64,000 nucleotides of DNA, taken from contig JBHLQM010000003.1 of NCBI GenBank assembly GCA_048884785.1, positions 70,813 to 134,812 on the forward strand. The letters run 5' to 3'. Origin of the DNA: Candidatus Thorarchaeota archaeon. Lineage in GTDB: Archaea > Asgardarchaeota > Thorarchaeia > Thorarchaeales > Thorarchaeaceae. The notes beneath the pieces were generated by a model. That model saw only the letters and a list, made by a program, of their open reading frames with translations. It was not told the origin of the DNA and made no database searches. Below, piece after piece: positions 1 to 64,000 of this stretch (position 1 is its first letter; each line of letters opens with the position of its first letter). The translations under genes and the position numbers were made by a program.

Positions 1-288
1 GTGGATTTGATTGAACTTGCTTAGAGCCTGATATATCTGTTCAGAAGAGCCTGGTTTCGAGGTTATGAGAACAATAACTTGGATTTCATATCCCATTCTG
101 CGATAATTCACGTCAATCGTGAAATGCTTGATCATACCCCTCTCCAGTAGTTTCTCAATTCGGTTCCGTACAGACGAGGGGCTCATATTTACCTCTTTAG
201 CAATATCTCTCAGTGAGCTTCTTGCATTCTTTCGAAGCATATCAATAATTTTGAAATCGTTATTATCTGGTTTATCGACTGAGCCCAT
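1..288 (-). CDS. Lrp/AsnC family transcriptional regulator (C-terminus runs off the window start)
   Basis: Missing from the ORF track because it leaves the window. My translation of the minus strand from ATG 288-286 gives MGSVDKPDNNDFKIIDMLRKNARSSLRDIAKEVNMSPSSVRNRIEKLLERGMIKHFTIDVNYRRMGYEIQVIVLITSKPG... This is an AsnC-type HTH followed by the start of the ligand (RAM) domain. Confidence 0.75.
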   Translation of the reverse strand, partial: MGSVDKPDNNDFKIIDMLRKNARSSLRDIAKEVNMSPSSVRNRIEKLLERGMIKHFTIDVNYRRMGYEIQVIVLITSKPGSSEQIYQALSKFNQIH

Positions 289-379
289 ATGTGCTATCCC
301 ATCCGATATAGAATTGGGAGTACCTACTAAGAGATAAATGCTAGGGGAGGTTTGCTAATAGGCTTGATAGACTTCATTT

Positions 380-775
380 CTATTTCACACGAACAATGAC
401 CATCTTGCCCATTACATCCCACACTTCAACTTCTACATTATTCTCGATTTTGCTGGCAATGTCGGGGTCCGCTGGTTTCTCAACCTCATAAGTCGCATAT
501 GTTTCGGAATCCATGAGACTGAGGTTATCACCAAGATCCGCAATCACCGTTGCGCTTCGCTTGTCAATTAGAGGTACATCAACCATGCGGTCTGCAGGCA
601 TGATAACATTACGTTTTCTATTTGTGAAGAAACCTACCGCAGTAATGTTTGCCTTTGCAGCTCCATGTTTGCCGGGTTTTGATTTCTCAATAGTGAGGAT
701 GCGACATGGTTCGTCCTCGATTACAAAATATGCTCCCGGCTTGAGGCCTTTTACGACCGCTTTCTTGATACTCAT
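380..775 (-). CDS. eif5a: translation initiation factor 5A (aIF5A)
   Basis: 131 aa with the hypusine-site loop SKPGKHGAAKA. Size and two-domain layout are typical of archaeal IF5A. Confidence 0.9.
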   Translation of the reverse strand: MSIKKAVVKGLKPGAYFVIEDEPCRILTIEKSKPGKHGAAKANITAVGFFTNRKRNVIMPADRMVDVPLIDKRSATVIADLGDNLSLMDSETYATYEVEKPADPDIASKIENNVEVEVWDVMGKMVIVRVK

Positions 776-849
776 TCAATCACCATTCCATTGGTTTTAC
801 GTACCAGTGGCTTCACAAATCTTGGAGTTCTAATTATACTTTTTCTTTC

Positions 850-857
850 TTTATATG
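850..857 (+). promoter_or_regulatory. TATA-box-like element upstream of the NAD kinase gene
   Basis: TTTATATG lies about 20 nt upstream of ATG 877, a spacing compatible with a leaderless or short-leader archaeal transcript. This is a sequence-only guess. Confidence 0.3.
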
Positions 858-876
858 ATGTGCTACCTAGCAGAAA

Positions 877-1809
877 ATGACAAGAGTAAAAGGGAACCAG
901 ATAGAGCACGAATACAGGTGCACATCCATGTCAATTAAAACTAATCCTCAGATACTCAGTAAGAAGCGCTCCGTGGGCCTTGTATGCAAACCAGGAAAGC
1001 GAGATATTGAAGCAACCGCAAGCAATCTTGTAGACATTCTGATCAAGAAGGGTATCAAAGTCCTGGGTGACGAGGGTTCGTGCACGACTGTACACCAGAA
1101 GGTAGAGGTAACCAGCATATCAAAGATGGATGTGGATTTCGTGATTACAATTGGGGGTGATGGTACCATTCTCTATACTCTTGGGCAATTGCCCGACAGA
1201 GAAACTCCCCTCTTCTGCATCAACACGGGAACTGTTGGCTTTATGACTGAGAGCAGCACCACAGATGCAGAAGCGGCATTGAATGAGATTCTCAACAACA
1301 ATTGCATCATAGAGAATAGCGTCAACATAGCCTCTGGAGTCGGAAATCGTCGGTTTGAGGATGCTTTGAATGAAGTGTATGTTGTTTCTCGTATCCCAGG
1401 GAGGTTGCTTACATTCGATATCAGAGTTGATGGTATACAGATTGACTATGGAAGAGCTGATGGTGTGATGGTAGCCACTCCCAATGGATCATCGGCATAT
1501 GCACTTGCTGCAGGAGGTTCAATTCTGACTCCTCGTGTTCATGGTCTAATGCTCGTGCCTGTATGTCCCCCCAGATTTGAGCTAAAGTCAATGGTTATTC
1601 CCGATGATGGCCTGATCGAACTTGAACTAGTAAAAGATGACGCTCATGGACTGGCGGTGATTGATGGGCAGACACAGTATGATGTCGCATACCATGAAGT
1701 AGTCTGGATAAAGAAATCAAAGGGTGTCAGCAGATTCATTCGGCTGAGTGACAACTACTATCACCGACTTAATACTCGACTTGTGCCGCGAGCAAAAAAG
1801 GTGACCTGA
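877..1809 (+). CDS. nadK: NAD kinase
   Basis: 310 aa with the GGDGT motif (ITIGGDGTILY) and ATPNGSSAYALAAGG, characteristic of NAD kinases. ATG 928 is an alternative start. Confidence 0.85.
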   Translation: MTRVKGNQIEHEYRCTSMSIKTNPQILSKKRSVGLVCKPGKRDIEATASNLVDILIKKGIKVLGDEGSCTTVHQKVEVTSISKMDVDFVITIGGDGTILYTLGQLPDRETPLFCINTGTVGFMTESSTTDAEAALNEILNNNCIIENSVNIASGVGNRRFEDALNEVYVVSRIPGRLLTFDIRVDGIQIDYGRADGVMVATPNGSSAYALAAGGSILTPRVHGLMLVPVCPPRFELKSMVIPDDGLIELELVKDDAHGLAVIDGQTQYDVAYHEVVWIKKSKGVSRFIRLSDNYYHRLNTRLVPRAKKVT

Positions 1810-2325
1810 TTGGTTTCATACTTCATTGTTGATACTGGCATATTATTATCAAACTGGAGCATGACACAACCGGAATCAACACTATTAACGACTAGGCGGA
1901 TTGCCAACGAAATCAGAAACCGACCCAGCATTCAGCGATTGGAGAATCTTCTATCTACTGATAGGATAGTGATTGAAGAAGTAGAGGAGAAATGGATTGA
2001 ACTAGCCCGTGTTTCAGCCCGAGAAACAGGTGACCTCTCTGTACTATCTCCATCGGATCTTGAATTATTAGGATTGGTGATTAAAAAGCACCGAGAGGGA
2101 TTCCAATTCACACTTGCATCCATGGATTTTGCAGTATTGAATGTGGCTAGCCATATTGGCGTCGGAATACTTAATCCTATGGGGCAAATGAAACATCGAA
2201 TTGAATGGGCAATGAAATGTCCTGCTTGTGGCCATAGAAGCGATAATACAAGGATGCTCGAGTGCGATATTTGCGGAACCAGAATGAAGAGAATTGCCAA
2301 AAAGACGAAGCGTCTTGAATACTGA
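1810..2325 (+). CDS. nob1: Nob1-like endonuclease (PIN domain plus C-terminal zinc ribbon)
   Basis: 171 aa with a PIN-like N-terminus (YFIVDTGILL, LSPSDLELLGLV) and C-terminal CPACGH...CDICG. The TTG start directly abuts the nadK stop codon. Confidence 0.6.
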   Translation: MVSYFIVDTGILLSNWSMTQPESTLLTTRRIANEIRNRPSIQRLENLLSTDRIVIEEVEEKWIELARVSARETGDLSVLSPSDLELLGLVIKKHREGFQFTLASMDFAVLNVASHIGVGILNPMGQMKHRIEWAMKCPACGHRSDNTRMLECDICGTRMKRIAKKTKRLEY

Positions 2326-2395
2326 ATTAGTAATACCTCAGTTATACTCGTCATTATGTTACGAATTTCCTTTTCATAAAGAGAGGTTAAGAATA

Positions 2396-2662
2396 ATGAG
2401 TCATCGAAGGGCACTCACTATCGACCGAGAGATCGATGATGTTAAGGCTCAGGTTAAGCGTGAGATAGATACGATAAAGGACCTCATGAATAGCTATGAC
2501 TATAGAAATTCGCCTGCAGGATGGAATGCACCTTTTCAGCTTCATCGACTCAGAAGAGCTCTCCGTATCCACTATCTTGCTCTGAATATTCGTGATTCGA
2601 CTCCTGTATCTCCAAGCATGAGGGAGTTGGTTTGGGAGATCGACCCCAACGAGAAGTTCTAG
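2396..2662 (+). CDS. hypothetical protein
   Basis: 88-aa ORF from ATG 2396, preceded by GAGAGGT at 2381-2387. The longer track ORF (2294) overlaps the nob1 3' end. No recognisable motif. Confidence 0.4.
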   Translation: MSHRRALTIDREIDDVKAQVKREIDTIKDLMNSYDYRNSPAGWNAPFQLHRLRRALRIHYLALNIRDSTPVSPSMRELVWEIDPNEKF

Positions 2663-2665
2663 AAA

Positions 2666-3094
2666 TCATTCACCGATAAGTAGAAGCTCTACTTGTCTCC
2701 TGCGTGCCTTATTATCAAAATCTATGAATGTGACTTGCTGCCATGTTCCCAGTGTCATTTTTCCATTTACAAATGGGATTGTAAGACTTGGCCCTAGAAT
2801 TGAGGCTCGAATATGGGCGTGTCCATTTCCATCCCCCCAACGTAGATGATGTTCATAGACCGCATTTTGTGGTGCCAATTTCTCCATTGTGTTTGGGAAG
2901 TCCTTTAGAAGACCATCTTCATATTCGATTGTTGTGACTGCTCCCGTGGAGCCAGGACAAAACACGGTGCATATCCCATTTTGCATACCGCTTTCTTTCA
3001 CAACTCTTGAAACCTCATCGGTTATATCTAGCATATCACAATTCCCTCGTGTATTCAGGGTGAGAGTAGAATGGTACGTTCCCATAACTTTCAC
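2666..3094 (-). CDS. YjbQ/UPF0047 family protein (secondary thiamine-phosphate synthase-type)
   Basis: 142 aa. The pattern ...CTVFCPGSTGAVTTIEYEDGLLKDF...HLRWGDGNGHAHIRASILG...GTWQQV matches the YjbQ family. Confidence 0.8.
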   Translation of the reverse strand: MKVMGTYHSTLTLNTRGNCDMLDITDEVSRVVKESGMQNGICTVFCPGSTGAVTTIEYEDGLLKDFPNTMEKLAPQNAVYEHHLRWGDGNGHAHIRASILGPSLTIPFVNGKMTLGTWQQVTFIDFDNKARRRQVELLLIGE

Positions 3095-3145
3095 TACCGA
3101 CTTTTAATGAAAAACTGACTATGTAATGGTATTCAGGATTTATTA

Positions 3146-5083
3146 CTAATCCGTCGCGTGCTTTTCAGTTCCTTTCTTTATTAGTGCCCTCAGTCGGTTT
3201 CCCCTGTCTAGAAGTTCGTCTTCTCTCTCCTGTAATGCAAGTAGAGCTGCGATATACTTGTCCTTCTGCAAAGCCTGAATGACCGCAATGGTACCAAGCA
3301 TAACTTCATCGCGAGTGGCTCTTGCAATGTCATCCATATCCTGTACTAGCTCCGCAAGCTTCTGCTTGTTTTCACTCCGTTTGTATGTGAAAAGAGTTTC
3401 ATAGATAGTAAATAGGTCTTCAAATGCTTCCTTCATCTCACCTGCAATCTTGAATCCTTGAGCTGATTGCTCAAGTAAACTCGTTGCTTTCTCTCTAACC
3501 TCTGGTTGATTTATTTGAAGTGCTTCCTTTCCGGCTGTTCGCTTCCAGACAGTAGATAATTCATATACCTCAAGCTCTTCATAGTATTTCGCGGCTTCTT
3601 CAGCCTTTTCGCTTGCTATCCAATGAAATGATTCTTTTCGTTCAGAGTTACCTAGGTCGCCAGCGCAATCAGCGGCCTTGGTATAAAAACGTGAACTCTC
3701 TTCAGGGCTTCCAGCTGCCGCGTTCCTATCGGCAAGTTCAACGTACAAATCCACAGCCTTTTCTCGTTGAGCATCTGCATCTGCTTCCTTGCCCGCCTCG
3801 CTGAGTACAGATGCAAGAGATTCTAGAGCCAATGCCTGAAGTTCCTTGTTCTCCTCCTTTTCTTCGTCATTAACCTGGTTTTTGTAATACTGAATCACAT
3901 CGTTGTAGATCTTATTTGCTTCATCGATACTTCCCCATTTTCTTAAACACATTGCTTGATAACGGAGGTATCGCATCTCTGATTCTTTATCATCTTCTTT
4001 TGCAGCAGTTTCAGCTAGCTCTGAAAATAGCTCATTTGCCCTTTTGAACGACCATTTAGCCTTCATTGGACTTTTGACTTCAGTGAACATATCCCCTGCC
4101 TTTACAAGCAACGGCGCAACCACTTCTGGGGCGCCATCCATCTTAAGATAGGCTTCAGCAGCTTTGAACATCGCCTGATTTCTAGCACTTGTCAGGCGCT
4201 CCAGCTTATACACTTCTTGAGCCGCATCGTAAATGTTTCCAGCTTTTTCGTATAGCTGTATCTCTTCATAGAACTCTCCTGCATCCAGCATCAATTTCGC
4301 GGCTTCAACGAATTCATCGCGTGTCTGCATAATTTGAGCCATCTCCGCTAATGCATTACCTGCTTCCAAATAGTTGTTATTCGATTTGGATTCCTCTGCC
4401 CATCTCTGTGCAACTCTCATGGCCCGTTCGTTGACTCGTGCACCCAATTCTTCATCGCCGACTGAATAGTATAATCTGCCTATCTTCTTCAGAAGTCCGA
4501 TTGTGTTTTTCAGCTCTCCTTGAGTTTCTCGTTCGTCCGCAAGATTCTCCAGAGCCTCAACGGATCTGAGTGTGATGCTATTTTTCTTCTCCTCGGGAGC
4601 GAAATCAGTTGCTCTGGAGAAGAATTCCGAAGCTATTCTGAATTCGGATTCTGAAAGCGCGGTTTCAGCCGCTAGCATGTTTAACCGGACTATTTCTGGA
4701 TGATATTCTTCTTTACCTTCACGCATGAGCATTAAAGTCGCTTTTTCGAAGAGGTTTAAGCAATCTTCCAGAAGACCAAGTTCTTTTGCTAGAATCCCAG
4801 CTTTCTCAAATGTTCGAGCAGCATTTTCGTTTTCCTTCTTAGCTGAGAAGCTTTCTGCAACCTGAGTAAGAAGTTTTAGAGCAAGCTCTTTCTTGTCATC
4901 CTTAATTGCCTGCATCGCCTTCTGGAGCTTCTCTTTATCAGAGACCACTTGCTTCACCTTTGGAAATTGCTCTGGAGCATGTAGTTTCTCATCTTTTTCG
5001 AGCAGATATTGATTTTCATCATGTATTGGTGTTTGTATTGCGGGCGCAGAAGACTCATATATAACTCCCTCCAAGCCCTTCAT
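3146..5083 (-). CDS. large all-helical TPR/SNAP-like repeat protein
   Basis: 645 aa with many ~40-aa helical hairpins carrying the motif A..FEKAG/YEKAGNIYDAA/AGEFYEE. No TM segment and no catalytic motif. Confidence 0.6.
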   Translation of the reverse strand: MKGLEGVIYESSAPAIQTPIHDENQYLLEKDEKLHAPEQFPKVKQVVSDKEKLQKAMQAIKDDKKELALKLLTQVAESFSAKKENENAARTFEKAGILAKELGLLEDCLNLFEKATLMLMREGKEEYHPEIVRLNMLAAETALSESEFRIASEFFSRATDFAPEEKKNSITLRSVEALENLADERETQGELKNTIGLLKKIGRLYYSVGDEELGARVNERAMRVAQRWAEESKSNNNYLEAGNALAEMAQIMQTRDEFVEAAKLMLDAGEFYEEIQLYEKAGNIYDAAQEVYKLERLTSARNQAMFKAAEAYLKMDGAPEVVAPLLVKAGDMFTEVKSPMKAKWSFKRANELFSELAETAAKEDDKESEMRYLRYQAMCLRKWGSIDEANKIYNDVIQYYKNQVNDEEKEENKELQALALESLASVLSEAGKEADADAQREKAVDLYVELADRNAAAGSPEESSRFYTKAADCAGDLGNSERKESFHWIASEKAEEAAKYYEELEVYELSTVWKRTAGKEALQINQPEVREKATSLLEQSAQGFKIAGEMKEAFEDLFTIYETLFTYKRSENKQKLAELVQDMDDIARATRDEVMLGTIAVIQALQKDKYIAALLALQEREDELLDRGNRLRALIKKGTEKHATD

Positions 5084-5097
5084 TGTAAGGGATTCTA

Positions 5098-6204
5098 TTG
5101 AGCAATGGAGAACCCATCAGGGTCGGTCTGATAGGTACGGGAAATATCGGAAAGACTCATCTTACCGGTATCGCAGCCTTGAGAGAAGCAGGGCTACTTA
5201 ATGTGAAGATTACTGCTTTATGCGATGTTGATTCATTTGCTTTGTCATCTGCAGGAGAACTATTCGATGTAGAAACTCTCTATGAAGACTACAATGACCT
5301 TGTTCAGGATAATAATGTGGATGTTGTCTATGTCTGTACTCCAACGAACAAACATAGTGATATGGTCAGAGCAGCTGCAGGCGCGCGGAAACAGATATTC
5401 TGCGAAAAACCTTTGGCACATAGCGCCCCTCAGGCAAGAGATCTACTTGCCGTAGCTCAAGACGCTGGAGTCAAAACTACGGTAGGATTAGTACTAAGAT
5501 ATGATCAGTTCTTGTTGTATGCCAAGAAGTTAATTGAAGAGAAGGATTTCGGGAAGCCCATGCTCGCTCATATCAGGGACGATCAGAGATTTCCGGTGGA
5601 TTATATATATTACAGTCAATGGCGTGGAACTAAGGCGCAGGCAGGTGGCGGGACACTTATCGAACACAGTATTCATGATATTGATTTGCTTCGCTGGTTT
5701 TTTGGGGACGTAGAAAGCGTCTATGCTCAGGTAAACCATTTCTCGGAGAAGGAAGTTGAAGATCATGCATCGATAATCCTAACTCACAAGGGCGGCACTG
5801 TAAGCACGCTAGATTCTATTTGGCATTGGGTTGATAGGCCAAATGAACGATTTATTGAGATGTTTTTCCAAAAGGGCTACATCAGTATCCGGCTTGAAAC
5901 TGGAAATAGGTACCTTGAATATCAACTCGAGGGTGATTCTCCAATTCGTGTTTGGAAGGAAAATGCTGATGATGCACTTCTTGCAGAACTTGGATTTCAC
6001 TCACGAAACATCTCACCAGAAGCATTGAATGCAATCACCTCCATAGGTACTGAACGATTTGCGGCGATGAGTTTCTCATTCCTGAAGGCCATCCAAAGCA
6101 ATACTATTCCAACTCCCAGCCTACAAGATGCTGTTGCGGCTCATCGAGTTGTTGATGCCGCATACGAATCATCAAACCGACAGCATCCTGTACCTATTCT
6201 ATGA
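5098..6204 (+). CDS. Gfo/Idh/MocA family oxidoreductase
   Basis: 368 aa with an N-terminal Rossmann GLIGTGNIGKTH, VYVCTPTNKHSDM and EKPLA motifs. TTG start. Confidence 0.8.
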   Translation: MSNGEPIRVGLIGTGNIGKTHLTGIAALREAGLLNVKITALCDVDSFALSSAGELFDVETLYEDYNDLVQDNNVDVVYVCTPTNKHSDMVRAAAGARKQIFCEKPLAHSAPQARDLLAVAQDAGVKTTVGLVLRYDQFLLYAKKLIEEKDFGKPMLAHIRDDQRFPVDYIYYSQWRGTKAQAGGGTLIEHSIHDIDLLRWFFGDVESVYAQVNHFSEKEVEDHASIILTHKGGTVSTLDSIWHWVDRPNERFIEMFFQKGYISIRLETGNRYLEYQLEGDSPIRVWKENADDALLAELGFHSRNISPEALNAITSIGTERFAAMSFSFLKAIQSNTIPTPSLQDAVAAHRVVDAAYESSNRQHPVPIL

Positions 6205-6220
6205 TATATGAAAAGATGCC

Positions 6221-7648
6221 ATGAAGACACCCTTAAGTAGCAAAAAAATCGTTCTAGATTTGAACATGAAGCCAATTCAGCTTAAGGATGCCGACCCCTC
6301 GAACTATGATGCGATCATTGCAGGAGGAGGCGCAGGGGGTCTTCTCACTGGACTTTCACTTACAAACGAGGGAAAGCGAGTTTTAGTATTGGAGAAGGCC
6401 GACCGACTTGGAGGAGTATGGCATAGCTATTGGATTGATGGTTACAGAGTTGACAATGGGCTGCATGTTATAACTCGCGTAAAAACAGGTGCTTTCGCTC
6501 GATTCATGAGAACATATCTCTCGCCGCCCCCAGAGTTCATCTTACATGATGGGTGGTACTTTCGAGTCAATGACAAAGTTGGTACTATCCCTACAAGCAT
6601 TGGTGAAACCCTCCGCTGGCCGTTAACAGGACTACGCGGCCGTTTTGGGCTTGCTAGGATTGGGGCTAAGATCAAAACGATGAAGCTTGATGAAATGAAG
6701 AAGTACAAGGATATATCATTCCTAGACTTCATGAAATCAAGAGGGGCAACAAATCAGGTTATGCTTGATGTAATGCAGAGTGCAATATACATGGCTGCAG
6801 GTGTTGGCATTGAGAAAGCATCTGCATACGAAGCGCTTAGAACGCTCAAGGATACTGATAAAGAGTCTACCAAATTAGAATCTGCAAAGCGGCTTCTCTT
6901 TGGGACACAAGACTATGATGAGGGATATGTACTCGGAGGAATGGAGGGTCTCATCAGGCGAGTCATCGAAGCCATCGATGGAGATTATGTCCTAAATGCT
7001 CCGGTTGAGAAGATTCATGAATCAAATGGAGAAGTGGTTGGGCTGACCGTTGCAGGTAATAGAGTTGAGCACAAGTGCATTATCAGCAATATTCCTCTCT
7101 GGGCAATGAACAAGATCGTGGCTTCGGATTCAGAAGCGAACGCCAGGTTCTTTGAGAAATGGAGTAATATTGTGCCTACTCATGGACTAACAGTGTGGCT
7201 TGGCCTAGATAGAGTCATTATTGGAGACCGAAAGAATCGAGTACTTGTTCATCCAAATCCAAATAGATGGATTGTGTCCATATCTAGCTTCGACCCTTCA
7301 AGTGCTCCCGAGGGTAAGGAGCTTGTTGCGATAGCCATGATGAGTATACCCGGCAAAACAGTCCAAGAACAGGTGGATATTCTTAAGGGAAATGGGCTGG
7401 AAGAATACTACCCTGGCCTTCTTGAGAATATAGAGATGGAGCATGTTCAATCATCATATGCCACAAGAGCCCAACTTATTCCAGGACAGACCGACCTTGA
7501 CAGACCTGGGCCAAAAACTCCCATCAAAGGTCTCTACATTGTTGGGACTGACACTGCAGGAAGTGGAGTCGGCTTGCAGCAAGCTGCAAACTCAGCTGAA
7601 GGTGTAGTAGCTGCAATGAAAGCGGATAGAGCCTTGAGCTTTGACTAA
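6221..7648 (+). CDS. FAD-dependent oxidoreductase (phytoene desaturase/amine oxidase-like)
   Basis: 475 aa with the dinucleotide-binding motif DAIIAGGGAGGLLTGLSL..VLVLEK..RLGG near the N-terminus and a C-terminal GTDTAGSGVG. Confidence 0.7.
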   Translation: MKTPLSSKKIVLDLNMKPIQLKDADPSNYDAIIAGGGAGGLLTGLSLTNEGKRVLVLEKADRLGGVWHSYWIDGYRVDNGLHVITRVKTGAFARFMRTYLSPPPEFILHDGWYFRVNDKVGTIPTSIGETLRWPLTGLRGRFGLARIGAKIKTMKLDEMKKYKDISFLDFMKSRGATNQVMLDVMQSAIYMAAGVGIEKASAYEALRTLKDTDKESTKLESAKRLLFGTQDYDEGYVLGGMEGLIRRVIEAIDGDYVLNAPVEKIHESNGEVVGLTVAGNRVEHKCIISNIPLWAMNKIVASDSEANARFFEKWSNIVPTHGLTVWLGLDRVIIGDRKNRVLVHPNPNRWIVSISSFDPSSAPEGKELVAIAMMSIPGKTVQEQVDILKGNGLEEYYPGLLENIEMEHVQSSYATRAQLIPGQTDLDRPGPKTPIKGLYIVGTDTAGSGVGLQQAANSAEGVVAAMKADRALSFD

Positions 7649-8915
7649 ACAAAGGAAATCAATCGAAATGGACGAACTTAGTGAGTCAAAATCTGAGCAA
7701 ACACTGCAAAACGGTGTAAGTAGGACCGTCCCATTATTGGGCCTTTTGACTCTCCTTACTATTGGAGCTGCGGCACTACTTCATGTTAACCAACCAGAAT
7801 TCATTCTTGATCGTTTTCCAGGTATAACAGAGTTTGATTATTCACTCTTTGATAGCATGCTTTACCTTTCCTATTTGATTGTGGGAATCTTGACCGGTAT
7901 ATTCTCGGACCGGTGGAAGAAACGCAGACTCTTTGTGTTTGTTGGAGCTTTTGGTTCAATCCCGTTTTACTATCTCATGACAACGGCGCCATCCTACTCC
8001 CTGCTTCTTCTCTACCGCTTCATACAAGGGTCATTCACGGTTATGATATGGCAGACGATGATGACCATGGCGCTTGATCATTCCAACATACAGAACCGTG
8101 GAAAGAGCATGGGCGTTTTTGGAGCCTTTTTGGCTCTGGCGATGGGAATGGGTCCAGCAGTTGGAGGTCTAGTTGCATCTTATGGTGTCTTTATGCCATA
8201 CTACACAGCGTCCGGGATTAATGTCGTTGTTCTCCTAATTGCATTTTTAGCGTTAAGGGAACCGCTACTCCCGAAGAGCAGACCCTCACTAGTTGAAAGC
8301 ATCTCGATAGCTCGGAGGCAGCCGAGATTGTTTATTCCTGGGTTGTTCAATTTTATCGATAGGTTGCACATAGGCTTCATTCTAACTGCTCTGCCTCTAT
8401 TCCTCTCTGTAGTACTTGGTGTATCAGAATCGCTGCGTGGAATGTCGCTTGCCATTTTTGCCCTGCCTTTCATTATTCTGCAGTACCCTATGGGAAGATT
8501 CTCTGACAAACATGGTCGTTATGGTCCATTAATCATTGGAAGCATTGGGTATGGAATAACGTTGATGTTGGTAGGATACCTAGGTTCTTTTGGCTTTACG
8601 GTTCTCCTGCTAATGCTGGCCATTCTTGGTATATTCTCTGGAGTTACAGCTCCGCCTTCAATGGCTTTGGTTGGTGATGTTACTAGTCAGAATGATTCTG
8701 CAATGGCAATGGGGTTCTTCAATTTTCTGGGAAATGTCGGAATCACCGTTGGTCCTCTCCTGTTTGGAGTAGTGATTCTATTCTCAGATTTTATTGCTGC
8801 TTTTGCGATAGCAGGTCTACTTGAGCTGGCAACTTTGAGTGTGAACCTGGTTCTCATCAGAATCCTATCTTCCCACAAAAAGCAGCATTTTTATCCACGA
8901 AAACAAGCCAAATAA
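7641..8915 (+). CDS. MFS transporter
   Basis: 424 aa with about 12 hydrophobic segments and an MFS loop motif, GIFSDRWKKRR. Overlaps the upstream gene by 8 nt. Confidence 0.75.
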   Translation: MTKQRKSIEMDELSESKSEQTLQNGVSRTVPLLGLLTLLTIGAAALLHVNQPEFILDRFPGITEFDYSLFDSMLYLSYLIVGILTGIFSDRWKKRRLFVFVGAFGSIPFYYLMTTAPSYSLLLLYRFIQGSFTVMIWQTMMTMALDHSNIQNRGKSMGVFGAFLALAMGMGPAVGGLVASYGVFMPYYTASGINVVVLLIAFLALREPLLPKSRPSLVESISIARRQPRLFIPGLFNFIDRLHIGFILTALPLFLSVVLGVSESLRGMSLAIFALPFIILQYPMGRFSDKHGRYGPLIIGSIGYGITLMLVGYLGSFGFTVLLLMLAILGIFSGVTAPPSMALVGDVTSQNDSAMAMGFFNFLGNVGITVGPLLFGVVILFSDFIAAFAIAGLLELATLSVNLVLIRILSSHKKQHFYPRKQAK

Positions 8916-8919
8916 TCAC

Positions 8920-9300
8920 ATGCCGGTAACTGAAATAACTCTTGGAGTGTTACTCACTTTCATTGGGATGATTATCTCTCTCATCATTGGCAGCCTTGGT
9001 GGTAAGGAATATCGCTGGTTGGTGCCTTCTGTTTTGCTGTTTGGAATTGGAATCCCCCTTCTGATGTTTTCTACTTACCTCAGTTTTTCATCCCACGTTG
9101 TTGCGATTGATTGGCCTCGAAGTGCATTTTGGAGTGAACCATATTTGGCTTCAGCAATTGGATGCTGGGCTGGAGGATTCCTCGGCATCAAAGCAGGGTC
9201 GATTTGGTCACGAGATGATGATAGATCTTGCCTGCAATGTTCTCTAGTTCCTGTCTTTTTATTGCTTCTGGGATCTATCATTCTTCTTGCTATGCCTTAG
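8920..9300 (+). CDS. small integral membrane protein
   Basis: 126 aa with four hydrophobic segments, 4 nt after the MFS gene. Confidence 0.5.
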   Translation: MPVTEITLGVLLTFIGMIISLIIGSLGGKEYRWLVPSVLLFGIGIPLLMFSTYLSFSSHVVAIDWPRSAFWSEPYLASAIGCWAGGFLGIKAGSIWSRDDDRSCLQCSLVPVFLLLLGSIILLAMP

Positions 9301-9522
9301 TATTGGATTTAGTAGATTGGAGAAGAACCGAAGGATGTAGTTCCTTTCTCTGCACCAAAACTCATTTCTTCAAATCCGAAACCTCCATAGGATAGATATC
9401 TGATTCGGTTTCTTTGAAAGAGATATCAGTCCCTGATTTGTGTAATGAACGAAACAGTTTTGTTACACCGATGTCGGGCAAAGATTAGTCAAGAGGCTTC
9501 TATTCCTCAGGAGTCAATTAAG

Positions 9523-10083
9523 ATGCCAATGATTGAGATTCGCTGGCACGGCCGTGGCGGGCAGGGCGGCGTTACATCTGCCGAGTTGCTGGCAAAGGCA
9601 GCGTATTACGATGGTTTCAAAGGTGTGCAGGCATTTCCCTATTTCGGAGCAGAGAGGCGAGGGGCACCTGTTAAGGCCTTTACGAGAATCTCTGATAGAG
9701 AGATAAATGTAAGAAGTCAAATCTACGAACCCAATATTGTTGCTGTGCTTGATCCTGGGATTGTTGATTTAATAGATCCTGCAGAAGGTATCCAAGAAGA
9801 TGGTATAATTATTATCAACACAACAAAGAAACCCTCCGATTTTCATTACGGTTCAGCCAAAGTGTGGACATATGATGGAACTGGAATAGCGCTACGATAT
9901 GGTCTCTTGGTCGCGGGTTTACCCGTCGTAAACACTACAATGCTAGGCGCATTTGCCAAAGCCACAAGTCTTGTTAAGTTGGACACAGTTCAGAGAGTCA
10001 TCCAGGAACGATGGCCCGGAAAAGTTGGCGAGAAGAATGCCGTTGGAGCTAAGGAGGCCTACGATACCTGTACTAGCAAATAG
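9523..10083 (+). CDS. porG: 2-oxoacid:ferredoxin oxidoreductase gamma subunit
   Basis: MPMIEIRWHGRGGQGGVTSAELLA...FPYFGAERRGAPV is the typical gamma-subunit N-terminus. I chose ATG 9523 (after CAGGAG) instead of the longer track ORF starting at 9445. Confidence 0.75.
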   Translation: MPMIEIRWHGRGGQGGVTSAELLAKAAYYDGFKGVQAFPYFGAERRGAPVKAFTRISDREINVRSQIYEPNIVAVLDPGIVDLIDPAEGIQEDGIIIINTTKKPSDFHYGSAKVWTYDGTGIALRYGLLVAGLPVVNTTMLGAFAKATSLVKLDTVQRVIQERWPGKVGEKNAVGAKEAYDTCTSK

Positions 10084-10136
10084 CCTCGCTGTCTGTCCGT
10101 GAATAATAGTTGTAGCCTGTAAAATCACAATGTACT

Positions 10137-10910
10137 CTATGCAAACATCCTCTCGTATCCTTTTCGCGAAGCTTGCCCTCTTCTCATTCCTTCTACAGTT
10201 TCTGCAACTTCTCCCATCTGCTCACGTATTTTATCGCCACTCTCTTGGAGTTCAGTCACTTCAACACCAACATTGTAAAGTCTATTCAGGGCCTGGAGAA
10301 GCTTTACTGCACCTTCTGGGTCTGGAATCATAATGATTGCTGGAGTCAGTAATGCAAAGCCAACCATCGAACGGCAGAGAGTTTCTGACAAGATTGAGCC
10401 TGCGATTCCAGTTATTATTCCCTTCTGGAGAATCTCCATTTCGGAATCCGCCTCTAGGTCCTTGATTTTTTCTTCTTCGGATGCGTAAAGCACCTTTCTA
10501 CTCAAAGGAAGACCTTGAACCGGTATCCCATCGAGTACAACGGTTTCTTTAACTCCAAGCTGGGCTGCCCAGTCAAGAAGAATTGAACTAACTTGGTACA
10601 TTCCTTCTTCTGCAACAGGCAGCTCTGTTGTGACAACAAGAAGGTTCTTCTCCTCGCTCGCATAAATCCTAAAGGGATGCCTCAATCTTCCATCGATGAA
10701 GACTGATGCTGAGGGCATATACTTGGATCTCACGTGCGCAATTTCCTTCATCTTGAATTGCTCAATTATTGTATTTGCAGCAATTGTTCCAACAACACCG
10801 GCAGATGGAAACCCACAGACCAATAGCGGCTGTTCTAAATCAACATCTACTGTCTGTACAACCTGCGCATCCGGAGCTCCCAGAATTTTCGCTTCGCACT
10901 CCTTACTCAT
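10137..10910 (-). CDS. PAC2-family proteasome assembly chaperone-like protein
   Basis: 257 aa. LLVCGFPSAGVVGTIAANTIIEQF...HPFRIY... resembles the archaeal PAC2/COG1938 family. Confidence 0.6.
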   Translation of the reverse strand: MSKECEAKILGAPDAQVVQTVDVDLEQPLLVCGFPSAGVVGTIAANTIIEQFKMKEIAHVRSKYMPSASVFIDGRLRHPFRIYASEEKNLLVVTTELPVAEEGMYQVSSILLDWAAQLGVKETVVLDGIPVQGLPLSRKVLYASEEEKIKDLEADSEMEILQKGIITGIAGSILSETLCRSMVGFALLTPAIIMIPDPEGAVKLLQALNRLYNVGVEVTELQESGDKIREQMGEVAETVEGMRRGQASRKGYERMFA

Positions 10911-11065
10911 CAGAAAATGACCTCCATTATCTATGGTAATATGCTACATTATTAAGTTTGGGCAATCGAGGATTTATCATGGGAATGAATTGAAAAGGAT
11001 GGCATAGGATTCCTTTTTGGAATGAGTAGTGAATCAATGAATAGCCATCATAGGAGATAACTGCC

Positions 11066-12232
11066 ATGCGTTACCGGACTCGAGATATACGTCCACCTCC
11101 GATAGTCAAACTTGCAGAGGTTGCGAAAAAATACATTGGCTCGTCAAACTTCTTAGATCTTGGACAGGGTGTATCTGGCCATATACCGCCGAACAGTGTT
11201 CTGTCTGCTTTGGGTGAACGAATTTATCATCCTGCGACGCACAGATATACTCCTAATCAGGGGCATCTCGAACTTCGAGAAGAGCTTGCTCTCTATCTTC
11301 GTCAGTCCTCAGGAATTGACATTGACCCAGAAGGAGAATTAACAATTACTGCCGGAGGTAACCAAGCTTTTGCAAGTACAATCCTTACACTTGTGGAACC
11401 CGGTGATGAAGTGATCATGCCCTCTCCATACTACTTCAATTCAGTTATGGCCGTTCAACTTGCTGGAGGAATAGTAAAAGAAGTCCCTGTCAATCATGAG
11501 TTTCAGCCAACTCCACACGCAATCGAGGAAGCAATCACTGACAGAACAAAATGCGTCCTTCTTGTTTCGCCTAACAACCCCACAGGTGCAGTATACGATC
11601 AAAGGACTGTAGATCATATTGTAGACATCTGTTTGCAGAATGATATTATTCTCATATCGGATGAAGCATATGCCCGGCTTGTATTTGATGATCATACTCA
11701 CTATAGCCCTCGAAAAAGACGAGATGCTTCTGAAAATGTCATAGTCCTAGGTAGTTTCTCAAAGGATTTTGGAATAAGCGGCTGGAGAATTGGGTATACC
11801 ATTGGTTCACATGAGTTCATGGAGGAATTCCTCAAGGTTCAGGATACAATCTCTATCTGCGCTCCTACCGGTGGACAGATTTTGGCCCTAGAAGCCCTGA
11901 AATCTGATTTGACTTGGGTAGAAGACGAGATCAATCGTTTGAGTCACCTACGTGAATTTGCATACCTTAGAATACGCGAAATCGATGCCCTCGAAACAGT
12001 CGAAACAAAGGGCACTTTCTATCTCTTTCCAAAAGTGAAGGGGTGCAGAGATTCTCGGGCGTTGGTCCTCGATATTCTGCAATCTACTGAAACCCTCGTA
12101 CTTCCTGGGAGTGTTTTTGGAGAGGCCGGGGAAGGACATGTTAGAATCTCAATTGGTCCTTTGACACCCGATGCAGTGAATACTGCCTTTGACAGGCTAG
12201 CCAACTTCTTTGCTAGCTACAGTTCCGAATAA
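11066..12232 (+). CDS. class I/II pyridoxal-phosphate aminotransferase
   Basis: 388 aa with SPNNPTG, the PLP-lysine context SFSKDFGISGWRIGY, and a C-terminal VRIS. Confidence 0.85.
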   Translation: MRYRTRDIRPPPIVKLAEVAKKYIGSSNFLDLGQGVSGHIPPNSVLSALGERIYHPATHRYTPNQGHLELREELALYLRQSSGIDIDPEGELTITAGGNQAFASTILTLVEPGDEVIMPSPYYFNSVMAVQLAGGIVKEVPVNHEFQPTPHAIEEAITDRTKCVLLVSPNNPTGAVYDQRTVDHIVDICLQNDIILISDEAYARLVFDDHTHYSPRKRRDASENVIVLGSFSKDFGISGWRIGYTIGSHEFMEEFLKVQDTISICAPTGGQILALEALKSDLTWVEDEINRLSHLREFAYLRIREIDALETVETKGTFYLFPKVKGCRDSRALVLDILQSTETLVLPGSVFGEAGEGHVRISIGPLTPDAVNTAFDRLANFFASYSSE

Positions 12233-13521
12233 GCTTCCCACTCCCACTCAGTAACAATCTCATTGAGATAGTGGTTCCATTCCCTGCGTTTGATGGTAAT
12301 GAACCTAGCAACTATCTCCTTGCCAATTCCGTTCTTTATCACATCATCCGCATCAAGAGAGTCCAAAGCTTCCCCAAGACTAGCTGGGAGAGCTACAATT
12401 CCAATACTCTTTTTTTCTTCTTCTGTCATGGTGAAAATGTCTTTGCTTGTTGGATCAATAGGAACTAGATTTTTGGCAACACCGTCCATTCCTGCAACAA
12501 GTATTGCAGAGAATAGTAGATATGGATTCGTCATCGGATCTGGGGACCGCAATTCTATAGCTGCCTTTTCGCTGGTTTCAAAGAGCGGAATACGGACAAG
12601 TGCTGTACGATTCATCATTCCCCAAGAGATGTAAACGGGTGCCTCGTGATGAGGTACTAGTCGCTTATAGGAATTCACTGTAGGATTGGCAATAGCTGTG
12701 ATTGCAGGGGCATGAACCAAGAGCCCTGCAATGAAGCTTCTTGCAAGATCTGAAAGGTCATTTGTGAAATCATCCCCAAAGAGATTCTTTTCGCCTTTCC
12801 ACAATTGGAGATGACAGTGAAGCCCACTTCCAGCAGCATTCTCAAAGGGTTTGGGCATGAAGTTAACTGTAATTCCTGAATCCTCTGCAATAGCTCTTGC
12901 AATATTCTTGAATGCGATGAGGTTGTCCGCCATCGTCCGTATATCATCATAGTCAATTTCTATCTCTTGCTGGGATTCCCCACCCTCATGATGAGCAACT
13001 CGGGGGACCATACCCACTCCCTGAATGGAACTTGCTATTTCAAGAAGAACATCCATTGCGGGACTAGCAGGATAGGTATCGGCGTAGGCACTAGTATCGA
13101 ATTTTTCGCCTTCTGGCGTTACAAAGTGGAATTCAGGTTCAATTTTGATTCTCAGCGATGTGTCATCTTTCAGCAAGCTTTCGCATATTCGATGAAGAAC
13201 CCCCCGTGAATCCGTAGGGTAGTATTCCTTGGTTCCCTTGGACCCTTTTTCACGAATAAAGCACATCACTGCCGCAGTTCTACGCAAAGAATATGGAAGC
13301 TCTACCAAGGATGCTGAATCGGGACTCATGCGAAGATCAGATGCCTCAACTCGAGAAAGGCCCACGATTGAACTGCCATCAATACTAGTTCCATTCTCTA
13401 GAATAGGATCCTCGCCAACTTCTGCAATGGAATCTGCCGGTTTACATGGCACAACCATTGCTTTAAGCCGACCTAGAATATCAACAGTACGAAGCTCAAT
13501 ATACTCAATTTTATCAGACAT
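12217..13521 (-). CDS. glnA: glutamine synthetase family protein
   Basis: 434 aa with NFMPKPF...GSGLHCHLQLW, SYKRLVP and AIELRSPD motifs. Its 3' end overlaps the aminotransferase 3' end by 16 nt. Confidence 0.8.
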   Translation of the reverse strand: MSDKIEYIELRTVDILGRLKAMVVPCKPADSIAEVGEDPILENGTSIDGSSIVGLSRVEASDLRMSPDSASLVELPYSLRRTAAVMCFIREKGSKGTKEYYPTDSRGVLHRICESLLKDDTSLRIKIEPEFHFVTPEGEKFDTSAYADTYPASPAMDVLLEIASSIQGVGMVPRVAHHEGGESQQEIEIDYDDIRTMADNLIAFKNIARAIAEDSGITVNFMPKPFENAAGSGLHCHLQLWKGEKNLFGDDFTNDLSDLARSFIAGLLVHAPAITAIANPTVNSYKRLVPHHEAPVYISWGMMNRTALVRIPLFETSEKAAIELRSPDPMTNPYLLFSAILVAGMDGVAKNLVPIDPTSKDIFTMTEEEKKSIGIVALPASLGEALDSLDADDVIKNGIGKEIVARFITIKRREWNHYLNEIVTEWEWEAYSEL

Positions 13522-13583
13522 CTAGTCAAGCCCCTGCCCGTGGGCATGCTGAAATCGCATAGCAGCTACTAAAAAACCTGTTC

Positions 13584-13907
13584 TTAGCCCCATAGTTCCT
13601 TATACCATGCTTCTGCATCATCCCTGAGTTCAAGTCTAATTGAACCCGTTGCAACACTAACCTCTTCCCCCTCCTTTATCTCAAAATTCAATGCGGATAT
13701 GCGTATACCATTTTTCTCAAGGTGTACATTTCCAATATTTCGTGCATGAAGTCTAGCTATCCTCTTCCCTCCATCAATCACAAGCATAAGATCCTCATAG
13801 GTAACATTAGATTTCATTTTGAACCTCTGATCCCTGAATTCGCCCATATGAATCTCAAGGTTTTCGAATTCAGCCTTGACTTCTTCTGCTTTCATTTTCC
13901 TCAGCAA
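13584..13907 (-). CDS. hypothetical protein
   Basis: 107-aa ORF filling the gap between glnA and the DUF72 gene. No motif recognised. Confidence 0.4.
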   Translation of the reverse strand: MLRKMKAEEVKAEFENLEIHMGEFRDQRFKMKSNVTYEDLMLVIDGGKRIARLHARNIGNVHLEKNGIRISALNFEIKEGEEVSVATGSIRLELRDDAEAWYKELWG

Positions 13908-13991
13908 TAGGTTGGAGCCGCTCCCTTTTGAATCTCATCATTAAAACAATCTAAAAACGCAAGATAGAAACATACTTGCTTCTCATACAGA

Positions 13992-14816
13992 ATGAGTTCA
14001 ATGCAACCAGGACTACATATAGGGACTAGTGGGTGGTCCTACAAGGAAGACTGGAAGGGAATTTTCTATCACCCTCACTCACCAATGCTTCAACAATACT
14101 TTTCATATTTTGATACAGCTGAGATTAATTCCTCCTTTTACTCACTGCCACGTCCTAGTGTTGTAGAACGACTTCGAACTGGTCTCCCAGAGAGCAAGTT
14201 CTTCACAGCCAAACTTCCAAAGGATGTAACCCACAACTGCAAACTCCACCTTAATGGAGAAGGCGGGGCTGTATTGGAGAAATTCTTTGAACTAATGCAT
14301 ATCTTAGAACCACGTCTAGAAGCTTTGCTAATTCAACTGCCTCCTTTTGATATTAGCACAATGGGTGATCTCGAAACTTTCCTAGCCTCGCTTGATACCT
14401 CTTTCAGGTACGCAATCGAATTTCGCCATGAAAGTTGGTTGTCTTCTAACACTTGGAATATGCTTGAGAAGTATCAAATTGCACACTGTGTTGTAGATGA
14501 ACCTAAACTGCAAATTGACACACGCGTGACTACTGATTTTTCATATATCCGATGGCATGGGCATGGGGAGGATATATGGTACAAATATCGGTATTCTCTT
14601 GAAGAGCTGGAAAAATGGAGGCCCTTGCTTTCCGAGATACATGGTCAGACTGATACTATTCTAGGGTATTTCAACAACCATTTCTTTGGTTATGCACCCT
14701 TCAATGCACTTCAGATGCTTCAGCTATTGGAGAAAAGTAATCCATTGCAAGATGAGAAACTTGAGAAAATGAAAAAAGCTTTCTCTCAGCGGCAAACCAC
14801 CTTGGATTTTTTCTAG
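13992..14816 (+). CDS. DUF72 (UPF0759) family protein
   Basis: 274 aa. IGTSGWSYKEDWKGIFY...FDTAEINSSFY...KDVTH matches the DUF72 pattern. Confidence 0.8.
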   Translation: MSSMQPGLHIGTSGWSYKEDWKGIFYHPHSPMLQQYFSYFDTAEINSSFYSLPRPSVVERLRTGLPESKFFTAKLPKDVTHNCKLHLNGEGGAVLEKFFELMHILEPRLEALLIQLPPFDISTMGDLETFLASLDTSFRYAIEFRHESWLSSNTWNMLEKYQIAHCVVDEPKLQIDTRVTTDFSYIRWHGHGEDIWYKYRYSLEELEKWRPLLSEIHGQTDTILGYFNNHFFGYAPFNALQMLQLLEKSNPLQDEKLEKMKKAFSQRQTTLDFF

Positions 14817-15109
14817 CAGAACCCTTATTGCTACTCCCTTCCAATCTTTTCCTGATATGCTCACAGTCGCATTCACATCGGAAATTCTGTATGTACTGCT
14901 TGCCTTGGTGGCATATTGGCTGGATAAGAAGAAACGCTTTGCTCTTTGAATGCTTAAACAGCTGTGTGCATGGGAACGGTAGTAACAAATTGTGTCCTCA
15001 AGTTGTGCCCCTATTTTATATACGTATATGAAGAGATTTCAATAGGTTGATACCTTGAGTTGTCACGGGATTATATGCCGTTGACTCTTTATGTTGAAAG
15101 AGGTTTAGA

Positions 15110-16189
15110 ATGATGAAACCAATAGATGATGATGATGCTACTAATAGGGATGACTCCGATGTAGCAGATGACTCACTTGATGCAGAAACACCGACTATGA
15201 GACGACGTTCATCACACAGGCGAAGGTCAAAGGGAAAGGAATATGCTTCAACAATCAGTTTTGTAGCTTGGATAGCTTTCACAATAATTTGGCTGTTCTT
15301 CTTTGCAAGTACGTATTCTATCTTTGAGAATATAGCTATTGTATTCATTGCTTTATTGATCATTGGTGCGTTGAATGCGGTTCTTTGGATACCCTCGGTT
15401 GAAGGAAAACGTCCCAAGGCGAGTGCTGTCAGTGGAGTCGCATGGATCATATTTCTGATCGTATGGATTATTTTCTTTGCAGCAAGCTTTGGATTCTATG
15501 AGAACATAGGGATCGCTGTTGCTTCGTTACTGTTCATTGGATTCCTGAATATGATGCTCTGGATGCCAACAGAAGGAGATTCTGGAGGAGGAAGAATTAG
15601 CGGAGGCGCAGCGGTATTATGGATGATATTTGCTGTGCTCTGGCTTCCATTTGCTAACGACTTTTCTGAAACTATTTACAGTATAACCTTCTATCAGTCT
15701 GCTTCAATCTTCCTCGCATCACTCCTATTGATGTTAATTGTGGCAGTCGCACCATGGTGGGGTGAGATGTCAATTACAATTGATAGAGAAATAGCGGCTG
15801 GAAGGAAACCAAAGGCAACTGTCGGAATGCTATATCTTTGGATTCTTACGCTAGTTGTTTGGATGTGGTTCTTTGCGGATCTGTATACAGGATACCAGAA
15901 TGTTTCAGCAGTTCTCATTTCATTCGCCATATTTTGCGGTATTGTAGGCGGAATGTGGTATTCGTGGGCACGAAAACGAGACGAAGGGCCTGAGAGCTGG
16001 TTCTCTATAGGTCTTGCGTTCGCTTGGGTAATAACAATTGCACTATGGTTCTGGTTCTTTGCAGACTATTTCGATGTCTATCAAAACGTTGCAGTATTCT
16101 TAGTATCACTATTAGGAGTCGCAGGTATAGGCGGCGCCGCGCAATGGCAAAAGTGGCGAGACTTCGAATCTATGGATTGGAAGGACTGA
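15110..16189 (+). CDS. polytopic membrane protein built from five tandem two-helix repeats
   Basis: 359 aa with an acidic-then-basic N-terminus. Five units follow of the type W(I/V).F..(I/V)W..FFA..F..(Y/F)(E/Q)N(I/V)...L.....G......W. Confidence 0.7.
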   Translation: MMKPIDDDDATNRDDSDVADDSLDAETPTMRRRSSHRRRSKGKEYASTISFVAWIAFTIIWLFFFASTYSIFENIAIVFIALLIIGALNAVLWIPSVEGKRPKASAVSGVAWIIFLIVWIIFFAASFGFYENIGIAVASLLFIGFLNMMLWMPTEGDSGGGRISGGAAVLWMIFAVLWLPFANDFSETIYSITFYQSASIFLASLLLMLIVAVAPWWGEMSITIDREIAAGRKPKATVGMLYLWILTLVVWMWFFADLYTGYQNVSAVLISFAIFCGIVGGMWYSWARKRDEGPESWFSIGLAFAWVITIALWFWFFADYFDVYQNVAVFLVSLLGVAGIGGAAQWQKWRDFESMDWKD

Positions 16190-16197
16190 AGACCACA

Positions 16198-16233
16198 AAA
16201 GGTAGGAGGTTTCCTACCTTTCTCTCCTTTTTT
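16198..16233 (+). terminator. hairpin plus T-tract downstream of the repeat membrane protein gene
   Basis: A perfect 10-bp stem, AAAGGTAGGA (16198-16207) / TCCTACCTTT (16212-16221), with loop GGTT. A T6 run follows at 16228-16233, and the hairpin starts 9 nt after the stop codon. Confidence 0.5.
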
Positions 16234-16313
16234 ACCTAACACATGAAGACGTGTACATCTCGAAAGCCATATAAGCAGACCCACAGGTCGAAGCCAAGCC
16301 AGGTGGCTATAGT

Positions 16314-16778
16314 ATGAGCTTCGATATTAGAGCAGAGCCCTTTGTAAAATCCCCAGATGGTGCAAAGCCACGTAAGGGGCGCGGATTCACAAAAGAAGAA
16401 CTCAAGGCAGTTGAAATCACAGTGAGTGATGCGCGAAATATGGGCCTTATTGTTGATACAAGACGGAGAACAGTCCATGAAGAGAATGTTGAGATTCTCA
16501 AGAGATATCTTAAGGAAATGGAGGAGTTAGTCGAGGCTATTCTCGCAGAGGAAAAGGCGGCACCCAAGGCACCCAAGGCACCTGAGGCATCTGATGCCAT
16601 AGCTACCCTATCTAGTTTGAAGGCAGTGACAAAATCGGAAGCAGAAACTCTTGTTGCAGCAGGGATTAAGACCTTTGAAGACCTTGCATATTGTGAGATT
16701 CAAAAGGTAGCAAACAAGACCGGTATCTCAGACGATAGGCTTACCGAAATGGTCACGGCAGCTCTGAAAAAGGTTTAA
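16314..16778 (+). CDS. rpl13e: ribosomal protein eL13 with a C-terminal helix-hairpin-helix-like extension
   Basis: The N-terminal ~75 aa, KSPDGAKPRKGRGFTKEELKAVEITVSDARNMGLIVDTRRR, matches the L13e core. The C-terminal ~60 aa, AETLVAAGIKTFEDLAYCEIQKVANKTGISDDRL, looks HhH-like. Confidence 0.7.
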   Translation: MSFDIRAEPFVKSPDGAKPRKGRGFTKEELKAVEITVSDARNMGLIVDTRRRTVHEENVEILKRYLKEMEELVEAILAEEKAAPKAPKAPEASDAIATLSSLKAVTKSEAETLVAAGIKTFEDLAYCEIQKVANKTGISDDRLTEMVTAALKKV

Positions 16779-16812
16779 TCGTGCCAATTGGTCCTAACCT
16801 GGGGCTGATATA

Positions 16813-17913
16813 TTGGACTATGAGAAAATTCTTGAGATGCTTAGGAATCCTCCTAGTTTAGAGCCAATTGTTATTCTACCGGATTTCTTCGTCGACCATT
16901 TTCTCATAACTGGCAAACTTGACGATTTCATTGAGAATCTCCGACATCTTGCCAATCAAGGTGGAGGGAATCTGCTAGGAACACATCAATTCATACGCCG
17001 AGGAGGAAACTCAGCAAATACCGCATCGGCATTGTATTCACTGGGATTAACTCCCAAGCTTATTGTAACAACAGATGAGTATGGGAAACGACTGCTTGAG
17101 TCCCTGACTAGTGATAGACTTGATTTGAAGAATGTTCACACTGACGGATCTCTCTCCTCAACTGTATCCATTGAGGTTGAGCATGAAGGTCGTAGAGTGA
17201 ACCTCATGGTCAGTGATAGTGGTTCAGCGGCATCATTTGGTTTCAATAATCTCAATGAGTCTGATCTGAACGAGATTTCATCCGCAGGATTGGTAGCGCT
17301 TTTTAATCTTAATCACAATACACATGCAGTCGAATTGACCAAAGACCTGTTTTCCTATGTCAGGAATTCTGGGGAAGCAATCACCTACTTGGACGCAGGG
17401 GATCCCTCGGGGCGTCCCGCGATACTACGTCCGCTCGTTCACAATGTCTTTTCAGAAGGGCTTGTTGATATATTAGGAATGAATGAGAACGAGGCAGCTT
17501 GGTTTGCTTGGGCTGTGAGCGGCGGAGATGACAAGTGGAAAGCATCAGTTAGCGAGCCTGATAAATGGATGTCAGCGGCGCGGTATGTTTCGCTAGAAAC
17601 AGGTGTTCAAATCAACCTGCATACACCATTCTTTAGCGCTGTAGTTAATGATGACTCAATAATAGCTACTCCGTCTTTTTCTGTTGAACCCAGAATTATG
17701 TGCGGGGCAGGTGATGCATGGAATGCTGGTAACATCTATGGGCTGGTGTCAAAGCTAGAGTCTAAAGATCGTCTCATATTGGCAAATGCCTTGGCGGCTC
17801 TCTATGTCTCAATGGGAACGGCTGAGCATCCTACACGAACTGAGATTATATCATTTCTTGAAAATAAGCCCATTTTGAGTAGACAGGGCAAAAAGTTACT
17901 TAAGCTTACGTAA
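16813..17913 (+). CDS. PfkB-family carbohydrate kinase
   Basis: 366 aa with a ribokinase-like layout and the C-terminal signature GAGDAWNAG. TTG start. Confidence 0.65.
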   Translation: MDYEKILEMLRNPPSLEPIVILPDFFVDHFLITGKLDDFIENLRHLANQGGGNLLGTHQFIRRGGNSANTASALYSLGLTPKLIVTTDEYGKRLLESLTSDRLDLKNVHTDGSLSSTVSIEVEHEGRRVNLMVSDSGSAASFGFNNLNESDLNEISSAGLVALFNLNHNTHAVELTKDLFSYVRNSGEAITYLDAGDPSGRPAILRPLVHNVFSEGLVDILGMNENEAAWFAWAVSGGDDKWKASVSEPDKWMSAARYVSLETGVQINLHTPFFSAVVNDDSIIATPSFSVEPRIMCGAGDAWNAGNIYGLVSKLESKDRLILANALAALYVSMGTAEHPTRTEIISFLENKPILSRQGKKLLKLT

Positions 17914-17960
17914 CTACTCAAACAAAGGTATCCGATGCTCTGGAGATGTGTTTACACGGA

Positions 17961-18887
17961 ATGGAATTAGAGCGTGTGCTAACAAAGCTCAGATATGATG
18001 AATCTGTTAGCGGCTATGCTCTCTTCACAAATGATGGTAGTCCGTTCCTTTCGTTCTCTCTCCCCGATGAGATTTTTCCTTTGATTCAGGGTACAATGAG
18101 AATACATTCAGATTCTCTCAAGATGATGAATGTTATGACAGGCGAGGGAATAGTTGTTCTAGCAAGAGTTGATTCCAATTGGGTGCTAGGAGTCCTATTT
18201 CTGGTCACTGAATCACTAGGAAGCGCACTCCAAAAGACGAGAAATGTGGTTGATTTGATGGAGTCCGTAGCACTCCCACCACCTCCTTCTCGCCCAGCGG
18301 AAGAAATACCATCCAAACCTGCTCCCGAACCTGTACAAACTGATACAAAACCTGCTTTGGTTGATACCCTGCTTGTTGATGAAACTGTCCCTATACCAAT
18401 AGACGAAATTCTGGTAAGGCATGGCTGCACAGTGTTCAAAGGTCCATTGTATGCAGATGCCATGAAACTAGAGTCTCCGCTCAATAAAAAATTGAGAAAG
18501 AAGTGTGGAAATCTTGGCGTAGATCTTTGCCTCATGATTGACGACAAACGAACCGTCTTTAAAATGGCAGAGAAGTTGGGACGCGGCGTTGAGCAAGCAA
18601 TTGAAGTCGTGACATGGTGTGTATCGAATCACATCATGCGGGTTGAATGCCCTGAAGAGCAGGCATTGGGAACCAAGGAGATCATCGAGCTCCCTCTATT
18701 TGAGGGGGATTTGAAGAAAGCACGGAAGGAGCACCGAGCCATTTTAGAACTCTGTGATGGAAACAGAACTCTCCAAGAAATAGCAGAAATACTCGGAATT
18801 CAATACTTCCAAGCATTGCAGAGCGTTGTGCCCTATCGTGGCAAATCTGTGCAATTCATTCGGAAGTCAAAAGAAATTCACGAGTGA
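17961..18887 (+). CDS. Roadblock/LC7-like domain protein with Pro-rich linker and two winged-helix-like segments (copy 1)
   Basis: The N-terminal ~100 aa show a helix-strand-strand-helix-strand-strand-helix pattern (ELERVLTKLR / SGYALFTNDG / PFLSFS / ... / GIVVLARVD / WVLGVLFLV / helix). The LPPPPSRPAEE linker and C-terminal HTH-like RAILELCDGNRTLQEIAEILGI follow. Paralog of 20750-21721. Confidence 0.6.
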   Translation: MELERVLTKLRYDESVSGYALFTNDGSPFLSFSLPDEIFPLIQGTMRIHSDSLKMMNVMTGEGIVVLARVDSNWVLGVLFLVTESLGSALQKTRNVVDLMESVALPPPPSRPAEEIPSKPAPEPVQTDTKPALVDTLLVDETVPIPIDEILVRHGCTVFKGPLYADAMKLESPLNKKLRKKCGNLGVDLCLMIDDKRTVFKMAEKLGRGVEQAIEVVTWCVSNHIMRVECPEEQALGTKEIIELPLFEGDLKKARKEHRAILELCDGNRTLQEIAEILGIQYFQALQSVVPYRGKSVQFIRKSKEIHE

Positions 18888-18902
18888 CGGAGGTAACGCA
18901 TA

Positions 18903-19409
18903 ATGGGAATCAAAGGAATGATAGCATGGAATTTTATGACAGAAAAAATCTCAAAGACTCTCTATCAAGCGACATATCGCGAATTGCAGAATCTCTTGAT
19001 GGCAACTAGTACAAGCGTTGATGAAATCAACAGGAAGATGAAAGACATAGGCTTTCGAGTTGGTGAAACCCTACTCATGGACTATGCTGATAGAATCCGA
19101 GAACACGCAGTCACATTCTCTGAATTCGCCAGCACACTTCAGTTGGCTTACAAAGTGAATTCAGGACAGTTATTCACCAACATTTGGATTAGTCCAGACA
19201 AGAAGACCATAAAATTCACTGACGACAACTGTCCGATCTGTGCAGGTGTTGTCATTACTGATATGCCAGCTCTACAGTATTGCAATATTGTCAGTGGTGT
19301 GTTCGATGCAGTAATGAAGTTGAGAGGGTTCAGTGCCGAATCATATCAAGAGGCTTGCAGAGCCATTGGAGATGATACATGTACCTGGACATTGAATCTT
19401 CGTGAATAG
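18903..19409 (+). CDS. V4R-domain protein (Bet3-related fold), copy 1
   Basis: 168 aa with the C-terminal V4R signature DDNCPICAGV...YCNIVSGVFDAVMKLRG...YQEACRAIGDDTCTWTL. Confidence 0.65.
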   Translation: MGIKGMIAWNFMTEKISKTLYQATYRELQNLLMATSTSVDEINRKMKDIGFRVGETLLMDYADRIREHAVTFSEFASTLQLAYKVNSGQLFTNIWISPDKKTIKFTDDNCPICAGVVITDMPALQYCNIVSGVFDAVMKLRGFSAESYQEACRAIGDDTCTWTLNLRE

Positions 19410-19478
19410 AAGTGACGGTTGTAGGCCATAGGCATAAAAGGTGTCAGGCAAAATATCCAAGATAGAGGAGGACATGAA

Positions 19479-19997
19479 TTGGGACAGGCTCTCGGTATAT
19501 TAGCTGGTCTGCTCACTGGTTTTATCATTGTGTTCTTGATCTTGACCTTTGGTCAGTTCATTCCTGCTGATGTAGTTAGCGTAAGCATTGTTAATGATTT
19601 TCTCTCTCGAACTGACTTGGAACTGAAACTGACGGTTGTCGCAACTGTACTATACCCTTCAAGTGTGACGACTATCAATTTAGGTACATATGTTGGTTAT
19701 GGAGCCCAAGGGAGTACTGTTCTCATGTTTCTTGCTTGGGGGACAGCTGGATTAATTGCAGGGCTTGTTTCCCGTGATTTTGTTCAGGGCATTTTTGCAG
19801 CCATTCTTGCTGTAGTCCTTGGTGCCTTTCTCACATGGCTTTTAGTCTTCTTTATCAGAAGTACAGACCCTCTTGCTTTGTTCAGTGGCGAGTCTATGCT
19901 GATTCTTGAAGTGGTTCTTGGAGGTGCCATCTATCCAGCAATCGCTGCTTTTGTAGGGGGTCTACTCGGAGGCGGCATCAGTAGAGAGCGACGGTGA
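19479..19997 (+). CDS. integral membrane protein
   Basis: 172 aa with 4-5 Gly/Ala/Leu-rich hydrophobic segments. TTG start. Confidence 0.55.
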   Translation: MGQALGILAGLLTGFIIVFLILTFGQFIPADVVSVSIVNDFLSRTDLELKLTVVATVLYPSSVTTINLGTYVGYGAQGSTVLMFLAWGTAGLIAGLVSRDFVQGIFAAILAVVLGAFLTWLLVFFIRSTDPLALFSGESMLILEVVLGGAIYPAIAAFVGGLLGGGISRERR

Positions 19998-20432
19998 CTC
20001 GATTAAGATTCTTCCACAAACTGCACAAAGCATCGGCTTGGATTTGAATACAGTCCCACATTCGCAGACGGTTTCAATTCCATCTGGAGGAGCAATATCA
20101 GCGCTTTTCCGAATTTGCTTGAATGCAAGAACAAGTGGGAGAGCTGCTATCAGAGAAATAAGGGAGCTGACTGTGCCTGATACGAACATTAGCAGAAGGA
20201 CGTAATTTCTATCGGCCATAGCCCAAAACGAGGGATCCTGTAGCAACATACCCGAAAGAGAAAGAATTCCCAAAATCACGCCTACATAAACTAGTGAGCG
20301 AACCTGATTCCACTCTGAACGAGCAAAAGGTGCTGTAATGATGCCAACACAAAACCAAAGCAAAACTATACGAATTGACTGGACACCAGCAAGAAGAATT
20401 CCAGGTGTTTCCACAAGGGTTTCTGCCCCCAC
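19962..20432 (-). CDS. integral membrane protein with C-terminal zinc ribbon
   Basis: 156 aa with hydrophobic segments followed by CECGTVFKSKPMLCAVCGR. GTG start. The frame stays open for 45 further hydrophobic codons upstream (see findings). Confidence 0.55.
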   Translation of the reverse strand: MGAETLVETPGILLAGVQSIRIVLLWFCVGIITAPFARSEWNQVRSLVYVGVILGILSLSGMLLQDPSFWAMADRNYVLLLMFVSGTVSSLISLIAALPLVLAFKQIRKSADIAPPDGIETVCECGTVFKSKPMLCAVCGRILIESPSLSTDAASE

Positions 20433-20749
20433 AAAAAGAAAGGCGATGGAATCGAATGGGATTGGAAATCCGCCGAGCGTCTCTGGAATGATTAGATTCG
20501 ATAGTCCTGCGCCAGCTATTGCTCCTATAATGCCTGCAATCAGATTTCTCAGTTCACATACACCTCTTCAAATCCAGATTGGTCTGTACTACAAGAGCTC
20601 TTAATGGTATCTGACCAATGTATATGCGTAGCGGCGTATTGAATCGCATTGAGAGAGAACCACACAACCGCAATGCTTTTCAAAGGTTCTCGAAAAATAA
20701 CCTATGCGCGCAAGTCCGCTAGTCGTTAGAGACCGTGAGGCAGGATAGT

Positions 20750-21721
20750 ATGTCAGCAGATTTAGAGCGAGCATTGTCAAAACTCAGATTTGACGAACAA
20801 GTACTAGGTTACTCTCTTATGACAAAACAGGGACGGCCATTTGTAAGTTTCGCATTTCCTGATGAATTGTTTCCTCGTGTGAAGGATTCAATTAGTCTTT
20901 ACAAGACCGATCTACGACTCATGACAATTGACACCGAACAAGGATTGGTTGTTTTATCCCCTGTTGATGATAACTGGATTCTGACGGTTCTCTATGTCCC
21001 TGAGCTTCAACTGGGTCTTGCTATTGCTAAGACCAAGAATGTTCTCAGGCTTCTAGAAGGTGTTGAGCTGCCGCCTCCGCCTGATGAGTTTGAAGAATCA
21101 GCGGAAACCAATTTACAAGTTCTGGAGAGCATTGCCATAAAAGCTGCATCGACAGCCGCAGAGGAAGCAACCATGGCACCTCTAAAGCCTGCCGAAGTAG
21201 TACCTCCAGAGCCAAAGCACGTAGAAAAATCTCCTGATGATTTCATAATTACCTCAAGCACGGTTCCTATGAGAGGCTCTACATATTCCAATTCCCTATC
21301 CTTGGATTCTGACCTATATAATCAAATGAAGGCAAAATACAGGAACTTCGGATTTGATGTTCTAATGCTTGTGGATGGAAATATGGGCATTGTGGATATT
21401 GCAGATAGTATGTTCCAGCCAACTGAAAGAGTGATTGAGTGTCTCAAGTGGGCGGCATCAAAAGGTATTGTCGATGTTCCATCTGCAGCGGTGCCCTCTG
21501 GAGAAGCACCGAAAACGAGGACTGGTCGTTTTGTGAAATGCCCTAAGTTTGAAGGAGATGTATCTCGAGTGGATGGCGATGATGCAAAAATCTTGAAGCT
21601 TTGTAATGGCTCAAGATCCACTGAAGACATTGCCAAAACTGCTGGAGTCCAACAATCTCAAGTGATCAGTGTGCTTGCCAAGTATCGCAAGGACATTAAG
21701 ATGATTGGCAAAACTATCTAA
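20750..21721 (+). CDS. Roadblock/LC7-like domain protein with linker and winged-helix-like segments (copy 2)
   Basis: Its N-terminal ~105 aa align without gaps to copy 1 (DLERALSKLRFDEQVLGYSLMTKQGRPFVSFAFPDELFP...VELPPPP). An Ala/Glu/Pro linker and C-terminal HTH-like AKILKLCNGSRSTEDIAKTAGV follow. I chose ATG 20750 over GTG 20735. Confidence 0.6.
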   Translation: MSADLERALSKLRFDEQVLGYSLMTKQGRPFVSFAFPDELFPRVKDSISLYKTDLRLMTIDTEQGLVVLSPVDDNWILTVLYVPELQLGLAIAKTKNVLRLLEGVELPPPPDEFEESAETNLQVLESIAIKAASTAAEEATMAPLKPAEVVPPEPKHVEKSPDDFIITSSTVPMRGSTYSNSLSLDSDLYNQMKAKYRNFGFDVLMLVDGNMGIVDIADSMFQPTERVIECLKWAASKGIVDVPSAAVPSGEAPKTRTGRFVKCPKFEGDVSRVDGDDAKILKLCNGSRSTEDIAKTAGVQQSQVISVLAKYRKDIKMIGKTI

Positions 21722-21742
21722 TACACTGGAGGTCTTTTCCTC

Positions 21743-22216
21743 ATGCCTAAAGTTGAGAATCCATTGCTGCTTACCATATATACTCACATGGTTGAGAAAA
21801 TCCTGGGGGAAACGAATAACATTGAAGAGGCGAATGAACATCTTCGAGGCGTAGGGCGTGAAATCGGGTCGCATCTCTATCTTAATACTGAGATAGCGGA
21901 TAAAACCAAGGATACAATCAATACACGTGAGGATGTAGCAAAGCTCGTGGATGTTGTATACAAAGTACTCTATGAAAAGAAACCTCAAGATGTCGATATG
22001 GACTCTGCAAGAGGTTCAATCCGCGTGAGCGACAGGAACTGCGTGTGGTGCCAAGAAGTGTCTCTTGAAGGGATGAGAGGATTTGGCTACTGTGAGATAT
22101 TCAGTGGCATCATGGAGGCGATTCTGGAATTCAAAGGGGTTCAAGCAAAAGTATTCCAAGAAATGAGTCGAGCCACTGGATCTGATTTGTGTGTGTGGAA
22201 CATCCGGCTAGCGTAA
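21743..22216 (+). CDS. V4R-domain protein (Bet3-related fold), copy 2
   Basis: 157 aa with SDRNCVWCQEV...YCEIFSGIMEAILEFKG...FQEMSRATGSDLCVWNI. Confidence 0.65.
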   Translation: MPKVENPLLLTIYTHMVEKILGETNNIEEANEHLRGVGREIGSHLYLNTEIADKTKDTINTREDVAKLVDVVYKVLYEKKPQDVDMDSARGSIRVSDRNCVWCQEVSLEGMRGFGYCEIFSGIMEAILEFKGVQAKVFQEMSRATGSDLCVWNIRLA

Positions 22217-22290
22217 TGCACTCCTATATATCTGCATAAAGCACATATTCAGCACTGTAGAACTGAGTTCCGCTAGTCAGGTGAACATGA

Positions 22291-22839
22291 ATGTCCAAGC
22301 AAGAAGATGTTATTCCATGGTGGCACGGGAAGCTGAAAGAAAGAGATTTGATGCGTGCATTCTTTTCTAAGACTTGGAACAAAATAGGAAGTCGAATCGC
22401 TGTTATGTTCCCGGACCGAGTTCGAGACCTGTACTACAGTGCGGGACGTTTAGCTGGCCTTGAAGCACAGCGTGAATATTTCAAGATTGGCAAGCAAAAA
22501 CCGCCGGGGGATTTCAAGGGGATTATTGAGTTCATAAAAATGTCATTGGAAACCCTCATTGTCCCCTTTGGTGACATCAAGATTGCCAAACTATACAAAC
22601 TCTGGCTAGATGAAGAAGCAATCATCGAAATCAAAGATAATCCATATGCAGAAGGAATCGAGAGTCCGGAGCCTTCATGTTATTTTCTGAAAGGATTCGT
22701 AGAATCTGTACTTGAGTATCTCACTGATTACAACAGAATTGAATATGAGACTCTCAATGTGACCGAAGATAGCTGTATTTCGACAGGGAAGGACCTTTGC
22801 TCATTCCATATCAAACTTAGCTATCCGCCAAAAGGTTAA
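22291..22839 (+). CDS. divergent V4R-like protein
   Basis: 182 aa with the C-terminal ...SCYFLKGFVESVLEYL...EDSCISTGKDLCSFHIKL. It keeps the G...E..C..G.D.C.F core but lacks the first CxxC. Confidence 0.5.
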   Translation: MSKQEDVIPWWHGKLKERDLMRAFFSKTWNKIGSRIAVMFPDRVRDLYYSAGRLAGLEAQREYFKIGKQKPPGDFKGIIEFIKMSLETLIVPFGDIKIAKLYKLWLDEEAIIEIKDNPYAEGIESPEPSCYFLKGFVESVLEYLTDYNRIEYETLNVTEDSCISTGKDLCSFHIKLSYPPKG

Positions 22840-22918
22840 TGCATATAGTACAGATTTACTACAAACATAGCGCCTATAAATAAACGAAAACTAACACATC
22901 GGTAGGTGCAAGGAAAAA

Positions 22919-23665
22919 ATGGCAAAGAAGAAACTATTGCTCGTGCTAGTTCTTTCTCTAGTCACATCAGGCATCGTCAGTTTCTTCATCTTTAACACTT
23001 TTTCTACAAATGCTGATATGGCAGTTAGAGATTTATCACTTTCAATGGGTGAGAATCAAGTCACTCTTGATCTTCAAATACTCTCTGCGCCATTTAGTTC
23101 TGGAACATCAGTATTGTTTCCCGGAATTCTAACAGAGGTCTTCTCTCCATCTACGATTTTCACACTTGCAATTGGAACTGTTGTTATTGATCGTCGTGGC
23201 GAGGAGCGTGCACCAAAGCTTAGAGATACTATTCTTAGTGAGATTCAGCAGAATCCTGGTATTCATCTCCGTGAGCTTCAGAGACTTGTTGGGTGTGCGA
23301 TGGGTGCCTTGCAGTACCACTTGAGGTACTTGGAGTCTGACGGTGAAGTGACATCAACGAAAGTGGGTAATTCAAAACATTTCTTTCCCTCTGATTACTC
23401 CTCAAGCGATGATGTTCTCAAGGTAAGTGCAATGTCTAGGAATCCTACCATTCGAACAATCCTTTCGGAGGTAATGTCGAAGGGCCGTGTGACTCAGGCT
23501 GAATTAAGCCGTACAATGTCACTGGACAAGAGCCTAATCTCGTATTATACTAGCAGTCTGCTAAAAGCCGATGTGCTAAACACAGTACGAGTATTTGGAC
23601 GTGAACGTCCACTTGTAATGTCGGAGTGGGCGCATTCAATTATACAGAATATGGCTCTGGTATAG
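22919..23665 (+). CDS. membrane-anchored protein with two ArsR-like winged-helix domains
   Basis: 248 aa with the N-terminal TM LLLVLVLSLVTSGIVSFFIF. Two wHTH units follow: ILSEIQQNPGIHLRELQRLVGCAMGALQYHLRYLESDGEV and ILSEVMSKGRVTQAELSRTMSLDKSLISYYTSSLLKADVL. Confidence 0.6.
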   Translation: MAKKKLLLVLVLSLVTSGIVSFFIFNTFSTNADMAVRDLSLSMGENQVTLDLQILSAPFSSGTSVLFPGILTEVFSPSTIFTLAIGTVVIDRRGEERAPKLRDTILSEIQQNPGIHLRELQRLVGCAMGALQYHLRYLESDGEVTSTKVGNSKHFFPSDYSSSDDVLKVSAMSRNPTIRTILSEVMSKGRVTQAELSRTMSLDKSLISYYTSSLLKADVLNTVRVFGRERPLVMSEWAHSIIQNMALV

Positions 23666-23786
23666 ACAGATAGGCATACCCTCATGTTTATCTTAGCCTC
23701 GGCTGATACGACCCTATCTGAGGCGATTTGAAGGCAGAGTGTCTTTACCAGAGCAGCTATTATCTTTGAATTGGGAGTGAAATAAA

Positions 23787-24551
23787 ATGGATGATGATTC
23801 AATACTTGGACCTGATGAAACAGTATATGATTATGATGAGGATGAGATCTCTGAGTATTCACCTGAAGAGGTCAAATTCTCTGTTCGCTTGATCGACGTG
23901 TCTCGAAAATACAATCTTGGGAGGAGAACTATTGATGCTCTGGAACGAGTTTCTCTGGAGGTAAAACCCGGAGAGTTCGTGGTTATTTCAGGCCATTCGG
24001 GTTCTGGAAAGACAACCCTCTTGAACATGATTGGTGCAATCGACTACGCAACTGAAGGACGTGTATTTGTCATGGATGTTCCCATTGGAGATTATGATGA
24101 AACATTCAGGGCGAACTTCCGTCTCAATAATACAGGCTTCATTTTCCAGAGCTACAATCTTGTGTCAACACTTACAGCCTTGGAGAATGTTATGTTTCCA
24201 ATGCAGCTTACTGATGCGCCGCGGAAGGAGCTTCAACAAGAGGCAGAGATACTTCTTACTAGAGTCAATTTATCTGATAGAATGGACCACTTGCCTTGGC
24301 AGCTCAGCTCTGGCGAACAACAACGCGTTGCTGTGGCTCGGGCAATGGCAAATGATCCTCCGATTATTCTGGCCGATGAACCTACAGCTAATCTAGACTT
24401 GGATTCTGCAAAAATGATTCGAGAGATCTTTGCTTCTTTGAATAAAGAAGGCAAGACCTTGATTGTGATGACACATGATGAACAGATCATGAATCTTCCG
24501 GGCACTAGGCATCTGAAAATGACAAAAGGAGTGCTGAAGGAGAATGCCTGA
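23787..24551 (+). CDS. ABC transporter ATP-binding protein (MacB/LolD-like)
   Basis: Walker A GHSGSGKTT, Q-loop, signature LSSGEQQRVAVARA, and Walker B ILADEPT. Has an acidic ~30-aa N-terminal extension. Confidence 0.85.
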   Translation: MDDDSILGPDETVYDYDEDEISEYSPEEVKFSVRLIDVSRKYNLGRRTIDALERVSLEVKPGEFVVISGHSGSGKTTLLNMIGAIDYATEGRVFVMDVPIGDYDETFRANFRLNNTGFIFQSYNLVSTLTALENVMFPMQLTDAPRKELQQEAEILLTRVNLSDRMDHLPWQLSSGEQQRVAVARAMANDPPIILADEPTANLDLDSAKMIREIFASLNKEGKTLIVMTHDEQIMNLPGTRHLKMTKGVLKENA

Positions 24552-26394
24552 ACAAGACTATGCATCTCAGGACCTCAAACGCCGTCCATTCAGAACCTCA
24601 ATCGTTCTCATCTCACTGACAACTGTTGTTGCGAGTACCACATTTCTGTTTCTCTTTTCTAATGTAATGTTGGGTGTTACAACTTCACTGACTAGCTCTG
24701 GATTGAGTTCTGTGCTTACCGTATTCTTTGACACATTCATATGGGCTACACTGCTGCTGGTCCTTTTAATGGGGGTTGCCGTTGCATCGAGTAATCTATC
24801 CTTGGAGATTGAGAGTCGAAGAAGGGATATTGGCTTGATGAAGTCAATTGGCACATTAATGGACACCATATACGATCATTTCATGGCACAGGCTGTAATT
24901 CTGCTTCTAGGAGGTATTGTACTAGGAATTGCCTTGGGAACTCTATTGTATTTTCTTGGTCTCCTATGGATTGCATTTTCATTAACTGGAGTCCAGTTTG
25001 TTTTCTACTTCCCAGTACTGCAAATTGCGGTGCTGGTTGGTATTCTGCTGTTTGCAGGGTATTTTGCAGCTCAGAAGCCTATCTATGATGCAGTGCACGA
25101 ATCGCCTATTTCAGCATTAAATCCAGAGATTGGAATGAAAGTTCGCCGTGTTGGGTATTTGGATACCTTTGGTCTCCCTTTCAAAATGGCTACCAAAGGA
25201 ACAGGTCGGAGAATGCGAGGTACAAGACGGACGATTCTCACTCTATTTCTTAGCTTCACATTAGCCTCTGTGCTTTGGATTGGGGGTGGAGTCGTTGAAA
25301 CAACAATGGATGCATATATTGTTCGGTCAATGGGTGAAAATATCATTGCCATAGGGTCCCCTGACCTGCTCGACCAATATTATGATGCATATTCTCTCAC
25401 TGGAACACCATTAAACGCATCCTTCAGCTTTCTAGAAAGCTCTGATATTATTCCCTCGGAACTCATTACTGAACTCGAAGGCGAATCAGATATTGTAAAT
25501 ATCGAATCGAGGTTAGTTGACTATACTACAGTATCTGAAGGAGCCGCCGTAATTTGGAATCCAACACTTGAGCAATATGAACGCATTGGAGGAGACCGCG
25601 CTGATTCTGCTTTGATTGTTGGCATCGACTGGCAAACTACGGTGTCTAATTGGTATTTCGAGGGAACTGAAATCGATGAGCAAACAGAGGTATGGCTTGG
25701 TGGTGGCATAGCCACAACACTCTTCGAGGATCCACTGGTTCAGTCACTTGGTGTGAGAGGAACATCTTTTGATGTAGAGGCAATTGCGTTTGATATTGGC
25801 AATGGAGGCATGGTTGCATTTGTGCCCATAGAAACACTGCAGAATCTCTACGGTGTCGATGGAGGTAATCTTCTATTAGTCCAACTTAATAGATACTCGG
25901 AAGACATCTTCTCAACAATTGAAGCTATTGCCAATGATTATGGATTTTCTGCATTCAATCAGCAGGAAGTGCTAAACTCCAATCTCAGTATTATCGCCGC
26001 ATACTGGAATTTAATGCAACCCATCCCTATAATGGCATTAATCGGAGCTTTTCTGAATTTGATGTATTATCTGCTAATATCAATATTCAGCAGATTCAGA
26101 GACTATGTTATTATGAGGTCTGTTGGAGCAAAACCTTCGTTCATTGCAAAGACTATGATGGCTGAGGGTATTGATATTGGGCTGAAAGCTGGGATTCCTG
26201 CCATATTCACCGCGATAGTCTTCAGTCTATTCTTTCTAGTGCCTGAAGCAGCTATCCCGACATTAGCTTACATCCCAATATCAGCGGCAATTGTGCTGGG
26301 CGCCCTGCTGTTGGTTATAGCACTATCATCCATTCCTGTCTACTTGCTATTCTCAAGTAAATCTGACCTCAGAGTGTCCGAATTCGCAGTCTAG
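24544..26394 (+). CDS. ABC transporter permease, FtsX/MacB type with large extracytoplasmic domain
   Basis: 616 aa. An N-terminal 4-TM block, a ~250-aa soluble domain and a C-terminal 4-TM FtsX-like block. Overlaps the ATPase gene by 8 nt. Confidence 0.75.
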   Translation: MPEQDYASQDLKRRPFRTSIVLISLTTVVASTTFLFLFSNVMLGVTTSLTSSGLSSVLTVFFDTFIWATLLLVLLMGVAVASSNLSLEIESRRRDIGLMKSIGTLMDTIYDHFMAQAVILLLGGIVLGIALGTLLYFLGLLWIAFSLTGVQFVFYFPVLQIAVLVGILLFAGYFAAQKPIYDAVHESPISALNPEIGMKVRRVGYLDTFGLPFKMATKGTGRRMRGTRRTILTLFLSFTLASVLWIGGGVVETTMDAYIVRSMGENIIAIGSPDLLDQYYDAYSLTGTPLNASFSFLESSDIIPSELITELEGESDIVNIESRLVDYTTVSEGAAVIWNPTLEQYERIGGDRADSALIVGIDWQTTVSNWYFEGTEIDEQTEVWLGGGIATTLFEDPLVQSLGVRGTSFDVEAIAFDIGNGGMVAFVPIETLQNLYGVDGGNLLLVQLNRYSEDIFSTIEAIANDYGFSAFNQQEVLNSNLSIIAAYWNLMQPIPIMALIGAFLNLMYYLLISIFSRFRDYVIMRSVGAKPSFIAKTMMAEGIDIGLKAGIPAIFTAIVFSLFFLVPEAAIPTLAYIPISAAIVLGALLLVIALSSIPVYLLFSSKSDLRVSEFAV

Positions 26395-26492
26395 GAAAGG
26401 AATAGTGACAATGACTGGGCAAGATGAAGAGTTCTCACTACACAAAGACATTCTAGTAAAGCGCAACGACCTATCAGTCTAAGGGATGATGC

Positions 26493-28118
26493 CTAGATGT
26501 ATCGTTCAAGTGTCTTGATGATTGCCTTTGCTCCTATGGTGTAAATATAAGGTCCCAATTTCGGACCACGATCATCATTCAAGAGAATCCTATACAGTAT
26601 TGTGAAGAAGTCTCTAGGTTTGATATCATATTGACGTGCTGTTTCAAAGATGCCTGTCTGAATATCATCTGCACTGCTCGCCTCTTTTATTGCTTTAATG
26701 AGTGAAGCAATGGCAGTCTTCAGTTCTTCAGATAGTTCGACCTGAATCTCTTCAAGCTGTTTGAAATCCTTCACCCAATTCTCAGCATATTGAACTCTAT
26801 CTTCTATATCTTTCAAACCTCTGCCTTCCTGAAGATATCCATAATCCCTTAATCTAGATTCCACGAATTCTTCTCTGTTGACTTCTGGCGCAACAGATAG
26901 TAGATTCACTAATAGCGTGTATGGAACTTGAGTGGATCTTTCATCCGGGGGTTCAAGATGATGACAGTATTCAAACAAACCTGACAGTTTTCTCTTTCTT
27001 GCCTGATTTCCTTCTTTTATTCTTCCAAAATATATGTCCTCTAGGTAATCAAGCTCCCTCATGTAATTAGGAACGTCATCTACTGACAATGACCTGCTCC
27101 CTGTCATCCGCTTATATGTTAGAAGTGCTAGTGATTCAGCAGATCCATATCGGAACCACATCTGTGGAGTAAGTACGTTCCCCTTGGACTTCGAGATTTT
27201 AGAACCCCCCTTATCTAGAAACATCTCATATCTGGCATGTGTTGGCGGTTCATACTGAAATATTTCTTTGCAGATTCGATCATTGCAAATGACCGATTCA
27301 AAGATATCCTTTCCAAAGGCTTCAAAATCAATCTGCAATAGATCCCATCTCGCTGCGAATTCGACTTTCCACGTTAGTTTGCCTTCACCTTTCGCTACAT
27401 TTGCATAACCATGGTGGTTGCAGCCACCCAGAAGCTTTCCTCTAATTTCATCCCCTTCACAAAGATACTCAACGGTCTTTTTCTTTGCGTCATACGCTAT
27501 TGCTTTGGTAGTGTAGATTTTCCCACATTGTTTACAGATAGCATGATAGGGCAAGGTTGCTAGATACTTGTCTTGATTCGTTGTTTCCTTAATGATTTGA
27601 CCCGCCAGCTGCGCGCTGGAGAGCAGGGTATTTACTTGTTTGGTCATCTTTCCAGATGTATACAATTTGTAGGCAGACATGGCAGTAAATTCGATTCCAG
27701 CTTCGCGTATCGAGTCTATAAGTAGTGAAGACATGTGTTCTCCGTAGCTACCATGGCAACCCCAAGTATCAGGAATAGTTGAAACGGGTTTGCCTAGATG
27801 TTCTTTCAACTCAGCTGGGGTGCCAGCTGGAACTCTACGTAAGCCATCCATATCATCTGCGAAGGCAACATACTCCGCTGTCCTACCTACATCCTCCACT
27901 GCTAACTTGAACGCGTAAGCTCGCGACGCATCAGCAAATGAGCCTATGTGAGGGAATCCTGATGCACCCAGTCCACTTTCAGTTCTTATCACATCAGGAT
28001 GTTCACCAATAAGATTGTCTTTGCGGTTTATGACATCTAATGCTAGTTTGTCAATCCAAGTACCTCGACCAATGATTTCGTCTGAGTCTTCTTCTCCGAA
28101 ATCAAATCTATTAGTCAA
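26493..28118 (-). CDS. lysK: lysyl-tRNA synthetase, class I
   Basis: 541 aa with SGFPHIGSF (HIGH-like), a zinc-binding insertion CKQCGK...C..GGCNHHG, and KISKSKGN (KMSKS). Confidence 0.85.
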   Translation of the reverse strand: MTNRFDFGEEDSDEIIGRGTWIDKLALDVINRKDNLIGEHPDVIRTESGLGASGFPHIGSFADASRAYAFKLAVEDVGRTAEYVAFADDMDGLRRVPAGTPAELKEHLGKPVSTIPDTWGCHGSYGEHMSSLLIDSIREAGIEFTAMSAYKLYTSGKMTKQVNTLLSSAQLAGQIIKETTNQDKYLATLPYHAICKQCGKIYTTKAIAYDAKKKTVEYLCEGDEIRGKLLGGCNHHGYANVAKGEGKLTWKVEFAARWDLLQIDFEAFGKDIFESVICNDRICKEIFQYEPPTHARYEMFLDKGGSKISKSKGNVLTPQMWFRYGSAESLALLTYKRMTGSRSLSVDDVPNYMRELDYLEDIYFGRIKEGNQARKRKLSGLFEYCHHLEPPDERSTQVPYTLLVNLLSVAPEVNREEFVESRLRDYGYLQEGRGLKDIEDRVQYAENWVKDFKQLEEIQVELSEELKTAIASLIKAIKEASSADDIQTGIFETARQYDIKPRDFFTILYRILLNDDRGPKLGPYIYTIGAKAIIKTLERYI

Positions 28119-28262
28119 ATTAGCTCACCACTTTCAATCTATCTCAGTTATTCATTCTTTATAATAATAGTAGATAGTTTCTTTCATAGCATGGAAGGAA
28201 TTGCACAACACGTTTATTAACGGCATGAAAGTCGGCCAAAGTAGGCCCATGATGCTGGATTT

Positions 28263-28979
28263 GTGAGACTCATGCTCGGATCTTTAAGAGAACGCTACCA
28301 ACGTGCAATGATGCCAGTTGGGAAGGTGCTCGCTCGTACAGGTATAACTCCCAATATGATAACAGGATTAACAGTCGTTGTTGCACTAGTTTGTGCTTGG
28401 TTTTTCATTATGGGTGACCTCTTGATTGGTCTTCTGTTTATGATATTGACTGTTGTCATGGATATGTTCGATGGTGCTGTTGCGCGTGCATCAGGTCTCG
28501 CGTCAAAATTCGGTGCTACATTTGACCACACTCTAGACAGGTATGCAGAGTTTCTGTTCATGCTTGGACTTATGATGGGCCCAATTTACGTAGTATCTAT
28601 CCCATGGTGGCCATATTCTGCAGGAGATACATTTGTACCATGGTTCTGGGGGTTCTTCACACTCTTTGGCATGATAATGGCGAGCTTTGCACGTGCAAAG
28701 GCAGAGTCAGTTGGTGGAATGGAAAACTGCGCAGTTGGCATTGCCGAGCGGCAAGAGAAATTAATACTCACTATTGCAGGAATTCTGCTTCTGGCTATTC
28801 CAACCACGAATATATGGATGGATTTCCTTTACATGCTATCATCATCTGCAGTTCAGCTATTCGTTTTTCTGAACATAACCAACATTCTGACTCTGTTCAT
28901 AGTTATTGTGGGAATCCTTTCACATATTACTGTGGTTCAGCGATTAGTCTACGCCAAGAAAATGATTACACAAAAATGA
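28263..28979 (+). CDS. CDP-alcohol phosphatidyltransferase (archaetidylinositol phosphate synthase-like)
   Basis: 238 aa, multi-TM, with the motif DMFDGAVARASGLASKFGATFDHTLDRYAE (D-x2-DG-x2-AR...G-x3-D-x3-D). GTG start. Confidence 0.8.
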   Translation: MRLMLGSLRERYQRAMMPVGKVLARTGITPNMITGLTVVVALVCAWFFIMGDLLIGLLFMILTVVMDMFDGAVARASGLASKFGATFDHTLDRYAEFLFMLGLMMGPIYVVSIPWWPYSAGDTFVPWFWGFFTLFGMIMASFARAKAESVGGMENCAVGIAERQEKLILTIAGILLLAIPTTNIWMDFLYMLSSSAVQLFVFLNITNILTLFIVIVGILSHITVVQRLVYAKKMITQK

Positions 28980-28983
28980 GAGG

Positions 28984-29913
28984 ATGACTCGAAAGATGTA
29001 TGAACTTGTTGTGATAGGAAATCCCTATTATAACATCATTAGAACACCTCAATTCGAGACTCAGAACAGAATCCTCTCGGATCCTTCCAGCAATATTGCA
29101 CGAGTCGCTTCCAAGCTCGGAGTACATGAACTAGTTCTTATTGGGGCGATAGGACAGGATTATCGAAACGCACTTGCTCAGGATTTAGAAGATTATGGCG
29201 TTCCTGAATACTATGCCATCGAATCTCCAACAACAGGTGGGTTTCATATCGATTGCCACCATGAAGGCCTTCCTGTTCTTTCTCTTCTAGAATCTGCTCG
29301 GGAGTTAAGAATTCGTGACATTCCTGAGGAATTCCTATCAGCCGAGAATATTGTGATTGCTCCGTCGCTAATGGAAACAAATGCGGAGATTATCGAGTGG
29401 ATTTCCAACACTTCTGATGCATCAATCATTCTAGATACCCAGGGACTTGGTCGTCGTGTGAATCAGAATCGAGAGATAGAATTTCATCTCAATGGAGGTT
29501 TGGTAGAGAATCTCCTTGATTTGGCTACAATCGTGAAGATTGAGCGACCACTATGGAAACTGGTCACTGGCGAAACTGATCCGCTATTAGCTGCAGAGTT
29601 TCTGGTAGAAAATGGTGCTGACATCGGAATAGCGATGTTATCCTCAATGGGTGCAGTTGTATATGATGGAAACGAATTCCTAATTGTGCCCACAGAAAAG
29701 AGGTTTGTAAGAAACATCATGGCGGCGAGTGATGCTTTTCTAGCGGCATTTGTGGTTTATTTAAGCCGCTCAGATGACATGACCGAGCGAGCTGCCTTCG
29801 CTTCAGGGGCCGCAAGCACTGTCATGGAACACAGTTGTGTGGAGTTTGATATAATTCCAGAGGAAGTACATCAAAGGCAGCAAGCAATCATAGATCGTGT
29901 CGTCGTGAAATAG
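28984..29913 (+). CDS. PfkB-family kinase-like protein with degenerate active-site motif
   Basis: 309 aa with a ribokinase-like layout. The usual GAGD motif reads AASDAFLAAF. Lies 4 nt after the CDP-alcohol transferase gene. Confidence 0.6.
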   Translation: MTRKMYELVVIGNPYYNIIRTPQFETQNRILSDPSSNIARVASKLGVHELVLIGAIGQDYRNALAQDLEDYGVPEYYAIESPTTGGFHIDCHHEGLPVLSLLESARELRIRDIPEEFLSAENIVIAPSLMETNAEIIEWISNTSDASIILDTQGLGRRVNQNREIEFHLNGGLVENLLDLATIVKIERPLWKLVTGETDPLLAAEFLVENGADIGIAMLSSMGAVVYDGNEFLIVPTEKRFVRNIMAASDAFLAAFVVYLSRSDDMTERAAFASGAASTVMEHSCVEFDIIPEEVHQRQQAIIDRVVVK

Positions 29914-29918
29914 TACTT

Positions 29919-30269
29919 CTATTCAGTTAAATCAAAAACAAGGTTGAGTGTATCAGACAAGAATCTGCGAGCCTCTCTCATTGCAATCCTTCCATTATTC
30001 GTAATTTCATAGTACTTTCTGGGAGAGTCTGTAGCCTTTTGCTCTGAAACCAATCCATCTTTGATTAGTCTGTATATTATTGCATATCCGCTGACAGTTG
30101 CTGGAGAGAATCCAAACCTATCTGTAACAAGTTTCTTTAGCTCATAGCCGTAGTGAGGTCTTTCTTGCAGTAGTCTGAGGATGTATATCCATAGCATCTC
30201 CTTTGTGAGTTTATTCACCAATCTATGAATCGCCCTAGGCTTTTCGCCTGATTCGTATTCCCCAGTCAT
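29919..30269 (-). CDS. PadR-family transcriptional regulator
   Basis: LWIYILRLLQERPHYGYELKKLVTDRFGFSPATVSGYAIIYRLIKDGLV...YYEITNNG. ATG 30269 overlaps the trmY stop as ATGA. Confidence 0.75.
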   Translation of the reverse strand: MTGEYESGEKPRAIHRLVNKLTKEMLWIYILRLLQERPHYGYELKKLVTDRFGFSPATVSGYAIIYRLIKDGLVSEQKATDSPRKYYEITNNGRIAMREARRFLSDTLNLVFDLTE

Positions 30270-30868
30270 TGCTTTGACCTCTCCCAATGCGAAATAATCG
30301 ATGCGACACAATGGCTCCCGAGGAGGCTCACTGGTCCCAGAGACACTGATTTGATTTTTAGTTTCACAATCATTTCTCTTGTCTGAGCATCGAAGCCTCG
30401 ATGGTCTCCGACCATAAAACTGTATTGTGAAACTCCTTTCTTAAGCTTGATTGTGGAAAATGGCGCTCCTGATTCATCCAATACATACAAGTATGAATGA
30501 TTAGAATCTTTGATTCCCTCCAGAACTGAAACAAGGGGACCTTCCATGAATCTGACAAAATCTGGAGGACTTCCCTTTAACGAATTCTTTAGAACTCGAG
30601 CCCACCAGACTTCACCACGACCAAGGCAAACCGGATCTGCTTTGATTTGAAGAATCTTGCTTTCCCCAATCGAGACTATGGCTTCGATTTCTGAGGTTGC
30701 ATTCGTATGAGGTGCCCAATCAAAGCATGCCGCAAGAGTTCTACAAAGAACATCTATTCTCATACCTGACCCAGGTAGGTCCTTGAAAAGAAAATCCCCT
30801 CTTGGATTAATTGAAGGGAAGATTAGGATGAATCTCAGACTGGTGGAGTCAGTCATTTGGAATACCAT
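30266..30868 (-). CDS. trmY: tRNA (pseudouridine54-N1)-methyltransferase TrmY (SPOUT, DUF358)
   Basis: 200 aa. FKDLPGSGMRIDVLCRTL, FMVGDHRGF and SLGPVSLLGSHCVASIISHWE parallel the Methanocaldococcus TrmY motifs as I recall them. Confidence 0.7.
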   Translation of the reverse strand: MVFQMTDSTSLRFILIFPSINPRGDFLFKDLPGSGMRIDVLCRTLAACFDWAPHTNATSEIEAIVSIGESKILQIKADPVCLGRGEVWWARVLKNSLKGSPPDFVRFMEGPLVSVLEGIKDSNHSYLYVLDESGAPFSTIKLKKGVSQYSFMVGDHRGFDAQTREMIVKLKIKSVSLGPVSLLGSHCVASIISHWERSKQ

Positions 30869-30934
30869 CTAGTTTGCTATTTCGACGTCTAAAGCACTAA
30901 TAGTTTTTGAATGGGCGGCATTTTGCAGCTGTAT

Positions 30935-31222
30935 TTACCGACGACTGAGGTGTGATCTTCTCTCAGTTGACTGTCTAATGTGTACCTTTCCAGTGTGAAC
31001 TGCACAACTTACACAATAGGTTTCAGTAACAATTTTGCTTGGCACAAAACTACCACTTTGCCGTAACTCACGGGCCAGCTGATGGTCAACAGCACTCACT
31101 CTTCGAGTACGTTTCTTTGCCTTGTCAGCAGGCACGATTCTGCCGCATTTTGAACACTGCACATTTTTTGATTTGCCTGAGGCTCCCTTCGACCTGCCTC
31201 CGGATTTTCTTTTCTTAGTCAA
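30935..31222 (-). CDS. rps26e: ribosomal protein eS26
   Basis: 95 aa. MTKKRKSGGRSKG...VQCSKCGRIVPADKAKKR...YCVSCAVH matches the S26e zinc-ribbon pattern. Confidence 0.8.
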   Translation of the reverse strand: MTKKRKSGGRSKGASGKSKNVQCSKCGRIVPADKAKKRTRRVSAVDHQLARELRQSGSFVPSKIVTETYCVSCAVHTGKVHIRQSTERRSHLSRR

Positions 31223-31295
31223 TTATACTCTTCCACCAGGAATCGATTCAATTCGGGCCAACCAGTTTGGCCTTAAAATCTTGTTCATATCGGTC

Positions 31296-32369
31296 CTACC
31301 AAAACCTGCCTACAATTTCTTCCACTTTATCCAAAACTCCAAGATTGGCGTCATCCAAAGACTTGACAGTTTCCCGTTGAATCTGGTCCTGAAGCTTTGG
31401 CATTTCCCTACCATCCAGACCATAGAGGAGGGCATGGATGGAAGGTCCGATGATAAGTGGGTTATAGCCTCCCTCAAGAACTGAAAATGATCCTCGAATC
31501 CCAAGCTTTTCTACAGTTTCATTAATGGTTTTTCCAATATACCAGAAGGTCGATGTATCGATATTCATATTTCCAACAGGGTCTGCATAATGTGAGTCAA
31601 AGCCGGCTGACAGTCCAATAATGTCCGGTTCAAATTTCAAAATGGATGGAATTGCAATTCTTTTGACAGCTTCCCGATATACCATATCTGAGGTTGCATC
31701 GATGAGTGGAATGTTAATATTCGTACCTACAGCCTCACCAAAACCCAATTCCTCATAATGTCCGATTCCGAAGTTTTCGTAGTCATACTCATGTATGCTG
31801 ATGTACTGTACATTCTTATTAGCGTAGAATATGTCCGCAGTCCCATTACCAAAATGATCATCAAAGTCAAAAATTGTGACGCGTTTGATATCAGAGGAAT
31901 CCATCAGCTTCATCGTTGCTATAGCGATATTATTGAAGTAGCAAAGGCCCGCCGCGGTCGACCGAGAAGCATGATGACCAGGAGGTCGCATCAGTGAAAA
32001 TGCGTGTTTCACCTCGTTCCTAGCTACTAGTTCTGCGGCAAGAATAGCACCCCCCACAGATATCATGGCGGTTCTGTATAGATCAGGGCTTGCATGGGCA
32101 GACTCTCCTATGACTCCACTGCCAATATTGGACATGAGCCGAACAGACTCAACAAGATATGGAGTATGAACTTTGAGAATATCTTCTATATTCGCACGAG
32201 GCGCTTTCTGTTGATCGACTTCATTCAGGAGTCCTGTTTCCCTTAGGTAATGCTCTGCCATCTGAGTCCTTAATGGAGCTTCAAAAGATTCCAAATTTGG
32301 TCTAGGAAAGGGTTGAACATGGTGATGTGATTTTGGGTGAGTGATTACAGCCATGCGATCTTTTTTCAT
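31296..32369 (-). CDS. histone deacetylase-family (class I/II HDAC/AcuC-like) deacetylase
   Basis: 357 aa with RPPGHHA, FDFDDHFGNGT and LEGGY motifs. Confidence 0.8.
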   Translation of the reverse strand: MKKDRMAVITHPKSHHHVQPFPRPNLESFEAPLRTQMAEHYLRETGLLNEVDQQKAPRANIEDILKVHTPYLVESVRLMSNIGSGVIGESAHASPDLYRTAMISVGGAILAAELVARNEVKHAFSLMRPPGHHASRSTAAGLCYFNNIAIATMKLMDSSDIKRVTIFDFDDHFGNGTADIFYANKNVQYISIHEYDYENFGIGHYEELGFGEAVGTNINIPLIDATSDMVYREAVKRIAIPSILKFEPDIIGLSAGFDSHYADPVGNMNIDTSTFWYIGKTINETVEKLGIRGSFSVLEGGYNPLIIGPSIHALLYGLDGREMPKLQDQIQRETVKSLDDANLGVLDKVEEIVGRFW

Positions 32370-32403
32370 TGCATCCTCTCGCTGTGTTTTTTATTCCACT
32401 TGA

Positions 32404-33855
32404 TTAAATTGTTGCCTTTAGCGGGAAATCCTGTTCTAGAGGCAAAATGTAACTGTACAATATGTTCAGAACCCGGGCAGAAACATCAGTGGGTTTTGAA
32501 AGTAATTTCAGGCCGCGAATTCCATGATTCTTTATTAGGCTCCTAGTTAAATCTGCGGATCTTGTCCAATCCCTTTTTTCTTCAACCCATAAATAACCAT
32601 CAATCTCATAGATTTCAGAATGTGCTCTTCTGAAGCCCTCAGCTTCTGGTATATCAATTGGAGGCCCTTTCCTTGAGTAGTGAGATGAAATCTCAGGGGA
32701 TTCAACTACAAATCCAAGGGAATAGTGGTTTCTCTCGAAGTAGACCTCGAACAAGATTTCTCCAAATCTCCTCTCACCAGTTCTCTCATGCTCTAATATG
32801 CTGGTTATTTTTCTTCCCAGCCGATGAAGCTTGTCTCTCAAAACCGTGTAATGAACGGTGCCATCGGATTCGAATTCGAATACAAATGAATGGGCCAGGA
32901 ACCAATTTGGAGGCTTTTCCGCAGCAACCGGTTTTTCGATTATCAAATCAAAATAAGCTTCATCTGTTTTTGTCGAAACCTCCAGCAATCCGGCCGTTTG
33001 CTTTCTGAGCCATCGATACGATCTATCGGAGAAACTAGAAGCAACATTCCTATTGGTATCTGTTGGGTCAATAATGAAGATCGAGTTGTCTCTGAATTGA
33101 GGTAGTTCTCGCAGCACCTGAAGATCTCTTTTCAGAGGATCAATAGGACATTCTTCAAGACTATTCAGTGCCATCAAGGCATTCTTTAGACTTCCAGTTT
33201 GGAGTATTAAGATTTCTAAGGAATATCCTGTAAAACCCATTTGTCCTATGGCGCATGCATCAGCATAAACATGACTTGCTCGAGCAAAAGATTTGAGAAT
33301 TCTTACATCCTCTCTTAGCCTTTCAGTGATTCTTTCGCTGACATATCTAGTGTGATGAACTGTCCTATCAACTGCAGTAATTGGCCCCTCAGACGCCAAT
33401 CTTTCTGCCGATAGATCAAAGCAGACAAGAATATCTACATCATTTCCCATGAATTCTAGAGAAAGGTATGGGTGTTGAGAGTAGGTCTTCTGCATGTGGC
33501 GAATTTTTAACTTCCGAAGAGCTGGTACGAACCACTTGTCAACTAGGAATTCAAGCTGCCTATCAAGCTCTTTTGATCTCTGTTTCGAATCTGAATCCAG
33601 TATGTTTCTGTAATCCTCTGGATCCATACCAACAAAAAGGTCGATATCACCAGCACCTCTTAGCTGAGTTTGCTTTTTGCCTGTTGAACCTTGAGGCTCA
33701 ATGAATGAATATGCTTGATTAATCTCTCTCGAGTAATCATCCAAGGCCTCGGTCAATGTGCGAATTGCTTTGTTTTGAGATTCTATTTCCTCCTGGAGTG
33801 GAATGATACGGGCCAATAGTTTTTTGCGAATGGATGGAGGAATGAACTCTTGCAC
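32404..33855 (-). CDS. cca: CCA-adding tRNA nucleotidyltransferase (archaeal class I)
   Basis: 483 aa with GSTGKKQTQLRGAGDIDLFV, the nucleotidyltransferase motif of archaeal CCA-adding enzymes. Confidence 0.8.
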   Translation of the reverse strand: MQEFIPPSIRKKLLARIIPLQEEIESQNKAIRTLTEALDDYSREINQAYSFIEPQGSTGKKQTQLRGAGDIDLFVGMDPEDYRNILDSDSKQRSKELDRQLEFLVDKWFVPALRKLKIRHMQKTYSQHPYLSLEFMGNDVDILVCFDLSAERLASEGPITAVDRTVHHTRYVSERITERLREDVRILKSFARASHVYADACAIGQMGFTGYSLEILILQTGSLKNALMALNSLEECPIDPLKRDLQVLRELPQFRDNSIFIIDPTDTNRNVASSFSDRSYRWLRKQTAGLLEVSTKTDEAYFDLIIEKPVAAEKPPNWFLAHSFVFEFESDGTVHYTVLRDKLHRLGRKITSILEHERTGERRFGEILFEVYFERNHYSLGFVVESPEISSHYSRKGPPIDIPEAEGFRRAHSEIYEIDGYLWVEEKRDWTRSADLTRSLIKNHGIRGLKLLSKPTDVSARVLNILYSYILPLEQDFPLKATI

Positions 33856-33981
33856 TGTTTCGACCTATATCATGATACATTACATACGCTATGAATCTTG
33901 ACCTTCTTCGAACTTCGCGTAGGTTTAAAGAGCCAGATATCATGAACCCCTAATGCTGTCTTATAGCTGGGGCTGAGCATT

Positions 33982-34479
33982 GTGACAAAGATAATCCCTA
34001 TTGTAATAACAATCCTTAGCGTAGGTGAGAAATTCCTGTTCCTCAAGCGGCGGAATCCACCATATGAGAATCTATGGAGTCTTGTTGGAGGCAAGGTAAA
34101 CCCTGGCGAGCATATATTCACTGCAGCAAAACGAGAAGTCATGGAAGAAACTGGATCGGCACATGTGTATGATTACTCTATGAAAGGGGTAGTATCAGAG
34201 CGTCTCGTGAAACCGGATGGGGGTTTAGAGGCTCAGTTCTTGATTTTCGTTGGAGATGCCAAATTAGATTCTTTCTCAAAAACGCATGACGAGGGAGTTC
34301 TTTCGCTTTTCACTCTCAATGATCTGGAGATGATAAAGAATTCAATTCTTCCCTCTGATTGGGAGATGTTTTCATCCTTCAGAAGTCTTGATCAGAATTG
34401 CATAAGATATTATGAAGCCGAACTTGTGCATGATGAAGGCAATTACACCCTTAACTACTACAGAGATGGTCTTGGTTGA
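33982..34479 (+). CDS. NUDIX hydrolase
   Basis: Nudix box GGKVNPGEHIFTAAKREVMEETG. GTG start. Confidence 0.8.
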   Translation: MTKIIPIVITILSVGEKFLFLKRRNPPYENLWSLVGGKVNPGEHIFTAAKREVMEETGSAHVYDYSMKGVVSERLVKPDGGLEAQFLIFVGDAKLDSFSKTHDEGVLSLFTLNDLEMIKNSILPSDWEMFSSFRSLDQNCIRYYEAELVHDEGNYTLNYYRDGLG

Positions 34480-35447
34480 AGGCTGGCGGAATCGAAATAG
34501 TACCACTTGCAGCAGAGAGTATGGGTGTAAGGTCTCTTTGCACGTATTTGCGAACGCCAGATGTTTCGATTCTTCTTGATCCCTCAGCCGCACTTGCTTT
34601 TCGTCCTCCATATGATCCGCACCCATATGAGTATCTAGCATTAGAATCATCACTGTCTAGAATCCGGCAGGTAGCCATGGATGTAGAGATTATAACTGTG
34701 TCACATTATCATTTCGATCATGTTCGACCTGGTATTACTGACTGGAGATACAACTTCAGTACTAGGGAGGAACGCCTTTCATTATATTCTGGAAAGAAGA
34801 TTCTTGCAAAAGACGGCCGGGAAAATGTGAATGCATCACAAAGAAGACGTGCGTTCTATTTCGAGAAGGACTTGCGCGGAAAGGTTGAGATTGAATGGGC
34901 TGATGGCAAGAGATTCACCTTCGGTGATACTACTATCACTTTTTCTCTCCCGTTGCCACATGGTCCTGAAGACTCGAAATTGGGATATGTTCTCTCAACT
35001 TTGATTGAATTCGGGGATAGCAGATTTCTATTTGCTCCTGACGTACAGGGGCCTATAAGTCGCAAGACACTTGCTTATTTCCTGAAATTGGACCCTCATG
35101 TTGTAATTCTGGGAGGTCCGCCAATATATCTGAAACAATTCTCAGAACATGAATCCCAAGAAGCTCTCTATGCCCTAACGACCCTTGTAACTGCTGTAGA
35201 TTATTTGGTTGTTGATCACCATCTACTCAGAACTACAGACTGGGAGCAGTGGATTAAACCAATACAGCTAGCTGCCGAACGTGCCGGCCATACAATAGGC
35301 ACCATGGCTGATCTTGCTGGTCAAGACAGAACGCTTCTAGAAGCATCGCGCGAGGAATTGTATAGAACGAATCCTCCGAGTCAGGAGTTCGAAAGGTGGT
35401 TATCATCTTCAGATGAATACAAAACAGGGACTAGGCCACCAATATAA
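34476..35447 (+). CDS. MBL-fold metallo-hydrolase
   Basis: 323 aa with the HxHxDH motif as SHYHFDH. Overlaps the Nudix gene by 4 nt. TTG start. Confidence 0.7.
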   Translation: MKAGGIEIVPLAAESMGVRSLCTYLRTPDVSILLDPSAALAFRPPYDPHPYEYLALESSLSRIRQVAMDVEIITVSHYHFDHVRPGITDWRYNFSTREERLSLYSGKKILAKDGRENVNASQRRRAFYFEKDLRGKVEIEWADGKRFTFGDTTITFSLPLPHGPEDSKLGYVLSTLIEFGDSRFLFAPDVQGPISRKTLAYFLKLDPHVVILGGPPIYLKQFSEHESQEALYALTTLVTAVDYLVVDHHLLRTTDWEQWIKPIQLAAERAGHTIGTMADLAGQDRTLLEASREELYRTNPPSQEFERWLSSSDEYKTGTRPPI

Positions 35448-35520
35448 ACTCAGATATTTTCGTAATCTTGAGGACATCATAGCTTTGTTTTAGGGCAAAT
35501 AAATCAACAGAACAATTGCT

Positions 35521-35796
35521 ATGGAATCGAATGATATGGGAATTGGCAATGACTTTGATATCACCACAGTGGGCTATCTACTTGGTGAGCTCGGCATTGA
35601 AATCCTGACCATGATTGCACAAGGCTGTAGCAATGATAGTGAAATCAAGCGACTTAGCACAATAACCTCCTCCTGTCTCGATATCAAGATTCCATTGCTC
35701 GAAACCCTTGGTCTGATTAGGATTGAGGGTGATATTTACATACTTGCAAAAAATGGTGTCACTGTGCTCAAGGAACTGACGGGTTGGAGAGAATGA
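35521..35796 (+). CDS. small winged-helix-like protein
   Basis: 91 aa. LTMIAQGCSNDSEIKRLSTITSSCLDIKIPLLETLGLIRIEGDIYIL resembles a wHTH. Function unknown. Confidence 0.4.
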   Translation: MESNDMGIGNDFDITTVGYLLGELGIEILTMIAQGCSNDSEIKRLSTITSSCLDIKIPLLETLGLIRIEGDIYILAKNGVTVLKELTGWRE

Positions 35797-36203
35797 AGGA
35801 ACTAACTGAGGGGTCAATTTCAAGGGTCATAAACGGTATGATATCAATCAGGGACTTCCAAGAAAGCGTTAATATTCAGGATGGTTCTGTTGTCCTAATA
35901 GTCAGATCTCGAAGTGGATTTCTCAGAGTGATTCCTATAAGTGGTGGCTCAGCATGTCATGTACGTGTTTCACTTGACCTGACGTCATTTACTAGCACCT
36001 CTAGAATGCTATACGACACAATACGAGAAATGGATTTGAGGCTCTTGCATTCTACCGGTTTCTGTCCCTTTGAGAATGTTTGTATATGGGAAGGGTATTT
36101 TCTTGTCAAGGAAAGAAGCAACATTGAAGAGTTCATCAAATGGCTTCGTGGCCTAAATGTAGTACTCGAAATCGAGATTCTTCCTCTAATGGAAAAGGAG
36201 TGA
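35784..36203 (+). CDS. hypothetical protein (possible ACT-like C-terminal half)
   Basis: 139 aa, overlaps the upstream ORF by 13 nt. Only a weak beta-alpha-beta-beta-alpha-beta pattern is visible. Confidence 0.4.
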   Translation: MERMKELTEGSISRVINGMISIRDFQESVNIQDGSVVLIVRSRSGFLRVIPISGGSACHVRVSLDLTSFTSTSRMLYDTIREMDLRLLHSTGFCPFENVCIWEGYFLVKERSNIEEFIKWLRGLNVVLEIEILPLMEKE

Positions 36204-36225
36204 ATTGAACTAGTGGAGGTTTGCG

Positions 36226-36783
36226 ATGAGAATGGAAGATGAGAATGGTCTAAACTCCACAAGATCAATATTGCAGCGATTCAAAATCGCTGCGAGAGAA
36301 GCAGAGGAGAATCTAGTAAATGAAAACTACTCACAAGCAATGGCCCAGTTCTATGATGCCAGTCGTTCCGCAGATGAAATGACAGAGCGATTTCTGATAC
36401 TGCTTATGAGAACAGCTCCAAGTGATGCACATAGGACTTTGATTGTTGAATTTCTTAGCTGGCGTCTCCGCTACTTTGCAGCTCAATATGACTATCATCT
36501 TTCTGTGGCACAGACCTTGTCTGGATTGCCAAGAGAGGAATGGATTGCACGCCTAGAAACAATTCTTGTTCTCTCTCAAAGCTTGGTTTCGAAGCTTCTA
36601 CCCGTCCTTGATGAAACTGATGATGCAAATGTTGAATTTAGAATTAGAGAGCTTCTGACGGATTGGGTCCAAGGCATACGGGAATTAGTTTCAAAACTTC
36701 AGAGTTGGGGAATGGCGAGCGCACAAGCCGCGCAAGTCTTGGAGTGGGCGCTAGACAATGGTATTGACGCAAAGACGAAATAA
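36226..36783 (+). CDS. all-helical hypothetical protein
   Basis: 185 aa, helical throughout. The N-terminal AAREAEENLVNENYSQAMAQFYDASRSADEM is TPR/MIT-like by eye only. Confidence 0.45.
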   Translation: MRMEDENGLNSTRSILQRFKIAAREAEENLVNENYSQAMAQFYDASRSADEMTERFLILLMRTAPSDAHRTLIVEFLSWRLRYFAAQYDYHLSVAQTLSGLPREEWIARLETILVLSQSLVSKLLPVLDETDDANVEFRIRELLTDWVQGIRELVSKLQSWGMASAQAAQVLEWALDNGIDAKTK

Positions 36784-36795
36784 CTGGTTGCCGAC

Positions 36796-37023
36796 CTAAC
36801 TCTTCGATTTTCCTTCAATGCATGCGCAAGCAGCTTCAGTATCAGCCAATTGGTAATGGCTATCAACATAGCAAATTAGATAGTGATTGTCATGTTTGAT
36901 GATGATTGGAGCTGGGAATCTCTGAACTTTCTTCAGCTCAGATTTGGGTAAATCCCAAGAAATAGTTTCCTTGCAGACTGGACATTGTAGCCACTTCAGC
37001 CCTTCGGTCATCAATACCACCAT
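36796..37023 (-). CDS. small Cys-containing hypothetical protein (start uncertain)
   Basis: The track ORF reaches 37185, but the upstream part looks non-coding. From ATG 37023 it reads MVVLMTEGLKWLQCPVCKETISWDL... Confidence 0.3.
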   Translation of the reverse strand: MVVLMTEGLKWLQCPVCKETISWDLPKSELKKVQRFPAPIIIKHDNHYLICYVDSHYQLADTEAACACIEGKSKS

Positions 37024-37185
37024 TTTGTGTAGGCGTAACTTAATGTGAGTGACTGCAATCGTACTAAAAACGTTATCGTCACTCACTAGCAGCATGCAGC
37101 TCATGAAGAAATCTGCGCATGAGAAATCATCAACTAAAACCAATTTTAATCTTGCATGGGTGGACCCTCTGAGAATCGAAGACAA

Positions 37186-38016
37186 TCACTCTTCCAAATC
37201 CATGTCCCAAGCTCCGGGATCTTCGAGATCCGTACTTAGAATTGGCCGTTTTCTCCTCGATAAATCCGCAAGGTCATACCTATCGCTATCTACTATTAGT
37301 TCCGAAGAGTCTGAATCTAGGTATGCTGGAATGTGACCTAACTCAATACCCCTCTCCACTATTCTTCTCACTTTGGTTTCTTCTAGCCCAGTGCTTTCTA
37401 CAAGACCGCTTATTGTCACAGCAACTTCTGACTCCAAGGAAGCTCGAACAAAGCCGGCAAATGCCAGTAGGAAAAGGTCTCTGATTTTCTTGATTCCATC
37501 CTTATCCAGCACTCTTGTCAACGCAGCATCTATGTACATGTCTGCGTCTCCAAAGTGGTATTCGTTTAGCATTAGTGCAAGGTTGATCAGCTCTTTTGCT
37601 CTTCCTCTTGTCGTTTCAGCGGCCGCATGAATCAATTGTCGTGCAAGGTCTAGATCACCGCCGACAATCGCACAGAATGCACCATCAACAAAGAGCATAG
37701 GGTTCTTGTCCTCCTCAGCTGCATAGATGTACGCCTCTGACGCGATTTGATAGTCGATTTCGAATTTCTCATGCTCACCCTGCCTAATCCAGCTGTCTCC
37801 TGCTTCTCTCATAAACTCTGCCGCTTCAGTATATCGGTGCTCAAGCATTGCATGTTCATAGGCTCTTTCGAATGCTCCCGCCGCCTTACCGAAGAATTCC
37901 CATCTGGACCAGCATTTAGCCGCTGTATGAAATAATAAAATGGCCCCTTCATTCAAACCTTCTTTCGCTTTTGCATCAGCATTCTGCTCTGCTCTTGTGC
38001 AATCAGATTTGTCCAT
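37186..38016 (-). CDS. SNAP-like TPR solenoid with C-terminal PCI-type winged helix
   Basis: 276 aa. The N-terminal repeats FFGKAAGAFERAYEHAMLEHRYTEAAEFMREAGDSW resemble alpha-SNAP repeats. The C-terminal VTISGLVESTGLEETKVRRIVERGIELGHIPAYLDSDSSELIV fits the PCI winged-helix pattern. Confidence 0.5.
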   Translation of the reverse strand: MDKSDCTRAEQNADAKAKEGLNEGAILLFHTAAKCWSRWEFFGKAAGAFERAYEHAMLEHRYTEAAEFMREAGDSWIRQGEHEKFEIDYQIASEAYIYAAEEDKNPMLFVDGAFCAIVGGDLDLARQLIHAAAETTRGRAKELINLALMLNEYHFGDADMYIDAALTRVLDKDGIKKIRDLFLLAFAGFVRASLESEVAVTISGLVESTGLEETKVRRIVERGIELGHIPAYLDSDSSELIVDSDRYDLADLSRRKRPILSTDLEDPGAWDMDLEE

Positions 38017-38108
38017 GCTTGCATGCGCCCCAGACTGCTGATTCTATCAGCAAAATACATCTAAACCTTTGGCTAAATTATGGGCGAAGGGTCGCTTTTT
38101 TGCGACCC

Positions 38109-38795
38109 TCATCTAATCGAGCGGATGGCTCCATCGCTCATTCGAATGACTCTTTTGGCATGCTTGGTCAATTCCTCATTGTGAGTTACTAGCACAACTG
38201 TCATCCTTCTCTCTCGATTGAGGTGGGCAATCATTTTCATGATTCCTTCGCCTGTTTGAGAATCAAGATTTCCTGTTGGCTCATCACAGAAAAGGATTGG
38301 AGGATTATTCACCAGTGCTCGGGCAATTGCCACTCGCTGCTGCTCTCCACCTGAAAGCTGCATTGGTCTGTGGTCGCGTCGCTCAAGCATATCAACTTCT
38401 CGCAAAACCTCGAGTGTCATCTCTTCCTGCTTATCTTTGTGGAGTTCTTCAAATGGCCAAAGGACGGCTTCGATGTTTTCATATGATGTAAGATCATCAA
38501 TCAGAAGGAAGGACTGAAAGACAAAGCCTATCTTTTCCGATCTGACTTTTGGAAGGTCTCTTTCACTGATGAGAGTGACGTCAACACCATCTAGAAGAAT
38601 TCGTCCACTTGTTGGCTGCTCAAGGCCTGCCATGACATGAAGCAATGTGGATTTTCCACAGCCGGAGGGTCCAACAACTGCTATGAACTCCCCTGGTTGA
38701 ATCTCCAGGTTGATATCTTTGAGGGCCGCAACGGTGTTTTTCCCTCTGCCATACTCCTTATTGACTTTCTCTACACGAATAATCGGATTTGTCAT
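38109..38795 (-). CDS. ABC transporter ATP-binding protein (MacB/LolD-like)
   Basis: [31 protein letters not shown]. Confidence 0.85.
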
Positions 38796-38799
38796 GATA

Positions 38800-39327
38800 T
38801 TATTCCTCCCTCAGAGCCCTCATGGGTGGAATACTCATGGCTCTTAGCTGTGCAAGAACCAAGCCCGGTATTTGAAGAATTACAATATAGAACAATGTTG
38901 TCGCCATTGGACCTGCATCAACTGCAATCATAGCATGAATTGACTGCAGCAGTGAACTACCAAAGTCGCCAAAGTAGGCCATTAGTCCAAGGATCTCAAC
39001 ACTCACCTGGAACACAATAAGAAATGATGAAAATGACACGAGCACTACTTCCCCTATCAGTAAAAGAAGTATCTCTGAGTTACTCCATGATACGCATTTC
39101 AAGATCGCAATATCACGTCGGCGAAATTGTGCAATCAATATAGCATAAATTGTTGATACAATGAATGCCATTAGTAAAGAAGTAACTGCCATACTGGTTT
39201 GTGAGAGACCCCGCGCAACATAGATGTACAGGACTGCGTAGATAATCATAAAGAATATCACCCTTCTCCTGGCGCGAAAAGCTATTTTCATACTCTTAAA
39301 GAGAATCCTGAAATTCAATAACTTCAA
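38800..39327 (-). CDS. minimal FtsX-like ABC permease (4 TM)
   Basis: 175 aa with four hydrophobic segments, immediately upstream of the ATPase gene (4-nt gap). Confidence 0.55.
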   Translation of the reverse strand: MKLLNFRILFKSMKIAFRARRRVIFFMIIYAVLYIYVARGLSQTSMAVTSLLMAFIVSTIYAILIAQFRRRDIAILKCVSWSNSEILLLLIGEVVLVSFSSFLIVFQVSVEILGLMAYFGDFGSSLLQSIHAMIAVDAGPMATTLFYIVILQIPGLVLAQLRAMSIPPMRALREE

Positions 39328-39420
39328 TCCTCCGTGGTGGCGTATTCATAATTTTGTTCTGCTATCACCTAATCATTCTTTCGTGTACGAGTATATGAGC
39401 AGAACACCGAAGGGCAATTC

Positions 39421-39609
39421 CTATTCCTCGGTCTCTGAGGTCACATGTATCTGACCTGGCATGCCCTCTCTTGGCCAAAGTTCCTTCATTAGCAGGTCTC
39501 TTATTGCCACTCTGATGGCTTCACTGCGCGAAGGATACATGCCCAGCTCAACCAAGCGATCCAGTCCGTTTACGTATATCTCGCTCATCTTAACTGTAAT
39601 CAAGTCCAT
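39421..39609 (-). CDS. ribbon-helix-helix (CopG/Arc-like) protein
   Basis: MDLITVKMSEIYVNGLDRLVELGMYPSRSEAIRVAIRDLL shows a strand-helix-helix pattern. Confidence 0.55.
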   Translation of the reverse strand: MDLITVKMSEIYVNGLDRLVELGMYPSRSEAIRVAIRDLLMKELWPREGMPGQIHVTSETEE

Positions 39610-39829
39610 TAGGAACTCACCCAACTAGGCTGAATGTCCCTTTGAGTTGATATAATCCCTTCGAAGAAATGGGTTTTTGCAAGGGAACTCGCGCCATTTT
39701 GCTTGGGGTATCCAATCGATAAAAGTCTAAATATGCTGCCCGTCTTGAAACTCTTGGTAGTGTGACTCTTAAACCAAATATATCGATAAATCAACTGGGA
39801 ACTAGGTAGACTACTGAGGATAACCACTA

Positions 39830-40363
39830 ATGAGCGACTCTTTCGATTATATGAGAAAGGTATGCATGATCGGAGCAGGTGGTAGTGGGAAGACAGCTAT
39901 CGTGAATCGATTCCTTACACAGAAGTTCTCAGAGCAGTATATTGTAACTATCGGTAGTCAGTTTGCAGTCAAGACAGTGGCAGTCATTAATGGACATGGG
40001 GATACAATTAGAATCAAGCTCTTGGTCTGGGACCTTGCGGGTCAGGAGCGTTTTGATTTCATACGGACGAGCTACTATAAGGGCTCAAAGGGTGCCCTTC
40101 TTGTCTATGATGTAACAAGAAAAAGCACATGGATGGAATTACCAAAATGGATTGATGAGACCGAGAACGCTCTCGGGATGAGAATCCCCATTGTTTTGCT
40201 GGCAAATAAGGTTGATATCGTTGAGGATCGAGTTATCTCTCGGGAAATGGGTCTGCAGTTTGTTGAAGAGAATAATCTGAATGGCTATCTTGAAACAAGC
40301 GCACTTTCAGGACAAAACATCGAAGAAGCATTCAGGCAGCTCGCTCAGAATACAATTTCCTGA
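39830..40363 (+). CDS. Rab-like small GTPase
   Basis: G1 GAGGSGKT, switch I TIGSQF, G3 WDLAGQERF, G4 NKVD, G5 ETSALSG. 177 aa, no C-terminal Cys. Confidence 0.85.
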   Translation: MSDSFDYMRKVCMIGAGGSGKTAIVNRFLTQKFSEQYIVTIGSQFAVKTVAVINGHGDTIRIKLLVWDLAGQERFDFIRTSYYKGSKGALLVYDVTRKSTWMELPKWIDETENALGMRIPIVLLANKVDIVEDRVISREMGLQFVEENNLNGYLETSALSGQNIEEAFRQLAQNTIS

Positions 40364-40453
40364 ATAGGAGAAATATGTCTTCAACCAAAACACAATATAG
40401 GCTTGTTTTTAATGCCGAAGGCAACAGACATCGTAGCTGAGATGTGATGATAT

Positions 40454-41590
40454 ATGTCGGACAAATTAAACCTGAAATTCCTCGAAGCCCTCTGTAATTC
40501 CTTTGGTCCTAGTGGCCATGAAACAGAGGCGCAGAAAGTAGCTCATGAATATGGAAAGCAGTATGCTGATGAAGTTCTCTTTGACAGACTTGGTTCAGTT
40601 GTCTTCAAGCATGGCAATGCAGGCCCGAAAATAATGATGGCGGGCCACGTTGATGAGATTGGTTTTGTTATAACAGAAATCACCAAAGAAGGCTATCTAA
40701 AATTCCACCAGCTTGGAGGCTGGTGGGACCAAACGCTACTGACACAAGAGGTCATTGTTCGTCCATTCAAAGACGGAGAGAAAATAGTTGGTATAATTGG
40801 AGCCCCTCCACCGCATGTACTTTCAGCCGAGCAGAGGACGAAGATCGTCACCAAAGATGACATGTATATCGATATCGGATGTTCCTCGAAGAAGGAAGTC
40901 GAAGAGCTTGGTATCCGGGTTGGAGACCCCGCTGTGCCGAGGTCCCTCTTTAGAACCATTCATCGGAAGCGGAAGGAAAAGGATGAAGATGACAAGAATG
41001 CTGAAGAGAAAACTGTTGATGTTCACCTGGCAATTGCAAAAGCATTTGATGATCGAATCGGAGTCTTCATAGTTGTAGAAGCTCTCCGTCGTCTATCTGA
41101 AAGAAACATTAAACATCCAAACATAGTCTATGCAGTATCAACTGTTCAAGAGGAGATAGGCCTGCGAGGTGCTCGTACGGCGGCACAAATGCTTGAACCA
41201 GATATTGGATTTGCTCTTGATGTTGACATTTCCGGAGACTCCCCCGGTTCTAAGGGACTCGTGCAGAAAATGGGCCACGGTGTGACCATTTCTGCAGGTG
41301 ATGGTTCAATGATACCAAATCCGAAATTACGGAGATTTGTGATTGAAGTTGCTGAAGAGATGAAAATCAAGCATCAACCTGCCTTTCTCAAATCAGGTGG
41401 CACCGATGCGGGAGCAATACATCTCTCTGGCATGGGCGCTCCTTCTCTCTTCTTAGGAATTGCGACACGCTACATTCACTCACACCACGCAATGCTTGAC
41501 CTGGGAGATGTAGAAGCTGCTGTAGAGCTTCTAGTGGAACTAATTAAGCGACTTGATCAAAAGACCATCGAGAGCTTTTCCACGCTATAG
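40454..41590 (+). CDS. M42-family metallo-aminopeptidase (TET/FrvX-like)
   Basis: 378 aa with GPSGHE, MMAGHVDEIGF, VQEEIGLRGA and DAG... motifs, plus a Lys/Glu/Asp-rich insert, RKRKEKDEDDKNAEEK. Confidence 0.8.
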   Translation: MSDKLNLKFLEALCNSFGPSGHETEAQKVAHEYGKQYADEVLFDRLGSVVFKHGNAGPKIMMAGHVDEIGFVITEITKEGYLKFHQLGGWWDQTLLTQEVIVRPFKDGEKIVGIIGAPPPHVLSAEQRTKIVTKDDMYIDIGCSSKKEVEELGIRVGDPAVPRSLFRTIHRKRKEKDEDDKNAEEKTVDVHLAIAKAFDDRIGVFIVVEALRRLSERNIKHPNIVYAVSTVQEEIGLRGARTAAQMLEPDIGFALDVDISGDSPGSKGLVQKMGHGVTISAGDGSMIPNPKLRRFVIEVAEEMKIKHQPAFLKSGGTDAGAIHLSGMGAPSLFLGIATRYIHSHHAMLDLGDVEAAVELLVELIKRLDQKTIESFSTL

Positions 41591-41648
41591 AACCAAATCA
41601 AGGACATCAACCAGTCGAAAGACGGGCTGATGTTCTTTCTGGTTTTCT

Positions 41649-42737
41649 TTATCGCTCTCGTTTTCCTTCAATAAACTCATCAACGCGTTTTTGGGCTTCA
41701 AAATCATCGATTTGATAGCGAGGATGCTTGAAGCTATATGAACTGATACTCGAGAGTTCTCCACCAATTCCACGATCGAGTGCAATCTTCACAGCTCGAG
41801 CAACATCAATGATAACGCCCCCGCTGTTTGGCGAGTCTTGCACCGAGAGTTTCAGGTCGAGGTCGATTGGGAGGTCCCCAAATGCCTTCGATCTCATGGT
41901 GATATAGCAGACCTTGTTATCCCCGAGGAATGGAACATAGTCACTCGGACCAATCTTGGTTGGCAACTCATAATCCACGCAGCTTGTCACGGCCTCAGTC
42001 TTGCTGATTCGCTTTGACTTCAACCGGTTTTCTACTTGCATATTTTCAAAGTCGGTATTTCCACCAATGTTAAGCTGATAGGTGCTTTTCAGAATAAGCC
42101 CTCTTTTGTCAAACAACTGTGCAAGAACGCGGTGAAGGATTGTTGCACCCAGTTGGCTCTTAATATCATCGCCGGCTGCTGGAATTCCTTTCTTTTCGAA
42201 TGCCTTGGCATATTCTGAGTTAGGATCAGATACAATGAACTCGGGTATCGCATTGATGAAACCTATTTCAGCATCCAATGCCGCTTGAGCATAGATCCTG
42301 GAACCTTCAGCGCTTCCTACAGGCAAATAGGAAACAAGCATATCCGCCTTTGCTTTTCGTAGTTCCTCTGCAACATCGACGGGTTCAATCTCATTTTCAT
42401 CATATGTAAAGAATGACTCTTTCATATGAGGAGCCACACCATCAGAAATAGGTCCTGGAAGTACTTTTACTCCAATCTTTGGCACATCAGGGGCGAAAAC
42501 GGCACAGCAGTTTGGCTCTGCCCACATTGCATCTGCAATATCTAATCCAATCTTCTTTCGATTAACTTCGAACGCGGCAACGAATTTTAAATCCTTTGGG
42601 AAATAGCCTCCAAAGTCTACATGCATGAGCCCTGGCACTTCATCATCTGACTTAGCATTCCTATAATAATGGGTGCCTTGAATAAGAGCTGATGCACAGT
42701 TTCCGAGACCTGCAATTGCGATTCTGACGTCACCCAT
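41649..42737 (-). CDS. ino1: myo-inositol-1-phosphate synthase
   Basis: 362 aa with the N-terminal VRIAIAGLGNCASALIQG Rossmann and an archaeal short-form MIPS layout. Confidence 0.75.
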   Translation of the reverse strand: MGDVRIAIAGLGNCASALIQGTHYYRNAKSDDEVPGLMHVDFGGYFPKDLKFVAAFEVNRKKIGLDIADAMWAEPNCCAVFAPDVPKIGVKVLPGPISDGVAPHMKESFFTYDENEIEPVDVAEELRKAKADMLVSYLPVGSAEGSRIYAQAALDAEIGFINAIPEFIVSDPNSEYAKAFEKKGIPAAGDDIKSQLGATILHRVLAQLFDKRGLILKSTYQLNIGGNTDFENMQVENRLKSKRISKTEAVTSCVDYELPTKIGPSDYVPFLGDNKVCYITMRSKAFGDLPIDLDLKLSVQDSPNSGGVIIDVARAVKIALDRGIGGELSSISSYSFKHPRYQIDDFEAQKRVDEFIEGKRER

Positions 42738-42807
42738 GGTATCACCTTAGTCACTATTATATGACCAGAGAATACTTTAATTCTTTTAAAACCTTCGCGG
42801 TACGGTC

Positions 42808-43638
42808 CTATGCTTGCTCTTGGTCCTGATCACTGGCGCCATGCTCTATATCTATAGTATAGATGCTGAATAGAAGCTTCTTCGCCAATCCCACTGTTTT
42901 TGGACCTATTCCAGGGATATCGCCCCACTCATCTACATGAGATATGGCTTCCATAGGGGTCTTGTACTTCGCTAGAATACTCCGAGCTCGAACAACATTA
43001 ACGCCTGGAAATCCTGCCATGAAGAATTCCTGCTCATCATTCTGTGTATCCAGTCCCTTTCGAGTTCGTATTACTGGTAGCCTTTGCCCTGAACGGTCCT
43101 TCAACTTACCCTCACCAGTAATTACTCCATAAAGTAGTCCTGCAGAATGCAATGCATTGAATCCTTCAATAATCTCAATGCCTCTCTCTCTAATACTATC
43201 AATTAATGCATCAAGTGACGAGGGATGTATGAAGCTAACACGTTCCATAGTCACAAAGAATGGCCTGTTCTTTGTCTTTTTGGTGCTGAACGGCACATAG
43301 ACGCATCCTTTCATCGGGTCTCTGCGAATCGCCAGTATGTTTTCTATCAACACGTACGGTCTATCATACTCAAGTAATGCATCCAGCTGCTTAGTTAGTC
43401 TTGGAACTCCAGAACTACTACCCTTCAGAGTGTTCACTAGATCACTGACTGTTTTTCTCTCAATGGCAATTCCATCTGGACCAAGCACATCGCCAATTGG
43501 TATCTTTTGGACAACGTATTGAATGCCATCTTTGTCAAGCATGCTCATCAGGTGTTTTATTGAATTGATGCCTTTTCCACCTGTTTCATGAACATCTATT
43601 ACAACTTCTGGCACATTTCCAAAGAGATCGGTTTGCAT
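42808..43638 (-). CDS. xpf: XPF/ERCC4-family structure-specific nuclease (short archaeal form)
   Basis: ERCC4 motif IAIERKTVSDL and a C-terminal tandem HhH, FPGVNVVRARSILAKY...IPGIGPKTVGLAKKLL. Confidence 0.75.
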   Translation of the reverse strand: MQTDLFGNVPEVVIDVHETGGKGINSIKHLMSMLDKDGIQYVVQKIPIGDVLGPDGIAIERKTVSDLVNTLKGSSSGVPRLTKQLDALLEYDRPYVLIENILAIRRDPMKGCVYVPFSTKKTKNRPFFVTMERVSFIHPSSLDALIDSIRERGIEIIEGFNALHSAGLLYGVITGEGKLKDRSGQRLPVIRTRKGLDTQNDEQEFFMAGFPGVNVVRARSILAKYKTPMEAISHVDEWGDIPGIGPKTVGLAKKLLFSIYTIDIEHGASDQDQEQA

Positions 43639-43640
43639 CC

Positions 43641-44306
43641 CTATTCCTCATCAAAGAGTGTTAGGACTGCTGCCATTGAGACTTCTCTCGCTAGTTTTTC
43701 ATCATTTGCTGAGCCAATCACAACAACATCGTTATCCTTCACACGTAGGCTCTCTAGTATTAAAAGGGCCTCTGCCTCATATTCAAAAAGTATATTGAAA
43801 TCATCGGGAGGCATTAGAAGCATTCCATCCTTTTGAACAAGCGTTGTTGCCCCAGCCTGTCCATATCCTCCCCCTTGAATTATGGCCTCGTCTCGTTGTC
43901 TAATACCATCTTTAACAGCTGTTGCTTTATCTTTTACCAGATTTGCATAAGCACTGTTATGAATTACAAGAGAACCAAGACTGAGGGCCAGGCCAATCGG
44001 CACATCGTTGGTTATCCTGTCAAAGAGATTTCTACCTTTTGATGTAAGTTTCTGACCTTGCTTGCCTTCCGCCGTTATATAGCCTGCTTCTGTTAGCCTT
44101 TTCAACAGTGTACGTGCGCTTCCTTCTCCGACAGACATCTGTTCGCAAAGCTCGTATCTCCCCAATGGCTGTTCCCTGCCTATCATGATTAATGCAACAA
44201 CTACATGATGTGGTCTGAAAGTGGGGGAAACTCGACCATCTGCAGGTTGAGCAATTTGTATTATTTCCTGCAACCAAGACAAAGTATCACAAGCTCCATA
44301 TTGCAT
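43641..44306 (-). CDS. winged-helix regulator with C-terminal DUF4443-like domain
   Basis: 221 aa. The wHTH is LGRYELCEQMSVGEGSARTLLKRLTEAGYI. The C-terminal domain is unassigned by eye. Confidence 0.45.
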   Translation of the reverse strand: MQYGACDTLSWLQEIIQIAQPADGRVSPTFRPHHVVVALIMIGREQPLGRYELCEQMSVGEGSARTLLKRLTEAGYITAEGKQGQKLTSKGRNLFDRITNDVPIGLALSLGSLVIHNSAYANLVKDKATAVKDGIRQRDEAIIQGGGYGQAGATTLVQKDGMLLMPPDDFNILFEYEAEALLILESLRVKDNDVVVIGSANDEKLAREVSMAAVLTLFDEE

Positions 44307-44322
44307 TCACAAGCAATCACTT

Positions 44323-44925
44323 TTATTCTTCTCCCTCTAGCGTGAGAGATTTGTTTTCCACCTCTGCCAGAGCCAGATTGAATTGTTCACTAATCACTCT
44401 ATGCAGGCGAGGTACAACTGATGCAAACAGTATTGCATTTGAAACAACATGCACAATCATGAATGGAAGTCCTGCTACTAATGCAATAAGAAAAGGAACA
44501 CTGAAAGTGAGAGAATACCCAATATTTGTAACAAAATCAAAGATGGCTGTAACTACAAGACCTATGCATCCAATCTCAATAGGTGAGAATAATTCTTTGT
44601 ATACAGATTTCCTTGGTTGACCTACAATCGAACCAGCTATTACAACATAGATCCAACCAATGACCTGTGAGAGCCATATTGAGGGTATGAAGCCGCCCCA
44701 TGGATTGAGGGTACCAAATACAATTGAAGTGATTAATGTGCTCCAGAAGGCCATCTGGAGCCCAAAGATATAGGCTGTCAGAAAGAGGACGATTGTTCCG
44801 AACTCCACATTGGGAATAAAGACTACGCTATAATTGCCAACAATAGCCAGCGCGGTCATTGTTGCCGTTATTGCAACCCATCTTGTGCTTCCGGTTGTCA
44901 ATCGGCCTCGATCTTCAGCCATCAC
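44323..44925 (-). CDS. ECF S-component-like 6-TM membrane protein
   Basis: 200 aa with six hydrophobic segments. Size and topology match energy-coupling-factor substrate-capture subunits. No A/T components are nearby. Confidence 0.45.
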   Translation of the reverse strand: MMAEDRGRLTTGSTRWVAITATMTALAIVGNYSVVFIPNVEFGTIVLFLTAYIFGLQMAFWSTLITSIVFGTLNPWGGFIPSIWLSQVIGWIYVVIAGSIVGQPRKSVYKELFSPIEIGCIGLVVTAIFDFVTNIGYSLTFSVPFLIALVAGLPFMIVHVVSNAILFASVVPRLHRVISEQFNLALAEVENKSLTLEGEE

Positions 44926-44927
44926 GT

Positions 44928-45683
44928 CTACCCTCGGTCTTTCCGCCTTTTCCTCAATAATGAAACTCCAACAATAATGATGATACCTATACCCGCTGAA
45001 CCAAGTGCTATTGGCACCAATCCTGACGGGGCTGAAATGGAAACAAACTCTAGCACCAAGGAATATGGCACACCGAATGAATAGGATGTATTTGCCTGCA
45101 TGAGAATGCCCGTTGCAGTATCATACGCCAGGAAGGTTTTTTGGGGTTCTCCAAATCCAGTCGGATCTTGCGTATAATTGAAGGCTACCCAGTTGGACAT
45201 TCTCCCATTGATTTCTAGGTTCAGATAATATATTTCCATGGTCCCATTCAAATAGTTGCCATACACTCTTTGAGCCGATTCCTCGGCTATAGTCGTAAGT
45301 TCATCGATGTCCTCTGCGCTGTTTTTGACCACAAAACCGGGAAGGAATGGGGTGAATCCAGCCACGCCTAGCACGAGGTCATTCGCGATGTCTGTATCAT
45401 TTGCCGCCCATGAATGATTGCCTAGTGTGATTTGCCCTACAACGTCATCACCAATCGAGGTGACTGTGAAGAGCATTTCACTGTCGGCAGATGCAATCCA
45501 CTTTCCTGTTCCAGACCAATATAGCGAGAACGGAACCTCTGATGATTCGATAACTCTCCAAGAGATTGTCACGTTACCAAGAGGCCCTGGGGCAATTGCA
45601 CTGCTATATCCATTCGAACCCGCCACTGGCAAGGAAATAATCAGCGAAAGCAGAAGAGGTACTAAGAATATTGCTCTTTTCAT
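44928..45683 (-). CDS. secreted protein with C-terminal membrane anchor
   Basis: Signal-like N-terminus MKRAIFLVPLLLSLIISLPVAG, and a C-terminal TM plus basic tail, GIGIIIIVGVSLLRKRRKDRG. Confidence 0.55.
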   Translation of the reverse strand: MKRAIFLVPLLLSLIISLPVAGSNGYSSAIAPGPLGNVTISWRVIESSEVPFSLYWSGTGKWIASADSEMLFTVTSIGDDVVGQITLGNHSWAANDTDIANDLVLGVAGFTPFLPGFVVKNSAEDIDELTTIAEESAQRVYGNYLNGTMEIYYLNLEINGRMSNWVAFNYTQDPTGFGEPQKTFLAYDTATGILMQANTSYSFGVPYSLVLEFVSISAPSGLVPIALGSAGIGIIIIVGVSLLRKRRKDRG

Positions 45684-46195
45684 AATCGATTCATTCTCCT
45701 CATGGTTGTTAGGTAGAGTATTCCCAAGAAGGAAGGTCCAATAATGAGCAGAGAGAGAATACCTATGATGGCAGTGGGATCATTGTAGGACGTTGTAGGC
45801 GGAGTGAAACTGGACGAAGTCCTTCTCCATACTATGTGATCACCATTTTCAACTGACATTAGGTTGGCCGCAACTGGCGCAAATTGGTCATTTATCCAAT
45901 ATTGCCAATAGAGACCTAGCTCATCATCATTCTGCACACCCTCAATCGATACAACATATGCATAGATTCCATACCATTCAACGGTTATATCCATTTGAGA
46001 CTGTGTCACATTAAGGACGTTGGTTCCTTCAAGGTTTGAGAAGTGACTGATTGTGCCATTTCCAAAATCAACTTCGAGTTCAATGCCCGTTGCCATTGAA
46101 GTCATAAATGACTCATTAACCACTGGGTATTGCACAACAGATGCATTTGCTATAATCAGCATAAGAGTAAGCAGTTTTGCAGCAAGCACAATCAT
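45680..46195 (-). CDS. DUF4430-domain secreted protein with C-terminal anchor
   Basis: ...YAYVVSIEGVQNDDELGLYWQYWINDQFAPVAANLMSVENGDHIVWR fits the DUF4430 (transcobalamin-like beta domain) pattern. ATGA overlap with the next gene. Confidence 0.6.
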   Translation of the reverse strand: MIVLAAKLLTLMLIIANASVVQYPVVNESFMTSMATGIELEVDFGNGTISHFSNLEGTNVLNVTQSQMDITVEWYGIYAYVVSIEGVQNDDELGLYWQYWINDQFAPVAANLMSVENGDHIVWRRTSSSFTPPTTSYNDPTAIIGILSLLIIGPSFLGILYLTTMRRMNRL

Positions 46196-46204
46196 TCAGC
46201 TCAT

Positions 46205-46225
46205 CGTAGGATAGGTTATCCTACG
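46205..46225. promoter_or_regulatory. perfect 9-bp palindrome immediately upstream of the DUF4430 operon start
   Basis: CGTAGGATA GGT TATCCTACG, located 9 nt upstream of the minus-strand ATG at 46195. It could be an operator or an RBS-occluding hairpin. Confidence 0.4.
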
Positions 46226-46303
46226 AAATGATTTGGATTATAACTCTTACTAATAGGATAATTGTATCCAGTAAGAAGGTGCTTCCAGGAATAGAGGTAT
46301 TTG

Positions 46304-46447
46304 TGAATCGACTGGACACAAGAACTCTGCAAGGGGACCTTAGACCCAAAATGGGTACTATTGAACGAACGAATGCAGATTGCGCTAATGACGCAAATCG
46401 CAATCGCAGTCTTTCAAACATGGGAAGTGTCCAGTCGATTTTTCACT
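46304..46447. repeat. long-range inverted repeat enclosing nested hairpins
   Basis: The arms AATCGACTGGACAC (46307-46320) and GTGTCCAGTCGATT (46428-46441) are perfect complements, extendable to GTGAA / TTCAC with a 3-nt indel. An inner stem GATTGCG (46379-46385) / CGCAATC (46400-46406) has the competing arm CGCAAAT (46393-46399). Confidence 0.6.
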
Positions 46448-46620
46448 GATGAATCGAAGTGATTCAACCATAATCTTGCGATTATTCCCCGTTCATCAGT
46501 CCCCTGACGCAATCTGATACTGGAATCTTCCCTATATTTAGTTTTGCTGATTATTCACCGAAGCATCTAAAACTGACTAATAGGAAAACGCATCGTGCAG
46601 TAGTCAGGAGATACATCTAT

Positions 46621-47259
46621 TTGAGCGAAATTGTTCCGCGAAAATACCCGGGATACCTGTTCGTGCTGGAAGGCATTGATGGGGCCGGTAAAACAACGAT
46701 ATGTGACAGGGTAGTTTCGTATCTTCTACAGGAACGACTTGATGTAATTCGGCTCCGAGAACCTACCAATGAGAGTCCTTGGGGTCAAGAGATTCGGATT
46801 CGCTCGCCAAAAGGAGAATTGACTAGTTATGAAGAACTGGACCTATTCATACGCGACCGTGATTGGCATGTTAAGAACAGAATAATGCCGTCTCTCAAGG
46901 CTGGAAGGATTGTCTTGATGGATCGCTACTTCTTCGCAACTGGTGCATATCAATCCACAAGCACTGGAATTCACTGGAGTGAGATTCTTAGACGGAACCG
47001 TGAAGAGATTCACGCGCCTGAGCCTGATATTATTTTCATACTCGACATACCTGCAGAAATTGGCCTTGCAAGAGTTATGAATGATCGAGGTGAGCCCAAT
47101 CTTCAATTCGAGCGATTGGAACGGTTGGTAAGGGTGCGTGAGGCGTATTTGGAAATGGTTGAGAATGATTCAGGAAGATATATTGTGGTAGATGCAACAA
47201 AACCCATTGAGAATGTTGAAGCTGAGATTGTGAAGGCAATCTTGGAGTCCATTCTATAG
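46621..47259 (+). CDS. tmk: thymidylate kinase
   Basis: P-loop LEGIDGAGKTT, DRY motif (LMDRYFF) and lid region. TTG start. Confidence 0.85.
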   Translation: MSEIVPRKYPGYLFVLEGIDGAGKTTICDRVVSYLLQERLDVIRLREPTNESPWGQEIRIRSPKGELTSYEELDLFIRDRDWHVKNRIMPSLKAGRIVLMDRYFFATGAYQSTSTGIHWSEILRRNREEIHAPEPDIIFILDIPAEIGLARVMNDRGEPNLQFERLERLVRVREAYLEMVENDSGRYIVVDATKPIENVEAEIVKAILESIL

Positions 47260-47420
47260 ATTTCTCTACAAAAAGCGAAAATAATGCCTAATTGCGATTA
47301 ATAATGGAGATTTCCGGAAATGCGAATTATCTAGTGACAAGCTTTTTTAGTGACACACTCAGCATCGTTACAGAGATTATCTCCTACAAAAACACACAAT
47401 GGGACCGGGAGAATTGAAAA

Positions 47421-48560
47421 ATGCCTGTCGCAATGCTGTTAATCGACTGGGATTCGAAGATTGGTGCTGTTCTCAAAGCAAAAGTTCCAGGGGACTTTGC
47501 TGATTACTATCGTGAGGATCTGAATACTGAAATTATGCGTATCTTTACTTCACATGCTATGGGTGATGCGACTGCGGGTTTCTCGTCGTTGAGCGTTCGC
47601 ATCGGAGGCGAGGAATACAACGTTGCCTCATACTATACTGGAATCGTCAGGGAAGAAGAGCAGTATTGCATATCGCTCTTGCTAACCCCGTCAGAAGATG
47701 CAAAGACATACGAGGCAGCGATTACTTCAGTAGTGTCTCCAATTACCACTGCAGTCGTTTCAATGACTGATGCTGAACTGCAAGCTGAATTAGATAATAC
47801 CTACAGACGAATTATACGCTTGGCGGGCATGACCGATGAGTCGCGGCTGGCCCGACTCTTTGCTGATGAAGTATACCGGGCTGTCTTTCCAAAGCTTTGG
47901 AAGGGAGGTATTACGAAAGAAGACCTTGAAGAATGGCTGAAGATGGTTACGGGTCTGCCCAGTGTAAGCGTTGATTCAATTGTTGCGCCATTTGAGGAGC
48001 TTGGTATTGTCAAAACCGAGTGGGTTGATGAGATCGGAAGAACCTGCGTCTTCATGATCAAGGATATGGAGGTATTTAGGGCCCCACCTCTGGTTTCCAT
48101 GGAATCAGCATCCTCTGTCCTTGATCCAGAGCTTGCTGCTGAGTACAAAAGCGAGGTTTTGGAATTTCTTACCGAATGGCAGAAGACTCCAGAGGATACT
48201 GTTGCCATCGCAGAAATACTTGCTGATCCTGATGCGTACGATACACTCAGCGTACTGCGACGTCAACCAACCAATATCTCTGAACTTGAAGCCACACTAG
48301 GAATTCCCCCCAAAGAGCTCAAACAAGCGATACAATTGTTGAAGAAATATAGGGTGGTTGCCGAGAAGAGAAGAAAGGGCGCCTCGGGCGAGTATGACAA
48401 GTGGCTATTCCTACTGAATGATATTCGTGTTAGGCTGTTCTTCCCAGAATACTTCCTGAACACACTTGTGACAGATTTAGAAAAAACTCCTGATGACTCG
48501 CGCCTGATGGAAATGGTTCATCAACATCTGCGTCTGCTAAGGGATAACTTTCCAAGATAG
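47421..48560 (+). CDS. longin-like N-terminal domain protein with two winged-helix-like segments
   Basis: 379 aa. The N-terminal pattern is strand-strand-helix-strand-strand-strand-helix (VAMLLIDWD / GAVLKAKV / LNTEIMRIFTSHAMG / ...YCISLLLT / helix). The wHTH-like segments are LEEWLKMVTGLPSVSVDSIVAPFEELGIV and LRRQPTNISELEATLGIPPKELKQAIQLLKKYRVV. Confidence 0.5.
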   Translation: MPVAMLLIDWDSKIGAVLKAKVPGDFADYYREDLNTEIMRIFTSHAMGDATAGFSSLSVRIGGEEYNVASYYTGIVREEEQYCISLLLTPSEDAKTYEAAITSVVSPITTAVVSMTDAELQAELDNTYRRIIRLAGMTDESRLARLFADEVYRAVFPKLWKGGITKEDLEEWLKMVTGLPSVSVDSIVAPFEELGIVKTEWVDEIGRTCVFMIKDMEVFRAPPLVSMESASSVLDPELAAEYKSEVLEFLTEWQKTPEDTVAIAEILADPDAYDTLSVLRRQPTNISELEATLGIPPKELKQAIQLLKKYRVVAEKRRKGASGEYDKWLFLLNDIRVRLFFPEYFLNTLVTDLEKTPDDSRLMEMVHQHLRLLRDNFPR

Positions 48561-48660
48561 ACACGCACACCCTATCAGGGAATCAATTAGTCTTCTTCAT
48601 CCTTGAAGGTATCATTTGCATGAATATCTTTAACTCTCTTTGGTTCAATGAAGATATGGC

Positions 48661-49224
48661 ATGAATACGAGAACTAGGTTTCTATTTCTTGGATGTGTCA
48701 TTTTTATTCTACTTGGATTACTACTTGTGGCACTTCCCCGAGAACGGTTGCTCTCTAATGAGGAATACACACCTCTACAGGCATATCCCACATACTACTA
48801 TACGAGTTTCACAGTGGAGAATGCCGATTCAAACGCAGTGATTCGTATTAATCTCGACGTAGAGCGCGGCGGGAATTTCTCTCAATATTCAACCATGTGG
48901 ATTCTCTATCAGCTCACACAATTTCAGTTTGAGGAAAGCTTCAACATAACTGAAGTTTACAACATAATGCACAGTGGAGACTGGAGCGAAAACTGGACAG
49001 TCCACTATTTCTGGTTAGGCGGGATTCTCGGCGACTATATACTGCCCTCTGGAGAGCCTATTCCTCCTAGTGCCTATGTCTTTGTATTTTGGATTGAGCC
49101 CGAAGACCCAATAATGGGTTGGTCTGCCACCCTCACAATATCTCTGCAGACAAGTATACTCACATCGTCTCCTTTGATACCCACATCCTCTCCTTTGAAA
49201 TGGCTCTTCAGGTCAGGTCTTTGA
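48661..49224 (+). CDS. N-terminally anchored extracytoplasmic protein
   Basis: 187 aa with one N-terminal TM, FLFLGCVIFILLGLLLVAL. No motif recognised. Confidence 0.45.
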   Translation: MNTRTRFLFLGCVIFILLGLLLVALPRERLLSNEEYTPLQAYPTYYYTSFTVENADSNAVIRINLDVERGGNFSQYSTMWILYQLTQFQFEESFNITEVYNIMHSGDWSENWTVHYFWLGGILGDYILPSGEPIPPSAYVFVFWIEPEDPIMGWSATLTISLQTSILTSSPLIPTSSPLKWLFRSGL

Positions 49225-49386
49225 TGTTCATTTGAGAGTCCATTCTGGCTAACTATTTATCTTATCTTGGGAGCTGGAATTATTTGGCAGAAGGTGATAC
49301 AAGTGAGAATATAACACTCCCTTTTACCGCTTGACGTATTATGGGATGTCCTTTCGTATTTTGGAACACTAGGAAGGTTCATATGT

Positions 49387-49640
49387 GCAAGTTTCACCCT
49401 GCAGAATGTATCACTCAGGTGATACACCTTCGAAGCCAACAGTGTTGAGCCTCGGATCCCCCGTCATAGGAACTCGCATTCGCAACACACGGTTACGGTC
49501 CCTAATTGAGTTTCTAACGCATTGGTCCCTTCTGAGCTGTAAAAGCTCGGAACTTGCGCATAACTGATTTCTTCCGGGCGCTCAGTGCTGAAGGCATCCA
49601 CGGATGCGGGACTTCGGTCCCGTTTCCAATCGAAGTCCAC
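49387..49640 (+). ncRNA. candidate structured RNA, either an independent sRNA or the 5' leader of the downstream GTPase gene; class unresolved and strand tentative
   Basis: Lies in a 540-nt gap with locally elevated GC and a chain of perfect hairpins: 49387-49404, 49409-49426 (7 bp), 49533-49551 (GUAAA loop), 49595-49608, and 49608-49623 (CGGGAC UUCG GUCCCG). The UUCG and GUAA-type loops and two G-U pairs exist only on the plus strand. Confidence 0.35.
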
Positions 49641-49766
49641 TCTTCTGTGTATACTACCTGCGATAAATTAGGCATTATAGACAAGATTATCTCATAAGCA
49701 GAGGGATAGAATTTTGATAACGACTGTAGCCGCAGCCATGCCGACTATTTCCAATGGTGATATGTT

Positions 49767-51749
49767 GTGATCCACAATACATTCCTCATTCGAGCTTCGA
49801 CCAACGAGATTCTAGCAAGCACACAATACTGGCCTGTTGAAGTCGACAAAGCAGCTCTGAATGAATTCATTGCAACTCGAGAAGAACTTCGTAAAGAGGA
49901 TTCAACACTGGCAAACTTTCCATTGATTATTGGAGACGACAAATTTCAGGGTCGGGACTTGGCTACAGATGTGGTTCTTATTTTTGTGACTGATAAGGGG
50001 GAGGACGAATCTGCAATTGGAGATCGACTAGATTCTGCAGTATCCTCTTTAAGAAAGCGACTTGCAAAGAAAAGCCTACCAGAAGTATTGGATACTTTCG
50101 GGTCTATCATCGAGCCTTCCATCATTACTCGTTTGAAGATTGCCCTGGTTGGAGAAGGTGGTGTCGGAAAAACTACAACCCTTCACCTCCTCATGGGGGA
50201 CACACCCCCACTTCAATACGTACCAACAATCGCACTTAACCTTGAAACGGTTGAGAACATCCGTTTTGGAAACTATTCACTTGTGCTTTGGGATTTTGCT
50301 GGCCAGGAACGGTTCAGAAATCTCTGGAAATTCTACTTCCATGGAGCAGACGTCATCTTCCTAGTATGTGATTCATCCCTGCGGAACGTCATTATTAGCA
50401 AAGATATTTACAAACTCATTAAGCGCGATGCACCTAAGGTGCCTGTATTTGCTCTTGCGAATAAACAAGATAAGCCCAATGCGATGAGATCTGAGGTTGT
50501 ACAGAAGATATTGGGCATTCCCACATACCCCATGGTAGCAATCGACAAAAGTCGTCGAGATGAGATGCTGCGGATACTAATGACCGCTGCTGCACAGTTT
50601 GTTGGTGTCGTTCTTCCTGACTTACCAGCATCTGAACTTCTGCGATTTACTGATGAAGCAACAGCAGGTGCAATAGAGACTGAGCAGCTAAGCTCAATGA
50701 AGGAGATTGAAGAAGAAGAACAAGAAGCTGATGTTGAGGAAGTTTTCGTCGATGAGGAGGGTCATATTCTAACTGCAGAAGAGATGGAAGGAGAATTTGA
50801 CTACGAAATTGTTGAAGAAGTCATTGAAGTCGATGAAGAGGCAAATGAAATTGAAGCGGATGAATTAGAGGTGGCCTCGTCAGAGGAGATGCTCGATGCT
50901 CCGGTCGAAATGACTGATGAAGTTTCAGAGGCTGCAATTCCTGAATCCGAAGAAGAACCCACTATGCCAAAAGCTATGCTTGAACAAGAGATAGCTACTG
51001 AAGCCACAAAAGATGAGGCTGAGATGCCTGTTGAGCCCGAAGACACGAGGATTTCGGACTCTGAACCAATCACTGAATTTGCACCTCCTACCGAAGAGGA
51101 TATAGCTGATATTGAAGTTGATTTGACTGCTGAGGAGGAACCCACTTCCAAGCTGGAGGAGCCAGCCGAAACCTCCACTGAACATTGGGTTGAGGATATT
51201 GAAGAAGAAGTACATTCTGATGTTGATGAAGACATCACAGTACAAGAATCACCAACTCCTGAGCCCAGCCTTGAAACATCTCCAGAGGCTTCAAAATTAA
51301 CTGAGGCATGGGAGCTTGCTACAGTGTCAACTGATGATAGAGATGAATCAGCTGTTTCTATTGAAATGACAGAGGATATGTCGGAAGAAGCAATAGGAGA
51401 ACATCCTGTCGAATCCGATGATTCGCGCAGAATGGCCAAGGATTTAATCTCAGAAGCGCTTGATGCAGATGATATTATCGCGGCTGAAATTGAGAGAGTT
51501 TCGGAAGATGAATTGCATATAGCTCTTGAGGCGTTTTCAAGTGATGAAACAGTTTCAAAAGATGAAGAAGAGAACGAAGTTTCAACCGAACAGATTGCCC
51601 AGGAGGCTTTGAAAGAACTTGAAGACATCTTGGGTCCTGTGGACGAGCAAACGTCTTTGGATGAAAAAGCAGACACAGATGATGTAGAAGAGGACCTCGA
51701 TGCCCTAGACACATTGTTTGCGATGATGTTTGGGGATGATGACAAGTAA
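49767..51749 (+). CDS. longin-like domain + Ras/Rab-like small GTPase + long acidic disordered tail
   Basis: 660 aa. The GTPase motifs are GEGGVGKTT, WDFAGQERF and NKQD (aa ~123-275). The N-terminal ~115 aa are alpha/beta longin-like. Residues ~305-660 are Glu/Asp/Ser/Thr/Ala/Pro-rich. GTG start. Confidence 0.75.
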   Translation: MIHNTFLIRASTNEILASTQYWPVEVDKAALNEFIATREELRKEDSTLANFPLIIGDDKFQGRDLATDVVLIFVTDKGEDESAIGDRLDSAVSSLRKRLAKKSLPEVLDTFGSIIEPSIITRLKIALVGEGGVGKTTTLHLLMGDTPPLQYVPTIALNLETVENIRFGNYSLVLWDFAGQERFRNLWKFYFHGADVIFLVCDSSLRNVIISKDIYKLIKRDAPKVPVFALANKQDKPNAMRSEVVQKILGIPTYPMVAIDKSRRDEMLRILMTAAAQFVGVVLPDLPASELLRFTDEATAGAIETEQLSSMKEIEEEEQEADVEEVFVDEEGHILTAEEMEGEFDYEIVEEVIEVDEEANEIEADELEVASSEEMLDAPVEMTDEVSEAAIPESEEEPTMPKAMLEQEIATEATKDEAEMPVEPEDTRISDSEPITEFAPPTEEDIADIEVDLTAEEEPTSKLEEPAETSTEHWVEDIEEEVHSDVDEDITVQESPTPEPSLETSPEASKLTEAWELATVSTDDRDESAVSIEMTEDMSEEAIGEHPVESDDSRRMAKDLISEALDADDIIAAEIERVSEDELHIALEAFSSDETVSKDEEENEVSTEQIAQEALKELEDILGPVDEQTSLDEKADTDDVEEDLDALDTLFAMMFGDDDK

Positions 51750-51808
51750 AAACCATTGGAATAATCCAGAATTAGTTGCCAGTGCGGAAGACTGATTTGC
51801 CAGTTCGA

Positions 51809-51830
51809 CCCCTTTTGAAAGCGGGTTTTT
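51809..51830 (+). terminator. weak hairpin plus T5 between the GTPase and OB-fold genes
   Basis: CCCCTTTTGAAAGCGGG forms a bulged stem and is followed by TTTTT (51826-51830). Confidence 0.3.
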
Positions 51831-51836
51831 CAGTAT

Positions 51837-52199
51837 ATGAAGCTCAATGAAGTTGAAATTGGCAAGAATGTTCCCGAGCTTATCGTTCGGATTGTGTCAA
51901 TAGCTCCTGCTAGGATTGTACCAACTAAGAGTGGCAGAAAAACACAATTGACTGAAGTTCTGGTAGCTGATGAAACCGGTACAGCCATTTTGTCCCTCTG
52001 GGGATTCAGAGAAGGACAGGGCCTATCTGCAGGAAAAATAATCAAAATAAAAGATGGATGGGCAAAGGAGTGGCAGGGAAAGATGCAGCTCACCCTTGGA
52101 CGCGCCGGAACAATGGAAGAGCTCCCCGATGATGGCTCCATGCCTCAAACAAAGGATCTTCTTACTGAAACCGACAGTTACCGCGGTGACACCATATAG
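51837..52199 (+). CDS. single OB-fold nucleic-acid-binding protein (SSB-like)
   Basis: 120 aa. ...RIVPTKSGRKTQLTEVLVADETGTAILSLWG...GKIIKIKDGWAKEWQGKMQLTLG fits the OB pattern of short archaeal/eukaryotic SSBs, with a flexible C-terminal tail. Confidence 0.6.
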   Translation: MKLNEVEIGKNVPELIVRIVSIAPARIVPTKSGRKTQLTEVLVADETGTAILSLWGFREGQGLSAGKIIKIKDGWAKEWQGKMQLTLGRAGTMEELPDDGSMPQTKDLLTETDSYRGDTI

Positions 52200-52218
52200 T
52201 TCTCGGCAAGGTGACTGT

Positions 52219-52716
52219 ATGACATTTGCGTATCTCTCAGGGCCGATTATCCATGCCAATCTCCGGAAGGATGAGTTCTATCAGGCAATTGTCAATTATT
52301 TAGAATCCAGAGGTATCAGGGTTTTCGCCCCACAGTTTTTGAAGTCCGATGATCCTGCTGAAATCTATACTCGTGATGTGCAACAAGTACGGAAGTGCGA
52401 TTTCTTGATTGGGGAAGTATCGAATCCCTCTTTGGGTGTCGGAATGGAGATTATGCTTGCGATCGAGCTTGGAAAACCTGTGATCCTATTTAGAAATCGG
52501 AGTTCTGAGAATCTCTCTCGAATGGTGCTGGGTGCAGATGGGAAGGTATTGTTTGAATATTCATCGATTGACGAAGTGATTGAGAACCTTGAAGGAATTA
52601 ATCTAACTGCTTTGACGATTTCCACATGCCCCCTATGCCCCTCAAAAGTTGGAGAGCTTACCAATAACCGGGTTCGCTGCATCAGTTGCAGTGCATACAG
52701 CTCCTATGGAGGATAG
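52219..52716 (+). CDS. nucleoside 2-deoxyribosyltransferase-like protein with C-terminal zinc ribbon
   Basis: From ATG 52219 it reads FAYLSGPI...VRKCDFLIGEVSNPSLGVGMEIMLAIELGKPVILF, then CPLCPS...CISC. The longer track ORF (52054) overlaps the OB-fold gene. Confidence 0.5.
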   Translation: MTFAYLSGPIIHANLRKDEFYQAIVNYLESRGIRVFAPQFLKSDDPAEIYTRDVQQVRKCDFLIGEVSNPSLGVGMEIMLAIELGKPVILFRNRSSENLSRMVLGADGKVLFEYSSIDEVIENLEGINLTALTISTCPLCPSKVGELTNNRVRCISCSAYSSYGG

Positions 52717-52719
52717 CAC

Positions 52720-53670
52720 TTGGAGCGAGTTCCTGAGAAGGTGGAATCGAGCCGGTCTCAAGTAATTCTTCTCCTTCTACTTTCTGTTTCCATGGTATCA
52801 TCTGCTAGCATTCTGATAAGGTTCAGTCAGTCTGACCCATTGGTAATCGTGTTTTGGAGAACTCTCTATGGAGCCATTGTCATGGCTTCTCTTGGTGTGG
52901 TTCGAAAGGATGGACATGCGCTTAAGGGTCCAATAATGAAGAGGAACTGGCCATGGATTATTGCTGTTGGTGTGGTCCTTGCCTTTCATTTCTCAACTTG
53001 GTTCAGTTCTTTGTTCATGACAACAGTAGCTGCCAGTGTCGTGCTAGTAAATACATCACCGATTTTCACTGCAATTCTATCAACTGTGTTTCTTGGAGAA
53101 GCACTACGACGGCGCTCGTGGCTGGGAGTGTTGGTTGCGGTTTCCGGAGCTATCGTTTTGGCATGGAGCGATTTTGAATCCGCGGGAACAGGAGCTGTCA
53201 TGGGTGACATGTTGGCTTTGATAAGCGGATTTCTTCTGGCAGTCTATTTCATCGGAGGAAGGCGATATGCTAAAGGTCTCCCCATTTCTATCTATACCTC
53301 TGTTGTTTACCTAACGGCTGCGTTGGTGACATTGGCTCAGTGTTTGATTTTGGGAATTGATGTCATTGTTCTTGAACCTACAGAGATACTCATATTCATC
53401 GCCCTAGCCATATTTCCAACCGCCTTGGGACATTCTGTAAACAATTACCTTCTTACCCTTGTTCCTGCCTATGTTGTTTCATCCGCGGTTCTTGGAGAGC
53501 CAATAGGAGCTACGATTCTTGCTGTGATATTTCTTGGTGAGATTCCCAGCCCGTTCACTCTTATTGGGTTTGCAGTCATTTTAATTGGAATCTCTCTTGT
53601 TTTGGCAGATATTGCCGCCGCGCAACGTAAACGAGATACATTAACCCTTAATGACACCGAGGGGTCGTAG
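52720..53670 (+). CDS. EamA/DMT-family transporter
   Basis: 316 aa with ten hydrophobic segments in two EamA-like halves. TTG start. Confidence 0.8.
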   Translation: MERVPEKVESSRSQVILLLLLSVSMVSSASILIRFSQSDPLVIVFWRTLYGAIVMASLGVVRKDGHALKGPIMKRNWPWIIAVGVVLAFHFSTWFSSLFMTTVAASVVLVNTSPIFTAILSTVFLGEALRRRSWLGVLVAVSGAIVLAWSDFESAGTGAVMGDMLALISGFLLAVYFIGGRRYAKGLPISIYTSVVYLTAALVTLAQCLILGIDVIVLEPTEILIFIALAIFPTALGHSVNNYLLTLVPAYVVSSAVLGEPIGATILAVIFLGEIPSPFTLIGFAVILIGISLVLADIAAAQRKRDTLTLNDTEGS

Positions 53671-55086
53671 TCGCACGGCTTTTGTGGCAATGCCGAGTTC
53701 ATCCGATACGCGTACGACCTCATCAACATCCTTGTATGCTCCGGGGGCTTCCTCTGCAATTACAAGCCCTGAAGTAGCCTTAACCAGAATTCCCTCTCCT
53801 GCAAGAGCGGACTGCACTTCCTTTCCAAAGTAAACCTTCTTTGCCTTAGATCTGCTCATGAAACGTCCTGCTCCATGCGCTGTGGAGCCAAATGAGAGGC
53901 TCATTGATTTTTGATTGCCTATCAAGATGTATGATGCGGTTCCCATCGTACCCGGGATAATAACTGGCTGGCCGACGTTTTTGTATTCAGCCGGTGTTTC
54001 AGGGTGCCCAGCAGGAAATGCTCTTGTAGCTCCCTTCCGGTGAACAACAACCTTTCTTCTTTTGCCTTCAATATCATGCTCTTCGACTTTTCCCATGTTG
54101 TGGGCAACATCGTAAATTAGATGCATATCCAAATCCTCTGGAGAGCCACCTATAACTTTGGAAAATGCCTCCCTGGTCCAATGCATCATTGATTGTCTGT
54201 TCGCAAATGCGTAATTCGCCGCAGCACTCATCGCCCCAAGATATGCCTGACCTTCTGGAGATGTTGTAGGGGCACTACACAATTCTCTATCGGGGAGATC
54301 GAGATTGTATTTTCTCATTGCACTTGTCATGATCTTGATATAATCCCCACAGACTTGATGTCCGAGCCCACGAGACCCGCTGTGAATCATGACCATTACC
54401 TGTCCTTCTCTTGTTATGCCCATTGCTTTTGCAGCTTCATTATCGTAGATTTGATCCACTATCTGTATCTCTAGGAAATGATTTCCTGAGCCCAGCGTTC
54501 CAACCTGCGAGAAGCCTCTTTTCTTTGCCTCTGTAGAAACCTTGCTTGGATCTGCAAGTTCGATTCGGCCATTTGCCTCTTGATGGTCTAGGTCTTCCTC
54601 CCATCCATAGCCATTTTCAACTGCCCACTTTGCTCCTCCTTCCAAGACCTCATCTACACCACGACTGCCTGAGAAACTAATTTTGCCTTGCTTTCCTACA
54701 CCAGTTGGAACAGTATCCCAGAGCTGGTTGATTAGATCCTTCATCTTATCCTTGACGTCGGTATAATCGAGATTAGTGCGAACGGCGCGGACACCACAGT
54801 TGATATCATATCCTACGCCTCCAGGAGAAATCACACCAGATTCATAGTCAGTTGCAGCCACGCCTCCAATTGGAAATCCATAACCCTGATGTCCGTCTGG
54901 TAGAACAATGCTGTGAGTATATATCCCCGGAAGACTTGCAGTATTAGCGGCCTGCTCGAATGTTTTGTCTTGTCGCATCTTTTCTACAAGATTCTCGGAT
55001 GCGTAGATTCTTGCAGGGACTTTCATCCAAGGGTGAGTCCCTTTTGGAATTTCAAAAATATTGTCAGCAATCTTGCGAATCTGCAT
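53641..55086 (-). CDS. rtcB: RNA-splicing ligase RtcB
   Basis: 481 aa with GYDINCG, HSGSRGLGHQV and GSTAHGAGR motifs. Its 3' end overlaps the EamA 3' end by 30 nt. Confidence 0.9.
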   Translation of the reverse strand: MQIRKIADNIFEIPKGTHPWMKVPARIYASENLVEKMRQDKTFEQAANTASLPGIYTHSIVLPDGHQGYGFPIGGVAATDYESGVISPGGVGYDINCGVRAVRTNLDYTDVKDKMKDLINQLWDTVPTGVGKQGKISFSGSRGVDEVLEGGAKWAVENGYGWEEDLDHQEANGRIELADPSKVSTEAKKRGFSQVGTLGSGNHFLEIQIVDQIYDNEAAKAMGITREGQVMVMIHSGSRGLGHQVCGDYIKIMTSAMRKYNLDLPDRELCSAPTTSPEGQAYLGAMSAAANYAFANRQSMMHWTREAFSKVIGGSPEDLDMHLIYDVAHNMGKVEEHDIEGKRRKVVVHRKGATRAFPAGHPETPAEYKNVGQPVIIPGTMGTASYILIGNQKSMSLSFGSTAHGAGRFMSRSKAKKVYFGKEVQSALAGEGILVKATSGLVIAEEAPGAYKDVDEVVRVSDELGIATKAVRLRPLGVIKG

Positions 55087-55223
55087 TCTTATACACCTTC
55101 AATGGGCAGCATTTAGGCAATCCACCTAGATGTGCTATAAGCGTTGTGAAGTGTCATTTTACGTGAGTGTTAAATAGCACCTGTTAGCTCTACGTGTCTG
55201 GGGTTATTCAACCTACAGCAAAA

Positions 55224-55229
55224 GGAGGT
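55224..55229 (+). promoter_or_regulatory. Shine-Dalgarno-like GGAGGT upstream of the extended selD start
   Basis: GGAGGT lies 12 nt upstream of GTG 55242. An in-frame TAA at 55239-55241 closes the frame upstream. Confidence 0.4.
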
Positions 55230-55241
55230 CTGATGCAATAA

Positions 55242-62855: not shown

Positions 62856-64000
62856 TCATGTAAGTCTTTCAACAATAATATCTACTATACTTCTCGCAAT
62901 ATCTGCTTTCGAAGCAAGCGCAAGTTTTATGCTAAATCCTTCAGCACCAACAACAATTACCTCATTCGTATCTGTCCCGAAAGCAACTCCTTCTCTCTTT
63001 GCATCGTTTGCTACAACTAGATTGCATACTCCTGTTTCTATCTTCACTCGTGCTCTTTTCTCAAGTTCTTTATCAGTGACCCCTGATTCAACCTTAAATC
63101 CAACAACAAACAGGTTCTTGTGCTTCTTCCTTACCTCGTCTATTATCTTCGGTGTAGGCTTCAGCTTTAGGTCATAGGCTTGATCTGATGGACGTTTTCT
63201 ATCCTCAACTTCCTCAGGAACATAATCGAGCACAGCAGCAGATGAAACGAATGCTGTGGTATCGTCTTTGATCTCTTGCATCACCGCTTTGAGCATATCC
63301 TCAGTGGTTTCAACTCTGATTGTTTTTGCTCCGATAGGTGGGTCCACACAGGTGGGCCCCAGAATCAGTGCGACTTCTCCTCCGCGCATAATCATTTCTT
63401 TGGCGATAGCCACACCCATCTTTCCTGTAGATGGATTAGTAATAAACCGGACACGATCTAACCATCCCTTGGTTGGTCCTGCAGTAATCACAAACCGCTT
63501 CCCAACAAGATCCTGTTTTCCAAGTCTTCCGATGACATGCTCCACGATAGTTTCTGCATCGGGTATCTTCGCTTTCGCCTCCTCCATTCTGGGGGACACA
63601 AAGCTGACTCCCATCCTCTTCAGCCGCTCAATATTTTCCAACACTGCTGGATGGTCGTACATAGACTTGTGCATAGCGGGGACAATAATCAGCGGGATTT
63701 TAGCTCCTATTGCAGAAGAGGCGGTTGTTGTAACAGAGGTATCATCAATGCCATTTGCTATCTTGCCAATTGTGTTGGCAGTTGATGGTGCGATTAGCAC
63801 TAGATCCACTCGGTCTTCATGTTTTCCCGCAAGTGTGATGTGCTCTATCTGACCTGTCAGGTCTGTCACGACTGGATTCCCTGTCGCCCACTCCATCAAA
63901 TGCGGATGAATGATCTTCTGACTTGCTTTGCTCATGACACAATACACCTCTGCACCATGGCGCATCAATAGACGAGCAATGTTCACACATTCTACAGCCG
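62856..64000 (-). CDS. coaBC: bifunctional phosphopantothenoylcysteine decarboxylase/synthetase (N-terminus beyond window end)
   Basis: Flavoprotein half (LIAPSTANTIGKIANGIDD) plus DFP/CoaB half (ITAGPTKGWLDRVRFITNPSTGKMG). The frame stays open upstream of GTG 63986 to the window edge. Confidence 0.85.
   Translation of the reverse strand, partial: AVECVNIARLLMRHGAEVYCVMSKASQKIIHPHLMEWATGNPVVTDLTGQIEHITLAGKHEDRVDLVLIAPSTANTIGKIANGIDDTSVTTTASSAIGAKIPLIIVPAMHKSMYDHPAVLENIERLKRMGVSFVSPRMEEAKAKIPDAETIVEHVIGRLGKQDLVGKRFVITAGPTKGWLDRVRFITNPSTGKMGVAIAKEMIMRGGEVALILGPTCVDPPIGAKTIRVETTEDMLKAVMQEIKDDTTAFVSSAAVLDYVPEEVEDRKRPSDQAYDLKLKPTPKIIDEVRKKHKNLFVVGFKVESGVTDKELEKRARVKIETGVCNLVVANDAKREGVAFGTDTNEVIVVGAEGFSIKLALASKADIARSIVDIIVERLT

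Follow-up and report, generated by a model that had tools for sequence, protein, structure and literature searches.

A duplicated Roadblock-winged-helix and TRAPPC3/Bet3-family gene module in Thorarchaeota as a possible GTPase-regulating platform

TRAPP is built from Bet3-type and longin-type subunits, and the eukaryotic nutrient-sensing proteins NPRL2/NPRL3 act as the GAP for RagA (PMC10933270, PMC12290439). A locus in a 64,000-nucleotide stretch of Thorarchaeota DNA (contig JBHLQM010000003.1; here, the window) encodes two copies of a gene pair with features of both, raising the question of whether the products assemble and what such an assembly would regulate. All open reading frames described in a first-pass annotation were found again at the same positions. 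A1 (17961..18887) and A2 (20750..21721), on the forward strand, are indeed full-length paralogs (BLASTP E value of 1e-61, 32% identity). Their N-terminal ~106 residues align without gaps at 47% identity, close to the earlier estimate of roughly half, and in both proteins this domain is closed by the motif LPPPP. As had been noted, each is followed at short distance by a smaller gene on the same strand, with 15 nt between A1 and B1 (18903..19409) and 21 nt between A2 and B2 (21743..22216); B1 and B2 are likewise paralogs (E value of 4e-25, 25% identity). The third V4R gene proposed after B2 is C (22291..22839, forward strand), which scores 34 bits against the Pfam V4R cut-off of 31.

The region between the copies encodes two membrane proteins, as annotated. 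M1 (19479..19997, forward strand) is a polytopic protein with approximately 4 predicted transmembrane segments and Gly-rich conserved motifs, as judged from hydropathy and conservation in 68 Thorarchaeota sequences. M2 (19962..20432, reverse strand) has 3 to 4 predicted transmembrane segments and a conserved C-terminal CxC...SxP..CxxCG zinc-ribbon-like tail; its ribbon had been given as CxxC...CxxC but reads CxC...CxxC in the window. The M2 frame is open to 20552, the position of the ATG in its orthologs. A conserved intergenic block upstream of A2 (20667..20686, forward strand; ACCGCAATGCTTTTCAAAGG), with at least 80% conservation across 64 Thorarchaeota intergenic regions, may act as a BRE/TATA promoter element that drives A2-B2-C. 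For the A2 start, the ATG at 20750 is favored over the GTG at 20735 because a Shine-Dalgarno-like (G)AGG(T) (20737..20741, forward strand), 9 to 13 nt upstream of this ATG, is conserved. A PfkB-family kinase gene (16813..17913, forward strand; Pfam PfkB, 1e-14) ends 47 nt upstream of A1 and is possibly associated with the module.

The N-terminal domains of the A proteins (residues 1 to 105 of A1, nt 17961 to 18275; residues 1 to 107 of A2, nt 20750 to 21070) had been assigned to the Roadblock fold. On the basis of AF2 models (pLDDT ~90) and Foldseek searches we are confident of this fold, but the strand order originally suggested needs amendment: the predicted topology runs alpha-beta-beta-alpha-beta-beta-beta-alpha, where helix 2 is followed by three strands and not two. 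Foldseek searches with the A2 N terminus matched Asgard Roadblocks, LAMTOR, and LC7 (E value of 1e-6, TM score of 0.63 to 0.73). Weak but in-register matches to Robl_LC7 were detected in 14 of 37 A-family members, and an hhalign comparison of the family with the window's own Roadblock protein was also weak but in register (E value of 0.004). Some JGI orthologs of A carry Roadblock/LC7/MglB annotation. None of the Roadblock, NPRL3-HTH, or DUF742 matches of A1 and A2 themselves reaches its curated threshold, and when the window was scanned by hmmsearch, N- and C-terminal profiles of the A family matched A1 and A2 only.

The two winged helices predicted to follow a linker are present in the AF2 models. 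In A1, a Pro/Glu-rich acidic linker leads to a tandem winged helix at approximately residues 150 to 308 (nt 18408 to 18884). In A2, models, Foldseek, and alignment place WH1 at residues 176 to 245 (nt 21275 to 21484) and WH2 at residues 258 to 323 (nt 21521 to 21718), and the acidic linker contains a conserved helix (residues 118 to 134) specific to A2. NPRL2/NPRL3 chains were the best Foldseek matches of the full-length A model and also of its C-terminal half, for which they made up the 13 best PDB matches. A homolog of the winged-helix region found in L102, aligned to the A C terminus at 95.6% probability, reaches Pfam HTH_NPRL3 (29.5 bits; cut-off, 27.2), and A itself has no match to Pfam NPR2 or NPR3. 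Like A, NPRL2/NPRL3 (GATOR1/SEACIT, the GAP for RagA/Gtr1) have a Roadblock/longin-superfold N terminus followed by C-terminal winged helices, and they too are a paralogous pair. The A architecture is nearer to NPRL2/NPRL3 than to the longin subunits of TRAPP, which lack winged helices. The likeness is incomplete: the N terminus of NPRL2/NPRL3 is a longin domain whereas that of A has Roadblock topology, the NPRL2/NPRL3 GP motif is only G-x-P in A, without a demonstrated Arg finger, the DEPDC5-like partner of GATOR1 is absent here, and A pairs with a Bet3-family protein that GATOR1 lacks.

Two other systems invite comparison with A. Liu et al. described an "NPRL2-like" family in most Thorarchaeota MAGs (bioRxiv 10.1101/2020.10.19.343400); in phyletic pattern and in the type of its C-terminal domain it could correspond to the A family or to the longin-winged-helix relatives of A, but the preprint gives it a longin N terminus and makes no mention of TRAPP or V4R neighbors. 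The actinobacterial conservon (CvnA-D/MfpB-E) encodes a Roadblock/LC7 protein and a DUF742 winged-helix-turn-helix (wHTH) protein, which in mycobacteria are the GAP (MfpD) and the GEF (MfpC) of MfpB (PMC9769811, PMC11343762). In the A family, Roadblock and wHTH are united in one protein, with subthreshold DUF742 matches in 16 of 37 members. The conservon operon always includes a GTPase and a sensor-kinase-like membrane protein, whereas the module studied here has neither but includes a Bet3-family subunit.

The small genes had been described as V4R proteins. They do belong to the Bet3/TRAPPC3/V4R family, but they are more than V4R, since both B1 (27.6 bits) and B2 (39.2 bits) reach the curated Pfam TRAPP/Bet3 cut-off of 27. 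In PDB searches B2 matched 7yh3 and 7yh2 with E values of 5.5e-79 and 3.7e-77, which by sequence makes it the ortholog of Thor-TRAPPC3. For its paralog B1, the values were 9e-22 with 7yh3 and between 4e-5 and 3e-4 with eukaryotic TRAPPC3/Bet3. The four-cysteine zinc site is kept in B2 (C100, C103, C117, and C150), and C110, C113, C127, and C160 of B1 align with it; eukaryotic TRAPPC3 lacks this site and has as partners the longin-type TRAPPC1 and TRAPPC4, which are without winged helices. C, which adds a third paralog of the Bet3/V4R fold and evolves most slowly of all genes in the block, matched MJ1460 (2osd) at 0.005. The TRAPPC3 half of the module was thus already known, its structure having been solved by Tran et al. 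(2024), who crystallized Thor-TRAPPC3 alone as a homodimer and did not mention a genomic partner (PMC10933270).

Conservation of the A-B pairing in related genomes had been proposed as a test. Among Thorarchaeota species loci, A2 is followed by B2 in all 63 and A1 by B1 in 57 of 60, M1 comes after B1 in 58 of 59, C comes after B2 in all 60, and the PfkB kinase lies 5' of A1. This synteny is uninformative, however, because an entire 13-kb block including L13e, PfkB, and an ABC transporter is collinear across Thorarchaeota, so that unrelated flanking genes are equally conserved. Evolutionary rates of C, B1, B2, and A2 lie below that of the ribosomal protein L13e of the same block. Outside Thorarchaeota the pairing recurs, adjacent or fused, in two further Asgard classes, making three in all. 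In Ranarchaeia, TRAPP genes lie 2 to 18 nt after longin-winged-helix homologs in two unrelated contexts; the A C terminus aligned to this family with 99.2% probability (E value of 1e-19), and one of the TRAPP genes shares 45% identity with B1. In Helarchaeota, a single polypeptide has the order longin-WH-WH-V4R, with the V4R domain above the Pfam cut-off. The longin relatives of A have subthreshold matches to Sybindin (TRAPPC1/C4), and Tran et al. described a Heimdall longin-TRAPPC3 fusion (PMC10933270). Because the pairing recurs in unrelated Ranarchaeia contexts and as the Helarchaeota fusion, we infer, with good support, that A and B form a physical complex.

Alternatively, A and B might act independently and be neighbors only through inherited synteny and segmental duplication. 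The collinear block is compatible with this, as are the mirror-tree analysis, which gave no A-B signal (partial correlations of 0.06 for A1-B1 and 0.04 for A2-B2), the loss of B1 in three Thorarchaeota species that keep A1, and the stable homodimer formed by B2 (PMC10933270); we nevertheless consider it very improbable given the Ranarchaeia contexts, the Helarchaeota polypeptide, and gaps of only 2 to 21 nt. Another reading, which we judge distinctly unlikely, is that a hydrophobic ligand is passed by the Bet3/V4R proteins to or from M1 and M2, much as mammalian TRAPPC3 binds palmitate, with A as an adaptor and with no involvement of GTPase or DNA. Thor-TRAPPC3 has internal cavities, and "ligand transport" was proposed for this protein (PMC10933270), M1 and M2 are kept between the two copies in every Thorarchaeota species, and B1 and M1 show a residual correlation of 0.28. 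An M2-like ribbon protein also adjoins P0255, a distant Roadblock-WH1 relative, and membrane proteins lie 5' of the P0270-like group. However, homologs of M1 and M2 are missing from the Ranarchaeia and Helarchaeota loci, M2 is matched only weakly in L077 (E value of 4.5e-4, small database), and the Roadblock and NPRL-type winged-helix domains would be left without a role.

A ligand- or redox-sensing regulator resembling MsvR is a serious rival to the GTPase reading, although on balance we find it rather unlikely. MsvR is a characterized redox-sensitive repressor from methanogenic archaea in which a wHTH precedes a Cys-bearing V4R domain whose cysteines control DNA binding (PMC3729527). By analogy, DNA would be bound by the A winged helices, and the Bet3/V4R proteins would act as sensing partners by means of their Cys4-Zn site and hydrophobic pocket, the two parts being fused in Helarchaeota and split in Thorarchaeota and Ranarchaeia; the Roadblock/longin domain would serve only for dimerization or as a second sensor, and the module would control transcription of neighboring genes, for example those for the membrane proteins, the ABC transporter, or the PfkB kinase. 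The Helarchaeota fusions share the HTH-then-V4R order, B1, B2, and C weakly match the V4R half of MsvR, a PfkB kinase adjoins the module in both Thorarchaeota and Helarchaeota, and no GTPase gene is found in the conserved neighborhood in Thorarchaeota, Ranarchaeia, or Helarchaeota. The A winged helices might bind nucleic acid, since WH2 and its wing are basic (pI 9.2 to 11.7). Tran et al. prefer ligand binding for Thor-TRAPPC3 (PMC10933270), and Liu et al. report NPRL2-like longin domains fused to two-component signaling domains. In contrast, the nearest wHTH families (NPRL2/3 CTD, DUF742/MfpC, PqqD, and HTH_47) bind protein or peptide rather than DNA (PMC11343762), WH1 and the entire A protein are acidic (pI ~5), the linker carrying a charge between -10 and -13, and the M2-A2 intergenic region lacks a conserved palindromic operator. 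MsvR itself contains one DNA-binding HTH but lacks a Roadblock/longin domain, and matches of the module to it score 16 to 19 bits, far below the family cut-off of 220 bits. The PfkB kinase of Helarchaeota, 3' of the fusion gene, is a different one, distantly related to that of Thorarchaeota (~25% identity) and on the opposite side of the module.

The reading we tentatively prefer, at slightly under an even chance, is that the locus encodes an Asgard-specific scaffold plus a Bet3/TRAPPC3/V4R module, forming a TRAPP- or GATOR1-like GTPase-regulating platform. The scaffold subunits A1 and A2, in each of which a long, disordered, acidic linker joins the Roadblock domain to NPRL2/NPRL3-type tandem winged helices, would dimerize through their Roadblock domains as an A1/A2 heterodimer, like other Roadblock and longin platforms. 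Dimers of the small zinc-binding Bet3/TRAPPC3-family proteins B1 and B2 and of the V4R paralog C would dock on A1/A2, probably near M1 and M2, and ligand or redox input may come from the hydrophobic pocket or the Zn-thiolate site of these subunits. Counting against such a platform are the lack of a GTPase gene in the conserved neighborhoods, the near-zero mirror-tree correlations, the homodimer that Thor-TRAPPC3 forms on its own, the subthreshold domain matches of A1 and A2, and the basic WH2, along with the facts that P0259, another distant Roadblock-WH1 relative, has no TRAPP neighbor and that B1 can be lost while A1 persists. The first-pass annotation had envisaged a heteromeric Roadblock-V4R complex acting on the small GTPases of the window; the assembly is indirectly backed by the Ranarchaeia and Helarchaeota loci, but no link to the GTPases at 39830, 49767, and 56777 emerged, and the small GTPase whose nucleotide state the platform would regulate would be encoded elsewhere. 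Recurrence of the pairing points to a complex in archaea that is related to the GTPase-regulating machines of eukaryotes.

The first-pass annotation described a duplicated pair of genes, a Roadblock plus winged-helix protein followed by a V4R protein, with membrane proteins between the copies, and all of its open reading frames were present in the window. The first copy consists of A1 (17961-18887) and B1 (18903-19409) and the second of A2 (20750-21721, with an ATG start codon at 20750) and B2 (21743-22216), which is followed by a further V4R gene, C (22291-22839). The polytopic membrane proteins M1 (19479-19997) and M2 (19962-20432, minus strand) are encoded between them. The window comes from a Thorarchaeota MAG, and A2 is 100% identical to NCBI protein ACFFEF_00920. 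The paralogy proposed for A1 and A2 extended over their full length (E 1e-61, 32% identity), with 47% identity over the N-terminal ~106 residues and the domain ending in LPPPP in both, and the spacing from A to B was 15 and 21 nt, as described. B1 and B2 are also paralogs (E 4e-25).

We modeled A2 with AlphaFold2 from a 37-sequence alignment (mean pLDDT 80.7). Residues 1-102 (pLDDT ~90) form an alpha-beta-beta-alpha-beta-beta-beta-alpha arrangement in the model, and a disordered acidic linker and two winged helices, WH1 and WH2, follow. The Roadblock topology previously read from the sequence was therefore retained, although three strands rather than two follow helix 2. Foldseek matched the A2 N terminus to Roadblock structures (E 1.5e-6, TM 0.63-0.73), the PDB matches being Asgard Roadblocks, LAMTOR2, and dynein LC7. 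At the sequence level, support for the predicted domains of A was weak but consistent. Neither A1 nor A2 reached the gathering score of the Roadblock/LC7 family (Pfam PF03259) or matched it at E<1; Robl_LC7 matches below threshold were found in 14 of the 37 A-family members (best E 0.028), an hhalign comparison of the A N terminus with the window's own Roadblock protein aligned the two in register (E 0.004), and some A1 orthologs carry a JGI annotation of Roadblock/LC7/MglB. Matches below threshold to DUF742 (16/37; best E 0.0023) and HTH_47 (33/37) were also detected. Single-sequence and profile searches of the PDB with A returned no match, and none of A, M1, and M2 received a family name from NCBIfam. 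Within the variable acidic linker of A2, residues 118-134 (21101-21151) form a near-invariant NLQVLESIA..AAST segment, predicted with low confidence to be helical; it occurs in A2 orthologs, is missing from A1, and is a candidate short binding motif.

The best full-length PDB matches of the A2 model were the NPRL2 and NPRL3 chains of GATOR1/SEACIT (Foldseek E 1e-8); TM scores were low because the domains are oriented differently to one another. When residues 160-323 were modeled separately (pLDDT 86.9), the 13 best PDB matches were NPRL2/NPRL3 chains (E 1e-4 to 2e-2), which ranked above generic HTH proteins, and 8fw5_C and the corresponding chains were confirmed as NPRL3. The top 50 Foldseek matches of the C-terminal model included no ESCRT-II-type tandem winged helices. 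At the structural level, A thus has the C-terminal winged-helix type of NPRL2 and NPRL3. By sequence, A itself matched the NPRL3-type HTH at E 0.22 only, and one relative, in locus L102, scored above the Pfam HTH_NPRL3 cut-off. The N termini differ: NPRL2 and NPRL3 have a longin domain, whereas A has Roadblock topology with an N-terminal helix, and no profile similarity was found between the A N terminus and the longin domains of its winged-helix homologs. A hallmark of NPRL2/NPRL3 is a GP motif before beta2 together with a catalytic Arg finger (PMC12290439). In A, an invariant G28-x-P30 precedes beta2, reading GRP in A2, where R29 is ~90% conserved, and GSP in A1. A 213-residue protein, P0263 (L084:1327-1968), joins a longin-like N terminus to a winged helix 55% identical to A1 WH2, which is evidence that N-terminal domains have been shuffled while the winged helix was conserved. 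In another compared locus, a longin-GTPase fusion (L085:8143-8822) is encoded 3.3 kb downstream of a longin gene with two winged helices.

The small proteins had been annotated as V4R. This held for C, which passed the V4R gathering score (Pfam PF02830, 34 bits; cut-off 31) and weakly matched the V4R protein MJ1460 (2osd), but B1 and B2 also go beyond V4R, passing the curated TRAPP/Bet3 threshold (Pfam PF04051; 27.6 and 39.2 bits, respectively; cut-off 27). B2 is an ortholog of the protein deposited as "TRAPPC3 from Thorarchaeota" (7yh3, E 5.5e-79; 7yh2, E 3.7e-77), and B1 matched 7yh3 at E 9e-22 and eukaryotic TRAPPC3/Bet3 structures at E 4e-5 to 3e-4. Thorarchaeotal TRAPPC3 has been solved as a Zn-binding homodimer with internal cavities, in a study in which the neighboring genes go unmentioned (Tran et al. 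2024, PMC10933270). The four Zn-ligand cysteines align among B1, B2, and one Ranarchaeia homolog; they align partially in C and not in a second Ranarchaeia TRAPP protein. Sub-threshold matches to Sybindin, the TRAPPC1/C4 family, were present in 3 of 19 longin relatives; with the adjacency and fusion to Roadblock/longin proteins described below, they offer only indirect evidence for a TRAPP-type assembly of Bet3-type and longin-type subunits that would act as a Rab GEF.

The A family occurs almost exclusively in Thorarchaeota, with ~293 clusters at 90% identity and, at 50% identity, only about three full-length clusters among 1.8 billion representatives; all 73 species-representative A loci carried a Thorarchaeota or generic label. 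The genes lie in a collinear 13-kb thorarchaeotal block, DUF72-L13e-PfkB-A1-B1-M1-M2-A2-B2-C-HTH-ABC-FtsX, in which A2 is followed by B2 in 63/63 loci, B2 by C in 60/60, and A1 by B1 in 57/60. This synteny alone proves nothing about coupling of A and B, because collinearity is just as strong for L13e, PfkB, the HTH gene, and ABC/FtsX. In three thorarchaeotal species, an unrelated gene on the minus strand takes the place of B1 (L029:3213-3899; L035; L072), such that only ~30 C-terminal B1 codons are detectable while A1, M1, A2, B2, and C are intact. A mirror-tree test of 35 complete thorarchaeotal loci gave no signal of co-evolution between A and B (0.06 and 0.04). Residual correlation was highest for B2-C (0.38), which hints at a B2-C heterodimer, followed by B1-M1 (0.28). 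Mean Kimura distances were 0.23 for C, 0.32 for B1, 0.34 for B2, and 0.41 for A2, all slower than L13e (0.55) and the ABC ATPase (0.45) of the same block. Upstream, L13e (16314-16778) carries a C-terminal helix-hairpin-helix-like extension with sub-threshold HHH_5 and DUF4332 matches. No Pfam family matched a 359-residue protein (15110-16189) with ~10 predicted transmembrane segments and internal repeats (W..F..W..FF motifs); it differs from the remainder of the block in that only the closest relatives (L066, L069) yielded a match to it.

Outside Thorarchaeota, weaker profile-search matches of A had the winged-helix region alone in common and a longin-like N terminus. The A C terminus is homologous to a Ranarchaeia longin plus winged-helix family (99.2% probability, E 1e-19, 137 columns). 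One Ranarchaeia member, P0268, has a TRAPP gene (33.7 bits) 2 nt downstream in a context unrelated to the thorarchaeotal block; another, P0274, has a second longin plus winged-helix paralog upstream and, 18 nt downstream, a TRAPP gene whose product is 45% identical to B1. A metagenome scan recovered Helarchaeota proteins of 454-479 residues in which a longin-like domain and two winged helices are fused to a V4R domain that forms the C terminus and scores above the Pfam cut-off; their homology to the Ranarchaeia family reaches E 1e-40. An hhalign match between our TRAPP alignment A5 and the Helarchaeota family was set aside as circular, because A5 contains Helarchaeota sequences. A Heimdall fusion of longin and TRAPPC3 has been mentioned previously (Tran et al., PMC10933270). 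Proteins with a Roadblock or longin domain plus tandem winged helices are therefore neighbors of Bet3/V4R proteins in two Asgard classes and fused to them in a third, a pattern classically taken as evidence that such proteins are physical or functional partners. These data suggest that A-type and B-type proteins probably work together. That A and B form no complex appears very unlikely. The distant Roadblock plus WH1 relative P0259 has no TRAPP neighbor.

The cysteine ribbon described in M2 is present, although its motif is CxC...CxxC rather than CxxC...CxxC, and in Thorarchaeota its tail motif CxC..SxP..CxxCG shows conservation of at least 90%. P0255, another distant Roadblock plus WH1 relative, adjoins a membrane protein with an M2-like ribbon tail. 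Periodic conservation places the start of thorarchaeotal M2 orthologs ~40 codons upstream at an ATG, where the window has CTG (20550-20552, minus strand); the frame continues upstream without a stop, and the longer protein would gain a GxxxG-rich transmembrane helix. The window M2 may therefore have a non-canonical start codon, an N-terminal shortening (GTG at 20432), or an assembly error. A 13-nt inverted repeat (20639-20683) was rejected as an operator, its left arm being non-conserved. A PfkB-family kinase (16813-17913) lies directly upstream of A1 in Thorarchaeota, and one lies 28-31 nt downstream of the Helarchaeota fusion (L087:5432-6358, L089:5395-6351, L104:11400-12359, L105:11427-12383), which is itself preceded by a RimK-type ATP-grasp gene. 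At only ~25% identity (E 1e-3), the two kinases were not accepted as orthologs, and their association with the modules may be functional or coincidental.

The module had been proposed to act on the small GTPases of the window. This link was not borne out: the GTPases are 17-35 kb away, and no GTPase gene is linked in the thorarchaeotal block or near the Ranarchaeia and Helarchaeota relatives. A Rab-like GTPase (39830-40363), not linked to the module, has the crystallized Thorarchaeota Rab 7ezb as its best PDB match (E 1e-40), followed by eukaryotic Rab4, Rab14, Rab11, and Ypt1. The only part of a 660-residue protein (49767-51749) with a Pfam match is an Arf/Roc-type GTPase domain spanning residues 122-259. 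A co-directional cluster (56777-62837) is an MglA/MglB-like GTPase-Roadblock operon separate from the A-B module, encoding a small GTPase (56777-57487), a TPR protein (57552-58424), a protein of 1287 residues that weakly matches Peptidase_C25 (58509-62372), and a genuine Roadblock/LC7 protein (62379-62837; Pfam 1.5e-20).

Ragulator and MglB are platforms built on Roadblock domains. In TRAPP, Bet3 and longin subunits come together, and NPRL2/3 is a GAP (PMC10933270, PMC12290439); in the mycobacterial conservon, the Roadblock protein is a GAP and the DUF742 wHTH protein a GEF (PMC9769811, PMC11343762). By analogy with such systems, we tentatively favor the possibility that the module is a GTPase-regulating platform, against which count the lack of a linked GTPase gene in Thorarchaeota, Ranarchaeia, and Helarchaeota, the distance to the GTPases, and the mirror-tree result. 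The conservon (CvnB/CvnC/CvnD; MfpD/MfpC/MfpB) places Roadblock, DUF742, small GTPase, and sensor-kinase-like genes in one operon, whereas the thorarchaeotal block contains neither of the last two and its DUF742 matches are sub-threshold only. An ancestral version of the platform reading appears unlikely: the thorarchaeotal module would be a surviving relative of an Asgard complex that joined Bet3-type subunits to a heterodimer of NPRL2/3 type (Roadblock or longin plus winged helix), the eukaryotic TRAPP core and longin-GAP complexes would derive from that one archaeal assembly, and the thorarchaeotal version would be a working ligand-gated GEF or GAP.

The main rival, somewhat doubtful in our view, is a sensor-regulator resembling MsvR, a redox-sensing repressor with wHTH and V4R domains (PMC3729527). 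B1, B2, and C weakly match the V4R half of MsvR, WH2 is basic, and a PfkB kinase adjoins the module in Thorarchaeota and Helarchaeota alike. However, the closest wHTH families are protein- or peptide-binding, A is acidic both in WH1 and as a whole, and a conserved operator sought in the M2-A2 intergenic region was not found, only promoter- and SD-like blocks being conserved there. Moreover, the MsvR matches reached 16-19 bits against an NCBIfam equivalog score of 220 bits, and MsvR is a single HTH plus V4R polypeptide, whereas the thorarchaeotal proteins are split and include a Roadblock domain. Ligand handling at the membrane is quite improbable as the module's role; M1 and M2 are conserved across all thorarchaeotal loci and have no homologs at the Ranarchaeia and Helarchaeota loci. 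A defense-system reading was rejected, PADLOC giving no hits.

Thorarchaeotal TRAPPC3 is already known, and an "NPRL2-like" family in Thorarchaeota was noted by Liu et al. (bioRxiv 10.1101/2020.10.19.343400); we found no report in the searchable literature that couples an NPRL2-like scaffold to TRAPPC3. What appears to be new here is the A-B coupling, including its duplication into two scaffolds and three Bet3/V4R subunits, the exchange of Roadblock for longin, and the Helarchaeota fusion. Asgard homologs of TRAPP, Ragulator, and GATOR have hitherto been studied singly, protein by protein, and Tran et al. 2024 (PMC10933270) noted that regulators could not be paired with their partners from genome layout. 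The locus provides a concrete prediction, backed by gene fusion, that an NPRL2/3-like Roadblock scaffold partners with TRAPPC3-like proteins, and it is directly testable, since one partner has been crystallized and a thorarchaeotal Rab purified. If the module is a ligand- or redox-sensing transcription module, "eukaryotic signature" Bet3/longin proteins should be taken with caution as a sign of Asgard membrane trafficking. If the complex instead proves to be a GTPase regulator, the origins of two eukaryotic machines, TRAPP and GATOR1, would be linked through it. Should the ancestral complex prove real, the Bet3-longin TRAPP core and GATOR1 with its relatives would share one archaeal ancestor assembly, and the thorarchaeotal set of two scaffolds and three Bet3/V4R proteins would act at the membrane on a Rab- or Rag-like Asgard GTPase, as its ligand-gated GEF or GAP.
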